DNA from: a virus
Lineage: Duplodnaviria > Heunggongvirae > Uroviricota > Caudoviricetes
IMG/VR virus record: IMGVR_UViG_2547132488_000009
Span: 1-25,241 of that record
Length of the DNA stretch: 25,241 nucleotides
Strand: one strand, 5' to 3'
Part shown: positions 1-25,241 of the stretch, in pieces
How positions within the stretch are numbered: the first letter of the stretch is position 1
Layout: every line of letters begins with the position of its first letter
Notes under the pieces: model-generated
What the model saw: only the letters and a program-made list of their open reading frames with translations
Database searches by the model: none
What the model was told of the DNA's origin: nothing
Position numbers and translations under genes: made by a program

Positions 1-378
1 AATTTCAAAAGCATCAATGACAAATGGGGGCATCATATGGGTGATCAAGTCATAGTAATGGTTACCAGAATAATAAAAAAATCCATCAGGAAAGAGGATA
101 TATTAGGGCGCTTAGGCGGTGAGGAGTTCGGTATTATCATTAAAGGTAATACTCAAAAGCTCTTGCTATCAATTGCAGAGCGAATCAGAAAAAACATTGA
201 AGAGCAATGCTCGGAAAAATTATTATCGCATGGACCTGAGAAAATAACTGTCAGTATTGGTTGCTTTACTTCAAAAGAGAATAATCTCAGTCCATCTGAA
301 ATGTTAGTCAATGCCGATAAAGCGTTATATCAAGCCAAAAGAACCGGAAAAAACAAGGTGATAACTCACTCAAAATAA
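1..378 (+). CDS. Diguanylate cyclase, GGDEF domain C-terminal part (5' end lies outside the window)
   Basis: Frame is open from position 1 (NFKSINDKWGHHMGDQ...). It contains a GGEEF active-site motif preceded by an RxxD I-site (RKED) at the usual spacing, and a C-terminal ALYQAKRTGKNKV motif typical of GGDEF domains. The region is markedly AT-rich. Confidence 0.8.
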   Translation, partial: NFKSINDKWGHHMGDQVIVMVTRIIKKSIRKEDILGRLGGEEFGIIIKGNTQKLLLSIAERIRKNIEEQCSEKLLSHGPEKITVSIGCFTSKENNLSPSEMLVNADKALYQAKRTGKNKVITHSK

Positions 379-583
379 ACACCTTTTTAAAATACAGCCC
401 CAATAAACTGCAGAATATTATCCCATATAATATCCTGCTGTTCGTAATGCACTATTCGATAATGGGTCCTGTTGGCCATTCAATATCCGGTGCAGTTGTT
501 GTATTAACACGGTTCAGCAACACCCGATACTTCTTCCAGGCTTCCACCACCAGCACGACAAGATGCCGCATACAGTGACCCAG

Positions 584-778
584 TCAGTCCAGTTTCCAGA
601 CAACCAGTGCGTCACCTTTTTGAAGGCGCTTTAAAGCACGTTTTAATCCAGGTCGGCCTGTCCTTATTCCGCTTAATTTATCTTCAAATATTTGTTCACA
701 TCCTGCACAAACAAGAGCGTTTCGTTGCAGGTCTGTATTCTGGTCATTTGTTGATACCCTTACATAGCCAATCAGCAC
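584..778 (-). pseudogene. pin: Pin/Gin/Hin-family serine DNA invertase, N-terminal fragment only (about 64 codons, truncated)
   Basis: From a GTG start at 778 (GGGAGA Shine-Dalgarno about 6 nt upstream) it reads LIGYVRVSTNDQNTDLQRNALVCAGCEQIFEDKLSG...GDALVVWKLD, the invertase catalytic N-terminus with the active-site Ser region. A stop follows directly after KLD, and none of the three minus frames of 379..583 encodes the expected RLGRS... continuation. Confidence 0.85.
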
Positions 779-832
779 GCTGAATCTCCCGTCCAAAAGC
801 ACAAATCATGCCATGCAGGCCAGAAACCGCCA

Positions 833-858
833 TTATCTAAAACCTCGGTTTACAGGAA
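833..858. promoter_or_regulatory. gix/pix-type 26-bp inversion crossover site (left)
   Basis: TTATCTAAAACC-TC-GGTTTACAGGAA: two 12-bp half-sites around a central dinucleotide, differing by one base from the Mu gixL sequence as I recall it. It is the inverted partner of the site at 3886..3911. Confidence 0.8.
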
Positions 859-1803
859 ACGGTAAATCAGGCTTCTGGCGCATTACAGAAAAACCAGAAC
901 GGCGCAGATATTCCGGGAAAAGATACCTTCACCAAAAACATTGGTGCCTGCCGCGCATATAGCGCATGGCTGAATATTGGTGGCGATAGTCAGGTCTGGA
1001 CAACTGCGCAATTTATTTCGTGGCTGGAGAGTCAGGGGGCATTTAACCATCCTTACTGGATGTGCAAAGGCTCATGGGCTTATGCAAATAATAAGGTTAT
1101 TACAGATACAGGTTGCGGAAATATTTGTCTTGCAGGTGCTGTGGTGGAAGTTATTGGCACTCGCGGCGCAATGACCATACGCGTTACTACGCCGAGCACG
1201 TCCAGCGGTGGCGGAATTACTAACGCTCAATTCACTTATATTAATCATGGTGATGCTTACGCTCCTGGCTGGCGACGAGACTACAACACGAAAAACCAGC
1301 AGCCTGCATTTGCTTTAGGGCAAACAGGACGCAGGGTCGCAAATGATAAAGCTGTTGGCTGGAACTGGAATAGCGGTGTTTATGATGCAGATATCAGTGG
1401 TGCATCGACATTAATCCTCCACTTCAATATGAATGCGGGGAGTTGCCCTGCTGTACAGTTCCGCGTGAATTACAGGAACGGCGGTATTTTTTATCGTTCA
1501 GCGCGTGATGGTTATGGCTTTGAAGCTAACTGGTCAGAGTTTTACACCACAACACGCAAACCCTCTGCGGGGGATGTTGGTGCATATACGCAGGCAGAAT
1601 GTAACTCAAGGTTTATTACAGGTATTCGCCTTGGCGGTCTGTCATCTGTTCAGACATGGAAAGGCCCCGGCTGGTCTGACAGGTCAGGTTATGTCGTTAC
1701 GGGTTCAGTTAACGGAAACCGTGCTGAATTAATTGATACAACTCAGGCAAGGCCAATTCAGTATTGCATTAATGGGACGTGGTATAACGCGGGGAGTATT
1801 TAA
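841..1803 (+). CDS. Alternative side-tail-fibre C-terminal cassette, silent in this orientation (no start codon of its own)
   Basis: The frame is open from the stop codon inside the left crossover site and reads NLGLQETVNQASGALQKN..., the same junction peptide as Stf at the right site. It ends ...RPIQYCINGTWYNAGSI, parallel to the expressed Stf end ...RPIQKYINGTWYNVVQV. Confidence 0.75.
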   Translation, partial: NLGLQETVNQASGALQKNQNGADIPGKDTFTKNIGACRAYSAWLNIGGDSQVWTTAQFISWLESQGAFNHPYWMCKGSWAYANNKVITDTGCGNICLAGAVVEVIGTRGAMTIRVTTPSTSSGGGITNAQFTYINHGDAYAPGWRRDYNTKNQQPAFALGQTGRRVANDKAVGWNWNSGVYDADISGASTLILHFNMNAGSCPAVQFRVNYRNGGIFYRSARDGYGFEANWSEFYTTTRKPSAGDVGAYTQAECNSRFITGIRLGGLSSVQTWKGPGWSDRSGYVVTGSVNGNRAELIDTTQARPIQYCINGTWYNAGSI

Positions 1804-1805
1804 CG

Positions 1806-2339
1806 ATGATGCACTTAAAAAACATTACTGCTGGCAACCCTAAAACAAAAGAGCAATACCAGCTAACAAAGCAATTTAACATCAAATGGCTTTATTCAGA
1901 TGATGGAAAAAACTGGTATGAGGAACAAAAGAATTTCCAGCCAGACACTTTGAAAATGGTCTATGACCATAACGGCGTTATTATTTGTATTGAAAAGGAT
2001 GTTTCAGCAATTAATCCAGAGGGTGCAAGCGTCGTTGAATTACCTGATATTACAGCAAATCGCCGGGCTGATATTTCGGGGAAATGGATGTTCAAAGATG
2101 GCGTAGTGATAAAGCGAACTTATACCGAGGAAGAGCAGAGGCAACAAGCGGAAAATGAAAAGCAAAGCCTGTTGCAACTTGTCAGGGATAAAACCCAGCT
2201 ATGGGACTCACAGCTACGGCTGGGCATCATTTCCGACGAGAATAAACAAAAATTAACCGAGTGGATGCTCTATGCGCAGAAAGTCGAATCTACAGACACT
2301 TCCGGCCTGCCAGTAACGTTTCCCGAACAACCAGAATGA
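1806..2339 (+). CDS. tfa: Tail fibre assembly protein Tfa, partner of the silent cassette
   Basis: 177 aa starting [40 protein letters not shown], the conserved Tfa N-terminus. It starts 2 nt after the cassette stop. Confidence 0.85.
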   Translation: MMHLKNITAGNPKTKEQYQLTKQFNIKWLYSDDGKNWYEEQKNFQPDTLKMVYDHNGVIICIEKDVSAINPEGASVVELPDITANRRADISGKWMFKDGVVIKRTYTEEEQRQQAENEKQSLLQLVRDKTQLWDSQLRLGIISDENKQKLTEWMLYAQKVESTDTSGLPVTFPEQPE

Positions 2340-2342
2340 GAG

Positions 2343-2362
2343 AAGGCCCGCTATCGGGCCTT
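2343..2362. terminator. Hairpin between the convergent tfa genes (possible bidirectional terminator)
   Basis: AAGGCCCG-CTAT-CGGGCCTT, a perfect 8-bp stem with 4-nt loop, followed on the plus strand by AATTTTTA. Confidence 0.5.
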
Positions 2363-2367
2363 AATTT

Positions 2368-2895
2368 TTACTCTGGTTTTTGTGGCCATTCAGGATTTGC
2401 CGTATCCACACGGCTGACCAGAACACTGTAGCGTTCCCATGCTTCCAGTCGTGTGCGTTCCTCGTCTGTTGCCATATTCAGCCTGACAGCGCGTTCCAGC
2501 GGTTGGATGACTGATTCAGCTTCGGAAAGCAATGCGGCCTTTTGTGATTCGGCCTGTTGTTGTTGCTCGTCTGCCGTATAAATCCGTTTAACCACAGCTC
2601 CGTCCCTAAACATCCACTTACCGGAATCATCAGCGCAGCGGTTGGCTGTAATATCTGGAACCTCAACGACGCTATAACCTTCAGGGTTAAGCGTGGAGGC
2701 ATCTTTGGTGATGGCGACAATAATATTATTTGCATCGTAAACAATCTTTATTGTGTCTGGCTGAAAGTTTTTCACTTCCTCATACCAGTTTTTTCCGTCT
2801 TCGGACCATAACCAGATAACATCAAAATTCTTTGTTAGCTGATATTGTTCTTTTGTTTTTGGATTTCCAGACTTAATATTTTTTAAATGCTGCAT
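2368..2895 (-). CDS. tfa: Tail fibre assembly protein Tfa, partner of the expressed fibre C-terminus
   Basis: 175 aa starting [40 protein letters not shown]. It is a paralogue of the plus-strand tfa with a divergent C-terminal half and overlaps the stf stop. Confidence 0.85.
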
Positions 2896-2898
2896 AAA

Positions 2899-5472
2899 TT
2901 ACACCTGTACGACGTTATACCATGTGCCATTGATGTATTTTTGTATTGGTCTGAATACTGCCGGATCATCGCCATCAACTGCACCGATAATGCCAAGCCC
3001 CGTAATTGCATGACCTGATTTCTCATACATCACGCCTTTTTGCATAGTCTGAACAACACGTGTACCAAGTCGGACATCTCTCACATAACGTGAGTCAAAA
3101 TTACCATAATTGCCGGGAATAACTTGCGCACCGCAAAGCCAGTTGCCATTGTTGTCCATGTACGCCTGACCATCGGTGCCATTGGCTGTCCTTGAGTTAT
3201 TAATCATGTAGATGCCAAATTGCTTATTCCCCAGTCCACCAATCATAAATTTGCGATCAGCGTGGTCCTGACGAAGTAATGCCTGCGCACCATCGGTGGA
3301 TACCGCATTGCGTCCCAAAATAACATTCTGGTCACGCATATGAATCCACATGCCGGTACTACTGTTAATTGCAAAACGGTTTGCAAATATATCCCCTGTA
3401 ACATCAAGACCATGCCCCATGCTTATCCGACCAGTTCTGAGATTAAGCGTAAAGGGGCGTAGTGGCCCTATATCACCATTTTCTCCCTCATTCTCTCGTG
3501 TAGGGATGATATGCAGGCATTCTTCAGAACGACGAAAAATAGCACCAAAAGATGAATTAAATATCCTCAGTGCATTGACTGTCGATATTTTTACTTCACT
3601 GCTGAAAAGGGCTTTAACAAGGACAGACAAAGCATCCCATTTAAGAGTCATCAGGTCTTTTGTTGTGGTGCTCTGGCGGCTTCTCCATTTGAAATATTCA
3701 TTGCCGTTGTCGCCTGTTTCAAACCACATGTATGAATCAGTGTCGCTGTCGGCATTATTTTTAAAACCAATCTTTGCCCAGTCAGTATTTCTAATCCAGG
3801 CAAGGATTGAGTCGTTTTCAAAAGTAAGCCCACCGGACAAGGTATCGCCATTCTTTTGCACGGCGTTCCTGGCCCTGTTTACCGTTTCCTGTAAACCGAG
3901 GTATTCGATAACGGCAGCAACGGTCGATTTCGCAAGAATATCCCGCCCGACTTTTGTCAGGGTTGCCAGGCTGGCGACATCATTCCCCGTAAAATACGGA
4001 AACCTGTCTGCCGCAGTAGCAAGCCCGGCCAGCGCCGTCAGGGTGGCATCTTTCGGTTGCTTACCCGCAAGCGCGTTAGTCATGGTGGTCGCAAAATTCG
4101 GGTCGTTTCCCAGCGCCGCCGCTAACTCGTTCAGCGTATTCAGTGCGTCAGGTGACGAATCTACAAGGGCGGCAATCGCAGCCATAACGAAAGCCGTGCT
4201 TGCGATTTGGGTATTATTAGTTCCCTGTCGCGCAGTTGGCGTTGTTGGTGTTCCGGTCAGTGCCGGGCTGTTTAATGGGGCTTTCTTGTTTGTTTCATCC
4301 ATTACCGCCTTAACCGCTTTCGATGTCGCGGCCAGTGTTTCAGACGTGCTGTTGGTATCACTACTGAGTTGTACTATCCCCTTTTTCGTCGTACTCGCAT
4401 CCTCAAGCGCCACAGCGGATGCAATATCCTCTGCCCGTTTTGCTGCCGTCCCGGCGCGCGTTGCTGCGGATTCTGCCGCACTTTTGCTCTGTGCTGCCGC
4501 CGTCGCACTGCCAGCTGCCTCTGTCGCCTTCGTGGATGCCGTCGTGGCGCTGCCTTTCGCTGCTGACGCCTGTTTAGTCGCCTCATCTTTTGAAGCAGAC
4601 GCAGATGATGCCGATGACGCCGCCGAACTGGCGGACGATGCGGCTGCCGTTTTTGAGGATTCGGCACGGGTTTCCGACGCTTTCGCATTCGTCTCAGATG
4701 TCTTCGCTGCGGAAGCAGACCTCGCAGCTGCAGTGGCCTGTTCAGTGACTTCGCCAGCCTTCGTTGTGGCTGTTGAAGCGGACGATGCAGCGCTTTCTGC
4801 CGATTTTTCAGCGGCGGTAACGCTGGCTGCCGCATTCGTTTCTGACGTTTTCGCTGCACCGGCACTGGTGGCCGCCGCGCTTTTTGAGGACTCTGCAGCA
4901 GCAGCACTTTTCGATGCCTCAGAGGCTTTTGCTGATGCCGTTCCTGCGCTGGAAGACGCTGACTGAGCCGACGACACGGCCTGTCCGGCTGACGTGCTGG
5001 CTGCGCGTGCTGAGTCTGCAGCATCAGTCGCATGGGTTGCCGCCTCACGGGCTGATGTGCTGGCATCGCCGGCTGACTTCTTCGCGGCTGCCGTGTTCTG
5101 TGCCACTGCGGACGCGTTACGCGCCACCTCTTCCACCATCACTTCAAAACGGCGCAGTGCCTCCGGCATAACATCCTCTTCCGTCATGGCACCGAGAAAA
5201 TCATTCAGCGTACCGGGTTGAGAATCTTCATACACGGTGATGGTCCCGGCATGTGACGGCGGGAATCCCTCCACCAACAGACTGACGCTGTACTGACCGT
5301 ACTCAACGTCCATACTGTAACGCCCGGCTTCATCCGGATTTTCAGAGGCCACCGTGTTCACCACAACCGTGGTGCTGTTACGTTTTGCTTTGAGCTGAAT
5401 GGTGCAGTTCTGTATCGGTTTTCCTGCACCGTCTTTCAGCACGCCTGAGATTTTTACTGCTGCCATATCCAC
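2899..5472 (-). CDS. stf: Side tail fibre protein Stf (constant N-terminal part plus the currently joined variable C-terminus)
   Basis: 857 aa. The N-terminus (MDMAAVKISGVLKDGAGKPIQNCTIQLKAKRNSTTVVVNTV...) matches lambda Stf as I recall it. It has a long Ala/Ser/Thr-rich central region and crosses the right crossover site near residue 525. The start could instead be the third codon (5466). Confidence 0.9.
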   Translation of the reverse strand: MDMAAVKISGVLKDGAGKPIQNCTIQLKAKRNSTTVVVNTVASENPDEAGRYSMDVEYGQYSVSLLVEGFPPSHAGTITVYEDSQPGTLNDFLGAMTEEDVMPEALRRFEVMVEEVARNASAVAQNTAAAKKSAGDASTSAREAATHATDAADSARAASTSAGQAVSSAQSASSSAGTASAKASEASKSAAAAESSKSAAATSAGAAKTSETNAAASVTAAEKSAESAASSASTATTKAGEVTEQATAAARSASAAKTSETNAKASETRAESSKTAAASSASSAASSASSASASKDEATKQASAAKGSATTASTKATEAAGSATAAAQSKSAAESAATRAGTAAKRAEDIASAVALEDASTTKKGIVQLSSDTNSTSETLAATSKAVKAVMDETNKKAPLNSPALTGTPTTPTARQGTNNTQIASTAFVMAAIAALVDSSPDALNTLNELAAALGNDPNFATTMTNALAGKQPKDATLTALAGLATAADRFPYFTGNDVASLATLTKVGRDILAKSTVAAVIEYLGLQETVNRARNAVQKNGDTLSGGLTFENDSILAWIRNTDWAKIGFKNNADSDTDSYMWFETGDNGNEYFKWRSRQSTTTKDLMTLKWDALSVLVKALFSSEVKISTVNALRIFNSSFGAIFRRSEECLHIIPTRENEGENGDIGPLRPFTLNLRTGRISMGHGLDVTGDIFANRFAINSSTGMWIHMRDQNVILGRNAVSTDGAQALLRQDHADRKFMIGGLGNKQFGIYMINNSRTANGTDGQAYMDNNGNWLCGAQVIPGNYGNFDSRYVRDVRLGTRVVQTMQKGVMYEKSGHAITGLGIIGAVDGDDPAVFRPIQKYINGTWYNVVQV
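3886..3911. promoter_or_regulatory. gix/pix-type 26-bp inversion crossover site (right), inside the stf coding sequence
   Basis: TTCCTGTAAACC-GA-GGTATTCGATAA. One half-site is identical to the left site in inverted orientation and the central dinucleotide is complementary, as required for inversion. It encodes the EYLGLQETVN segment of Stf. Confidence 0.8.
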
Positions 5473-5475
5473 TCC

Positions 5476-5504
5476 ACAAAAAAGCCCGCCTGAACCGGCG
5501 GGCT
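5476..5504 (-). terminator. Intrinsic terminator downstream of lom
   Basis: On the minus strand, AGCCCGCC-GGTTCA-GGCGGGCT (8-bp GC-rich stem) is followed by UUUUUUGU. It ends 3 nt before the stf start codon. Confidence 0.7.
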
Positions 5505-5530
5505 GTCATAACACTGTGTTACCTGGCTAA

Positions 5531-6130
5531 TCAGAATTTATAACCGACACCCACGATGAAACCGTCAGTGCGCCAGTCGCCACTGCCGGAGCCTTCATAA
5601 GCAATATCAATGGCCACGGACTCGGTCGGGTTAAACTGCACGCCAGCCCCCCACGCCAGAGACGTGTTGCTGTGGCGACCGTCATCACTTCCGGTCAGCA
5701 CATCGTGCGTTTTCCCCTTGTTGTCGGTCACCTGCAGATAATCTCCGGAAAAAGTCGACACACGGCTGTAAGCCACACCCGCCATCGCATACGCGCTGAA
5801 CCATTCATTCACGCGCACAGACGGCCCCGCCATCACGCTGAACCCGCGGTTACGCACAGAATCCTCATGCCATCGGGTATCGCTGTAATGCGTTTTTTGC
5901 TCATCTTTGGCATTGGCATAACTGAATGACGTCACAACACCCAGCATGTCCGTAAACTCATAACGGTATTTCACGTTAATCCCGTTCAGATCATCACTAC
6001 CGGGAACGTTCGTCGAGGCATGGAGATACCCCGCGCTCAGCGTGGACTGATGTTCTGCTGCACTCGCTGGCGTGGCAGCGACGACCTGCCAGACTACTGC
6101 GGACAAAATAACAGCACATAATTTACGCAT
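5531..6130 (-). CDS. lom: Lom outer-membrane protein (Ail/Lom/OmpX/PagC beta-barrel family)
   Basis: 199 aa with an N-terminal signal peptide (MRKLCAVILSAVVWQVVAATPASA), alternating beta-strand pattern and C-terminal ...GVGYKF. It sits between J and stf as in lambda. Confidence 0.9.
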   Translation of the reverse strand: MRKLCAVILSAVVWQVVAATPASAAEHQSTLSAGYLHASTNVPGSDDLNGINVKYRYEFTDMLGVVTSFSYANAKDEQKTHYSDTRWHEDSVRNRGFSVMAGPSVRVNEWFSAYAMAGVAYSRVSTFSGDYLQVTDNKGKTHDVLTGSDDGRHSNTSLAWGAGVQFNPTESVAIDIAYEGSGSGDWRTDGFIVGVGYKF

Positions 6131-6152
6131 AATTACCTCTCGCTTTTCTGCA

Positions 6153-6179
6153 ATAAAAAAGGCGCCATTTCTGGCGCCC
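6153..6179 (-). terminator. Intrinsic terminator between J and lom
   Basis: On the minus strand, GGCGCCA-GAAA-TGGCGCC (7-bp stem) is followed by UUUUUUAUU. Confidence 0.7.
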
Positions 6180-6197
6180 GTATCTGGGTTATAAAAT

Positions 6198-9100
6198 TCA
6201 GCTAATCGTGATGCCTGCAGTGGCTTTCTTCATCACCACAACCAGCAAATCGCTGATACTTGCTGTGGGATACCAGTTATTTACCAGCCATGCTGACACC
6301 GAAAACTCCAGTGTCATGTGACCGTGACCGGCAGGCATATCAATAACACCACTGTAAATCAGCGTATTATCCAGCGCGGTACGGTTATAAATTTCAGCAC
6401 CGTTTTTCCGTACTATCAGACGGCATGAGGAGTAAATATCAGTATGCTCTTTCTCATGTTTAGCGCCGCTGAATGCCACCGCCGGAATAACAATCTGCCG
6501 GTCAAACGGCTGATCGTCATAAACCCTGACGGTAATGGTTCCTGATGGCCACCGCTCCGGTGCACGGGAGTCCCGGGGGAAAGCTTTGCCCACTGTTTTA
6601 ACGAGATCGCCTTCAATCTGGTTGGCGGACAATTTTCCCAGAACCCGACAGTTCTCGTTAATCGTGACGTTGTTGAGCGTCCCGGAGTTCGCATTCACGT
6701 TACCGCTGATATCGGCATTTTTCGCCGTCAGCCGCCCGTCCGGTGTCAGGGAAAATGCCGGAGGATTACCGCCGCTGGTAATGGTCGGAGCCGTCAGGCG
6801 TTTCAGGAACACGTCGTTCATGAATATCTGATCGCCCTGACCAACAAACATCGGCTTTGTGTTGCCATTCGCAGGATTAATCATCGCAATCCGGTCAGCA
6901 GCCAGAAGCACCTGACTCTGCATACCTGCTGGCGTATTCTCAATACCGGCTCCGATACCCGCAATATAAAGGCGTCCGTCCTTCATCTGCTGCAGTTTCA
7001 CGGCCCACATGCTGTTCAGGTTATTATTTGTATCAACCTGAACTTTCTGTATCTGCTGGATTGCCGCACTCTGATTTTCCAGTTTTTTATTGACGGTCTG
7101 CGTGATTTCATTGCTGACATTCGTAATGGACGTCCTGATTTCAGCCAGGTCCGGCGCAAGCTGACCGTTATCAATCTGCGTCCACAGCTCCTGGGCCAGA
7201 TGTGTTTTCCCGATTTCTCCTTTGAAAAAATCCAGGTAACCTTCCGCATCATCGCTCGCCCGACCGACAGCCTCCACGAATGCCGATTTGCCGACTGTGT
7301 TCACACTGCGAACGTAAAAATAATAATCATGGCCCGGCTTAATATTGATACTGGCGGCTATCCAGTACAGCGCCGTGCCAAGATAGCGGGCTGTGGTTTC
7401 AACCTGCCTGATATCGGTAATCCGCTTTTCCGAGAACCAGAACTCAAACTGTACCGTCGGGTCATAAACCGCAAGATGCGGCGTGGCGGTTATCTGAAAA
7501 TAGCCCGGCGTCAGCTCAATCCGCGACGGCGCTGCCGGTGCGGCAATCCGGAACGATACCGACGCCGGATCGCCCTGCTGCCCCCACGCATTTACTGCCC
7601 GGACTGTCAGCCTGTAGTTCCCCAGAGCCAGTTGTGTGAAGCGGTAAGTGGTTTCCGTCGTCCGGGCCGTGCTGACCAGCCGCTCACGGCCGTCATCCGC
7701 TGCCACGGTCAGGCGAAGCAGGAAGCTCACGCCCTTCACCACCTTCGGCGTGTCCCAGCGGGCCAGCACCTGATACTCCCCGCTGTCTGCGGTGACTTCT
7801 GCGGTCAGGTGCTGCACCGCTGGCGGCGTGACACCATTCACCGTGCCGCTCTGGTCGCCGTCAAAGTGCGCCCCGTTATCCACGATGGCCTCTTTTTCCG
7901 GTACATGCTGCACGGCGGTGATGGCATACGTGCCGTCGTCGTTCTCACGGATACTCACGCAGCGGAACAGGCGCTGGCGCAGCGTCGGCAGCTTCAGCCC
8001 CCACACGCTGTATTCGGCAACGCCGTCAGGAACACGGCTCACTTTCACCTTCACGCCGTCGGTGACGGACTGGACCTCCACGCTGACCGGATTACCCTGA
8101 CCGTCAACCAGGCTTATCAGCGTGGTACCGGAGGATGGCAGCGTGATTTCACGGTCGAGCGTCAGCGTCCGGGTCTGGCTGTTTACCGCCAGCACGCGCC
8201 CGCCGGTGCTGATACCGGCATAGTCATCATCGCAGATTTCAATGACATCGCCCGGTACATGGCGAAGCCCTTCGGCACCCACGCTGAAGTCCACGGTCTG
8301 CGTTTCCAGCAGTTCTGTTTTAATCAGCCACAGCCCGGCGCGGTGTGCCTGCCCCCGGCTGGTACAGCCAAAGGCATCCATCTTCGTGACGTTACGACCG
8401 TAACGGGCAATGGCCTGCGTGTCCTCCACAAGCTCTGTCGCCGTCTCCCAGCCGTTATTCGGGTCAATCCAGTTCACCTCAACGGCATTATGGCGGTCCT
8501 TCAGGGCGCTGAAGCTGTAGCGGAACGGCGCGCCATCATCCGGCATCACCACATTACTGCGGTTATAGGTCCACACCTTATCCGACGGTCGGTCCTGCAC
8601 GAACGTCAGCGTCTGCCCGTTCCATACCGGCATACAGCGCATCGCCGAGCAGAAATCACTGAGCACATCCCACGCCTTGCGCTGTGTGGTCAGGTACGCA
8701 TTACAGGTGATGCGCGGCTCCGTGCCGCCAAAGCCGTCCGGCACTGACTGGTCGCAGTACTGGCCGATGACATACAGCGCCCATTTGTCCACATCCGCCG
8801 CACCAAGACGTTTCCCCATGCCGTAGCGCGGATGGGTCAGCATATCCCACAGACACCAGGCCATGTTGTTGCTGTATGCTGGTTTAAACGTTCCGTCCCA
8901 GATACCGCTGTATTGCCGCGTCTGCGGGTTATAGTTCGACGGCACCTGCAGAATGCGCCCGCGCAGATGATAATTACGGCTCACCTGCTGGCTGCCGAAC
9001 TGCTCCGAATCCACCTGCACGCCGACCAGTGCCGTGTTCGGGTAGCCCTGTTTCACATCGATGATTTCGGTGTATGACGACCAGAGCGTTTTGTTCTGCA

Positions 9101-9677
9101 GCTGGTCTGTGGTGCTGTCCGGCGTCATCCTGCGCATCCGGATATTGAACGGGCGCGGCGGCAGGTTACCCACCACCACCGAGGCCAGATACTGCGAGGT
9201 GGTTTTGCCCTTAATGGTGATGTCTTTTTCCGTCACCCAGCCACCATTACGCTGTATCTGAACCAGCAGGCGGACTTCCGACGGATTCCTGTCCCCCTTT
9301 GAGGTGGTTTCCACCAGTGCCTGCACGCCGAAGGTAAAACGCAGTCGGTCAATGTTTGCCGACGTGATGGTCCGGGTGATCGGCGTGTCGTATTTCACTT
9401 CCGTACCCAGCACCGTCTCGGAGCCGGAGGATTCAAATCCCTCCGGCGGTGTCTGCTCCTGCTCACCGGCCCGGAACACCACCGTGACGCCGGAGATATT
9501 GGTATTCCCCTCACTGTCCAGCACTGGCGTACTGTTCAGCAGCACGCTTTTTAATCCATCCACCGGACCTTCAACCGGCCCTTCGCTGATGGCATCGATC
9601 ACACTCAGCAACTGCGTGGACTTCAGGTTGTCCTTCGCTTCGCGCGGGGTATGCCCCTTACTGCTGCCTTTACCCAT
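6198..9677 (-). CDS. J: Central tail fibre / host specificity protein J
   Basis: 1159 aa starting [45 protein letters not shown], which matches lambda gpJ as I recall it. Size and position after I fit. Confidence 0.93.
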
Positions 9678-9737
9678 TCCTCACGCTCCATAAACGACAA
9701 AACCGCCCGCAGGCGGTTTCACATAAAACATTTTGCA

Positions 9738-10409
9738 TCAGCGACCAATCACCACAACCTGACCACCATCCCCTTCGTCTGCCGTGCTGATCTCCTGAGA
9801 AACCACGCGTGACCCCACGCGCATTTCACCGTACAGAACAGGCAGAACATTGCCCTGGGCAACCATGTTATCCAGTGAGGAGAAATAGGTGTTCTGTTTG
9901 CCGTTATCCGTTGTCTGTGTACGGGGAGTTCTGGCTTTCGGTGCCAGCATCTGCGCCACACCACCGAGCACCATACTGGCACCGAGAGAAAACAGGATGC
10001 CGGTCATACCACCGGCCCCAATGGCTGCCCCCCATGCTGCAAGGGTGGCCCCGGCGGTAAAGAATGATCCGGCAATGGCGGCAGCCCCCAGGACAATCTG
10101 GAATACGCCACCTGACTTGGCCCCGGCGACTCTGGGAACAATATGAATCACAGCGCCATCAGGCAGAGTCTCATGTAACTGCGCCGTTAACCCGGACGTG
10201 CTGACGTCCCGCCCGGCAATCCGTACCTGATACCAGCCGTCGCTCAGTTTCTGACGAAACGCCGGGAGCTGTGTGGCCAGTGCGCGGATGGCTTCAGCCC
10301 CCGTTTTCACACGAAGGTCGATGCGGCGGCCAAATCGTTGCAAATCCCCGTAAAGGCAGATGCGCGCCATGCCCGGTGACGCCAGAGGGAGTGTGTGCGT
10401 CGCTGCCAT
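9738..10409 (-). CDS. I: Tail tip assembly protein I
   Basis: 223 aa starting MAATHTLPLASPGMARICLYGDLQRFGRRIDL, with a Gly/Ala-rich hydrophobic segment, as in lambda gpI. Confidence 0.9.
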   Translation of the reverse strand: MAATHTLPLASPGMARICLYGDLQRFGRRIDLRVKTGAEAIRALATQLPAFRQKLSDGWYQVRIAGRDVSTSGLTAQLHETLPDGAVIHIVPRVAGAKSGGVFQIVLGAAAIAGSFFTAGATLAAWGAAIGAGGMTGILFSLGASMVLGGVAQMLAPKARTPRTQTTDNGKQNTYFSSLDNMVAQGNVLPVLYGEMRVGSRVVSQEISTADEGDGGQVVVIGR

Positions 10410-11050
10410 TTGTCGGTGTACCTCTCTCGTTTACTCAGTTGTTCAGGAATATGGTGCAGCAGCTCACCGTCACCACAGTAAATGGCGGCATGATTCGGCA
10501 CCGATGAACCAAAACAGCACAGCAGCACATCGCCCGGCTGCGCCGCTGACAACGCCACCTGATACAGCCCTGTGGCCTCCAGATTATCCAGATAGAGATT
10601 CTGACCGTGACGCCACCAGTCATCCTCGCGATGAAAATCCGGCATCTCAATCCCCGCCAGATGATAAGCATCCCGGAACAGTGTGTAACAGTCCGTCACA
10701 CCGTGCTCAAAGCGCCGCCCGGTGAGATGCGGCACACAGCGGAACTTATGAATCGTCCCCCGGCAGACCAGCCACCACGGCAAATCACTCTGCACCTGCA
10801 GCCGCCGGTCGGCCTCACTCAGCCAGGGCAGACCACCGGGGTGGCTGTGGACCAGCGCCACAATCTCACCCTGCATTTCTGCCTGCAGCCAGTCTTCCGG
10901 CGACATACGGAAATACGCCTCCGGCTCACCGGAGATATTCACGCAGGGGAAATATCTTTCCCCCTCCGGCGTGCTTACCACGAAGCCGCACGACTCCGCT
11001 GGCGCACATCGCCGGGCGTGCGCCAGAATCGCTGATTCTGTCTGTGTCAT
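10307..11050 (-). CDS. K: Tail tip assembly protein K (MPN/JAB plus NlpC/P60 domains)
   Basis: Starts MTQTESAILAHARRCAPAESCGFVV, has an HSHP metal-binding motif, then Cys and His residues in an NlpC/P60-like arrangement. The 3' end overlaps the I start by about 100 nt in another frame. Confidence 0.88.
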   Translation of the reverse strand: MTQTESAILAHARRCAPAESCGFVVSTPEGERYFPCVNISGEPEAYFRMSPEDWLQAEMQGEIVALVHSHPGGLPWLSEADRRLQVQSDLPWWLVCRGTIHKFRCVPHLTGRRFEHGVTDCYTLFRDAYHLAGIEMPDFHREDDWWRHGQNLYLDNLEATGLYQVALSAAQPGDVLLCCFGSSVPNHAAIYCGDGELLHHIPEQLSKRERYTDKWQRRTHSLWRHRAWRASAFTGICNDLAAASTFV

Positions 11051-11055
11051 GGGAT

Positions 11056-11754
11056 TTACTGCGAAAGTTTGTTAATGGAAAGGAAGCCGCCAAAGTTGCC
11101 GACGTTATTGCGGAACTTACAACCGCTCAGGCATTTGCTGCATTTATCCTTCGTGATATCGGACGTTGGCTGGTCATATTCATCCGCGACAGCCGGACCG
11201 CTATAACCGCACTCGTCACCGCGATAGGTCCAGGTGCAGGTGTTGGCCAGCATGATACGTCCCGGAAAAACAGCGCCATCCGTTTCCGTCGGCGTGGACA
11301 GTACAAAGGAGGCACTCACCGCGCTCAGTTCGCTGCACTGCTCGATGCGCCAGCGGCTGATCACCTCCTGCTCCGGATCGGCGTAACTGTTTCCGTTGAC
11401 GAAGTTCACCGCATCCAGAAAACGGGCGTAAACCTTACGCCGGACCACCGTTCCGCCGACCAGACTCTGCAGATCTTCCGCCATCCCGGTGACCATACCG
11501 TACAGGTTAGAAACCGTCAGCGTGGGGCGCGTACTGGTGCCTTTGCCATTCAGTTCAAAACCGCTCCCCTGAATGGGATACGGCTGATACTGTCGCCCCT
11601 GCCAGGTGACCGGCTCACCTTTTTCGTTCTGCTCATTACAGAAAAAATAACGTTCTCCACCGACCTCTGTCAGGTCGATTTCCCAGAGCTCCACGCTGGC
11701 CGACTGCTCCGCACGGGTGCATTCATTCAGTGTTTCCTGCCGGATATCCTGCAT
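11056..11754 (-). CDS. L: Minor tail protein L
   Basis: 232 aa starting MQDIRQETLNECTRAEQSASVELWEIDLTEVGGERYFFCNEQNEKGEPVTWQGRQYQPYPIQG, as in lambda gpL. Confidence 0.92.
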   Translation of the reverse strand: MQDIRQETLNECTRAEQSASVELWEIDLTEVGGERYFFCNEQNEKGEPVTWQGRQYQPYPIQGSGFELNGKGTSTRPTLTVSNLYGMVTGMAEDLQSLVGGTVVRRKVYARFLDAVNFVNGNSYADPEQEVISRWRIEQCSELSAVSASFVLSTPTETDGAVFPGRIMLANTCTWTYRGDECGYSGPAVADEYDQPTSDITKDKCSKCLSGCKFRNNVGNFGGFLSINKLSQ

Positions 11755-12083
11755 CAGTTCACCACCTGTTCAAACTCTGCGCTGAACTCAACACGCAGCA
11801 TACTGACCCGCGACGACCATTTTGCGCAGGTCACCTTTATCTGCCGGTAGCCATAAGGCGGCGTCCACAGAAAGGCTTTCCAGCCCCCGTGCTCTGCCAG
11901 AAACGACTCCAGCGCCGTAGCCTCCCAACGGGGGACAGAAAGCGTCACGCTGTACGTTTTCAGGTCGGCATTCAGCCCGGCAGGCGCTCGCTGGGAGTAA
12001 CCATCCCCAAAACGTACTTCCCTGACTAAAGGAGTCGAAGCCACCTCCATACCAGGTTTTACCTTCCAGTGAAACGTTTTCAT
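11754..12083 (-). CDS. M: Minor tail protein M
   Basis: 109 aa (MKTFHWKVKPGMEVASTPLVREVRFGDGYSQRAPAGLNADLKTYSVTLSVPRWEAT...), near-identical to lambda gpM as I recall it. Confidence 0.93.
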   Translation of the reverse strand: MKTFHWKVKPGMEVASTPLVREVRFGDGYSQRAPAGLNADLKTYSVTLSVPRWEATALESFLAEHGGWKAFLWTPPYGYRQIKVTCAKWSSRVSMLRVEFSAEFEQVVN

Positions 12084-15000
12084 CGCCCGCCTCCTGAATA
12101 CAGTCCGCCATCACGGGACTGCTGTTGCATAAAGTCCGCTGCCGCTTTTTTCCCGAGATCATAAACCACCTTCAGGGCAGCCGGACCTATCTGCCCGTTC
12201 GTGCCGTCGTTATTGATCTCGATGTTGTACTGCGGGGCAAACATCGCCATACCTGAACCACCAATATCCGCCACAACCCCCAGCTTACCGTCAGCACCAC
12301 GACGCAGTGGCAGAATGGCTTCAGGTCCAGCTTCCCCCATCACACCCGCGCCTTTTGCAAAAGCAAAAAATGTTGGACGGTTAACCACCGTGCCACTGTA
12401 GCGACTCAAATCAGCAGACTGATAAACACCGCCATCCGCATTTGGCGTCACGCTGGCAGCTGCTGCACTCCCCCAGCCAAACGCCGAACCAATCCCCTTC
12501 ACCGCCTGCATCATGGCCATTTGCGACATGATTTTTGCCAGATCAGAAAGGAGCGAGGCGGTAAAAGATTTGAAGTTCAGTTTTCCGGTGGTACAGAACG
12601 TCGCCAGTGCATTACCTGCGCTGTTAAATGCCGCTGTAAACATCTGCTCAGCCGTACCTGCCGCGTTATCCGCTTCTGCCGTAAAATTCTGAAACGCACG
12701 TATGGCACCGTTTTTCCAGTTACCCTGCACAACTTCAAGCTGTTGCCAGTAACGGCGATTCTCATTCAGTTGTCGGTTCAGGCTCTCCGTCAGCGCCTGC
12801 TCGGCCTTTCTGTAGTCATCCGTGTTATATGTCCCTTTCTGCTCACTATCCCGCCTCAACTGCTCCAGCTGTTGCTGGTATTTCTGGCGAAGACTCAGTT
12901 GTACCTGATACCGCTGCCGCAACTGTTCGCCCATACCCACCGTGGCGATATCCAGGTCATGTTGCTGACGCTGAGCGCGTTCTTCTTCAGCCAGTTGACT
13001 GGTCAGCTGAATTGTTTTTTTCTTCAGCTCGTTGAGTGCCGTCTGCTTCTGAAGCTCCTGCTGTTTTACATCCAGCAACGTCAGTGCCTGAATCAGTTCA
13101 TCTTTACGGGCCAGCACACTCTTTTCATCTGCCGTCAGTTTTTTCCCGTCCAGGTCGCTGATGCGCTGCTGCAGAGCCAGAAGCTGTTTATGCGCTTCTG
13201 TCATCCTGTCAGTGGCAATGCCTGCTGACTGTCTGGCAGCAGCAATCTGCCCTTCCACCTGTGCCTGTTGCTGACTGTACTGCAGCAATAACCGGGTGGC
13301 CTCATCATTACGGGTTTCGCGTGTTTTTTTCTTACCGGATGCCAGGGCTTTCTCGTAACGTTCATTTTCACGTTGTATCGCCGCATCCCTGACAGCCTGG
13401 TCGGCGTATTGCATGGCATTAATACGCGCAATTTCACGCTGATGTCGTGCTGCTTCCGTTTCATTCATCCGGTTCAGTGCTGCATTTTCAGCATTACGGC
13501 GTTTCTGTTGCTCCTGATAATTCCGCTCTGCCTGCTCTTTTGCATCCTGCAAATCCTTCTGGCGTTTTTTCTCCTGAAGATCGTTAAGACGCTGCTGATC
13601 GTACTCCACCTGAGTGGATGAATTCGTCCACGAAAACTTTTTCGCCCGTTGAATTTTTTCCTGTAAGGCAGCTATCTGCCCATCCAGTGAATCTTCACGA
13701 CCGATGTTCAGGGCCGCGTCCCAGAAACGGCTCCACAAATCAGACAGATATTTCAGCGTACTGCCCAGCGCATTAAGATTATTATCAATATCCGCAGTAC
13801 GCCGACCGGTTTCCTCTGCCAGTGCAGACATAGCTATCCGTGCAGCATCACTGGACCGTCCCTGTTCCCCAAGGACGCGTATCTGCTCAAGCTGAGTGGC
13901 AGTAAGAAAATGCAGCTCATTGTCCAGAGCCTTCGCGGCATTTACAGGATCATCCTTCAGCCGCTTAAACTGATTTATGGTATCGCTGACCGACTGACCA
14001 ACCGATCGCTCCATCTGTGCGGCAGCTCTCGCCACCATACCGATATCGTTTCCACGAAATGCACCACTCCCCACCACCTGAGCCAGCGCACCGGCTGCAG
14101 CATGTTGCGTGATACCATTCCCGGAAATAGCACGACTGAGCGTCCACAACTGCCCGGCAGTGACTCCGGCATAATGCCCCGTCAGCGACAACTGGCGGTT
14201 AAATTCTTCCCCCTCCTTCTGACCGTCATACCAGGCTTTACCCAGACCATAGACGGCCGCGGCAATACCGCCAATAACCCCGCCAAGCATCATGCCTTTC
14301 GGTGACATCAGTGTGTCTATCCATCCGGCACGGTTAGCCAGCGTTATCCCGGATCCCCTCAGCGCCCCTAAATTACCGCGGGCCAGTTCACCTATCAGAA
14401 CGCCTATCTCCTGGCGGGCTGCTGCACTTTTCAGACCCAGCGAATGCGTGGCTTTTCCTGCCTGCTCCATTTTGCGGATATACACTTCTGCAGCACTGCT
14501 TACCCCCAGCTGGGCTGCCTTGGCACGAAGCAACTCAGAAGATGAAAGATTCTGGCGGGTTGCCTGCTCTTTAAGCTGACGGATAAACGCCACTTTCTGT
14601 CGGGTAGCCTCTTCCTCAGCCTGTGTAAGAACACGGGTTTTCGCAGTAACCTCAGAAATCAGCGCCAGATAATCCTGCTGACCAATCCCGCCACTGTTTC
14701 TGGCCTGTCGGATCTGCTGCTGAATACGCTGTAATTCCTGCAGCCCCGCACTGGCCTGTTTCACACTGTCAATCTGACGATAAAACGCAGCAGCCGCTTT
14801 ATCCTGAGCCTCCGCCAGAGCCATGGCCTGCGCCTGTTCCTCGCGCATTTTCTGGCTCAGCGCCTCCATGCGCTGGCGGGGTTTCTCCACCTCGCGGGCC
14901 ATGCGTTCATGAGCCTGTGCGTTCTTCTCCACCGTCTGCGCATGGACGGATGCGGCTGTTGCAGCCGAAGAAGCCGCCTGCGTTGTCTGCCGGGCGGCCT

Positions 15001-15154
15001 GAGTCTGACGCTCCATAAAACGCTGCATACGGGCAGAAGACCGTTCTGCATCGCTGGCTGCACCATTCAGAAGGTTTTTGATACGGGGAATTTCATTTTT
15101 AAACTCTGCCGCATCAATCCCCAAATCAATGACCAGGTTGGCTATCTGGTCCAT
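12080..15154 (-). CDS. H: Tail length tape measure protein H
   Basis: The start is taken at the ATG at 15154 (MDQIANLVIDLGIDAAEF, GGAGGTG Shine-Dalgarno upstream). It has a long coiled-coil-rich centre and the C-terminus ...EINNDGTNGQIGPAALKVVYDLGKKAAADFMQQQSRDGGLYSGGGR, as in lambda gpH. Confidence 0.92.
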   Translation of the reverse strand: MDQIANLVIDLGIDAAEFKNEIPRIKNLLNGAASDAERSSARMQRFMERQTQAARQTTQAASSAATAASVHAQTVEKNAQAHERMAREVEKPRQRMEALSQKMREEQAQAMALAEAQDKAAAAFYRQIDSVKQASAGLQELQRIQQQIRQARNSGGIGQQDYLALISEVTAKTRVLTQAEEEATRQKVAFIRQLKEQATRQNLSSSELLRAKAAQLGVSSAAEVYIRKMEQAGKATHSLGLKSAAARQEIGVLIGELARGNLGALRGSGITLANRAGWIDTLMSPKGMMLGGVIGGIAAAVYGLGKAWYDGQKEGEEFNRQLSLTGHYAGVTAGQLWTLSRAISGNGITQHAAAGALAQVVGSGAFRGNDIGMVARAAAQMERSVGQSVSDTINQFKRLKDDPVNAAKALDNELHFLTATQLEQIRVLGEQGRSSDAARIAMSALAEETGRRTADIDNNLNALGSTLKYLSDLWSRFWDAALNIGREDSLDGQIAALQEKIQRAKKFSWTNSSTQVEYDQQRLNDLQEKKRQKDLQDAKEQAERNYQEQQKRRNAENAALNRMNETEAARHQREIARINAMQYADQAVRDAAIQRENERYEKALASGKKKTRETRNDEATRLLLQYSQQQAQVEGQIAAARQSAGIATDRMTEAHKQLLALQQRISDLDGKKLTADEKSVLARKDELIQALTLLDVKQQELQKQTALNELKKKTIQLTSQLAEEERAQRQQHDLDIATVGMGEQLRQRYQVQLSLRQKYQQQLEQLRRDSEQKGTYNTDDYRKAEQALTESLNRQLNENRRYWQQLEVVQGNWKNGAIRAFQNFTAEADNAAGTAEQMFTAAFNSAGNALATFCTTGKLNFKSFTASLLSDLAKIMSQMAMMQAVKGIGSAFGWGSAAAASVTPNADGGVYQSADLSRYSGTVVNRPTFFAFAKGAGVMGEAGPEAILPLRRGADGKLGVVADIGGSGMAMFAPQYNIEINNDGTNGQIGPAALKVVYDLGKKAAADFMQQQSRDGGLYSGGGR

Positions 15155-15488
15155 AACGCACACCTCCGGAAATACCTTCCCCAAGATGCATCAGTTCTTC
15201 GTCCGTTCGCTCCGGTATCCCGTTCTCTTCCGGTAAAAGGCTGAAATCAGCCACCGCAGCATCACTGCTACCGGACACCATTCTCACGATCAATGCCTTC
15301 AGCGAGGCAAACTGCGCATCCATCCACACATCACTGAAGCTCTGCATCCGGAAATAATCGCCCCATTCACCAAGCTCAGTGGCCGACATTTCCGACAGCA
15401 TCCGCCGCCAGTCTGCCCGCCGGAACTCCCGGGCAAGCCGCATGACAAACTGCATTTCCCGCGTCAGGACTTTTCCGGCGTCAGCACC
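15126..15488 (-). CDS. T: T segment of the tail assembly chaperone GT fusion (made by -1 frameshift from G; no independent start expected)
   Basis: The -1 frame relative to G is open from 15488 through the G stop to 15126. Its position between G and H is the conserved G/T arrangement. Confidence 0.7.
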   Translation of the reverse strand, partial: GADAGKVLTREMQFVMRLAREFRRADWRRMLSEMSATELGEWGDYFRMQSFSDVWMDAQFASLKALIVRMVSGSSDAAVADFSLLPEENGIPERTDEELMHLGEGISGGVRYGPDSQPGH

Positions 15489-15850
15489 TCATGCTCCAAA
15501 TCCCCGGCATTCTCAATGGCTCCCATACCGCTCAGCGACAAAACCATCTCTGCCCCCGCACCCAGGGCATCATACGACCATGTTGTAATAACGGATGCGT
15601 AAAGCGTCTCAACATCCTGAGACTGTTCCGCATTCCACAGTGAGCGGGAAACCAGCCAGGCATTGATATCCATCCCCATCCGCAGAAAAGCAATCTGTCG
15701 TTCAGCCTCCGGCAGTTCTCCCTCCCCGGCATCAAACTTTGCCGTTCGCTGCTGAACAAACGTCAGATATTCAATTCTCTGCAGCCCGGACAGCTCACTG
15801 AGCACCACGGACTGTTTTTCATAATTAAACGTGTCCTGTTTCAGAAACAT
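15464..15850 (-). CDS. G: Tail assembly chaperone G
   Basis: Reads MFLKQDTFNYEKQSVVLSELSGLQRIEYLTFVQQR..., matching lambda gpG (MFLKTESFEHNGVTVTLSELSALQRIEHL). The start is taken at 15850, with GGTGGAG upstream; the ATG at 15853 is an alternative. Confidence 0.88.
   Translation of the reverse strand: MFLKQDTFNYEKQSVVLSELSGLQRIEYLTFVQQRTAKFDAGEGELPEAERQIAFLRMGMDINAWLVSRSLWNAEQSQDVETLYASVITTWSYDALGAGAEMVLSLSGMGAIENAGDLEHEVLTPEKS
15470..15478 (-). promoter_or_regulatory. Candidate -1 frameshift site for G to GT
   Basis: The mRNA reads CCG-GAA-AAG-UCC-UGA in the G frame, so GGAAAAG is the only lysine-codon slippery motif in the 25-nt G/T overlap. It is not the canonical lambda G-GGA-AAG. Confidence 0.45.
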
Positions 15851-15866
15851 CATGTTCTCCACCTGC

Positions 15867-15890
15867 AAAAAAGCCCCGAATAACCGGGGC
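15867..15890 (-). terminator. Terminator-like hairpin immediately after the major tail gene V
   Basis: On the minus strand, GCCCCG-GUUAUU-CGGGGC is followed by UUUUUU, just upstream of the G ribosome-binding site. Confidence 0.55.
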
Positions 15891-15910
15891 AAATGATGAG
15901 TATCGTCCTG

Positions 15911-16654
15911 TTAACCTGCTGCGCTGACAGTCACCGCAGCCACAGCCACAAAATTCCCGTCAGCGGTCATGCCCACAATGCTGACACTGCCCTGCTTCAC
16001 GCCTTTTACCGTGGCCACAAGTCCGTTCAGGGTAACCGTGGCAGTCTGTGGATCTGACGAATGCACACTGATCGCTTTGTCACTGGCTCCGTCAGGTTTT
16101 ACTGTAAAGGTCAGCGTGGTGGTTGCTCCCACTTTTACACTGGCAGACGCCGGTGATACTGTCAGCCCGGTAACGCTCACGGTTTCAGTGCCTTCCTCTG
16201 CCAGATACGGACGCCCCACACCGCTGATTTTCACAGTGCGGGTCATCACGTCTTTTGAGGCAATGGTTTTACCCAGTGAGCTCAGCCAGCCACGGAAAAC
16301 ATCAACAGTGCCGTTGGGATATTTGATACGAAACGCGCAGACTTCACCGGAGTCGAACAACTGAACCAGTTTTTTCTGCCCGCTGTCACCCGGACGCCAG
16401 GCCAGCGTCGCCGAAGTATCACCAACGGATTTCTGCCCCTGGGTTGTCGTTTTCCAGTCTGCATCTTCATCATCGAGATAAGTGTCATCTTCTGCATCAG
16501 CGGTCATTTCGCCAGGTTGCAGATCCTTCACCATCGCAAGACGCAGCCAGTCAGTGTCCGACAAAGGGTTCGCAAACGCATCGCCGTTGCCGGTATACAT
16601 CCAGAACGTCGTCCCCGCACCTTTCGTCTTTGCCAGTGGATTTGGTGTGGTCAT
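15911..16654 (-). CDS. V: Major tail protein V (with C-terminal Ig-like domain)
   Basis: The start is taken at 16654 (AGGAGG upstream). It reads MTTPNPLAKTKGAGTTFWMYTGNGDAFANPLSDTDWLRLAMVKDLQPGEMTA...YLDDEDADW...GQGQKS, matching lambda gpV. Confidence 0.92.
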   Translation of the reverse strand: MTTPNPLAKTKGAGTTFWMYTGNGDAFANPLSDTDWLRLAMVKDLQPGEMTADAEDDTYLDDEDADWKTTTQGQKSVGDTSATLAWRPGDSGQKKLVQLFDSGEVCAFRIKYPNGTVDVFRGWLSSLGKTIASKDVMTRTVKISGVGRPYLAEEGTETVSVTGLTVSPASASVKVGATTTLTFTVKPDGASDKAISVHSSDPQTATVTLNGLVATVKGVKQGSVSIVGMTADGNFVAVAAVTVSAAG

Positions 16655-16664
16655 TACCACCTCC

Positions 16665-17078
16665 TTAATTCGTGTACGTGATCTGGTACGTGATTTCCGC
16701 CATCGCCCAGGTGGCCATCTCATTATCACGTTGATAGTTAAAACCGAGTGGGATCAGGGTGTCGATGAGTCCGGAAAGTGCCGGTATATCATTCAGGGCC
16801 GGGAAAATGGTGCTCTCCATCCACATATCCAGCTCTGAATCCGGTGCCTGTGCCCGGATGAAGACGGCAATATGCAGAACAGCCTGCCAGTCATCTTCAT
16901 CCGTCATTTTTCCGGTGTACTGAGCATCACTCAGCCACACCGCCACGGCAGGCAGTTCCTGCGCATCAATAAATGCCGGAAGCCCGTCAAAAAACGTGGC
17001 GCTGTCTCCACACTGTTCCCGAAGGCGTGCCAGTACGGCCTGGCGGATTTGTGTATGTCGGTTCATCGTGTCAGCCAT
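16665..17078 (-). CDS. U: Minor tail protein U (tail terminator)
   Basis: Reads ...RQAVLARLREQCGDSATFFDGLPAFIDAQELPAVAVWLSDAQYTGK...WQAVLHIAVFIRAQAPDSELDMWMES...IPALSGLI, matching lambda gpU. Confidence 0.9.
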   Translation of the reverse strand: MADTMNRHTQIRQAVLARLREQCGDSATFFDGLPAFIDAQELPAVAVWLSDAQYTGKMTDEDDWQAVLHIAVFIRAQAPDSELDMWMESTIFPALNDIPALSGLIDTLIPLGFNYQRDNEMATWAMAEITYQITYTN

Positions 17079-17641
17079 AACCTCAGTTGTTGTTTCAGTG
17101 CATACCCCAGCTGTTTCGGCATTTCCGCAGTAATGATGCGGTCGCGGGCATCTTCAAATGCCTGTGTCAGCGGTCCGGACAGCGGGATTTTCACCACATC
17201 AATGGGGTAACGATTTTTGCCATCAATACGCCGCATCACATGCCAGCGACCATTCGCCAGCTGCTGAATAAACGCATCCCGGAAAAGATATTTACCCACC
17301 TTCAGCACACTGCCACGGTACTGCAGTTTTCCACCACGCCGGGCCAGTCTGACCCGGGCCGTCCCCAGCTTAATGGCGGGCAGGTTGCCCCGGTTAACGC
17401 GGATCCTGGCCGTCATTTTTCCTGACGGACTGGCTTTAAACACCAGGACACGCTGACGTACCAGTTTCAGGGGGATCCCTTTCACCTGGTTATCTCCCGC
17501 AACGGTATTCCCGGCAACCTGCCGGGTGGCAACCGAGACCGCTTTCTGTGCCACACGGTTTATCGCCCATGCGCTGGCCTGTGGCACCATACGGGTATCA
17601 AGGCTGTTCAGATTGCGGATGGCATTCTCAAGCCCCTTCAT
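17063..17641 (-). CDS. Z: Tail completion protein, gpZ-like (HK97 gp10-like family)
   Basis: 192 aa, in the position immediately upstream of U, with the basic composition typical of this family. The assignment rests on synteny and size. Confidence 0.65.
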   Translation of the reverse strand: MKGLENAIRNLNSLDTRMVPQASAWAINRVAQKAVSVATRQVAGNTVAGDNQVKGIPLKLVRQRVLVFKASPSGKMTARIRVNRGNLPAIKLGTARVRLARRGGKLQYRGSVLKVGKYLFRDAFIQQLANGRWHVMRRIDGKNRYPIDVVKIPLSGPLTQAFEDARDRIITAEMPKQLGYALKQQLRLWLTR

Positions 17642-17652
17642 CCCACACCTCT

Positions 17653-17928
17653 TTACTCAATAAAGATCATTGGCTTACCGTTAAAACGTTCATGCCGTGT
17701 GACCGTCCATTGTTGTCCGTCATAAACAACGCGATCCCCGCGCCGTGGGCGGTATCCCGAAGAAAACACCACCAGAGAGACCGCAAGTCCGGACAGAGCA
17801 TTCAGCTCTGCCAGTGTTTCTCCCGGGATCACAGTCATATCGACATCATTAATCGAGGCTGTCTTTCCCATCTTTCTGACCGTGATCGCATCCATACGCG
17901 CTGCCAGCCGGGAAAAGGGATCAGACAT
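17653..17928 (-). CDS. Head-tail joining protein, FII-like
   Basis: 91 aa. The C-terminal motif PRRGDRVVYDGQQWTVTRH resembles the RRGD...W.V motif of lambda gpFII, and it lies between the head genes and Z. Confidence 0.55.
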   Translation of the reverse strand: MSDPFSRLAARMDAITVRKMGKTASINDVDMTVIPGETLAELNALSGLAVSLVVFSSGYRPRRGDRVVYDGQQWTVTRHERFNGKPMIFIE

Positions 17929-18244
17929 TGAGTTTTACCGGCACTTCTTCTGCACTGGTTCCGGCATCTGCCCAGACAACCCCGACCAGCGGATCAGAGC
18001 CGCTGTTAGTCAGCTGAACTTTTCCGGACTTCAGATAAACCTTCTTACCCGTTTTCATGTCATCCGTTTTCAGCTTCGGCAACATAAATACGCCTTCAGC
18101 GATACCATCTCCCGTTTCGCCTTTCGCAATATCGGTCAGTGCCACCGCAAAAACATCTCCCACCTGCACCAGTTCTCCGCTACTGATATTTGCACCAGCA
18201 ACAATCGCCACCGTTTTTCCTTCTTCTACAAAATTCTTTGCCAT
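17921..18244 (-). CDS. Small head protein of uncertain role (FI position; possible head decoration or packaging factor)
   Basis: 107 aa from the ATG at 18244 (GGAG upstream): MAKNFVEEGKTVAIVAGANISSGELVQVGDVFAVALTDIAKGETGDGIAEGVF... It lies directly downstream of the capsid gene. Confidence 0.5.
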   Translation of the reverse strand: MAKNFVEEGKTVAIVAGANISSGELVQVGDVFAVALTDIAKGETGDGIAEGVFMLPKLKTDDMKTGKKVYLKSGKVQLTNSGSDPLVGVVWADAGTSAEEVPVKLNV

Positions 18245-18287
18245 AACTGTCTCCACACAGCCCCTGAGCGGGGCTGATTTCAGGTAC

Positions 18288-18306
18288 AAAAAAAGCCCTT
18301 ACGGGC
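18288..18306 (-). terminator. Weak terminator-like hairpin after the capsid gene
   Basis: On the minus strand, GCCC-GUAA-GGGC is followed by UUUUUUU. The stem is short. Confidence 0.35.
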
Positions 18307-18330
18307 CATCTGAGTTGTTGTCTGCGACGT

Positions 18331-20391
18331 TTACGCCGTACATTTCACCAGACCGCGGTGATCAACTGGCGCGACACCTGCGTCAATACGCACTTTCGTT
18401 GTCACGCCATCCACACTGAAGCCCTCCATCTGATCAATATATGGCGTATCCACACCGTTGAGATAAGCCACTTCGATGGTATCCGTACCTTTCGCCGCAG
18501 CCAGATAAAAGGTGGTCTGGCTGTTATCATCAAGACGAGGCTCTGCAATAACGGTCGCAAAATCTTTCACCGGGTTAATAATACCGGCGTTAATGTCAGC
18601 CCCCTTGACACTTGAGGAGCGAATGACCTGGTTAGCAACAGACTCCATCGCTGTCGGTACCAGTACGAACGCAGGACGAATATTCAGATGACGCTCCCCC
18701 TCTTTCTGAACGCGCATCAACTGACGGGCTTTATCCAGTGATGCCACGTCCATTGCAGCGTTCTCCAGTACGTTTGCATGTTTCGCTTTATCGAACAGGC
18801 TCACATTATCCGTGGAGATTTTCGGGTTAGATGTCAGAATGGCATAAACCAGATCGGCAATCGTGGATTTTGCCGCACGCCCCAGTTTCATCGGAACATC
18901 GGTCAGCATATTCAGATCATCGTTGATAATGGCCTGACGGGTGATGCTGAACAGTTCACCATAGGTCGCCAGTGCAATCGTGGCCTGTTTATCTCCGGTG
19001 GTGACGTATTTATATTCCGCCCCCTCACGCACCTGACGCAGAGCACTGAAGCCCCCCATACCCACACGATGGGCAATTTTAAAATCAGACAACTGACCTT
19101 TCCGGGTCCACTGTTCGTAAGTCTCAGGGGCTTCTTCCCATCCCTGCAGAATGGCTTTGTTCGCGACATCCAGCAGAATATTACCGAAATCAGACGTACT
19201 GTGCGTGAACGCTGCCCCGACCATCTGCATCGGGTTATACCCGGAAACCCCAATCCCCCTTTCTGTCAGTGACATTCGGGCATATTCACGCAGGGTCATC
19301 CCGTTATAGACGTTATCCTGTTCACGCTCAGCAAATCCGGCACGCGCCATCAGCGCCTGACGGATCCCGTCCCCCACAAAATTACCGTTTCCAGCATAAA
19401 TATGGGCCGGGGTATTTTTATTTGATGGTGAAAATTCCTTACCCATTTCGTTAAGTAATTTCTCACGGGCCTGCTCAAGCGAGCACTCCGGATCGGAAAG
19501 ACAACTGGCCTGCAATGTCTGATAGCGCCCGCCAAACATACCAAACAGTTCATTAATACCACTCACACGTGCTTTTTGCTCTGCCAGTACCTGCGCACGG
19601 ATACTGCTTTCATCTGTGGAAGGTGCATTTGTGGTAGTCGCGGTTGTGGCAACCGGAGCCGTAGTCTGATCCTGTGTCTGAGATGCAGTATTTTTGTTTT
19701 CAGGTTCACGCGTTGCACTGTTGCGTGGCGGAATAATCATATTTCGAATGGATTCCGGCATTTTTTTAAATTCCTCTGTACGTTTTGACTGAATACATGC
19801 CATTGCCTTAACTTCCGGTGTCACCTGGTCAGCAAATCCGTGTGCCAGACATTCGGCACCGGACATCCAGGTTTCATCCGCCAGCATGGCAGCAATTTCA
19901 TCGGTGGTTTTCCCGGTTTTCTGCGCATAAGCAGGCAACAGGACCGACTCAACTTTATCAAGCAGGTCGGCATAATCACGCATATCATCCGCATCGCCAC
20001 CACTCACTCCCCATGGTTTATGGATCATCATGAATGCGTTTTCCGGCATGATGACGGGATCACCCACCATTGCAATGACCGATGCCATGGATGCCGCGAC
20101 ACCATCCACATAAACAGTGATGGACGCCCCATGATTTTTCAGCGCATTAAAAATGGCGATGCCTTCAAAGACATCGCCACCCGGTGAATTGATATGGAGA
20201 TTAATGTGGGTGATATTACCCAGCGCATTCAGATCGCTGACAAACTGCTTCGCCGTAACTCCCCAGAAACCAATCTCGTCATAGATATAAATATCTGCGT
20301 CACTTTTATGACCCGCCTTCATTCTGAACCAAGAATTATTCTTCAGGCTGGCCTTCGGTTCGCCGCGAAACCACGCGTTCTGTTTCAGCAT
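18331..20391 (-). CDS. Single-ORF prohead protease (ClpP/S49-like), linker/scaffold region and major capsid protein (HK97 fold)
   Basis: The start is taken at 20391 (MLKQNAWF, GGAGGTGG upstream). The N-terminus has ClpP-like protease motifs (INSPGGDVFEGIAIFNAL...DGVAASMASVIAMVGD...HKPWG), the centre is a Thr/Ala/Pro-rich linker, and the C-terminal roughly 350 aa is capsid-like (...KVRIDAGVAPVDHRGLVK). Confidence 0.8.
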   Translation of the reverse strand: MLKQNAWFRGEPKASLKNNSWFRMKAGHKSDADIYIYDEIGFWGVTAKQFVSDLNALGNITHINLHINSPGGDVFEGIAIFNALKNHGASITVYVDGVAASMASVIAMVGDPVIMPENAFMMIHKPWGVSGGDADDMRDYADLLDKVESVLLPAYAQKTGKTTDEIAAMLADETWMSGAECLAHGFADQVTPEVKAMACIQSKRTEEFKKMPESIRNMIIPPRNSATREPENKNTASQTQDQTTAPVATTATTTNAPSTDESSIRAQVLAEQKARVSGINELFGMFGGRYQTLQASCLSDPECSLEQAREKLLNEMGKEFSPSNKNTPAHIYAGNGNFVGDGIRQALMARAGFAEREQDNVYNGMTLREYARMSLTERGIGVSGYNPMQMVGAAFTHSTSDFGNILLDVANKAILQGWEEAPETYEQWTRKGQLSDFKIAHRVGMGGFSALRQVREGAEYKYVTTGDKQATIALATYGELFSITRQAIINDDLNMLTDVPMKLGRAAKSTIADLVYAILTSNPKISTDNVSLFDKAKHANVLENAAMDVASLDKARQLMRVQKEGERHLNIRPAFVLVPTAMESVANQVIRSSSVKGADINAGIINPVKDFATVIAEPRLDDNSQTTFYLAAAKGTDTIEVAYLNGVDTPYIDQMEGFSVDGVTTKVRIDAGVAPVDHRGLVKCTA

Positions 20392-21841
20392 TACCACCTC
20401 CTTTATCGCAGGCCGGATCGGTATCAAACACCAGATCCAGCCTGCGGTTTTCATCAATTTCGGCCTTGCGCCGACGTTTAACATCATCCGGATTACGACC
20501 ACTGGCGCGCACCCAGTCTGATTCTGTTGCCGCACCACCACGAATCTGGATTTTCCAGGCTTCAGCTTCCTTGACAGGATCAATCCACGGCATGACCGGA
20601 CCAGAATATGTTGCGTTATATAATGTTTTTATATCCACATCCGACGGAATTTTCAGCAACCCCGCGGCAACCACCATATTCAGCCATGCCCGGTACACCG
20701 GACGGGTTACAGCACCAATAAAACAGTCCTGCAGGATCAGATAGCCATCGGTGGACTCAACCAGCTCCTGTCGCTGGGAACTGTAGGTACCGTTATAGTT
20801 ACGTGCTGCACTGGAAAAACTCAGACGAGTGCCCGCCGCCATGGCCCGCAACTGACCATTACGAAAAGTTTCCAGATTAGGGTTAGGCCGATCAGATTTG
20901 ACCATGCCAATATCTTCCCCCTTACGCAGATCGTCATAAATAATGCCGGGAGTGATATGCAGTTCCCGATCATTATCTTTATTCGTCACAGGTTCCTCAT
21001 AATCCTGCCCGTCTCCTTTACGAATATACAGCCCCAGTGCCGCAGCAATGCGCGCCGCTACCAGCTCAGCATCTTCATATTCCTTAAGCGCACTGATCCG
21101 CATCAGCACACCTGACAACATGGATGTGCCACGCGTCTGATGAAGGCGGCGGGTAAACTTCAGATGCACCATATTTTCAGCGGCGATCTCTTTGGTTTCG
21201 CTCTGTCGCCCGGTAACCGGATAATTTTTATAAACCAGGTATTTTTTCGGCCTGCCCCATTCATCCAGAAAAACCCCCTGATTCATTCCCGCAGACTCAT
21301 CACTGAGCATGGGCACAAAATCCGGCTCCATTGCCTCGAGCCAGAAAGGCACACCGGCAGTCCGCGCCAGCCCGGCACCTGCGCCTCTGACCATCTGGGC
21401 AAACACTTCTCCATCACGTAACCAGGTACGCAACAGCAGACGTTCGAGCATGGGGCGCGTATGCTGCCCGGTCACATCCGGACTGACAGACCATTCCGCC
21501 CACAAACGACGGATAATCATTGCCAGCTCTGTAGCCATATCACCATTTTTCAGTAATGGTTGTGGTTCAACAATGATCCCCTTTGCACCAATCACCCGCT
21601 CCTCAAGTTTGTCGAAAACACCGATTACCAGGTCATGATTGATGTCCAGAAAACGGGCCTGTTCCCGCAGAGAAACCGCCCCGTACTTACTGAGCTGGTC
21701 GGCAGAACGGTTTTCCCGTCGGGCTTTGTGTGTGCGGGTGGGTTTCACGGCCTCATAAGCGCGAATTAACGCCCTTGAGCGCAACCTCGCAGCTTTCCAG
21801 CCGGGAGAAAAAACACCAATCACATCATCAAGAATTGCCAT
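20336..21841 (-). CDS. Portal protein
   Basis: 501 aa, between the gpW-like gene and the protease-capsid gene, with a TGATG stop/start overlap with the upstream gene. Size and synteny fit a portal. Confidence 0.72.
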   Translation of the reverse strand: MAILDDVIGVFSPGWKAARLRSRALIRAYEAVKPTRTHKARRENRSADQLSKYGAVSLREQARFLDINHDLVIGVFDKLEERVIGAKGIIVEPQPLLKNGDMATELAMIIRRLWAEWSVSPDVTGQHTRPMLERLLLRTWLRDGEVFAQMVRGAGAGLARTAGVPFWLEAMEPDFVPMLSDESAGMNQGVFLDEWGRPKKYLVYKNYPVTGRQSETKEIAAENMVHLKFTRRLHQTRGTSMLSGVLMRISALKEYEDAELVAARIAAALGLYIRKGDGQDYEEPVTNKDNDRELHITPGIIYDDLRKGEDIGMVKSDRPNPNLETFRNGQLRAMAAGTRLSFSSAARNYNGTYSSQRQELVESTDGYLILQDCFIGAVTRPVYRAWLNMVVAAGLLKIPSDVDIKTLYNATYSGPVMPWIDPVKEAEAWKIQIRGGAATESDWVRASGRNPDDVKRRRKAEIDENRRLDLVFDTDPACDKGGGNAETERVVSRRTEGQPEE

Positions 21842-22059
21842 CAGAACCTCGCCAGTTTATACCCCGGATTCCCCCGTCGCCGCGCGGTCAGAGCCACAAG
21901 GCGGCGCTCCCACTCCTGCCGCCCCTGCCGGATCTCAGATAAGTTTTCCATGGTCATCTGCTGACCATTAAAGGTGACGGATTTTCCGTCCAGCACAGCC
22001 ATTTCCGCATCAATATAACGCTGGATCATGGCTTCAATATCATTCTGATTCATAACCAT
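21841..22059 (-). CDS. W: gpW-like head-tail joining protein
   Basis: 72 aa with C-terminus ...RLVALTARRRGNPGYKLARF, resembling the lambda gpW tail (...RRRGPAGF..). It lies between large terminase and portal as in lambda. Confidence 0.7.
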   Translation of the reverse strand: MVMNQNDIEAMIQRYIDAEMAVLDGKSVTFNGQQMTMENLSEIRQGRQEWERRLVALTARRRGNPGYKLARF

Positions 22060-24152
22060 CCTCCGGATGTCACCCAGGGGTTATCCTCATCGGGTGCCAT
22101 TTTTTTTCGTTTCTTTTTTCTGGTCGGGGGACGTTCCGGTTCCGGCAGAACAGGTGGCTCCGCGTTGTCACTGACACACTCCAGCCAGGTTTCCCGGTAC
22201 GCCCACTCCGGCGCATCAGGCCACTGAATCTTCTCGTACCCATGCAGAATGACCAGCGCCTCGGCATACACCATCAGGTCAAAGGCTTCGTTCGCACCGC
22301 GCCCCGGCTTACTCCATTTCCCGTCACTGCTCCGCTCTTCATACGTCAGTTCGTCGTAAAACCAGCTCCCCAGCCAGTCGGGAAAATGCACATAGCCAGG
22401 ACCGGGAGAATCACGCCATAACGCGTTATTAACCCGGTCTTTCAGAGCGTCAGTCTGAAGAAGCCAGAGAGGCACATCACCCGCAGCCTGCGCCCGTCGG
22501 CCCGTTCGTCCGGTGTTATCAGGGAATGTACGGGTGATCAGTTTTGCGCGCCGGATGCTGTCGCCCTTAAACAGGTAAATACGTTTACCAAGGCCATCAC
22601 GACGGCAACGACGCCAGAATTTATAGGCATTATCAGTGACCCCGTCTTCACCGCCGGAGTCCACCGCCATTGCCATCAGTCGCATTTGTTGAGAAGGATC
22701 GGAGGCCAGCGGCCAACTTTTATGAAAAACATCCGTCAGCAGGACATCCCAGTCTTCCGGATAGCTGGCCGGATCAATTCGCTGGCTCTCCCCGTCACTG
22801 TCACCGCGCAATGACTGCGTGATGTTATAACGATCAATAATCCAGCGTTCACCACGGCTGCCATAGCCCGTTACCTGAACCACAAAACGGCGATGACGTC
22901 CCGCCTGCACATCCACCGTCGCCACAAGGAAATTAACGCCATCCGGCACACTGCGGGAAGGAACTGGCTCCGCCCGCTGCTCAAGCAGTTCACTTTTTCG
23001 TTGCTCCATGCTGGCGCGGGGAAGATAAGGTAACCCCCAGTCAGTATTTATAACCGTCTTGAGAGTTTCTTCACTTCCGGTTGTCTCGTATTCCTGTTCT
23101 GCAGTAAGCAGTTTGTAAACGAGTTGCGAGAGTGTCTGGTAAGCAGCTGCCGGACCCTCCATCCAGAATGACGCAATACGTGAGCGTCGGGGATCACCAT
23201 AACGACTACCATCCGCACTGATGGATTCACCATCCCGCAACCAGACCCCACATCCGTTCAGCTCACGTTTCTGGTCAGGCATAATTCGCCTGGAACAGGA
23301 AGGACACTGAATATAAGCCGCCTCACTTGCCAGCACGGGATCGGCAATATCACGGAAACCAGCAACCACGTCGCCGCAGGGCTGAAAATACTCACCACAG
23401 TGTGGACAGGGCCAGTACCAGCGACGGCGATCGCCACGGTTATAGAGCGACAGGATCCCCGTGGTTGGTGGAGCCTCATGCGGTGAAGTCCGTCGCCATT
23501 TCACATCCTTCACATCCCTGCCGGGGGAACTCTCCACCAGCGTCATACCACTGGACATAAATGTGGTGGTACGTTTTGATGCAAGAGAAAAGGCATCCCC
23601 CTCACCATCAATATCTTCCGGAAAACGATCATAATCCGTCAGCGCCACACATTTATAATCTGATGAGGACATGATATTGACTGACGGCCAGCCAATTTTC
23701 AGGTAGTTACCAGCAAGGAATGTTCTGTCATAAACGTTGTTGTCATTTTTATTCGGACTCAGGCGACTGACCACTTCCGGGCTGACGCGGAATGTTCTGG
23801 CGAGTCGTTTTTTGGAGTGTTCGCGGGCTTTTTCCTCCGTCATCTGAATGATCAGCATATCCGCAGGATCACAAATCACGTTGTAAACCACCCAACCGTC
23901 AATAAGTCCGATAGTCTTGCCAGTTCGTGCCGGGCCAACGAATATCACCGCGTCATATTCACGCGAAGCCAGACAGTTCATCGGCTCAATAACATATGGT
24001 GCCACCAAAGGATCCCACGGAACGGAGTTTCCGGCTCCCATGGGTACTCGCATATATTGAGCGACAGCATCAGCAACCCGCATTCGTCTCGGTGCACGAA
24101 GGATATAACCTGAATCGGTTCGTGCTGCCTTTGCGGTTTCCTGATTCAGCAT
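22050..24152 (-). CDS. Terminase large subunit (lambda gpA-like)
   Basis: 700 aa with a Walker A-like motif (VGPARTGKT), a CPHCGEYFQP Zn-ribbon-like motif and an acidic nuclease region. It starts with an ATGA overlap with the small subunit. Confidence 0.85.
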   Translation of the reverse strand: MLNQETAKAARTDSGYILRAPRRMRVADAVAQYMRVPMGAGNSVPWDPLVAPYVIEPMNCLASREYDAVIFVGPARTGKTIGLIDGWVVYNVICDPADMLIIQMTEEKAREHSKKRLARTFRVSPEVVSRLSPNKNDNNVYDRTFLAGNYLKIGWPSVNIMSSSDYKCVALTDYDRFPEDIDGEGDAFSLASKRTTTFMSSGMTLVESSPGRDVKDVKWRRTSPHEAPPTTGILSLYNRGDRRRWYWPCPHCGEYFQPCGDVVAGFRDIADPVLASEAAYIQCPSCSRRIMPDQKRELNGCGVWLRDGESISADGSRYGDPRRSRIASFWMEGPAAAYQTLSQLVYKLLTAEQEYETTGSEETLKTVINTDWGLPYLPRASMEQRKSELLEQRAEPVPSRSVPDGVNFLVATVDVQAGRHRRFVVQVTGYGSRGERWIIDRYNITQSLRGDSDGESQRIDPASYPEDWDVLLTDVFHKSWPLASDPSQQMRLMAMAVDSGGEDGVTDNAYKFWRRCRRDGLGKRIYLFKGDSIRRAKLITRTFPDNTGRTGRRAQAAGDVPLWLLQTDALKDRVNNALWRDSPGPGYVHFPDWLGSWFYDELTYEERSSDGKWSKPGRGANEAFDLMVYAEALVILHGYEKIQWPDAPEWAYRETWLECVSDNAEPPVLPEPERPPTRKKKRKKMAPDEDNPWVTSGGWL

Positions 24153-24643
24153 TACTCCTCCTGCTGTAATTCCTCCTCATCATCCGCGCCTGCTTCGGTC
24201 ACCCGCAGGGCTATCTGATCACGCAGATCATCAATAATGGACTGAACACGACTTACAGCCGTGGGCTGCAGACCACAGTCACGCTCCAGAACATCCGGTA
24301 ATGTTTCCAGCACCTGCACAACTGCTTTTGCCCAGATGGCAAATTCCCGCCTGACATCGCTTGCCGGAATAAGTTGCGCGGTTTCCTGTTCAAACTTAAG
24401 ACGCTCACGCTCAGACTGATACCAGGCTTTGCGCTCATGTGCATCCATTTCGCCTTCTGCAACTGGCGGTGGTAATGCCAGAAATGCCGACACAATATCT
24501 GCCACCCGGTAGAGCTTTAACTTGTCATGTCCTCCGGCGGGCTGGATGTTTTGCAGTCTTGCCGCCGCAGTCTGACGACATATACCTGCTATTGCCGCCA
24601 GTTGGTTAATGTTCAGCATCAGATTTTTCAACTCACGATCCAT
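24152..24643 (-). CDS. Terminase small subunit (helix-turn-helix DNA-binding)
   Basis: 163 aa from the ATG at 24643 (AGGAGGGG upstream). It has an N-terminal HTH-like segment (NINQLAAIAGICRQTAAARL) and an acidic C-terminus, and is translationally coupled to the large subunit. Confidence 0.7.
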   Translation of the reverse strand: MDRELKNLMLNINQLAAIAGICRQTAAARLQNIQPAGGHDKLKLYRVADIVSAFLALPPPVAEGEMDAHERKAWYQSERERLKFEQETAQLIPASDVRREFAIWAKAVVQVLETLPDVLERDCGLQPTAVSRVQSIIDDLRDQIALRVTEAGADDEEELQQEE

Positions 24644-24822
24644 ATCCCCTCCTGACGTTTTAAACATGCATCTTGTGAACACCTTTTCAAAAAGCGTTAT
24701 AAAGTGCGTTATATGTTGACCAAAAAACACGCAAAATTAACATACTAAAAATAAAATTCGTTTAAATTCAATGCATTGGAAAGATGATGATGATGAATGA
24801 AAATGCAAAAACTAGCCTTTTT

Positions 24823-24840
24823 CCGCGACGCTCCCGCCCC
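24823..24840 (-). other. Candidate cosN (cohesive-end site)
   Basis: In the terminase sense it reads GGGGCGGGAGCGTCGCGG, resembling lambda cosN (GGGCGGCGACCTCGCGG as recalled). It lies about 185 bp upstream of the small terminase ATG, with an AT-rich tract in between, similar to lambda. Confidence 0.35.
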
Positions 24841-25101
24841 GTGGCAGGCCACCCCACCGGAAGGACCCGCACAAATGAGAGCATTTATCATTAACATTTA
24901 CAGATAAGATGACGTACATCATTGAAACGCTATTCAACCATATACCGGCAGCATTCGTAGTTGCACTCCGTAACCCTGCGACTAAGGTTGAAAGCATGGC
25001 CATCTTTTTGCCACCGGCAAATCTTCAATGGATTTCCCCTGCCGGTTTTTTATTTCTCACATTACAGCAGCCCCTTAGAGTGAAGGGCTGCTGTAATGCC
25101 T

Positions 25102-25241
25102 GTTACTCAGTAACTACCGCGCCTTTCGGTAATTCCATACCGGCAAATACCGGACAACCAGGATGACGATCATCTTCTGTTGCTTCCAGCATTGACTCAC
25201 CAAACCACTCCGTCGTGGCGCGACCATCAGCTGCTTTGTAG
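25102..25241 (-). CDS. 3' end of an unidentified gene (5' part lies outside the window)
   Basis: Open frame of 46 codons from the window edge ending ...TEWFGESMLEATEDDRHPGCPVFAGMELPKGAVVTE, with the stop at 25102..25104 and a 9-bp-stem hairpin 12 nt downstream. Absent from the ORF track because it is partial. Function not recognised. Confidence 0.3.

Follow-up and report, generated by a model that had tools for sequence, protein, structure and literature searches.

A Mu-type tail-fibre switch beside a truncated invertase gene in a lambda-like Escherichia coli prophage

We describe a tail-fibre switch of the Mu G-segment type, carried by a lambda-like prophage at att-lambda, that has lost its own invertase and is probably still invertible, though only by an invertase made elsewhere. 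Invertible tail-fibre segments are a textbook host-range hedge of temperate phages, and the element found here is a non-autonomous variant of this very well-known system, unsurprising in principle to a specialist. The components that survive in cis are both gix-like sites, both fibre-tip/chaperone cassettes, and the 5' ~100 nt of the invertase gene, a part that in Gin, Hin, and Cin systems constitutes the Fis-bound enhancer. In the mechanism that we propose, a gin/pin-type gene was broken at codon 77 and fused, by a single illegitimate recombination, to the ~31 codons at the 3' end of a tfa gene, with a nonsense codon at position 65 as an additional lesion in the remnant. Inversion would then be carried out by a Gin/Pin/Cin-family or PinQ/R-type invertase from another prophage or a plasmid, acting together with host Fis on the retained enhancer, and in a cell lacking such an enzyme the fibre would stay fixed in its current orientation.

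The window (i.e. the whole stretch of 25,241 nt analysed here) derives from the chromosome of E. coli, where it flanks att-lambda on the bio side. Strain YSP8-1 is near-identical, and there bioA and ybhB are followed by a gene for a GGDEF diguanylate cyclase, a tfa fragment, a short 'recombinase family protein' (the PGAP label of the 64-aa ORF discussed below), and tail-fibre genes. The GGDEF gene is separated from ybhB by the 15-bp core of lambda att and is therefore cargo of the prophage. Elsewhere the window consists of a lambda-like late region, apparently intact, with Ail/Lom, gpJ, and the gpA terminase, as identified with Pfam.

The invertase remnant and its junction with tfa

The initial annotation had drawn attention to positions 379..802 as a pin gene cut off after about 64 codons, and the truncation itself was borne out. 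This span comprises intergenic DNA, a tfa remnant, and an invertase remnant. The latter contributes a minus-strand ORF that ends at 584 and was listed as 584..802, within which the Gin-homologous start is the GTG at 776-778, the start common in alignment to Mu gin and the invertase of a P2-like prophage. From this GTG, 64 sense codons lead to the residues ...VVWKLD and a TGA at 584-586. The predicted 64 amino acids are identical to residues 1-64 of Mu Gin (193 residues in all; PDB 4m6f/3uj3) at 61 of 64 positions and retain Ser9, the active-site serine in Gin, within YVRVSTNDQ. They match the Pfam Resolvase profile at positions 2-73 of 145, which is half of the domain.

The remnant extends beyond this stop. 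It occupies 547..778 on the minus strand (232 nt, or 77 codons plus one base), and the TGA, at codon 65 where Gin and PinE both have Arg, is a premature nonsense codon inside it. A further 12 PinE-like codons follow in the same frame down to 547, and they are followed in frame by the 3' end of tfa, so the earlier reading that the frame runs on into unrelated sequence does not hold; mapped against gin and pin genes, the true break lies at 546/547. Over gene nt 1-111 the remnant is identical to Mu gin at 111 of 111 positions, and over nt 1-192 at 186 of 192. Gene nt 205-232, in contrast, match K-12 pinE at 27 of 28 positions as against 14 of 28 for Mu gin, so that codons 69-77 are pinE-like, while the whole stub agrees with pinE at only 169 of 232 nt. 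Judged from these alignments, the remnant is a mosaic of a Mu gin-type part (nt 1-192) and a pinE-type part (nt 205-232). The original pin label thus needs correction for the first ~190 nt, which are Gin-type and not PinE-type.

Searches of the rest of the window in all frames by tblastn with PinE, Mu Gin, the P2-like invertase, and PinQ gave no other invertase homology (all other matches had E>0.5). There is thus no displaced 3' part and no simple frameshift, and the outcome that would have refuted the initial annotation, a missing portion nearby in another frame, does not occur. The claim that no full-length invertase adjoins the invertible segment agrees with the tblastn, Pfam, and Gin comparisons, each of which places only the stub within the window. 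The E helix involved in oligomerisation and the C-terminal helix-turn-helix DNA-binding domain are likewise absent, as the remnant stops at codon 77 and tblastn with the four invertases finds neither beyond it. By homology the stub is a descendant of the Gin/Hin/Cin/Pin serine recombinases, and with its reading frame interrupted by the TGA at codon 65 it is a pseudogene and not a functional member of that family. Among 36 related copies and the window, some of which align over part of the span only, the codon-65 TGA is invariant. A second nonsense codon (W61, TGG>TGA) occurs in 19 copies of the same comparison, including that of the ST131 strain JJ1886. The presence of this further nonsense codon in half of the copies indicates that the ORF is not under selection, and it is decaying. 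Upstream of the gene, the minus-strand stretch 779..832, with the ribosome-binding site and promoter region, is homologous to the Mu gin-gix spacer in alignments with Mu, UTI89, and JJ1886, and a 68-nt probe from this region (779-846) is 94-100% conserved in the related loci that it matched.

On the other side of the break lies the tfa remnant (452..546, minus strand, with its stop at 452-454), which comprises the last ~31 codons of the gene, is fused in frame to the invertase remnant at 546/547, and matches positions 104-130 of 131 of Pfam Caudo_TAP. Strain DC71 has a longer tfa fragment, with which the alignment stops precisely at 546, and the PGAP annotation of YSP8-1 agrees on a tfa fragment. 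Relatives and Pfam together therefore answer the question, raised at the outset, of what replaced the 3' end of the invertase gene: it is the tfa 3' end at 452-546. Between the tfa stop and the convergent GGDEF gene (37-378, plus strand, 36% G+C) is an intergenic spacer (379..451), and this layout is shared with genomes that have no stub. A tfa fragment followed by the GGDEF gene without the stub is in fact common, as in most of the 766 genomes that match at least 80% of window positions 300-583 the match ends at ~546-549. At 546/547 the parental sequences share at most scattered identities and show, by eye, no likeness to a gix half-site. The join accordingly looks like ordinary illegitimate recombination, and an origin mediated by the invertase was set aside, neither parent being gix-like at this position.

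The junction is widespread. A 169-nt junction query was covered to at least 80% in 538 of 5,426 complete E. coli genomes (~10%), and the exact junction 20-mer was found in 35 IMG/VR contigs, 34 of which carry the full 232-nt remnant followed by the tfa fragment. Several downstream contexts were observed, including the GGDEF gene at att-lambda (the window and contigs L009, L012, and L015), a methyltransferase with a second tfa fragment (e.g. at the trp locus of JJ1886), and a full-length convergent gene of pinQ/R type (contigs L006 and L022 and strain CFSAN064036), as in the Qin and Rac prophages of K-12. In contig L031, which has a P2/Mu-like setting, the stub and a full-length gin-type gene lie ~1 kb apart. 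The recurrence of exactly the same junction in hundreds of genomes and contigs and in several downstream contexts looks like the outcome of one old event. Recombination has since carried the junction from one prophage to another, and the conserved 3' end of tfa is one likely anchor.

No isolated phage with the junction was found in the GenBank phage set, in which the 5' part of the stub is 93-96% identical to gin genes that are intact in Mu, D108, SfMu, and P2-like phages. Matches of the junction 20-mer in species-representative genomes were discounted as a sign of spread to other species, on which they say nothing: six of the seven are chance matches of 21-26 nt in unrelated phyla, and the remaining match, on a 2.5-kb contig of a 'Bacillota' MAG, is 100% identical to this E. 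coli DNA over the 328 nt of the comparison stretch that the contig covers. We found no prior description of the truncated-invertase module in the searchable literature, which covers few older papers.

The invertible segment and the enhancer region

The invertible segment is bounded by two gix-like 26-bp sites in inverted orientation with the same central dinucleotide, TC/GA. The left site (833..858; TTATCTAAAACC-TC-GGTTTACAGGAA) has its central dinucleotide at 845-846, forms part of a 38-nt inverted repeat (I2), and is identical to the Mu gix site next to gin at 25 of 26 positions. The right site (3886..3911; TTCCTGTAAACC-GA-GGTATTCGATAA) lies inside the fibre gene. In the arms of the inverted repeat, 25 bases in a row are identical, and complementarity over the 38 nt is 92%.

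Between and across these sites we identified two opposed cassettes, each with a fibre C-terminal exon and a tfa gene. The side tail-fibre gene in its current assembly (2899..5472, minus strand) encodes 857 aa with Pfam phage_tail_N and Gp34_trimer domains, and it consists of a constant part outside the segment (3900-5472) and an invertible C-terminal part (2899-3897). The tfa gene of the expressed orientation follows at 2368..2895 on the minus strand (Pfam Caudo_TAP, E = 7e-38). The silent alternative C-terminal exon, Sv' (841..1803, plus strand), is open from the crossover site to its stop and matches Pfam gp37_C, and it is accompanied by its own tfa' at 1806..2339 on the plus strand (Caudo_TAP, E = 2e-36). 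Inversion of 846-3898 in silico converts the 857-aa fibre into an intact fibre of 843 aa. The window thus has the inverted 26-bp sites, the two opposed exon-plus-tfa cassettes, and the constant N-terminal part outside the segment that characterise G-, C-, and P-type segments, while the adjacent cognate invertase of those segments is represented by a 232-nt stub only. As far as can be told from sequence, the cis parts of a G-segment-type switch are all present and undamaged.

It had also been suggested that the retained 5' part of the gene might still carry the enhancer, and the stub does cover the region concerned. We place the presumed Fis-dependent recombinational enhancer at 694..756, a stretch that is 100% identical to Mu gin throughout. 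Any enhancer that Mu has in gene nt 1-111 must also be in the stub, the two sequences being the same over this stretch, and the retained enhancer is predicted to be functional. Candidate 15-bp Fis cores lie at 742-756 (TATCAACAAATGACC) and 694-708 (GTGCAGGATGTGAAC), with their centres 48 bp apart and the centre of the proximal core ~97 bp from that of the left gix site, and their placement agrees with the Hin layout and hin sequence. It also agrees with the ATTTA/TAATG landmarks described between the Hin Fis sites (PMC3798978). Three Fis sites of Mu have been placed in the coding region of gin (PMC3378877), and for Hin the enhancer is located where the gene encodes the N-terminal part (PMC2724282).

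The two cores are candidates for the paired Fis-type sites that the initial annotation proposed to look for within 584..778, but such a pair is no better than chance, as 178 of 2000 shuffles (9%) also yield a Fis-consensus pair 48 bp apart. For this reason we give the consensus scan little weight as independent evidence. A second candidate pair (gene nt 34-48 and 82-96) has a second core that agrees with the consensus at no more than 5 of 7 positions. The idea that the enhancer part is under purifying selection was considered as well and was not supported, the 36 related copies and the window having 5 variable sites in 100 nt (nt 1-100) against 14 in 132 nt (nt 101-232), a difference that is not significant (Fisher p = 0.15).

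Probable inversion after truncation and the possible source of an invertase

Two alternatives had been put forward for a switch without its enzyme, namely that inversion needs a related invertase from elsewhere or that the fibre is locked in its present orientation. The population of related genomes fits the former better. We compared two 872-nt queries at a coverage of at least 80%. Each began at 379 in the tfa-GGDEF spacer, crossed the tfa remnant and the stub, and ended 400 nt inside the segment. The query in the window orientation was found in 56 complete E. coli genomes and the query flipped in silico in 92, with a best identity of 99.9%. Both orientations also occur within each of three IMG/VR sub-lineages: one with the GGDEF context (L009 versus L012 and L015), one with a 100% identical stub (L006 and L017 versus L008, L022, L025, and L029), and one for which the figure is 99.1% (L038 versus L018 and L035). 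Over the 3.09-kb segment, identity between the window and flipped relatives is 99.6-99.7%. Inversion of the segment is observed at the population level only. As the same unique junction stands beside both orientations, the inversions postdate the loss of the invertase and apparently took place more than once. The switch therefore seems, on this genomic evidence, to have kept flipping in the E. coli population after the truncation.

We infer that a serine invertase supplied in trans was responsible for these flips. The enzymes Gin, Cin, Hin, and Pin can complement one another, and a title by Kutsukake et al. is reportedly a precedent for inversion across elements. At least one further chromosomal invertase locus is present in 21 of 25 sister genomes in the window orientation, a count of chromosomal matches to invertase 3' halves, whether from intact genes or not. 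For this count, the 3' halves of pinE, two gin-type genes, and pinQ were added to a marker query, and the matching places per genome were compared with those of a marker-only search. Strains with another invertase include B27, SL124, and MSI001, the last of which carries a full-length gin-type gene elsewhere in its chromosome. In the remaining four sisters (ET474, PSJ-14, PEC1003, and 74-2), no other chromosomal invertase 3' half was detected at megablast stringency, and in these the switch may be locked. A chimeric query for other invertases in the flipped genomes was abandoned, since intact gin-type loci outranked the marker and gave no per-genome comparison. The flipped strain ET450 has pinQ, and a pinQ/R gene stands next to tfa in roughly half of the sampled records. 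Moreover, PinQ of the Qin prophage inverts the P segment of e14 (PMC12529663).

Alternatively, no invertase might be involved, and flipping might result from homologous recombination that depends on RecA and uses the 38-nt inverted repeats, whose arms (25 consecutive identical bases, 92% complementarity over 38 nt) could serve as substrate. In favour of this, four of 25 sister genomes have no other detectable invertase. Repeats of 25-38 bp are, however, near or below the minimum efficient RecA substrate. The repeats in question are bona fide gix sites (25 of 26 positions as in Mu) accompanied by the presumed enhancer, which is the configuration that a serine invertase needs, and invertase loci are found in most sister genomes. 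We therefore consider RecA-dependent flipping unlikely and less parsimonious than an invertase acting in trans.

A second alternative holds that the switch has been dead since the truncation and that the stub-tfa block was transplanted beside segments that an intact neighbouring invertase had flipped earlier. The crossovers would then fall within the ~300 bp of homology that spans the gin 5' part and gix, and within the 3' end of tfa. Such transplantation is made conceivable by the mobility of the module, whose junction recurs in several downstream contexts, and by a constant fibre part that diverges to 83-95% identity while the segment stays >99% identical. Intact gin-type genes ~95% identical over the stub are also common in P2-like and Mu-like prophages, and in L031 the stub and one such gene lie ~1 kb apart. 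Yet at least three sub-lineages contain both orientations, the cassettes and the lambdoid constant region being the same, and no lambdoid relative was seen with these cassettes beside an intact gin-type gene. Both alternative ORFs are still open, and parsimony favours inversion at intact gix sites over repeated transplantation. A switch dead since the truncation thus appears quite improbable to us. That the invertase was never lost, the ORF being either an artefact of sequencing or of a frameshift, or else a small protein that is complete and has its own function, is the least credible explanation by far and is already refuted by the shared TGA, the missing 3' half, and the wide spread: PGAP does name the 64-aa ORF as a recombinase, but the same TGA and junction recur in hundreds of independent assemblies, no frame of the window holds a 3' half, the ORF amounts to half of a catalytic domain without E helix or DNA-binding domain, and half of the copies have the additional W61 nonsense codon.

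Returning to inversion by an invertase supplied in trans, we tentatively put forward a more specific possibility. The stub might be the retained cis half (gix plus Fis enhancer) of a non-autonomous phase-variation module that is present in ~10% of sequenced E. coli by way of lambdoid prophages and depends on the invertases of other elements, with the 'orphan' enzymes of PinQ/PinR type as its natural lambdoid partner. If so, the module would be the recombination-switch counterpart of a non-autonomous transposon, and the PinQ/PinR partnership would explain why Rac and Qin encode invertases with nothing to invert.

Relation to known switches

Should the switch be flipped by the enzymes of others, the host range or defence role of one prophage would depend on the prophages that reside with it. 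Invertible segments in cryptic prophages can serve the host as anti-phage defence (PMC12529663). Annotation pipelines that look for an adjacent recombinase would miss such switches, and ~10% of E. coli assemblies may differ by a 3-kb inversion that is biological and not technical. The module also offers a simple natural system for asking how much of the invertase gene enhancer function needs. More generally, it is widespread, easily testable, and relevant to the interdependence of prophages.

Among decayed relatives, the pinH pseudogene of K-12 is another fragment of the pin family in an E. coli chromosome, but it has no adjacent invertible segment. It comes from the interior of the gene, resembles the stub over a stretch of only 70 nt (84% identity), and does not represent the same remnant. 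The orf-401 and orf-314 reading frames of lambda are presumably the two halves of stf. A fossil inverted fibre cassette in lambda (orf-314/orf206b) was considered as a precedent and rejected, as orf-401 and orf-314 are co-directional and followed by the tfa gene orf-194, and orf206b merely overlaps orf-401 (lambda record).

The Rac and Qin prophages of K-12 (stf-tfa-pinR/pinQ) resemble the window in having a lambdoid stf-tfa pair followed by a convergent gene, and the tfa remnant directly followed by a pinQ/R-type gene in L006, L022, and CFSAN064036 parallels tfaQ followed by pinQ in Qin. In the window, however, the GGDEF gene takes the pinQ/R position, and in Rac and Qin the orphan is the reciprocal one, an invertase that lacks an invertible segment. 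The e14 P segment of K-12, like the segment in the window, has invertible stf/tfa cassettes in a defective lambdoid prophage, and its pinE is matched by the last 28 nt of the stub at 27 of 28 positions. Unlike the window, e14 has an intact pinE adjoining the segment.

Of the intact genes seen in E. coli chromosomes, the one nearest to the stub belongs to a P2-like prophage module, found for example in UTI89 (invertase WP_000905061.1), at ~96% identity over 588-827. This module shares the gix site, the upstream region, and the cassette layout, and differs in its intact 199-aa invertase and its myovirus tail-gene context. The Mu G segment, with gin, gix, and the sis enhancer, has the same 26-bp gix-type sites with central GA/TC and the same order of constant fibre part, Sv-U, inverted U'-Sv', and an invertase gene codirectional with the fibre gene, whose first 111 nt are identical and whose first 64 residues are identical at 61 positions. 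The window departs from Mu in keeping 77 invertase codons with a stop at codon 65 and pinE-like codons 69-77, and in its host element: whereas Mu-like phages are myoviruses, the switch described here resides in a lambda-like siphovirus prophage (gpJ, Lom, and gpA terminase) in which the constant part of the fibre is of the lambdoid Stf type.

Cargo genes and tfa fragments beside the fibre operon

At the left edge of the window (1-378) lies part of a gene for a sensor GGDEF diguanylate cyclase, which extends upstream of the window and corresponds to positions 4392-6378 of the locus in strain YSP8-1 (L001). This gene, which is low in G+C (36%) and convergent with the fibre operon, lies within the prophage, with the lambda att core (adjoining ybhB) on one side and the tail-fibre module on the other, and is therefore phage cargo (a moron). 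Window 300-583, which takes in both this gene and the fragment of the tail-fibre-assembly gene tfa, gave matches to as many as 766 complete E. coli genomes.

In two related loci, short tfa 3' fragments occur two or three in succession with cargo genes between them (L003 5153-6336; L004 4853-5985), the intervening cargo being a class I SAM-dependent methyltransferase gene and the GGDEF gene. The tfa 3' end appears to act as an anchor for recombination, used repeatedly to insert cargo downstream of lambdoid fibre genes.

Late genes and the state of the prophage

A 750-aa ORF on the minus strand (window 18331-20583), with a listed TTG start, combines ClpP-type protease and capsid protein domains (Pfam CLP_protease plus Phage_capsid_4), and may represent either a pair of genes or a single protease-scaffold-capsid fusion. 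Strain YSP8-1, whose complete genome is the closest, has a degraded prophage (L001 7806-10067): there the alternative tfa gene carries a frameshift, and an IS1 stands in place of the remaining fibre gene, with terminase genes directly after. In contrast, the corresponding parts are intact in the window, which has an stf of 857 aa together with gpJ, Lom, and terminase.

Other settings of the invertase stub

The region of the Gin-type invertase remnant (the stub) and the tfa remnant is also matched by a 2.5-kb contig, JAEWTL010000008.1 (L049 1-328), from a MAG labelled Bacillota. Identity to the E. coli prophage is 100% over 328 nt, the part of the comparison stretch that the contig covers, and the contig is almost certainly a binning contaminant.

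A single IMG/VR contig with myovirus-type tail genes (L031 4539-6393) carries an intact gin-type gene (201 aa) followed by a SAM-methyltransferase gene and, after that, the tfa remnant and stub; the 68-nt region upstream of gin is present there in duplicate. Either this contig arose by recombination between the orphan module, which lacks an intact invertase of its own, and an intact module, or it offers a clue to how the junction originated.

Some relatives have a full-length PinQ/PinR-type invertase gene immediately past the tfa remnant that accompanies the same stub (L006 551-1141; L022 4643-5230; NZ_CP028166.1 around 600837-601297). This proximity suggests that PinQ/PinR-type invertases and the orphan Gin-type invertible segment may be natural partners, the type regarded as an "orphan invertase" in Rac/Qin-type prophages here adjoining an "orphan" Gin-type segment.

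Follow-up and report, generated by a model that had tools for sequence, protein, structure and literature searches.

We consider it probable that the distal end of the stf gene in the lambda-like E. coli prophage DNA analysed here (25,241 nucleotides, referred to as the window) is a Gin-type inversion switch that was imported from a P88-type phage and is flipped in trans. The features of the locus are collected in Table 1.

Table 1. Features of the stf locus (positions in the window; an empty strand cell means that no strand is assigned).
Feature	Position	Strand	Basis or remarks
tfa 3' remnant (last ~32 codons) from the original tfa of the recipient prophage	452..549	-	3' of the invertase stump and fused to it
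Imported block: distal fibre shaft, G-type segment, invertase 5' end	550..4306		Comparison with L019; P88-like homology 588-4403
Truncated Gin/Pin-type serine invertase gene	584..778	-	64 codons, then TGA (codon 65); invertase homology continues to ~550
Putative Fis-dependent recombinational enhancer (sis equivalent), approximate coordinates	600..720		Homology; inside the stump
gix-type left site, invertase side	833..858	+	Core TTATCTAAAACCTCGGTTTACAGGAA; 1 mismatch to Mu gix; identical to P88 counterpart; within arm 829-866
Silent, start-less receptor-binding cassette, Mu S' type, G(-) type	847..1803	+	Mu S', PDB 8JU3, Pfam gp37_C
Tail-fibre assembly chaperone for silent cassette, Mu U' type	1806..2339	+	Caudo_TAP, E 2e-36; 97.2% aa identity to Mu U'
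GC-rich hairpin between the convergent chaperone genes	2343..2362		Terminator scan: 8-pair stem AAGGCCCGCTATCGGGCCTT, then T-run; consensus match only
Tail-fibre assembly chaperone for expressed cassette, Mu U type	2368..2895	-	Caudo_TAP, E 7e-38; 93.7% aa identity to Mu U
Expressed receptor-binding cassette, Mu S type, G(+)-like state	2899..3897	-	In-frame fusion to the Stf constant part
gix-type right site inside stf	3886..3911	-	Core TTATCGAATACCTCGGTTTACAGGAA; 2 mismatches to Mu gix, confined to the outer half-site; identical to P88 counterpart; within arm 3878-3915; crossover in codon 525
Stf constant part: lambda-type N-terminal domain, Ala/Ser-rich spacer, shaft common to P2-like fibres	3898..5472	-	Pfam phage_tail_N, lambda stf and P88 homology

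A repeat finder revealed two inverted-repeat arms of 38 nt (92% complementary, 3,011 nt spacing) that have a perfect run of 25 bp in common. Within these arms lie the inverted gix-type sites of 26 bp, which enclose 3,051 bp; their cores agree at 24 of the 26 positions and have the central TC in common. With the Mu gix sequence as a query, taken from the Mu record at the annotated G boundaries, and up to three mismatches allowed, exactly two sites were recovered in the 25 kb, where 0.00 were expected from shuffles. The near-perfect inverted pair of sites 3.05 kb apart that was noticed in the initial annotation is thereby borne out.

The right site is situated within stf, which occupies 5472..2899 of the minus strand and encodes 857 aa. 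The crossover dinucleotide falls in codon 525, in agreement with the constant N-terminus of about 525 aa that had been proposed. To examine the product of recombination the segment was inverted in silico, with cuts at 846/847 and 3897/3898. The frame was preserved and the inverted stf ORF was intact at 843 aa, of which the first 532 are the same as in the 857-aa native form; past residue 532 the inverted Stf reads VNQASGALQKNQNGADIPGKDTF... where the native protein has VNRARNAVQKNGDT.... The fused ORF was also intact in all seven natural loci checked, among which both orientations were represented, so that the predicted in-frame fusion in either orientation holds in silico as well as in nature. 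Of four native-orientation genomes compared, three have stf labelled incomplete by PGAP despite the intact ORF, and the silent cassette is annotated as a gene of its own.

The constant part of Stf is of the lambda type. Residues 5-137 match Pfam phage_tail_N (PF08400, E 7e-70), and lambda stf can be aligned to positions 3899-5460 of the window with 82% nucleotide identity. Among relatives the length of this part varies (532, 634 or 678 aa). The gene is placed 3' of J and lom, as in lambda, and J, Lom, I, K, L, the tape measure and the tube all belong to the lambda family. The lambda-like structural operon looks complete, with long intact ORFs for terminase, portal, capsid, tube, tape measure, L, K, I, J, Lom and Stf.

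Inside the segment the two cassette and chaperone units are convergent, each cassette having its own chaperone at its 3' side. The expressed cassette is 70% identical in amino acid sequence to the variable part of Mu S and 91% to the P88 fibre, and matches PDB 5YVQ_A (Mu S) with an E value of 5e-148 over chain residues 171-502; its chaperone matches PDB 5YVQ_B (E 1.5e-107). For the silent cassette, in which Pfam gp37_C was found, the identity to the variable part of Mu S' is 96.2% over 318 aa, and PDB 8JU3 (Mu S') is matched with an E value of 2e-213 over chain residues 171-488. The silent frame is open from 844 to 1803 and has no start of its own, beginning directly 3' of a TAA (838-840) within the site. 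The two Caudo_TAP chaperones are 57% identical to one another, as befits the divergent tfa genes that had been assigned to the cassettes, and comparison with known pairs identified the two units as being of the Mu S-U and Mu S'-U' types. The hairpin between the chaperone genes is likely to be a terminator, and the two tips may confer alternative receptor specificities.

Mu, D108, P7, P1 and P88 are matched by the invertase 5' end as well as by the two cassettes and the two chaperones. The segment has the G/P-segment architecture and is directly homologous to the G segment of Mu. As in Mu (and D108), where inversion of G is catalysed by Gin, the sites are of the gix type, with one and two mismatches, the order is S constant part, [Sv-U / U'-Sv'], invertase, and the crossover has the same place in the fibre, which is residue 171 of the Mu S chain. 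Amino acid identities amount to 96% for S', 97% for U', 94% for U and 70% for S. However, Mu has a 170-aa Sc on a contractile-tail baseplate, whereas the window has a lambda-type Stf with phage_tail_N and an Ala/Ser-rich spacer in this place, and its invertase is a 64-codon stump. The closest DNA relative is P88 (P2-like, Xuanwuvirus), which is 94.1% identical over 588-4403, a span that reaches some 490 bp into the shaft upstream of the site. P88 and the window have the same two recombination sites; over 588-3911 the identity is 94% to P88 and 88% to Mu. Unlike the window, P88 possesses a complete invertase of 195 aa, a P2-type fibre N-terminus and a P2-type baseplate.

Also related are the C segment of P1, inverted by Cin, and P7, which have homologous invertible S/U cassettes (89-93% nucleotide identity over ~80% of the query) but have cin on the other side of the invertase family tree, a different fibre constant part and a plasmid prophage replicon. 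The P segment of e14 in K-12, inverted by PinE, likewise represents inversion of a fibre gene in a resident E. coli prophage by an invertase of the Gin family, and has experimentally been shown to be inverted also in trans by PinQ of Qin (PMC12529663, PMC4272514). It was ruled out as the closest relative, since its sites (CTCTCGAAAACCTTGGTTTGGGAGAA) and cassettes are different; moreover, its segment measures 1.8 kb, pinE is intact and the tail genes are of the P2/Mu type. With the Stf-Tfa of lambda the window shares the N-terminal domain and the shaft, the position of the gene and the lambdoid type of the tfa remnant. In contrast, lambda has one fixed C-terminus and one tfa. What it retains of the site is a vestigial outer half-site (GTTCTTGAATACCTTGG), and its divergence sets in exactly at the crossover core. 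Of the earlier proposal that this architecture had been found inside a lambda-like Stf, the architecture itself stands, given the homology to Mu G and the phage_tail_N domain; the combination, however, is a mosaic of well-known modules and no new architecture.

What adjoins the segment is a remnant of an invertase gene, which was absent from the initial annotation. A complete serine invertase of ~190 aa, with a catalytic and a C-terminal DNA-binding domain, is not found at this position. The stump agrees with the start of Mu gin at 187 of 195 nucleotides (96%), full-length Gin being 193 aa, and its Pfam Resolvase match is limited to profile positions 2-73 of 145; the DNA-binding domain is absent. 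The pinE-like stretch reaches about codon 79, and near codon 80 a lambdoid tfa 3' end is fused on. The long ORFs of the window yielded no other invertase; the ten that were scanned against Pfam proved to be phage structural proteins or Lom. This implies that the locus, its adjacent invertase gene being a truncated pseudogene, is not able to flip alone. The consensus for Fis binding is very degenerate, and the known hin and gin sites fit it poorly. The gin enhancer has three Fis sites, which are located within the gin coding region, ~550 bp 5' of the mom start (PMC3378877), a position that corresponds to about nucleotide 119 of gin in the Mu record and to about 660 in the window. In the Hin system the enhancer has a length of 65 bp and lies ~100 bp away from hix (PMC3798978). 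By homology, the stump would still span the region of the Fis-bound gin enhancer and may have kept its function.

The origin of the locus can be read from a sister prophage (L019) in the same context of a diguanylate cyclase (DGC) flank and the lambda att site. It is collinear with the window over 1-549 (99.5%) and again from 4307; between these parts it has a plain stf-tfa arrangement, of which the complete 194-aa tfa ends at the position of the remnant. The presence of a plain stf-tfa at the same site indicates that the block from 550 to 4306 was imported. The remnant itself is called a tail fiber assembly protein without N-terminus by PGAP; its read-through translation ends in a tfa-type C-terminus, and it matches tfaQ-type genes at 98.7%. 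Seven clonal 2020S05-013 isolates possess the DGC flank but a plain stf-tfa, which is the arrangement before the import. As judged from these alignments, the imported block has replaced the distal part of stf and most of tfa in a simpler lambda-like prophage, with P88 or a phage close to it as the probable donor. The transfer would have taken place by recombination with a P2-like (P88-type) phage, with one crossover in the common fibre shaft and the other at a microhomology junction within the invertase gene. Because this junction lies inside the invertase gene, the prophage was left with only a dead stump of 64 codons.

Both orientations of the segment occur in nature. Among complete E. coli genomes the 5.6-kb locus was found at a coverage of at least 80% in the native order in 23 genomes and in the in-silico inverted order in 38; all matches listed start at or before position 474 and each includes the stump junction. 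At the level of the junction the split was 133:138, and the stump/tfa junction was present in 536 of 5,426 complete genomes. The stump is the same in either orientation, and each orientation was seen at two integration sites. A switch fixed in a single orientation is thus not what the public genomes hold. At each site a pair of strains could be compared: ES6 and ES1 at the lambda att site, and EC31 and EC12 at the prfC site. In either pair the 3,051-bp interior of one strain is the reverse complement of that of the other with 0 mismatches, the outer half-sites have not moved, and over 4-22 kb on each side the flanks show complete identity or an identity of at least 99.9%. The overall identity of 99.8% between the inverted segments (six mismatches) was rejected as a sign of divergence, since all six are located in the imperfect inverted-repeat arms and the interior is identical.

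These products are what would be expected if conservative recombination between the gix-type sites inverts the 3,051 bp. The constant 525 residues of Stf would then be joined either to the S-type tip with the U-type chaperone, which is the state of the window, or to the S'-type tip with the U'-type chaperone. Transcription would reach only the cassette that is joined to stf, together with its chaperone, because the other is devoid of a start or promoter. The enzyme that flips the segment would be a Gin/Pin/Cin-family invertase acting in trans from another prophage or plasmid in the cell; where such an enzyme is absent, the orientation would be inherited unchanged. Gin, Pin, Cin and Hin cross-complement one another. 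Both sites of the window are those on which the complete invertase of P88 would act, and action in trans is known from PinQ of prophage Qin on the P segment of e14 (PMC12529663). A gin-like gene of at least 80% length was present in 1,692 of the 5,426 genomes at the blastn level. The carriers were examined with a query in which the DGC flank was joined to the 3' half of gin; this flank is not specific for carriers, and the count was limited to the 28 listed matches that had earlier been identified as such. An extra chromosomal match to the query holding the 3' half of gin, which is an indirect count, was present in 21 of them, and in the other seven, which comprise both orientations, no gin-like 3' half was detected on the chromosome at the sensitivity of blastn. 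Flipping can hardly be under way in every carrier unless more divergent enzymes of the PinQ/PinR type or plasmid-borne ones act.

These seven carriers also fit the idea that flipping has ended and that the orientations arose by homologous recombination with invertase-proficient, oppositely oriented relatives, for instance through a crossover in the common 5' end of the invertase gene or in the gix region. The dead invertase agrees with it, as does the high mosaicism, the stump module being combined with more than one integration site and more than one set of head modules. Nevertheless, we regard it as unlikely that the switch is such a fossil. The two independent strain pairs differ solely by the exact inversion of the 3,051-bp interior between identical or nearly identical flanks, whereas recombination with another phage should have left sequence differences, and both orientations recur at the two integration sites.

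The switch could also be kept for the benefit of the host, in that the alternative tips or chaperones change the cell surface or keep superinfecting phages out, as has been reported for StfE2 of e14, where PinQ-driven fibre inversion stops adsorption of T2 (PMC12529663). Such a role is compatible with a switch flipped in trans, and the presence of the stump junction in roughly a tenth of the complete genomes is in line with it. However, the structural operon is apparently complete and a role in virion host range is simpler, so that we give this explanation little credence. Least probable of all is inversion by host RecA-dependent homologous recombination at the short inverted repeats with no site-specific invertase involved: exchange in the perfect run of the arms would yield exactly the products observed, but 25 bp is at the lower limit for such exchange and the events should be very rare, which is at odds with the splits of 23:38 and 133:138 and with genuine gix sites identical to those of the invertase-proficient P88.

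That phages hedge their bets on host range by means of invertible fibre segments is textbook knowledge. The switch described here is of a known kind; what it adds is that a P2/Mu-type switch has been grafted onto a lambda-type fibre and that both endpoints of the import are mapped. It represents a clean natural case of module transfer, in which the enzyme was lost and yet both states are present in closely related strains. If flipping in trans is indeed what takes place, it would amount to a functional dependence between unrelated co-resident prophages, consistent with PinQ and e14, and would bear on genome-based prediction of the host range of induced lambdoid phages. More tentatively, as a proposal that may or may not prove right, the switch of a widespread lambda-like E. 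coli prophage lineage could have been devoid of an invertase ever since its acquisition and be flipped only by the invertases of unrelated co-resident prophages or plasmids. The host range of the phage, or the surface phenotype of its host, would then be set by the other mobile elements of the cell and be frozen once these are lost.

A repeat finder applied to the first 6 kb revealed a single outstanding inverted pair, with 38-nt arms (829-866 and 3878-3915) that are 92% complementary. These arms hold the inverted 26-bp gix-type sites that the initial annotation had described. Both cores share a central TC, both sites are identical to those of phage P88, and a search of the 25-kb window with the Mu gix sequence (at most 3 mismatches) matched these two sites only, with 0 matches expected in shuffles. 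As claimed, one site lies within stf; the crossover dinucleotide is held by codon 525, in agreement with the proposed constant part of about 525 aa. Flipping 847-3897 in silico gave an unbroken ORF of 843 aa that is the same as the native one, i.e. in the orientation of the window, through residue 532, past which VNRARNAVQKNGDT... becomes VNQASGALQKNQNGADIPGKDTF.... The frame is thus kept in both orientations, as had been predicted. The silent cassette is without a start codon of its own, and its frame opens directly past a TAA within the left site. Each cassette has a separate tfa chaperone gene, also as noted initially.

Features of the switch, with counterparts of its parts, and annotated loci in compared records
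Feature	Position	Strand	Remarks
Left 26-bp core	833-858		TTATCTAAAACCTCGGTTTACAGGAA
Right 26-bp core	3886-3911	other strand	TTATCGAATACCTCGGTTTACAGGAA
stf	5472..2899	minus	ORF, 857 aa
Expressed cassette (S type)			Mu S variable part, 70% aa; P88 fibre, 91% aa; 5YVQ_A, E 5e-148
Silent cassette (S' type)			Mu S', 96.2% aa; 8JU3, E 2e-213
Silent-cassette chaperone gene (Caudo_TAP)	1806-2339	+	3' of cassette; Mu U', 97.2% aa
GC-rich hairpin	2343-2362		between the chaperone genes
Expressed-cassette chaperone gene (Caudo_TAP)	2368-2895	-	convergent with 1806-2339; Mu U, 93.7% aa; 5YVQ_B
PGAP-annotated locus, record L001	4888-7278
PGAP-annotated locus, record L009	24282-25778
PGAP-annotated locus, record L003	6398-7399

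The Mu counterparts were assigned via the annotation in the Mu record itself. For both cassettes the alignment to the solved chains begins at residue 171, which is known as the Mu crossover point. As the parts map to S/U and S'/U', with both cassettes starting from this residue, the window is in a G(+)-like state. By analogy with Mu, the S' state would be expected to widen the host range to hosts other than K-12, such as E. coli C, Shigella sonnei, Citrobacter and Enterobacter. In a megablast comparison with phage records, matches spanned most of 447-4100, with nucleotide identities of 94.3% for the P2-like phage P88, 94.1% for D108, 92.6% for P7, 92.5% for Mu and 89% for P1. Mu aligned continuously from 588 to 3911, ending exactly at the right site, whereas the P88 alignment extended further, to 4403. 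The constant part of Stf is of the lambda type (phage_tail_N domain, E 7e-70); lambda stf is 82% identical in nucleotides to 3899-5460. The region is therefore a G segment and not just G-like, and the view that this architecture is set in a lambda-like Stf is borne out.

The constant part is encoded downstream of lambda-family J and lom, and long unbroken ORFs of a lambda-family structural operon make up the remainder of the window. The Ala/Ser/Thr-rich spacer of Stf (4400-5060, residues ~140-360) differs in length among relatives, whose constant parts measure 532, 634 or 678 aa; this variation explains why whole-locus alignments differ in length by ~312 bp and show reduced identity. A strong hairpin of terminator-like form, with a T-run, is located between lom and the stf start (5483-5504, minus strand), and stf and the switch are probably expressed by way of antiterminated late transcripts. 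Further away, an ORF of 750 aa (18331-20583) encodes both a ClpP-type protease domain and a capsid protein domain.

The ORF adjoining the left site is a shortened invertase gene, here called the stump, with a Pfam Resolvase match limited to profile positions 2-73 of 145. Alignment with gin, the P88 invertase gene and pinE showed that its initial 195 nt are 96% identical to gin and that codon 65 is TGA. Past this stop, pinE-like sequence continues up to about codon 79, downstream of which the frame enters the final ~32 codons of a lambdoid tfa. No second invertase was seen in the window; ten of its long ORFs were compared with Pfam, and each proved to be a phage structural protein or Lom. The locus is thus without one family-defining feature, a working invertase in cis, whereas P88 has a complete one. 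The gin enhancer comprises three Fis sites within the gin coding region, ~550 bp upstream of the mom start (PMC3378877), and the Hin enhancer lies ~100 bp from hix (PMC3798978). Carried over from the Mu record, the Fis-site position (~gin nt 119) corresponds to ~660 in the window. The kept 5' piece of the invertase gene spans the region of the gin enhancer, which would appear to have been retained (putatively within 600-780). Among 5,426 complete E. coli genomes, 536 have the junction of tfa remnant and stump (452-660), counted where a match covers at least 80% of the 209-bp query. These outnumber the genomes with the window's cassettes alongside (about 270), so that the stump module may also stand beside other cassette types.

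Both orientations, which the initial annotation had proposed to look for, were sought in the same 5,426 genomes, counted at a query coverage of at least 80%. Both were found: the native 5.6-kb locus in 23 genomes and its in-silico inverted form in 38. Each of the 5.6-kb matches listed begins at or before 474 and hence includes the stump/tfa junction. With 800-bp queries, the native silent junction (stump to S' cassette) was found in 133 genomes, the inverted one (stump to S cassette) in 138, with 100% identity in at least 25, and the inverted expression junction (constant part to S') in 126. Strain C2 has the segment inverted with 1 interior mismatch, in the same chromosomal context and with the same 64-aa stump protein. 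The strongest evidence for inversion comes from two pairs of strains. ES6 and ES1 (lambda site, 45.9 kb compared) have flanks that are 99.93-99.96% identical, and in EC31 and EC12 (prfC-adjacent site) the flanks next to the sites are identical over 4,014 bp on the left and 900 bp on the right. Within each pair, the 3,051-bp interior of one strain is the reverse complement of that of the other, exact to 0 mismatches, while the outer half-sites remain attached to the flanks. The fused Stf ORF was unbroken in all seven loci examined, with lengths of 857-1003 aa for the S tip and 945-989 aa for the S' tip. The stump junction is a unique event; since it is common to both orientations at two integration sites, inversion must postdate the truncation and have happened more than once.

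For four native-orientation genomes the annotation of stf was compared with the sequence; in three of them PGAP calls it 'incomplete, missing C-terminus' although the ORF is intact. PGAP also enters the silent cassette as its own gene or as a pseudogene. These calls are annotation artefacts of the invertible layout.

The most likely catalyst of inversion is a Gin/Pin/Cin-family invertase that is encoded by another element and acts in trans. Cross-action is documented for the e14 P segment, which is inverted by PinQ of Qin (PMC12529663), and in E. coli cultures the fibre segments of resident prophages of the Mu, P2 and e14 types flip constantly (PMC4272514). At the blastn level, 1,692 of the 5,426 genomes contain a gin-like gene with a length of at least 80%. 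Among 28 listed genomes identified as carriers, 21 gave an additional match on the chromosome to a query that included the gin 3' half, an indirect indication, as these are known as matches alone; no such match was found in the other seven, which include both orientations. Carriers with a gin-like gene are, for example, C2, STEC309 and MSI001, and blastn found none in, for example, MB10, 027_SK3 and ET474. Flipping would be episodic where the enzyme is present and elsewhere the orientation would just be inherited, which fits the data. That the switch is a frozen fossil whose orientations were spread by phage-phage recombination is unlikely, as the exact-inversion strain pairs speak against it. 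It is very doubtful that the switch has been kept for a benefit to the host. Least probable is RecA exchange in the 25-bp identical core, against which the near 1:1 split of orientations speaks.

The DNA of the window is from E. coli, and the prophage is located on the bio side of the lambda attachment region, adjoining a diguanylate cyclase gene. This sensor-domain GGDEF gene of 1,332 bp (4601-5932 in record L003; its 3' end is window 1-378) is placed between ybhB and the prophage end, directly adjoining the tfa remnant. It is missing from the prfC-site relatives EC31 and EC12 and could represent cargo of the prophage or an islet of its own. In strain 2020S05-013 the same context holds a prophage without the switch, with a plain stf of 1,023 aa and a complete tfa of 194 aa. 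Its collinearity with the window extends over 1-549 (99.5%) and resumes from 4307, so 550-4306 is an imported block, which is contained in the P88-type homology. The right import junction falls within a fibre-shaft stretch common to both parents; the left one, read from the aligned sequences, interrupts the invertase gene where a short microhomology with tfa occurs. The simplest reading is that the switch came in without a complete invertase; a later deletion is a less simple alternative. The genome of strain Z0117EC0098 (record L002, locus 5899-7062) is 100% identical to window 1-4063, beyond which its stf stops short, running into unrelated prophage DNA, so that the switch there is without the fibre N-terminus. 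In the ES6 and ES1 prophages, otherwise similar to that of the window, the place of the 750-aa ORF is taken by genes for a lambda-type S49 protease, a decoration protein and a capsid protein; the tail and fibre end is shared with the window, and the head modules differ from its own.

The closest known systems are Mu G/Gin, the P88 fibre region, P1 C/Cin, e14 P/PinE and lambda Stf-Tfa. Lambda stf itself (L011, J02459, about 1500-1530) follows the shaft of the window into the right site, through its outer half (GTTCTTGAATACCTTGG), and departs from it precisely at the crossover core, which implies that lambda has a vestigial half-site bordering its C-terminal domain. Of the phage records in the collection, none spans 80% or more of 3300-5472, the lambda-type Stf with its cassette junction, and judged by these records the mosaic of lambda Stf and G segment appears to be known only as prophage. 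Mosaicism among lambda Stf, P2 H, Mu S and P1 S has long been established. Tail fibres are already among the commonest targets of programmed inversion in large surveys (PMC9881135). What is less ordinary here is the orphan state of the switch and its mapped import, and nothing else.

What the first reader, a model, noticed from the sequence alone, without database searches (positions are those of the whole stretch)
5476..6179. lom sits as an insulated moron between two intrinsic terminators inside the tail operon
Clear GC-rich hairpins with U-tracts lie directly downstream of J and downstream of lom on the coding strand, bracketing this outer-membrane protein gene. The downstream terminator U-tract abuts the stf ribosome-binding site, so stf would depend on antiterminated late transcription while lom could be expressed separately in the lysogen. 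Ail/Lom-family proteins are associated with adhesion and serum resistance.
Basis: partly seen in the sequence, partly recalled or inferred. Interest (0 to 1): 0.4.

Follow-up and report, generated by a model that had tools for sequence, protein, structure and literature searches.

The report
Terminator-flanked lom gene in a prophage
The outer-membrane-protein gene lom of this lambda-like prophage does lie between two conserved terminator hairpins, but the arrangement is common, already annotated in public phage records, and the upstream hairpin belongs to the tail genes, not to lom.

Summary
On the minus (coding) strand, an 8-bp GC-rich hairpin plus a T6 run (6179..6152) follows J. A second one (5504..5478) follows lom, and its T-run ends 2 nt before the stf Shine-Dalgarno. 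Both are kept by selection: 23 distinct variants of hairpin A pair in 100% of cells, with two compensatory pair changes.

- Lom-less relatives (phage 21, HannyBb and 72 IMG/VR contigs) carry the same hairpin A directly against the stf ribosome-binding site. Hairpin A is therefore a resident J/stf junction element.
- The lom insert is a ~673-bp cassette: a 21-nt leader, lom and hairpin B.
- The cassette has no room for a promoter, and no sigma-70-like site stands out in the 470 nt upstream.
- Similar hairpins occupy the other large gaps of the late operon here, in lambda, HK97, HK022 and N15. The bracket is not specific to lom.

The GenBank record of phage 434 already annotates both terminators. 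Lom as a lysogen-expressed moron is textbook.

Verdict: real, ordinary, already known.

The parts
6198..9677 (-). J, tail tip / host specificity gene (1159 aa)
   Evidence: ORF list. Pfam Phage-tail_3, Ig_J, FNIII-A_GpJ, Ig_GpJ_C and Phage_Tail_Tip.
6152..6179 (-). Hairpin A plus T-run: GGGCGCCA gaaa TGGCGCCT TTTTT ATT. Terminator-like element resident at the 3' end of J.
   Evidence: -15.7 kcal/mol. Covariation in 23 variants. The same element abuts the stf RBS in lom-less phages. Annotated 'terminator' in phage 21 and phage 434 records.
5479..6151 (-). lom cassette, present or absent relative to lom-less relatives: 21-nt leader with SD GAGAGG (6141..6136), lom, a 26-nt spacer and hairpin B with its T-run. 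The boundaries are ambiguous by 1-2 T.
   Evidence: Comparison of the window with phage 21, HannyBb and 72 IMG/VR junctions.
5531..6130 (-). lom, Ail/Lom family outer-membrane beta-barrel protein (199 aa)
   Evidence: Pfam PF06316 1.8e-122, positions 1-199 of 199; OMP_b-brl 1.8e-21.
5478..5504 (-). Hairpin B plus T-run: AGCCCGCC ggttca GGCGGGCT TTTTT. The terminator of lom, abutting the stf RBS.
   Evidence: -17.6 to -18.2 kcal/mol. Nine variants all fold. Annotated 'terminator' in the phage 434 record.
2899..5475 (-). stf side tail fibre gene with its SD (GGAG 5475..5472, ATG 5466)
   Evidence: Pfam phage_tail_N 6.7e-70. The ORF listing gives GTG 5472 as the first possible start, but the SD spacing and the lambda Stf N-terminus MAVKISG favour ATG 5466.
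9700..9719 (-). Terminator-like hairpin in the I|J gap (AAACCGCC tgcg GGCGGTTT TGTCGTTT)
   Evidence: The same element is in lambda. Analogous annotated terminators lie before J in HK97, HK022 and N15.
15873..15890 (-). Terminator-like hairpin in the V|G gap (GCCCCGG ttat TCGGGGC, then T6)
18294..18307 (-). Terminator-like hairpin after the capsid gene (GGCCC gtaa GGGCT, then T7)

Best explanation
This is the lom accessory-gene cassette of a lambda-like prophage, sitting in the J-stf junction of the late (tail) operon.

Shown by sequence comparison:
- The ancestral or alternative state is J, hairpin A with its T-run, then the stf RBS.
- The lom state has a ~673-bp cassette placed exactly between the T-run of hairpin A and the stf RBS. 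The cassette holds a 21-nt leader with its Shine-Dalgarno, lom, and its own hairpin B with a T-run. Hairpin B therefore recreates the same 'terminator abutting the stf RBS' junction.

Inferred from established lambda biology:
- During lytic growth, Q-modified RNA polymerase from pR' reads through A, B and the similar hairpins elsewhere in the operon. lom and stf are then transcribed as late genes.
- Unmodified polymerase stops at each hairpin. Stray transcription in the prophage therefore cannot run from J into lom or stf, or from lom into stf.

The cassette carries no promoter of its own. Any expression of lom in the lysogen would need a weak or activator-dependent promoter overlapping the end of J and hairpin A, or leak-through of hairpin A. 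The sequence does not reveal either.
For: - Gene identities.
- Hairpin anatomy and energies.
- Excess over shuffles and intergenic placement.
- Compensatory changes in hairpin A. All hairpin B variants keep the fold.
- Lom-less junctions with an identical hairpin A fused to the stf RBS: phage 21, HannyBb, and 72 of 80 fetched IMG/VR loci out of 97 exact pattern matches.
- The same three J 3' alleles occur with and without lom.
- Unrelated hairpin plus T-run elements abut the stf RBS in the alternative lom-stf spacer (L039 type) and in PhiR12_4. The same holds before the I, J and fibre genes of HK97, HK022 and N15, where the records call them putative terminators.
- The phage 434 record annotates both lom-flanking hairpins as terminators.
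- No promoter-like site lies upstream.
- Literature: lambda lom is counted among prophage-expressed moron genes (PMC7067206, PMC3594210). The late genes are one ~27-kb pR' transcript (PMC10695390).
Against: - Termination and Q-dependent read-through were not measured. The window does not contain Q, pR' or qut.
- Whether lom was inserted or deleted relative to the lom-less state cannot be resolved.
- Lambda and the window share 90-95% identity only from the last ~70 nt of lom onward. Recombination boundaries therefore also lie inside lom, not only at the hairpins.
- Published reports that lom is expressed in lysogens (lambda; Phi24B, PMC3342100) imply that a promoter exists somewhere in at least some phages.
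Confidence: 0.7

Rival explanations
1. Classic self-contained moron. lom is transcribed in the repressed prophage from its own promoter within ~150 bp upstream of 6130. Hairpin A insulates it from the upstream side, and hairpin B is its terminator.
For: - Lambda lom is listed among genes expressed in lysogens (PMC7067206; Chen et al. as cited in PMC2147009).
- Phi24B lom mRNA is at similar levels in lysogen and induced cells (PMC3342100).
- In lambda, a -10-like TATTAT lies in the T-run right after its J|lom hairpin.
- Hairpin B is a good terminator for such a unit.
Against: - Only 21-24 nt lie between the T-run of A and the lom ATG.
- A promoter upstream of A would be terminated by A.
- The best PWM score in the 470 nt upstream is 5.6 bits, and 157 sites in the window are as good or better. 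The tool scan finds no coding-strand promoter there. No PhoP box was found.
- Hairpin A is identical in lom-less phages.
- G+C content is not distinct.
- A lambda lysogen microarray did not detect lom, and the authors state that little is known about the lom promoter (PMC2147009).
Confidence: 0.25
2. The hairpins act mainly on the late mRNA rather than as insulators of lom. They would be 3' stability barriers or partial attenuators that set the relative amounts of segments of the polycistronic late transcript: high for capsid, D/E and V, low for downstream genes such as stf.
For: - Hairpin plus T-run elements follow the most abundant structural genes: the capsid gene and V here and D and E in lambda.
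- They precede low-copy genes (I, J, fibre) in HK97, HK022 and N15.
- The element before stf is kept in five unrelated sequence forms.
Against: - No expression or decay data were available.
- T-runs directly after GC-rich stems are the signature of termination. Stability hairpins do not need them.
- This reading is compatible with the best explanation rather than exclusive of it.
Confidence: 0.3
3. The palindromes are chance features, or purely DNA-level features such as recombination junctions of the mosaic genome, with no role in RNA.
For: - Module boundaries and an IS200 insertion coincide with the hairpins.
- One variant (L080) has the loop of hairpin A flipped, a DNA-level event.
Against: - There is an excess over shuffles.
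- T-runs occur only on the coding-strand side.
- Compensatory substitutions and G-U intermediates work in RNA but not as DNA pairs.
- Non-homologous hairpins occupy the same position in lambda, PhiR12_4 and the L039 type.
Confidence: 0.03

Closest known systems
lom of bacteriophage lambda (NC_001416, 18965-19585) with its J|lom and lom|stf intergenic hairpins
   Same: - Same gene order: J, hairpin, lom, hairpin, stf.
- Hairpin B, the last ~70 nt of lom and the 5' end of stf are 90-95% identical.
- lom is regarded as a prophage-expressed moron encoding an Ail/Lom outer-membrane protein (PMC7067206, PMC3594210).
   Different: - Lambda Lom is 206 aa and matches at only 45% identity in the best tblastn segment. 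DNA identity over most of lom is 45-75%.
- Lambda's J|lom hairpin has an unrelated sequence (CGTCCG ggaa CGGGCG), is weaker (-9.7 kcal/mol), and is followed by TTTTATTAT, which contains a -10-like hexamer.
- No lom-less relative with the lambda-type hairpin was found: 18 of 18 hits have lom.
Phage 434 (OL657226.1) and phage 21 (OL657228.1), as annotated in GenBank
   Same: - Phage 434 has the same hairpin A (GGGCACC/GGTGCC variant), the same 21-nt leader, an Ail/PagC/OmpX gene and an identical hairpin B. Both hairpins are annotated as 'terminator', each followed by an RBS.
- Phage 21 has hairpin A annotated as 'terminator' between J and stf.
   Different: Phage 21 lacks lom altogether. These are sequence annotations, not experimental mapping.
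HK97/HK022 morons gp22 and gp23 between I and J, and N15 late-operon stem-loops
   Same: Small accessory genes are inserted in an intergenic gap of the tail operon next to hairpin plus T-run elements that directly precede the RBS of the next tail gene. The records label them 'moron product' and 'putative terminator'.
   Different: The insertion site is different (I|J rather than J|stf), and so are the genes and hairpin sequences.

Membership tests
Ail/Lom outer-membrane protein family (Pfam PF06316) | Full-length match to the family HMM above the curated cut-off | tested here: met
   1.8e-122, 406.9 bits against a cut-off of 23; residues 1-199 on profile positions 1-199 of 199. OMP_b-brl also matches at 1.8e-21.
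Ail/Lom outer-membrane protein family (Pfam PF06316) | Outer-membrane localisation and an adhesion or serum-resistance phenotype | not testable with these tools
   Only literature on lambda Lom is available (Vica Pacheco 1997 and Reeve & Shaw 1979, as cited in PMC3594210 and PMC3342100).
Moron (definition quoted in PMC3594210; Juhala et al. 2000) | Extra DNA lying between two genes that are adjacent in related phages | tested here: met
   J and stf are adjacent in phage 21, HannyBb and 72 IMG/VR contigs. The cassette boundaries map to 6151 and about 5479.
Moron (definition quoted in PMC3594210; Juhala et al. 2000) | Own terminator downstream of the gene | tested here: met
   Hairpin B plus T-run lies inside the cassette.
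Moron (definition quoted in PMC3594210; Juhala et al. 2000) | Own promoter upstream of the gene | tested here: not met
   The cassette has only 21 nt 5' of the ATG. No sigma-70-like site above background lies in the 470 nt upstream, and no PhoP box. Consensus scans cannot exclude a non-canonical or activator-dependent promoter.
Moron (definition quoted in PMC3594210; Juhala et al. 2000) | G+C content different from the surrounding genes | tested here: not met
   lom is 0.49-0.57 G+C. The J 3' end is 0.47-0.57 and the stf 5' end is 0.52-0.63.
Moron (definition quoted in PMC3594210; Juhala et al. 2000) | Expression from the repressed prophage | not testable with these tools
   The literature on lambda and Phi24B is mixed (PMC2147009, PMC3342100, PMC7067206).
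Intrinsic (Rho-independent) terminator | GC-rich stem, short loop, then a T-run on the transcribed strand, placed after a stop codon | tested here: met
   Hairpin A: 8 pairs (6 GC), loop 4, T6, 18 nt after the J stop. Hairpin B: 8 pairs (7 GC), loop 6, T6, 26 nt after the lom stop.
Intrinsic (Rho-independent) terminator | Structure maintained by selection (compensatory changes) | tested here: met
   Hairpin A: 100% of cells paired, 2 pairs with changes on both sides, 0/500 shuffles reach the score. Hairpin B: 9 variants all fold. One has a C-G to A-U change, several have G-U changes, and one has a remodelled stem.
Intrinsic (Rho-independent) terminator | Transcripts actually end there, and read-through occurs by Q-modified polymerase | not testable with these tools
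   No transcript data are available. Q, qut and pR' lie outside the window.

The most novel reading that the evidence does not exclude
The junction 'terminator T-run then RBS' in front of stf may be a reusable docking point for accessory DNA. Both the lom cassette and independent IS200 insertions land within a few bases of it. lom, having no promoter of its own, might then be expressed in the lysogen through regulated leak-through of hairpin A, or through a non-canonical promoter overlapping the terminator. Hairpin A would then be a control element of lom rather than a passive insulator.
Probability: 0.12. Interest if true: 0.4.

Novelty: already known. Interest (0 to 1): 0.13.

Why it matters
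It matters little beyond correct annotation. The result sharpens how this common prophage module is built. The resident terminator at the end of J marks the slot. The lom cassette brings only its ribosome-binding site and its own terminator. stf always sits directly behind a terminator, so it should be strictly a late (antiterminated) gene. The locus is present in 4890 of 5426 complete E. coli genomes, often in several copies. Knowing that the cassette lacks a recognisable promoter is useful for anyone who assumes that Lom is made by lysogens of such prophages.

Tried and rejected
- Rfam gathering-threshold scan of the whole window: no family.
- Sigma-70 consensus scan and a PWM (frequencies from memory, approximate) upstream of lom: nothing above background.
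- PhoP-box pattern, by analogy with pagC: no site near lom.
- G+C profile as a sign of foreign origin: not distinct.
- The 24B_1 small RNA reported downstream of lom in Phi24B (PMC4426718): its authors state that it is absent from the analogous lambda region. It concerns a different 428-nt lom-downstream region, so it was set aside.
- Search for lom-less relatives of the lambda-type J|lom hairpin: all 18 hits have lom.
- Genome-contig scan for more divergent lom contexts: only Escherichia and Shigella loci with the same flanks, plus lambda DNA contigs in unrelated assemblies.
- Liu et al. 2013 (PMC3718152) and PMC4424060, which I tried from memory as Casjens & Hendrix 2015, are not held in the library.
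- The IS200-interrupted junctions (L021, L025, L034) were first taken for module recombination. They are IS insertions.

Full report
**What is in the window**

The window carries a lambda-like late operon on the minus strand. In order it holds:
- terminase genes;
- the portal gene;
- a ClpP-capsid fusion gene;
- tail genes;
- J (9677..6198);
- lom (6130..5531);
- stf (ATG 5466..2899);
- tfa (2895..2368).

The lom product matches Pfam Ail_Lom over its full length (1.8e-122).

**The observation**

Read on the coding strand, the J stop is followed after 18 nt by GGGCGCCA-gaaa-TGGCGCCT (6179..6160). Its run of six T ends at 6155 and is followed by ATT. After that come only 21 nt (GCAGAAAAGCGAGAGGTAATT, with SD GAGAGG) before the lom ATG.

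The lom stop is followed after 26 nt by AGCCCGCC-ggttca-GGCGGGCT (5504..5483), whose T-run reaches 5478. Then come G-T, GGAG (5475..5472), 5 nt and the stf ATG at 5466.

Predicted stabilities are -15.7 kcal/mol for hairpin A and -17.6 to -18.2 kcal/mol for hairpin B. Neither hairpin has a T-run on the opposite strand, so both point in the late-transcription direction.

A strict scan (at least 7 pairs, at least 5 GC pairs, T-run) finds 5 sites in the window. One hundred dinucleotide shuffles give 1.23 +/- 1.06, with a maximum of 4. Three of the four coding-strand sites are intergenic.

**Conservation**

I fetched 80 IMG/VR loci encoding close Lom relatives and 80 of 97 IMG/VR matches to a junction pattern. 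I also took several GenBank phages.

Hairpin A occurs in 23 distinct variants. All 184 pair cells form standard pairs. Two stem positions carry fully compensatory changes, G-C to A-U and C-G to U-A, in five distinct sequences each. G-U intermediates are present. No shuffle out of 500 reaches the covariation score, and slid registers pair in only 35-64% of cells. One contig (L080) has the loop flipped from GAAA to TTTC with the stem intact.

Hairpin B occurs in nine variants:
- lambda's extended stem with a G-U pair;
- a C-G to A-U change with a new loop (L002);
- a remodelled 10-bp stem (L004);
- wobble and single-mismatch variants.

All nine fold to -12.9 to -18.2 kcal/mol and end at the T-run.

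Lambda itself has a hairpin of unrelated sequence at the J|lom position (CGTCCG ggaa CGGGCG TTTTATTAT, -9.7 kcal/mol). It has a near-identical hairpin B.

**Where lom begins and ends**

Phage 21 and phage HannyBb lack lom. Their junction reads: J stop..ATTTTATAACCCAGATAC, GGGCGCCAGAAATGGCGCC, TTTTTTATT, then TGTGGAGTGAATATG (stf). Hairpin A is therefore fused directly to the stf RBS.

The exact junction pattern occurs in 97 IMG/VR stretches. Of the 80 fetched, 72 are genuine J-hairpin A-stf junctions and 8 are chance matches. The same three J 3' alleles are found both with and without lom.

Hairpin A is therefore a resident element of the J/stf junction. The lom indel is a ~673-bp cassette (about 6151..5479) made of the 21-nt leader, lom, a 26-nt spacer and hairpin B with its T-run. 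Hairpin B recreates the same 'T-run then GTGGAG' junction in front of stf. Whether the cassette was inserted or deleted cannot be told, because both ends share T-run microhomology.

Lambda and the window are 45-75% identical across the J 3' end and most of lom. They are 90-95% identical from about 5600 (the last ~70 nt of lom) through hairpin B into stf. Recombination breakpoints therefore also lie inside lom.

**The terminator in front of stf is a general feature**

Fifteen lom loci have a different, ~150-nt lom-stf spacer. It too ends in a hairpin plus T7 directly before the RBS (AAGCCCGTGGC..GCTGCGGGCTT TTTTTATTGGTGGAAAAGTATG, -20.5 kcal/mol). Phage PhiR12_4 has yet another hairpin (-21.1 kcal/mol) plus T7 before the RBS of its stf-like gene.

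HK97, HK022 and N15 carry hairpin plus T-run elements immediately before the RBS of I, J or the fibre gene. Their GenBank records call them putative terminators and label the genes inserted next to them in HK97 and HK022 as morons.

In this window, terminator-like hairpins also fill three other gaps: capsid|next (18307..18294), V|G (15890..15873) and I|J (9719..9700). Lambda has them in D|E, E|FI and I|J. The bracket around lom is thus one instance of a pattern that runs through the late operon.

**Is lom an independently expressed unit here?**

The cassette leaves no room for a promoter. A PWM scan of the 470 nt upstream gives a best score of 5.6 bits, and 157 sites in the window score at least as well. 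The consensus scan lists no coding-strand promoter there. No PhoP-box-like site lies nearby. A promoter upstream of hairpin A would run into hairpin A. The G+C content of lom does not differ from its flanks.

Two of the defining moron features, own promoter and distinct composition, are therefore not met. Two others are met: location between genes that are adjacent elsewhere, and own terminator.

The literature treats lambda lom as a prophage-expressed moron (PMC7067206, PMC3594210). One lambda-lysogen array study did not detect it and notes that little is known about the lom promoter (PMC2147009). In Phi24B, lom mRNA was at similar levels in lysogenic and induced cells (PMC3342100).

**Most likely mechanism**

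The anatomy is shown; the function is inferred. In lytic growth, Q-modified polymerase from pR' transcribes the ~27-kb late operon (PMC10695390) through all these hairpins, so lom and stf are late genes. Unmodified polymerase terminates at each hairpin. This keeps stray prophage transcription from entering lom or stf, and any lom transcription from entering stf.

A complementary reading cannot be excluded. The hairpins may also serve as mRNA 3' stabilisers or partial attenuators that shape the stoichiometry of late products, since they follow the capsid, D/E and V genes. A chance origin or a purely DNA-level role is very unlikely, given the strand-specific T-runs, the G-U intermediates and the non-homologous hairpins at the same position.

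**Comparison with what is known**

The phage 434 GenBank record (OL657226.1) annotates exactly these two hairpins as terminators flanking its Ail/PagC/OmpX gene. Each is followed by an annotated RBS. The phage 21 record annotates hairpin A as a terminator between J and stf.

The segment 5300-6400 has matches in 4890 of 5426 complete E. coli genomes, with a median of two places per genome. The best identity is 96.6%.

The finding is real but already known in kind and in detail. The only refinement is that the upstream terminator is not lom's and that the cassette lacks a recognisable promoter.

Noticed in passing
window 584-3915 (repeats at 829-866 and 3878-3915): Invertible tail-fibre segment of the Mu G / P1 C / e14 P type. 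A 38-nt inverted repeat (92% complementary) has one arm inside stf and the other at 829-866. Between them lie tfa (-), a second tfa-like gene (1806-2339, +) and an alternative fibre C-terminus (1060-1803, +, gp37_C). Next to it is a truncated serine invertase ORF (802..584, -, Resolvase N-terminal domain positions 2-73 of 145), so the switch may be frozen.
   Followed up: partly
window 18331-20583 (-): A single 750-aa ORF combines a ClpP-type protease domain (residues 109-255) and a major capsid domain (455-747). Lambda has separate C/Nu3, D and E genes here instead.
   Followed up: no
window 9700-9719, 15873-15890, 18294-18307 (-); also 20151-20182 (-): Further coding-strand hairpin plus T-run elements lie in the I|J, V|G and capsid|next gaps. 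One 14-bp hairpin lies inside the protease-capsid ORF. Lambda has equivalents in D|E, E|FI and I|J.
   Followed up: partly
L021 about 2160-2800; L025 and L034; E. coli NR3736 (hit H87): An IS200-family element (Y1_Tnp, 5.5e-38) is inserted a few bases after the T-run of hairpin B (TTTTTTGTG|CACAGAAAACCCCC), between terminator and stf RBS. It appears in several independent contigs.
   Followed up: partly
window 2343-2362: A strong hairpin (AAGGCCCG ctat CGGGCCTT) lies between the two convergent tfa genes. It has a T-run only on the + strand, so the minus-strand late operon has no canonical terminator after tfa.
   Followed up: no
window 37-378 (+): A 113-aa ORF matches only the C-terminal two-thirds of a GGDEF diguanylate cyclase domain (profile positions 54-161). 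It is probably a truncated host gene at the prophage edge.
   Followed up: no
L216-L226 (genome contigs): Lambda-identical lom loci sit on contigs of up to ~48.5 kb in assemblies labelled Pseudomonas, Shewanella, Neobacillus, Kitasatospora, Bradyrhizobium and others. This is most likely lambda control-DNA contamination of those assemblies.
   Followed up: no
L084 1228-1437 (phage D2, OM475427.1): A 210-nt CDS annotated 'host specificity protein J' ends with the lom 3' sequence (..GGTTATAAATTCTGA) and is followed by hairpin B. It looks like a lom fragment with the wrong name.
   Followed up: partly
L080, hairpin A: The loop of hairpin A is inverted (GAAA to TTTC) while the stem is unchanged, as expected from a palindrome-mediated DNA inversion or template switch.
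   Followed up: no

What the first reader, a model, noticed from the sequence alone, without database searches (positions are those of the whole stretch)
15464..15500. G/T programmed frameshift window with a non-canonical slippery sequence
The T frame has no usable start upstream of the G stop and is open in the -1 frame for only 25 nt before the G stop, so GT must come from a -1 shift inside this short window. The only lysine-codon motif there is G-GAA-AAG (P-site Glu, A-site Lys), not the lambda-type G-GGA-AAG. The P-site tRNA would re-pair with a mismatch, which suggests a different or less efficient slip.
Basis: partly seen in the sequence, partly recalled or inferred. Interest (0 to 1): 0.45.

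Follow-up and report, generated by a model that had tools for sequence, protein, structure and literature searches.

The report
Known GGAAAAG tail-chaperone frameshift site
This is the ordinary programmed -1 ribosomal frameshift site that makes the G-T tail-assembly chaperone of a lambda-like E. coli prophage; its GGAAAAG slippery sequence looks unusual next to phage lambda's, but it is the commonest form in this gene family and is already annotated in phages N15 and phi80.

Summary
On the minus strand, gene G (15853..15464, PF06894) ends ACG CCG GAA AAG TCC TGA. The T frame (PF06223) is the -1 frame and is open for only 25 nt (15488..15464) before the G stop. It has no start codon in that stretch. 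The only slip-prone motif there is G_GAA_AAG (15476..15470).

Comparison with relatives supports a real -1 shift at this heptamer:
- In 26 clusters of G homologues (70% identity threshold; 30-98% identity to the window's G), 21 carry GGAAAAG at the homologous position. Only 3 carry lambda's GGGAAAG.
- The Lys codon is AAG in 25 of 26 clusters, against 33% elsewhere in these genes.
- The base before GAA is G in 25 of 26, although the residue it encodes varies (Ala, Pro or Leu).
- The T-frame peptide is conserved from the Lys onward with fixed spacing. The ATG at 15455 is not conserved.

No conserved downstream RNA structure was found.

GGAAAAG is not new. GenBank records for N15 (AF064539) and phi80 (FN582354) already mark exactly this heptamer as the -1 slippery sequence. 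The idea of a "different or less efficient slip" is untested; tRNA-Glu can re-pair on GGA through a middle-position G•U pair.

Verdict: real, ordinary, already known.

The parts
15464..15853 (-). Gene G, tail assembly chaperone (129 aa from the first ATG; stop TGA at 15466..15464)
   Evidence: PF06894 Phage_TAC_2, E=1.6e-40; translation
15470..15476 (-). Slippery heptamer G_GAA_AAG. Glu codon GAA sits in the P site and Lys codon AAG in the A site. After the -1 slip they read GGA and AAA.
   Evidence: Conserved in 21 of 26 homologue clusters with synonymous-site constraint. The identical heptamer is annotated as the slippery sequence in N15 and phi80.
15464..15488 (-). 25-nt overlap in which both the G frame and the -1 (T) frame are open. 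It is bounded upstream by the -1-frame stop TGA at 15491..15489.
   Evidence: Three-frame translation
15126..15470 (-). T-frame part of GT: 114 codons from GTC at 15470..15468 to the stop at 15128..15126. Predicted GT = 128 + 114 = 242 aa.
   Evidence: PF06223 Phage_tail_T, E=3.9e-15. The T-frame peptide is conserved from the shift-site Lys onward with fixed spacing in all 60 distinct homologous sequences.
15453..15455 (-). T-frame ATG, used as the T start in GenBank and PGAP annotations. It is probably just an internal Met codon of GT.
   Evidence: Annotated as the start in mEp460, Tritos and RefSeq E. coli. The homologous codon is ATG in only 2 of 26 clusters.
15485..15490 (-). Shine-Dalgarno-like GAGGTG, 8 nt upstream of the heptamer. 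A possible but unproven stimulator.
   Evidence: Duplex with the 16S 3' end of -9.2 kcal/mol. Not conserved across homologues.
15865..15890 (-). Intrinsic terminator hairpin plus T-run between V and G
   Evidence: Annotated as a terminator in mEp460 and Ayreon, and as a putative terminator stem-loop in N15.
15911..16654 (-). Gene V, major tail tube protein (upstream neighbour)
   Evidence: PF16461 (E=1.2e-66) and Big_2
12080..15154 (-). Gene H, tape measure protein (downstream neighbour). Its ATG at 15154 overlaps the end of T by 29 nt.
   Evidence: PF06791, PF09718 and PF24622. The start is as annotated in mEp460.

Best explanation
This is the lambda-type G/GT programmed -1 ribosomal frameshift of an E. 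coli lambdoid prophage (mEp460/cdtI/Ayreon group).

Most ribosomes translate G to its stop and make the 129-aa chaperone gpG. A small fraction behave differently when GAA (Glu) is in the P site and AAG (Lys) is in the A site. They slip back one base on G_GAA_AAG. tRNA-Lys re-pairs from AAG to AAA, which is the classic E. coli A_AAG slip. tRNA-Glu re-pairs from GAA to GGA, giving G-C, G•U and A-U pairs. Translation then continues in the T frame (GTC CTG ACG ...) and yields a 242-aa GT fusion. By analogy with lambda, the G part of GT binds the tape measure and the T part recruits the tail tube protein.

Shown here:
- the frames, the heptamer and its register;
- the positional homology with lambda's shift site;
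- conservation of the heptamer at the nucleotide level;
- conservation of the T-frame peptide from the Lys onward;
- the absence of a conserved downstream RNA structure.

Inferred, not shown: that slippage actually occurs, its efficiency, and the exact tRNA events.
For: 1. Gene order V-G-T-H, with PF16461, PF06894, PF06223 and PF06791.
2. T lies in the -1 frame. The overlap is 25 nt, holds no start codon, and contains one in-register A_AAG motif.
3. The shift-site Lys aligns with lambda's. Lambda reads ...AGK-VFDGELSFALKLAREM and the window reads ...PEK-VLTREMQFVMRLAREF.
4. Across 60 distinct G-T sequences in 26 clusters (70% identity threshold; 30-98% identity to the window's G), the heptamer is GGAAAAG in 21 clusters, GGGAAAG in 3, and something else in 2.
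5. The Lys codon is AAG in 25 of 26 clusters, against 33% AAG elsewhere in the same genes (binomial P about 1e-11). The Glu codon is always GAA, against 56% elsewhere. The preceding codon ends in G in 25 of 26 although it encodes Ala, Pro or Leu (Thr in one further sequence within a cluster).
6. The residues just upstream in G are hypervariable while [P/A/L]-E-K is fixed.
7. The heptamer-to-LAREF spacing is constant, although the G stop lies 0, 1 or 5 codons after the heptamer.
8. The same heptamer is annotated as the 'slippery sequence for -1 translational frameshift' in N15 and phi80. phi80 also carries a joined gpG-T CDS.
9. A_AAG is the most shift-prone tetramer in E. coli (PMC4066793; PMC5009743). 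GAA->GGA re-pairing through G•U is discussed for GGGGGAA in PMC10885494.
Against: There is no experimental measurement for this heptamer in anything I could read. Formally it is not X_XXY_YYZ. The systematic E. coli screen covered only canonical heptamers and found A_AAG alone barely above background without a stimulator. No conserved stimulatory structure was found. All close database records annotate T as a separate gene starting at the ATG.
Confidence: 0.86

Rival explanations
1. T is made on its own from the ATG at 15455, as annotated by GenBank submitters and PGAP. No GT fusion is made, and the heptamer is incidental.
For: An ATG exists 8 nt after the G stop. T is annotated from it in mEp460, Tritos and RefSeq E. 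coli.
Against: The homologous codon is ATG in only 2 of 26 clusters. No good Shine-Dalgarno sequence lies at a proper distance; there is only GGGAA directly abutting the ATG. The T-frame peptide is conserved upstream of this ATG, back to the heptamer Lys, with fixed spacing. The heptamer shows synonymous-site constraint that G's protein sequence cannot explain. From memory, no free gpT is made in lambda (Levin et al. 1993, cited in PMC5009743).
Confidence: 0.05
2. The shift is an A-site-only (tetranucleotide A_AAG) slip of tRNA-Lys, as at CGA_AAG in B. subtilis cdd or IS1222. P-site re-pairing of tRNA-Glu plays no part.
For: A_AAG alone can direct -1 shifting, and CGA_AAG sites are used naturally (PMC5009743). 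One relative has A_GAA_AAG and one has G_GCA_AAA, where P-site re-pairing is poor.
Against: The first G of the heptamer is kept in 25 of 26 clusters although the codon it ends encodes different amino acids. G is the third base in only about 30-45% of those codon families elsewhere. The P-site codon is restricted to GAA or GGA in 25 of 26. Without a stimulator, A_AAG alone was barely above background in E. coli, and no conserved stimulator is present here.
Confidence: 0.07
3. The site is a decayed lambda-type heptamer (GGGAAAG -> GGAAAAG point mutation) in a defective prophage, and it is no longer functional.
For: It differs from lambda's heptamer by a single G->A change. The prophage shows some decay elsewhere, such as a truncated invertase.
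Against: The same heptamer is present in viable, isolated phages: mEp460, Ayreon, cdtI, N15 and phi80. It is also present in 21 of 26 divergent clusters. All 83 fetched close relatives matched have it unchanged. This G-T module occurs in 1848 of 5426 complete E. coli genomes.
Confidence: 0.02

Closest known systems
Phage lambda G/GT -1 programmed frameshift (G_GGA_AAG)
   Same: The protein families (PF06894, PF06223), the gene order V-G-T-H and the -1 direction are the same. The shift-site Lys is at the homologous codon and the A-site slip is the same AAG->AAA. The T domain has no start of its own.
   Different: The P-site codon is GAA (Glu) rather than GGA (Gly). Re-pairing therefore gives a G•U pair at the middle position instead of at the wobble position. 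The G stop lies 1 codon after the heptamer rather than 5. G identity to lambda is about 32%.
Phage N15 gp14/gp15 and phage phi80 gpG/gpG-T (GenBank AF064539, FN582354)
   Same: The heptamer GGAAAAG is identical, in the same register and at the same homologous position. Both records explicitly annotate it as the 'slippery sequence for -1 translational frameshift'.
   Different: The G-T proteins are only about 36-39% identical to the window's. The upstream codon is GCG (Ala) rather than CCG (Pro). The G stop lies 5 codons downstream.
Salmonella phage Gifsy-1 STM2596/STM2595
   Same: This is the closest annotated relative outside E. coli, at about 60% GT identity. Its G ends ACG CCG GAA AAG TCC TGA, identical in the last six codons. 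T is annotated as 'part of ... gpG by translational frameshifting'.
   Different: No slip site is marked in that record.
Non-canonical A_AAG sites: B. subtilis cdd A_CGA_AAG and IS1222 G_CGA_AAG
   Same: These are -1 shifts driven by tRNA-Lys AAG->AAA, with a P-site codon that does not fit X_XXY (PMC5009743).
   Different: At those sites the P-site tRNA cannot re-pair well. Here GAA->GGA keeps three pairs (one of them G•U), and the first G is under selection.
Actinobacteriophage tail-chaperone site GGGGGAA (the 'fivetwo' motif in PRFect)
   Same: The same tRNA-Glu GAA->GGA re-pairing through G•U is invoked, also in a tail assembly chaperone frameshift (PMC10885494).
   Different: In that motif the Glu codon is the second codon of the site, and there is no A_AAG. 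The hosts and protein families are different.

Membership tests
Lambda-type G/GT tail assembly chaperone with programmed -1 frameshift | The upstream ORF is a gpG-family chaperone | tested here: met
   PF06894, E=1.6e-40, covering 1-116 of 126 model positions
Lambda-type G/GT tail assembly chaperone with programmed -1 frameshift | The downstream ORF is a gpT domain in the -1 frame, overlaps the end of G, and has no conserved start of its own | tested here: met
   PF06223, E=3.9e-15. -1 frame and 25-nt overlap. The ATG is conserved in only 2 of 26 clusters, and the T-frame peptide is conserved from the Lys onward.
Lambda-type G/GT tail assembly chaperone with programmed -1 frameshift | Located between the major tail tube gene and the tape measure gene | tested here: met
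   V at 15911..16654 (PF16461) and H at 12080..15154 (PF06791/PF09718)
Lambda-type G/GT tail assembly chaperone with programmed -1 frameshift | A conserved slippery sequence, in register, inside the overlap | tested here: met
   G_GAA_AAG at 15476..15470. Present in 21 of 26 clusters. AAG in 25 of 26 against a 33% background.
Lambda-type G/GT tail assembly chaperone with programmed -1 frameshift | The GT fusion protein is actually produced at a low fixed ratio and is needed for tail assembly | not testable with these tools
   This needs a reporter assay, a western blot or mass spectrometry, or genetics
Canonical X_XXY_YYZ tandem-slippage heptamer | Positions 1-3 are identical and positions 4-6 are identical | tested here: not met
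   Positions 1-3 are G, G, A; positions 4-6 are A, A, A. The site behaves like a heptamer only if a middle-position G•U is allowed for tRNA-Glu on GGA.
A_AAG (Z_ZZN) tetranucleotide -1 shift sites of E. coli | The A-site codon AAG is preceded by A, allowing cognate re-pairing of tRNA-Lys on AAA | tested here: met
   GA[A AAG]. The rule comes from PMC4066793.
Stimulated -1 PRF signals (dnaX / IS911 / IS3 type) | A conserved downstream hairpin or pseudoknot, and/or a conserved upstream SD-like element | tested here: not met
   The consensus fold of 26 representatives is -1.28 kcal/mol with no covarying pair. The local hairpin in the window has z=-1.9 and includes the heptamer itself. The SD-like GAGGTG 8 nt upstream is present in the window but not conserved.

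The most novel reading that the evidence does not exclude
G_GAA_AAG, not lambda's textbook G_GGA_AAG, is the dominant and perhaps ancestral shift site of the lambda-family G/GT chaperones. It depends on a middle-position G•U re-pairing of tRNA-Glu in the P site. Systematic E. coli heptamer screens excluded this class of near-cognate heptamer. If it sets a frameshift level or a stimulator dependence measurably different from lambda's, it would extend the rules for bacterial -1 slippery sequences.
Probability: 0.3. Interest if true: 0.3.

Novelty: already known. Interest (0 to 1): 0.12.

Why it matters
The main value is for annotation. This G-T module occurs in about a third of complete E. coli genomes (1848 of 5426). 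PGAP and most phage records still annotate T as a free-standing protein starting at a non-conserved ATG, rather than as the C-terminal part of a GT frameshift product.

There is also a modest point about mechanism. A near-cognate heptamer (G_GAA_AAG) is the majority solution in this family and is under clear nucleotide-level selection. The systematic E. coli screen read here (PMC4066793) tested only canonical X_XXZ_ZZN heptamers and Z_ZZN tetramers, and PRFect (PMC10885494) treats G:U re-pairing only as a possible future refinement of its motifs. Nothing here is surprising to a phage or recoding specialist.

Tried and rejected
- A 36-sequence alignment of very diverse G proteins was too divergent for the search for related loci. 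An 11-sequence alignment worked.
- Full-text searches for 'GGAAAAG'/'G_GAA_AAG' plus frameshift, and for 'GAA AAG' plus slippery, returned no phage paper. A search for N15/HK97/gpG/slippery returned only an unrelated TP901-1 paper.
- Xu, Hendrix & Duda 2004 (Mol Cell) is not held. I therefore could not check whether that paper lists GGAAAAG for N15. The GenBank features stand in for it.
- The PRFect supplement held as text has no 'twofour' or 'GGAAAA' entry.
- Downstream stimulatory structure: the window's own MFE hairpin (-45.5 kcal/mol, z=-1.9) pairs the heptamer itself with a downstream segment. It has no counterpart in relatives and was rejected as a conserved stimulator.
- The upstream SD-like GAGGTG is real in the window but not conserved. 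It is kept only as a possible local modulator.
- The GGGAAAT just after the G stop (15459..15453) resembles lambda's heptamer. It lies beyond the G stop and out of register, and was rejected as a coincidence of the T-frame codons CGG GAA ATG.
- Transcriptional slippage was rejected from general knowledge: a run of only four A is far too short.
- About 13 'genome' hits in unrelated taxa are identical to lambda. They were treated as lambda DNA contamination and counted once.

Full report
**What the window is.** The region is the late (structural) operon of a lambdoid E. coli prophage, encoded on the minus strand. An 801-nt query spanning G-T is 97-99% identical to the isolated phages mEp460, Ayreon, Tritos, cdtI, phi458 and others. 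It is at least 95% identical to a locus in 1848 of 5426 complete E. coli genomes. Pfam gives the following assignments:
- V (15911..16654): lambda tail tube plus Big_2.
- G (15853..15464): PF06894, E=1.6e-40.
- T-frame ORF (15455..15126): PF06223, E=3.9e-15.
- H (15154..12080): lambda-type tape measure.

**Checking the observation.** The G frame ends GAG GTG CTG ACG CCG GAA AAG TCC TGA, with the stop at 15466..15464. The -1 frame carries a TGA at 15491..15489 and then reads GGT GCT GAC GCC GGA AAA GTC CTG ACG CGG GAA ATG. The two frames are therefore open together for 25 nt (15488..15464), and that stretch contains no ATG, GTG or TTG. The only in-register motif with a slippery Lys codon is G_GAA_AAG, at 15476..15470. 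The heptamer by itself is not rare: 7 copies in the window against 3.7 expected. The evidence has to come from its position and its conservation.

**Homology with lambda's shift site.** Lambda reads ...TCT GCG GGA AAG TGT TCG ACG GTG AGC TGA. Its GT junction peptide is ...AGK-VFDGELSFALKLAREM. A shift on G_GAA_AAG in the window gives ...PEK-VLTREMQFVMRLAREF. The Lys is at exactly the homologous position, eight residues before the conserved Phe and fourteen before LARE[FM]. The window's heptamer differs from lambda's by one base, G->A at position 3.

**Comparative test.** I collected G homologues in three ways:
- 120 close to moderately distant proteins.
- 79 representatives of 50%-identity clusters from 1.8 billion proteins.
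- 78 genomic loci from one-genome-per-species bacteria, plus phage records.

At the protein level, the residues before the C-terminus of G are hypervariable, yet the proteins almost always end in [P/A/L]-E-K followed by 0-6 residues. Among 49 full-length 50%-cluster representatives, 36 have Glu-Lys at the shift position. One more has Glu-Lys slightly further upstream. Four have Gly-Lys, the lambda type.

At the DNA level there are 60 distinct G-T sequences, which fall into 26 clusters at a 70% G-identity threshold. GGAAAAG occurs in 21 clusters and GGGAAAG in 3. GGCAAAA and AGAAAAG occur in one each. The hosts include Escherichia, Shigella, Salmonella, Enterobacter, Citrobacter, Kluyvera, Kosakonia, Phytobacter, Buttiauxella, Rahnella, Erwinia, Proteus, Providencia, Morganella and Xenorhabdus.

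**Nucleotide-level selection.** Four observations apply at the shift site:
- The Lys codon is AAG in 25 of 26 clusters, while AAG makes up only 33% of Lys codons elsewhere in the same genes (binomial P about 1e-11).
- The Glu codon is always GAA, against 56% elsewhere.
- The codon before it is GCG, CCG or CTG, and ACG in one further sequence within a cluster. The amino acid varies but the third base is G in 25 of 26. G ends only about 29-45% of those codon families elsewhere.
- The base after the heptamer is always a pyrimidine.

This is the signature expected if all seven bases are needed for tandem re-pairing (GAA->GGA and AAG->AAA). It is not expected from constraint on gpG's own sequence. 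The clusters share ancestry, so the P value is only indicative. Even so, synonymous sites elsewhere are randomised at these divergences.

**T is not an independent gene.** The G stop lies 0, 1 or 5 codons after the heptamer in different lineages, yet the T-frame distance from the heptamer to LAREF never changes. The T-frame residues between the heptamer and the window's ATG are conserved in kind (K-[V/A]-x-x-x-[E/A]-x-x-F). The window's ATG (15455) corresponds to Leu, Arg, His, Lys or Val codons in most relatives, and is ATG in only 2 of 26 clusters. No adequately spaced Shine-Dalgarno sequence precedes it. GenBank and PGAP nevertheless annotate T from this ATG, or in Ayreon from a still later start.

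**Stimulators.** The window's own fold puts the heptamer into a hairpin (-45.5 kcal/mol, z=-1.9). An RNAalifold consensus over the 26 representatives is essentially unstructured (-1.28 kcal/mol, no covariation). An SD-like GAGGTG lies 8 nt upstream in the window (15490..15485; -9.2 kcal/mol with the 16S 3' end). It falls inside the 6-17 nt range searched by Sharma et al. (PMC4066793). It is absent from many relatives, including lambda, N15 and phi80. It may modulate the level locally but is not a defining part of the signal.

**Mechanism.** A_AAG is the most shift-prone tetramer in E. coli, because the single tRNA-Lys pairs better with AAA (PMC4066793; PMC5009743). Alone and without a stimulator it is barely above background. 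This fits the observed selection on the P-site half of the heptamer. From established pairing rules, tRNA-Glu (anticodon 3'-CUU*-5') shifted from GAA to GGA keeps G-C and A-U pairs and forms a G•U pair in the middle. The same re-pairing is discussed for the actinophage chaperone site GGGGGAA (PMC10885494). Natural sites with even poorer P-site re-pairing are documented, such as CGA_AAG in cdd and IS1222. I therefore favour tandem near-cognate slippage giving a low, fixed GT:G ratio. For lambda that ratio is about 1:30 and matters for assembly (PMC5009743).

**Is it new?** No. The N15 GenBank record (AF064539) carries a misc_feature at 10027..10033 labelled 'slippery sequence for -1 translational frameshift', and its sequence is GGAAAAG. 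The phi80 record (FN582354) marks 10194..10200, also GGAAAAG, and gives a joined gpG-T CDS. The closest annotated relative outside E. coli is Gifsy-1, whose G ends with the identical ACG CCG GAA AAG TCC TGA. Its T is described as made 'by translational frameshifting'. I found no open-access paper that discusses or measures this heptamer, and the key 2004 survey is not held. Whether its efficiency has been measured is unknown to me.

**Verdict.** The core interpretation, a -1 shift on G_GAA_AAG making GT, is strongly supported by comparative evidence. The suggestion that the site is unusual or weaker is not supported, because this is the family's majority heptamer and has long been annotated. 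This is an ordinary, already-known feature. The practical lesson is that T should be annotated as part of GT.

Noticed in passing
window 584-5472 (inverted repeats 829-866 and 3878-3915): This looks like an invertible tail-fibre segment. Two 38-nt inverted repeats, 92% complementary and with a gix/cix-like core (TTCCTGTAAACCGAGG), flank two opposed sets of tail-fibre C-terminus plus Caudo_TAP assembly genes (1060-1803+/1806-2339+ facing 2899-5472-/2368-2895-). The adjacent ORF 584-802(-) holds only the N-terminal 72 aa of a serine invertase (PF00239). The switch is therefore probably frozen.
   Followed up: partly
window 37-378 (+): This is the C-terminal part of a GGDEF diguanylate cyclase (PF00990, model positions 54-161). 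It is probably the host flank, or a host gene disrupted at the prophage end.
   Followed up: no
window 18331-20583 (-): A single 750-aa ORF combines a ClpP-like protease domain (residues 109-255) with a major capsid domain (455-747). Its 5' end overlaps the end of the portal gene (20336-21841). The true start was not determined.
   Followed up: no
window 15865-15890 (-): A strong intrinsic terminator hairpin (GCCCCGG-TTAT-TCGGGGC plus a T-run) sits between the abundant tail tube gene V and G. It is annotated as a terminator in mEp460 and Ayreon, and as a putative terminator stem-loop in N15. It may lower G/T/H transcription relative to V.
   Followed up: partly
L139-L151 (genome-contig hits in Kitasatospora, Oceanobacillus, Neobacillus, Shewanella, Pseudomonas, Leeuwenhoekiella and others): About 13 assemblies of unrelated bacteria carry a G-T region identical to phage lambda, often on low-coverage contigs. 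Several of these contigs are about 48 kb long. This is almost certainly lambda DNA contamination in the assemblies.
   Followed up: no
L093, L096, L097, L099, L105, L107 (Proteus, Providencia, Morganella prophages): In these relatives the G stop codon (TAG or TAA) directly follows the heptamer (GAA AAG TAG). The slip therefore competes with termination at the very next codon. L094 (Ewingella) has G_GCA_AAA followed by TAG instead.
   Followed up: no

What the first reader, a model, noticed from the sequence alone, without database searches (positions are those of the whole stretch)
18331..20391. Protease, scaffold-like linker and major capsid protein in one polypeptide
A ClpP/S49-type protease domain, a low-complexity Thr/Ala/Pro linker and a capsid-like C-terminal domain share one uninterrupted 687-codon frame, whereas lambda uses separate C, Nu3 and E genes. 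This implies self-processing during head maturation. The upstream portal ORF overlaps its start by 56 nt.
Basis: partly seen in the sequence, partly recalled or inferred. Interest (0 to 1): 0.45.

Follow-up and report, generated by a model that had tools for sequence, protein, structure and literature searches.

The report
Fused phage protease–scaffold–capsid gene
This is a real but already catalogued and very common prophage head gene that joins the capsid-maturation protease, a scaffold module and the major capsid protein in one reading frame; the new point is strong sequence evidence that a conserved internal start also makes a protease-free scaffold+capsid protein.

Summary
A 686-codon ORF on the minus strand (18331-20391) encodes a ClpP-fold protease, a disordered Thr/Ala/Pro stretch, a three-helix scaffold-like module and an HK97-fold capsid domain. 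It overlaps the portal gene by 56 nt.

It is not an artefact. The same intact ORF occurs in about 1,820 complete E. coli genomes, in cultured phages (cdtI, mEp460, Ayreon, Tritos) and in 80 gammaproteobacterial species.

It is not new. It scores 994 bits against NCBIfam NF045540, [quoted passage not shown]. It also matches PHROG 133 over its full length, and the same layout was described for Pseudomonas phage MD8.

What I add is evidence for an internal start at ATG211 (window 19761):
- It is invariant in 77/77 fused genes.
- An AGGA Shine-Dalgarno motif precedes it in 77/77.
- The codons upstream have the lowest synonymous diversity in the gene.
- The mRNA there is the least structured and among the most AT-rich of the gene.
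- It coincides with the start codon of relatives where protease and capsid are separate genes.

The gene therefore probably makes two products, as lambda C/Nu3 and Mu I/Z do: a 75-kDa protease-bearing subunit and a 52-kDa scaffold+capsid subunit. This is inferred, not shown.

The parts
18331..20391 (-). Full-length ORF: 686 aa plus stop, 74.7 kDa. ClpP-like prohead protease / scaffold module / major capsid protein fusion.
   Evidence: NF045540 994 bits against a cutoff of 475. PHROG 133 matched over its full length. Mass.
20397..20402 (-). Shine-Dalgarno AGGAGG for the full-length start, 5 nt upstream of ATG 20391.
   Evidence: Sequence read. Mean anti-SD pairing at this column across homologues is -8.8 kcal/mol.
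20336..20391 (-). 56-nt overlap between the 3' end of the portal gene and the 5' end of the fusion gene, in different frames.
   Evidence: The same overlap is found in loci L001-L008.
19807..20337 (-). ClpP-fold serine protease domain, about aa 19-195. Ser101 is at 20089-20091, His124 at 20020-20022, and Glu173 (at the ClpP Asp171 position) at 19873-19875.
19772..19776 (-). Internal Shine-Dalgarno-like GAGGA, 10 nt upstream of ATG211.
   Evidence: Anti-SD pairing is <= -4 kcal/mol in 77/77 genes. Codon 206 ends in G in 75/75 E/Q/K codons.
18331..19761 (-). Proposed nested in-frame ORF from ATG211 (19759-19761): 476 aa, 51.8 kDa, scaffold module plus capsid protein without the protease.
   Evidence: ATG is invariant in 77/77. 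The minimum of synonymous diversity lies at codons 194-212. mRNA there is the least structured of 658 positions. It is the only one of 11 conserved Mets with all three signals. It coincides with the start of standalone relatives P0133 and P0146.
19621..19722 (-). Disordered, hypervariable Thr/Ala/Pro/Gln-rich stretch, aa 224-257.
   Evidence: pLDDT <50. Variable in length and sequence. Composition. The same kind of stretch is present at the N-terminus of standalone scaffold+capsid relatives.
19438..19611 (-). Conserved three-helix scaffold (delta-domain-like) module, aa 261-318.
   Evidence: Helices 261-284, 291-299 and 305-318 at pLDDT 88-97. Conserved in fused and split relatives. Weak, non-significant resemblance to lambda Nu3 aa 110-159.
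19387..19413 (-). Short disordered connector, aa 327-335. Candidate region for the maturation cleavage (inferred).
   Evidence: pLDDT <50 between the scaffold helices and the capsid N-arm helix. No experimental data.
18334..19380 (-). HK97-fold major capsid protein domain, aa 338-686, of the Mu gpT-related Phage_capsid_4 family.
20336..21841 (-). Portal protein, lambda gpB family, immediately upstream.
17921..18244 (-). Head decoration/cement protein immediately downstream (107 aa from ATG 18244).
   Evidence: Phage_cement_2 4.2e-19. PHROG 122 head decoration 7.7e-45.

Best explanation
This is the sole head-shell gene of a lambda-like siphophage prophage of E. coli. It is a member of the curated family 'ClpP-like prohead protease/major capsid protein fusion protein'. 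One frame encodes, in order: a ClpP-fold serine protease (Ser101/His124/Glu173), a short conserved tail, a disordered low-complexity stretch, a three-helix scaffold module equivalent to an HK97-type delta domain, and an HK97-fold capsid domain related to Mu gpT.

Proposed mechanism (inferred):
1. The capsid domains co-assemble on the portal into a prohead, with the scaffold modules pointing inward. The protease is carried inside because it is covalently attached to capsid subunits.
2. Once concentrated inside the shell, the protease cuts away itself, the linker and the scaffold module. The cut is probably near aa 320-340 and would leave a capsid protein of about 39 kDa.
3. The shell then expands, packages DNA and binds the decoration protein encoded next door.

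The gene probably yields two primary products. The full-length 75-kDa protein starts at 20391. A 52-kDa scaffold+capsid protein starts at the conserved internal ATG211 (19761). Only a fraction of subunits would then carry a protease, analogous to lambda C/Nu3, Mu I/Z and retroviral Gag/Gag-Pol.

Shown here: domain identities and folds, conservation, synteny, and the DNA-level signatures of an internal initiation site.
Inferred: proteolytic activity, cleavage positions, use of the internal start, and stoichiometry.
For: Family and domains: NF045540 994 bits against a cutoff of 475; Pfam; PHROG 133; AF2 pLDDT 87.8, with ClpP and HK97-fold matches; profile hits to the solved Mu and JBD30 capsids.

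Real and functional: intact in 1,820 of 5,426 complete E. coli genomes, where PGAP names it as this fusion. Present in 16 cultured or induced phage genomes at about 91% nt identity. Present in 80 species at 49-90% aa identity in a single frame.

Only head-shell gene: between portal and decoration there is no other protease, scaffold or capsid gene, here or in seven divergent loci.

Catalytic residues: S101 75/77, H124 77/77, E173 74/77.

Modularity: a relative (L009) has a separate 201-aa protease gene, then a 38-nt gap, then a 443-aa scaffold+capsid gene that starts where Met211 lies here.

Internal start:
- ATG211 is invariant in 77/77; other Mets are conserved in 52-64.
- An AGGA motif sits at fixed spacing in 77/77, even where the encoded residues change, and codon 206 ends in G in 75/75.
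- The ten lowest of 611 synonymous-diversity windows all lie in codons 194-212 (0.57 against 0.86 +/- 0.067).
- The 60-nt window on ATG211 is the least structured of 658 positions (-4.7 against -14.1 +/- 2.5 kcal/mol) and lies at the gene's AT-rich peak (rank 3 of 658).
- Of 11 conserved Mets, only this one shows all three signals.
- Real starts of split relatives use an SD at the same 9-10 nt spacing.
- Lambda nu3 and Mu Z are annotated precedents for nested starts.
Against: - There is no protein-level evidence for proteolysis, cleavage sites or the 52-kDa product. No paper in the searchable library tests them, and no phage record I opened annotates a nested CDS.
- The 77 sequences are phylogenetically related, so the counts overstate independent support.
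- Pro212 is conserved even in distant fused relatives where residue 211 is A/T/V. Part of the local conservation is therefore at the protein level.
- An SD-to-ATG spacing of 10 nt is at the long end for E. coli.
- The third catalytic position is Glu, not the Asp of ClpP.
- The domain boundaries come from a predicted structure, not a solved one.
Confidence: 0.72

Rival explanations
1. Single-product polyprotein. Only the full-length 686-aa protein is made. Every capsid subunit brings its own protease into the prohead and all copies are trimmed. Met211 and its surroundings are conserved for protein-level or other RNA-level reasons.
For: All database records annotate a single CDS. Pro212 and a neighbouring motif are conserved in distant relatives that lack Met211. 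My rough volume estimate suggests about 415 copies of a roughly 36-kDa internal extension would fill under half of a T=7 prohead, so it is physically possible (inference, not computed with a tool).
Against: This model does not explain three things: third-position conservation of the AGGA motif, a synonymous-diversity minimum exactly upstream of an invariant ATG, and the gene-wide minimum of mRNA structure there. It also does not explain why split relatives start their capsid gene at the same residue.
Confidence: 0.22
2. Assembly or sequencing artefact: a collapsed frameshift or lost stop codon falsely joins separate protease and capsid genes.
For: Split arrangements do exist in some relatives (L009). 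Frame-joining variants of the neighbouring portal gene occur in databases.
Against: The identical architecture and length are found in 1,820 complete E. coli genomes, 16 phage genomes, thousands of protein clusters and 80 species down to 49% identity, always in one frame. A curated HMM spans the whole protein.
Confidence: 0.01
3. Decaying gene of a defective prophage: the fusion is a non-functional remnant.
For: The prophage end in this window is eroded. The invertase is truncated at the host boundary.
Against: The same gene is carried by cultured or inducible phages (cdtI, mEp460, Ayreon, Tritos, phi458, ASU11). Catalytic and capsid residues are under strong purifying selection. The entire head-tail module in the window is intact.
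Confidence: 0.02
4. The constrained AT-rich region before codon 211 is some other RNA or DNA signal, not an initiation site. Candidates are a ribosome pause for co-translational folding of the protease, a programmed frameshift, or an internal promoter.
For: SD-like sequences can occur inside genes without being starts (for example at codons 47-49 and 134-136). In this window the site contains an A7 run.
Against: The A-run is not conserved; other genes read GAA-AAG, GAC-GCT and so on. The invariant elements are exactly those of an initiation region: SD, spacing, ATG and open structure. Homologous standalone genes initiate there.
Confidence: 0.05

Closest known systems
NCBIfam NF045540 (scaf_prot_MCP1) 'ClpP-like prohead protease/major capsid protein fusion protein'; PHROG 133
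   Same: Full-length match (aa 32-685, 994 bits). Same domain order and same genomic position. PGAP uses this name for the near-identical gene in about 1,800 E. coli genomes.
   Different: Nothing architectural; this is a member. The family annotation does not mention a nested internal start.
Pseudomonas phage MD8 gp5 and MD8-like phages (PMC8508860, section 2.5)
   Same: That paper describes protease, scaffold and major capsid protein encoded by one gene of about 693 aa, with a ClpP-like N-terminus and a Mu gpT/HK97-like C-terminus.
   Different: The MD8 description is bioinformatic only and treats the gene as a single product. The present protein belongs to the enterobacterial branch. Pseudomonas homologues found here are 49-56% identical.
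Phage HK97 gp4 protease + gp5 capsid protein with N-terminal delta domain
   Same: The scaffold function is supplied by an N-terminal domain of the capsid protein that is removed by the prohead protease. There is no separate scaffolding gene, and the capsid has the HK97 fold.
   Different: In HK97 the protease is a separate gene of a different family (S78), and it is targeted non-covalently. Here the protease has a ClpP fold and is covalently attached upstream of the scaffold module. Some distant relatives of this capsid family do carry an S78-like N-terminal domain, with marginal Pfam scores.
Phage lambda C / Nu3 / E
   Same: Same gene neighbourhood: gpA-type terminase, W-like gene, gpB-type portal, then protease/scaffold/capsid and a decoration protein. 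The protease belongs to the ClpP/SppA superfamily. Lambda has a nested in-frame internal start (nu3 inside C), which is a precedent for the proposed ATG211 start.
   Different: Lambda has separate C and E genes. C is annotated as S49, whereas this protein matches S14/ClpP far better (SppA_dom 22.7 bits against a cutoff of 155). The capsid domain is Mu gpT-like, with no hit to the lambda gpE family. The scaffold module resembles Nu3 only weakly (E 0.028, not significant).
Phage Mu I / Z / T
   Same: The capsid domain is homologous to Mu gpT. Mu also orders its modules protease-scaffold-capsid and uses a nested internal start (Z inside I).
   Different: In Mu the stop codon lies between scaffold and capsid. 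Here there is no stop at all, and in relative L009 the stop lies between protease and scaffold. No detectable similarity to Mu Z.
Herpesvirus UL26/UL26.5 and retroviral Gag/Gag-Pol (from general knowledge, not tested here)
   Same: The logic is the same: a protease is delivered into the assembling shell as an extension of an abundant structural protein, with a shorter protease-free form made from the same frame.
   Different: These are unrelated proteins. The shorter form is produced differently (separate promoter, or frameshift/readthrough). In herpesviruses the fusion partner is the scaffold, not the capsid protein.

Membership tests
NF045540 ClpP-like prohead protease/major capsid protein fusion | Whole-protein HMM score above the curated cutoff, with end-to-end coverage | tested here: met
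   994.3 bits against a cutoff of 475; aa 32-685 match profile positions 2-651 of 652.
NF045540 ClpP-like prohead protease/major capsid protein fusion | N-terminal ClpP-related head maturation protease domain | tested here: met
NF045540 ClpP-like prohead protease/major capsid protein fusion | C-terminal major capsid protein domain in the same frame | tested here: met
NF045540 ClpP-like prohead protease/major capsid protein fusion | Located in a phage head module between the portal and head-accessory genes | tested here: met
   Order is TerL, W-like, portal, fusion, decoration, head-tail genes. Synteny is identical in L001-L008.
ClpP (MEROPS S14) serine peptidases | ClpP/crotonase-like fold | tested here: met
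ClpP (MEROPS S14) serine peptidases | Catalytic Ser-His-Asp triad | tested here: inconclusive
   Ser101 and His124 align with the ClpP catalytic Ser and His and are conserved in 75/77 and 77/77. The Asp171 position holds Glu173 (74/77), and the adjacent Asp172 is conserved in only 42/77. The triad is probably functional, but it departs from the canonical form.
ClpP (MEROPS S14) serine peptidases | Proteolytic activity; tetradecameric barrel working with a Clp ATPase | not testable with these tools
   Needs biochemistry. The cellular ClpP equivalog models score far below their cutoffs (for example TIGR00493 58.9 against 308.6), so this is not a cellular ClpP.
HK97-fold major capsid proteins (Mu gpT / Phage_capsid_4 branch) | HK97 fold | tested here: met
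HK97-fold major capsid proteins (Mu gpT / Phage_capsid_4 branch) | Sequence homology to experimentally solved capsid proteins | tested here: met
   Profile hits to the JBD30 capsid 8rkc (2.2e-11) and Mu gpT 9jod (5.8e-9). hhalign to Mu T 94.5%.
HK97-fold major capsid proteins (Mu gpT / Phage_capsid_4 branch) | Forms the virion shell | not testable with these tools
   Inferred from its being the only capsid-like gene in the module. No virion proteomics was found.
HK97-type capsid protein with N-terminal scaffold (delta) domain | Helical N-terminal domain attached to the capsid protein, with no separate scaffolding gene | tested here: met
   Three confident helices at aa 261-318 directly precede the capsid domain. 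The same module is attached to the capsid domain in standalone relatives. The module contains no scaffold gene.
HK97-type capsid protein with N-terminal scaffold (delta) domain | The domain is removed by the prohead protease during maturation | not testable with these tools
   Needs N-terminal sequencing or mass spectrometry of virions.
Lambda C/Nu3/E head system | Separate protease-scaffold (C, S49) and capsid (E) genes; gpE-family capsid protein | tested here: not met
   There is a single ORF. The protease matches S14, not S49. There is no gpE-family hit; the capsid domain is Mu gpT-like. Lambda's layout was verified.
Nested in-frame head genes (lambda C/nu3, Mu I/Z type) | Conserved internal start codon with a ribosome-binding site inside the longer ORF | tested here: met
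   ATG211 77/77, SD 77/77, synonymous-constraint minimum, mRNA-structure minimum.
Nested in-frame head genes (lambda C/nu3, Mu I/Z type) | The shorter product is actually synthesised | not testable with these tools
   Requires a Western blot or mass spectrometry in a protease-dead background, toeprinting or TIS profiling.

The most novel reading that the evidence does not exclude
The 'fusion' gene is really a two-product nested gene. A conserved internal ribosome-binding site and ATG211 (window 19761) make a 476-aa scaffold+capsid protein as the bulk shell subunit. The full-length 686-aa protein would be a minority, Gag-Pol-like subunit that carries the protease into the prohead by covalent attachment. 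Protease dosage would then be set by the relative strength of two initiation sites: the upstream start is GTG in at least 42 of the 77 homologues and ATG in 16, while the internal start is always ATG. As far as I could find, this has not been described or annotated for this very common family.
Probability: 0.6. Interest if true: 0.45.

Novelty: already known. Interest (0 to 1): 0.3.

Why it matters
The fusion itself is ordinary. It is one of the commonest prophage head genes in E. coli, present in about 38% of complete genomes, and it already has a curated family name. Databases still label it inconsistently as "Clp protease ClpP", "protease/scaffold", "Nu3" or "major capsid protein", and that misleads prophage annotation and capsid-based classification.

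The probable nested start matters more. It would show that the same three modules (protease, scaffold, capsid) are partitioned in different ways in related phages simply by moving stop and start codons:
- no stop plus an internal start (here);
- a stop after the protease (relative L009);
- a stop after the scaffold (Mu and lambda).

It would also give a simple, testable answer to how a capsid-fused protease is kept substoichiometric. And it would mean that about half of this gene's coding output is currently unannotated in thousands of genomes.

Tried and rejected
1. The first AF2 run used a shallow alignment (20 sequences, >=73% identity) and gave an unusable model (pLDDT 35). I replaced it with a 124-sequence alignment.
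3. A sequence-only PDB search with the single protein found only ClpP chains. A profile was needed to reach the Mu and JBD30 capsids.
5. Literature searches for an experimental study of this fusion, or of nested initiation in it, found none. Two recalled papers (Liu & Mushegian 2004; Oh et al. 2014) are not held.
7. A programmed frameshift at the A7 run before ATG211 is rejected, because the run is not conserved.
8. An SD-like motif alone is not diagnostic. Codons 47-49, 134-136 and 460-462 also score well because of Gly/Glu codons. That is why I added the synonymous-site, mRNA-structure and conserved-Met controls.
9. The invariant 'MP' does not extend to very distant fused relatives (30-45% identity). 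Residue 211 varies there and a Met often lies further downstream. The nested-start claim is therefore limited to the gammaproteobacterial clade sampled.
Full report
**1. Observation**

The window carries a lambda-like late operon on the minus strand. An ORF runs from the ATG at 20391 to the stop at 18331-18333, 686 aa. A strong AGGAGG lies 5 nt upstream of the ATG. The upstream ORF is a lambda-family portal (20336-21841).

Pfam finds CLP_protease (aa 45-191, 1.7e-36) and Phage_capsid_4 (aa 388-683, 3e-54), with a partial Mu-like_gpT hit.

**2. Anatomy**

A first AF2 run on a shallow alignment failed (pLDDT 35). With 124 diverse homologues the model is confident (mean pLDDT 87.8). It divides the protein as follows:
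- a disordered N-terminus, aa 1-18;
- a ClpP-like domain, about aa 19-195;
- two short helices, aa 202-219;
- a disordered stretch, aa 224-257, which is the Thr/Ala/Pro-rich region (11 T, 6 A and 3 P in the 37 residues 223-259) and is hypervariable in length and sequence;
- a confident three-helix module, aa 261-318;
- a second short disordered connector, aa 327-335;
- an alpha/beta domain, aa 338-686.

Ser101 and His124 align with the ClpP catalytic Ser and His and are conserved in 75/77 and 77/77 homologues. The ClpP Asp171 position holds Glu173, conserved in 74/77.

**3. Not an artefact, and not new**

NCBIfam NF045540, 'ClpP-like prohead protease/major capsid protein fusion protein', matches end to end at 994 bits against a cutoff of 475. 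PHROG 133 also matches over its full length.

Megablast finds the gene in 2,074 of 5,426 complete E. coli genomes. In 1,820 of them it covers >=80% of the query, and PGAP annotates it under exactly that name. Sixteen cultured or induced phage genomes carry it at about 91% nt identity, including cdtI, mEp460, Ayreon, Tritos and phi458. Their product names are inconsistent: protease, Nu3, scaffold, major capsid protein.

A scan of one genome per species returns 80 loci with the whole protein in one frame, at 49-90% identity, across Enterobacterales, Pasteurellaceae, Pseudomonas, Shewanella, Psychromonas and Photobacterium. Of the 150 best 50%-identity representatives of the capsid half, about 120 are 550-850 aa with the capsid domain at the C-terminus. 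Fusion is therefore the norm for this capsid clade.

The same three-in-one layout was described bioinformatically for Pseudomonas phage MD8 (PMC8508860). 'Major capsid and protease fusion protein' is also a standard annotation term for actinophages. The false-fusion rival is excluded.

**4. The only head-shell gene**

Here and in every divergent locus the order is gpA-type terminase, W-like gene, portal, this gene, decoration protein (Phage_cement_2 / PHROG 122), then head-tail and tail genes. No other protease, scaffold or capsid gene is present.

**5. Split relatives locate the module boundary**

About 20 representatives of 410-480 aa have only the low-complexity stretch and the helical module ahead of the capsid domain. 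One of them lies in a 375-kb contig (L009). There, a separate 201-aa ClpP-like protease gene ends in TAG, a 38-nt spacer containing AAGGA follows, and then the 443-aa gene begins MPPSAKNLFEP. A second relative begins MPKSAKRFFEP, preceded by GGGAG. Both starts align with Met211-Pro212 (MPESIRNMIIPP) of the window protein.

The low-complexity 'linker' is therefore the native N-terminus of a scaffold+capsid protein, not a fusion scar. The scaffold-like element is the helical module, which is always attached to the capsid domain, as the delta domain is in HK97 (PMC10275583).

**6. Evidence for a live internal start**

I extracted 77 fused genes (the window plus 76 loci) and aligned them by codon.

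a. ATG211 is invariant in 77/77. Met197, Met218 and Met285 are conserved in 64, 52 and 52.

b. Every sequence has an anti-SD pairing site (<= -4 kcal/mol) in positions -18 to -4. It is the motif xAG-GAx, about 10 nt upstream, and it survives changes in the encoded residues (GAG-GAA, CAG-GAG, AAG-GAT). Codon 206 ends in G in 75/75 E/Q/K codons, against gene-wide values of 40% for Glu and 34% for Lys. That is the highest of the 24 such columns.

c. Relative synonymous codon diversity in 10-codon windows reaches its gene-wide minimum at codons 194-212. All ten lowest of 611 windows fall there (0.57-0.68 against a mean of 0.86, sd 0.067).

d. The 60-nt window centred on ATG211 is the least structured of 658 positions (mean MFE -4.7 against -14.1, sd 2.5 kcal/mol). 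It also lies at the gene's AT-rich peak (0.63 against 0.47, sd 0.04; rank 3 of 658). It is more open than the annotated start, which scores -10.2.

e. Negative control: of 11 conserved in-frame Mets, only Met211 combines all three signals. Met137 has an SD-like run from its Gly-Gly codons but lies in normally structured mRNA.

f. The spacing matches that of the real starts in the split relatives.

g. Nested in-frame starts are annotated precedents in lambda (nu3 inside C) and Mu (Z inside I).

Caveats:
- The sequences share ancestry, so the counts are not independent events.
- Pro212 is conserved at the protein level even in very distant fused relatives, where residue 211 is A/T/V and a Met often lies further downstream.
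- No protein-level data exist.

I put the probability that ATG211 is used at about 0.6.

**7. Mechanism** (inferred unless marked otherwise)

Capsid domains assemble on the portal into a prohead, with the helical scaffold modules facing inward. Full-length subunits bring the ClpP-like protease in covalently. High local concentration then allows cleavage of the protease, the disordered stretch and the scaffold module. The disordered connector at aa 327-335 is the most plausible final cut region, which would leave a capsid protein of about 39 kDa (masses). Expansion, DNA packaging and binding of the neighbouring decoration protein follow.

If the internal start is used, most subunits would be the 52-kDa scaffold+capsid form and only a fraction would carry the protease. 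The upstream start is GTG in at least 42 of the 77 homologues and ATG in 16, whereas the internal one is always ATG. That fits a lower output of the long form, although in this window the upstream start is ATG with a strong SD.

**8. Comparison with known systems**

This gene is a member of NF045540. It works like HK97 in that the scaffold is an N-terminal domain of the capsid protein and there is no separate scaffold gene. Its protease, however, is ClpP-fold rather than S78, and it is covalently attached.

It shares lambda's gene neighbourhood and (probably) the nested-start logic. It is not a member of the C/Nu3/E system:
- the protease matches S14, not S49;
- the capsid domain is Mu gpT-like, not gpE-like;
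- the helical module shows only a non-significant resemblance to Nu3 and none to Mu Z.

Some distant relatives of the same capsid family carry an S78-like N-terminal domain instead, with marginal Pfam scores. That corresponds to the second NCBIfam fusion family, NF045541, and suggests that proteases have been fused to this capsid type more than once.

**9. Verdict**

The added value is a specific, testable proposal: the gene is nested and makes two products. That would be a new detail within a known kind, not a new kind of system.

**10. Side observations**

- The left end of the window holds an invertible tail-fibre segment. A 38-nt inverted repeat (829-866 and 3878-3915) brackets two opposed tail-fibre C-terminus and chaperone cassettes.
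- The adjacent serine invertase gene is truncated to 72 aa (584-802, minus strand), next to a host GGDEF gene fragment.
- Databases also contain entries of about 1159 aa in which the portal frame runs into the protease-capsid frame, at the overlap.

Noticed in passing
window 829-866 and 3878-3915 (inverted repeat); cassettes at 1060-2339 (+) and 2368-3878 (-); tail fibre gene 2899-5472 (-): A 38-nt inverted repeat, 92% complementary, contains TTCCTGTAAACCGAGG. From memory this resembles a Gin/Pin/Hin-type crossover site. It brackets about 3 kb holding two opposed tail-fibre C-terminus and Caudo_TAP chaperone cassettes, and the right arm lies inside the 857-aa tail fibre gene. This looks like an invertible host-range switch.
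   Followed up: partly
window 584-802 (-) and 37-378 (+): ORF 584-802 encodes only the first 72 residues of a Pin/Gin-type serine invertase (…IGYVRVSTNDQNTDLQRNAL…). It sits beside a host GGDEF-domain gene fragment. The prophage end appears eroded, so the invertible segment lacks its own intact invertase.
   Followed up: partly
database proteins P0049 and P0053-P0061 (about 1159 aa); the equivalent region is window 20336-20402: More than ten protein clusters join the portal frame directly to the protease-capsid frame ('…DTDPASDKGG|SSAQRNDRSRS…'). That is a frame change inside the 56-nt overlap, at the SD/start region. I did not determine whether this is a real mutation in a widespread defective prophage lineage or a recurrent sequencing error.
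   Followed up: partly
locus L009 2411-4386 (GCA_000755365.1 contig BBMQ01000056.1): This is the split version of the module. A 201-aa ClpP-like protease gene is followed after 38 nt by a 443-aa scaffold+capsid gene. No portal gene was called upstream, and a DUF1441 gene lies downstream. The context is unlike a full phage head operon; it could be a satellite or a remnant.
   Followed up: no
proteins P0143 and P0256 (distant fused relatives of the capsid domain): The same Phage_capsid_4 capsid family is also found fused to an N-terminal domain with marginal Peptidase_S78 (HK97-type protease) hits, instead of ClpP. This matches the second NCBIfam fusion family, NF045541, and suggests independent fusions of different proteases to this capsid type.
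   Followed up: partly
window 20389-20391, compared with the homologous start in L001-L008 and other loci: The full-length start is ATG in this window. In the 77 homologues it is GTG in at least 42 and ATG in 16, while the internal codon 211 is always ATG.
   Followed up: partly
window 5531-6130 (-): A full-length Ail/Lom-family outer-membrane protein gene (1.8e-122) sits between the J-like tip attachment gene and the side tail fibre gene, in the same position as lom in lambda.
   Followed up: no
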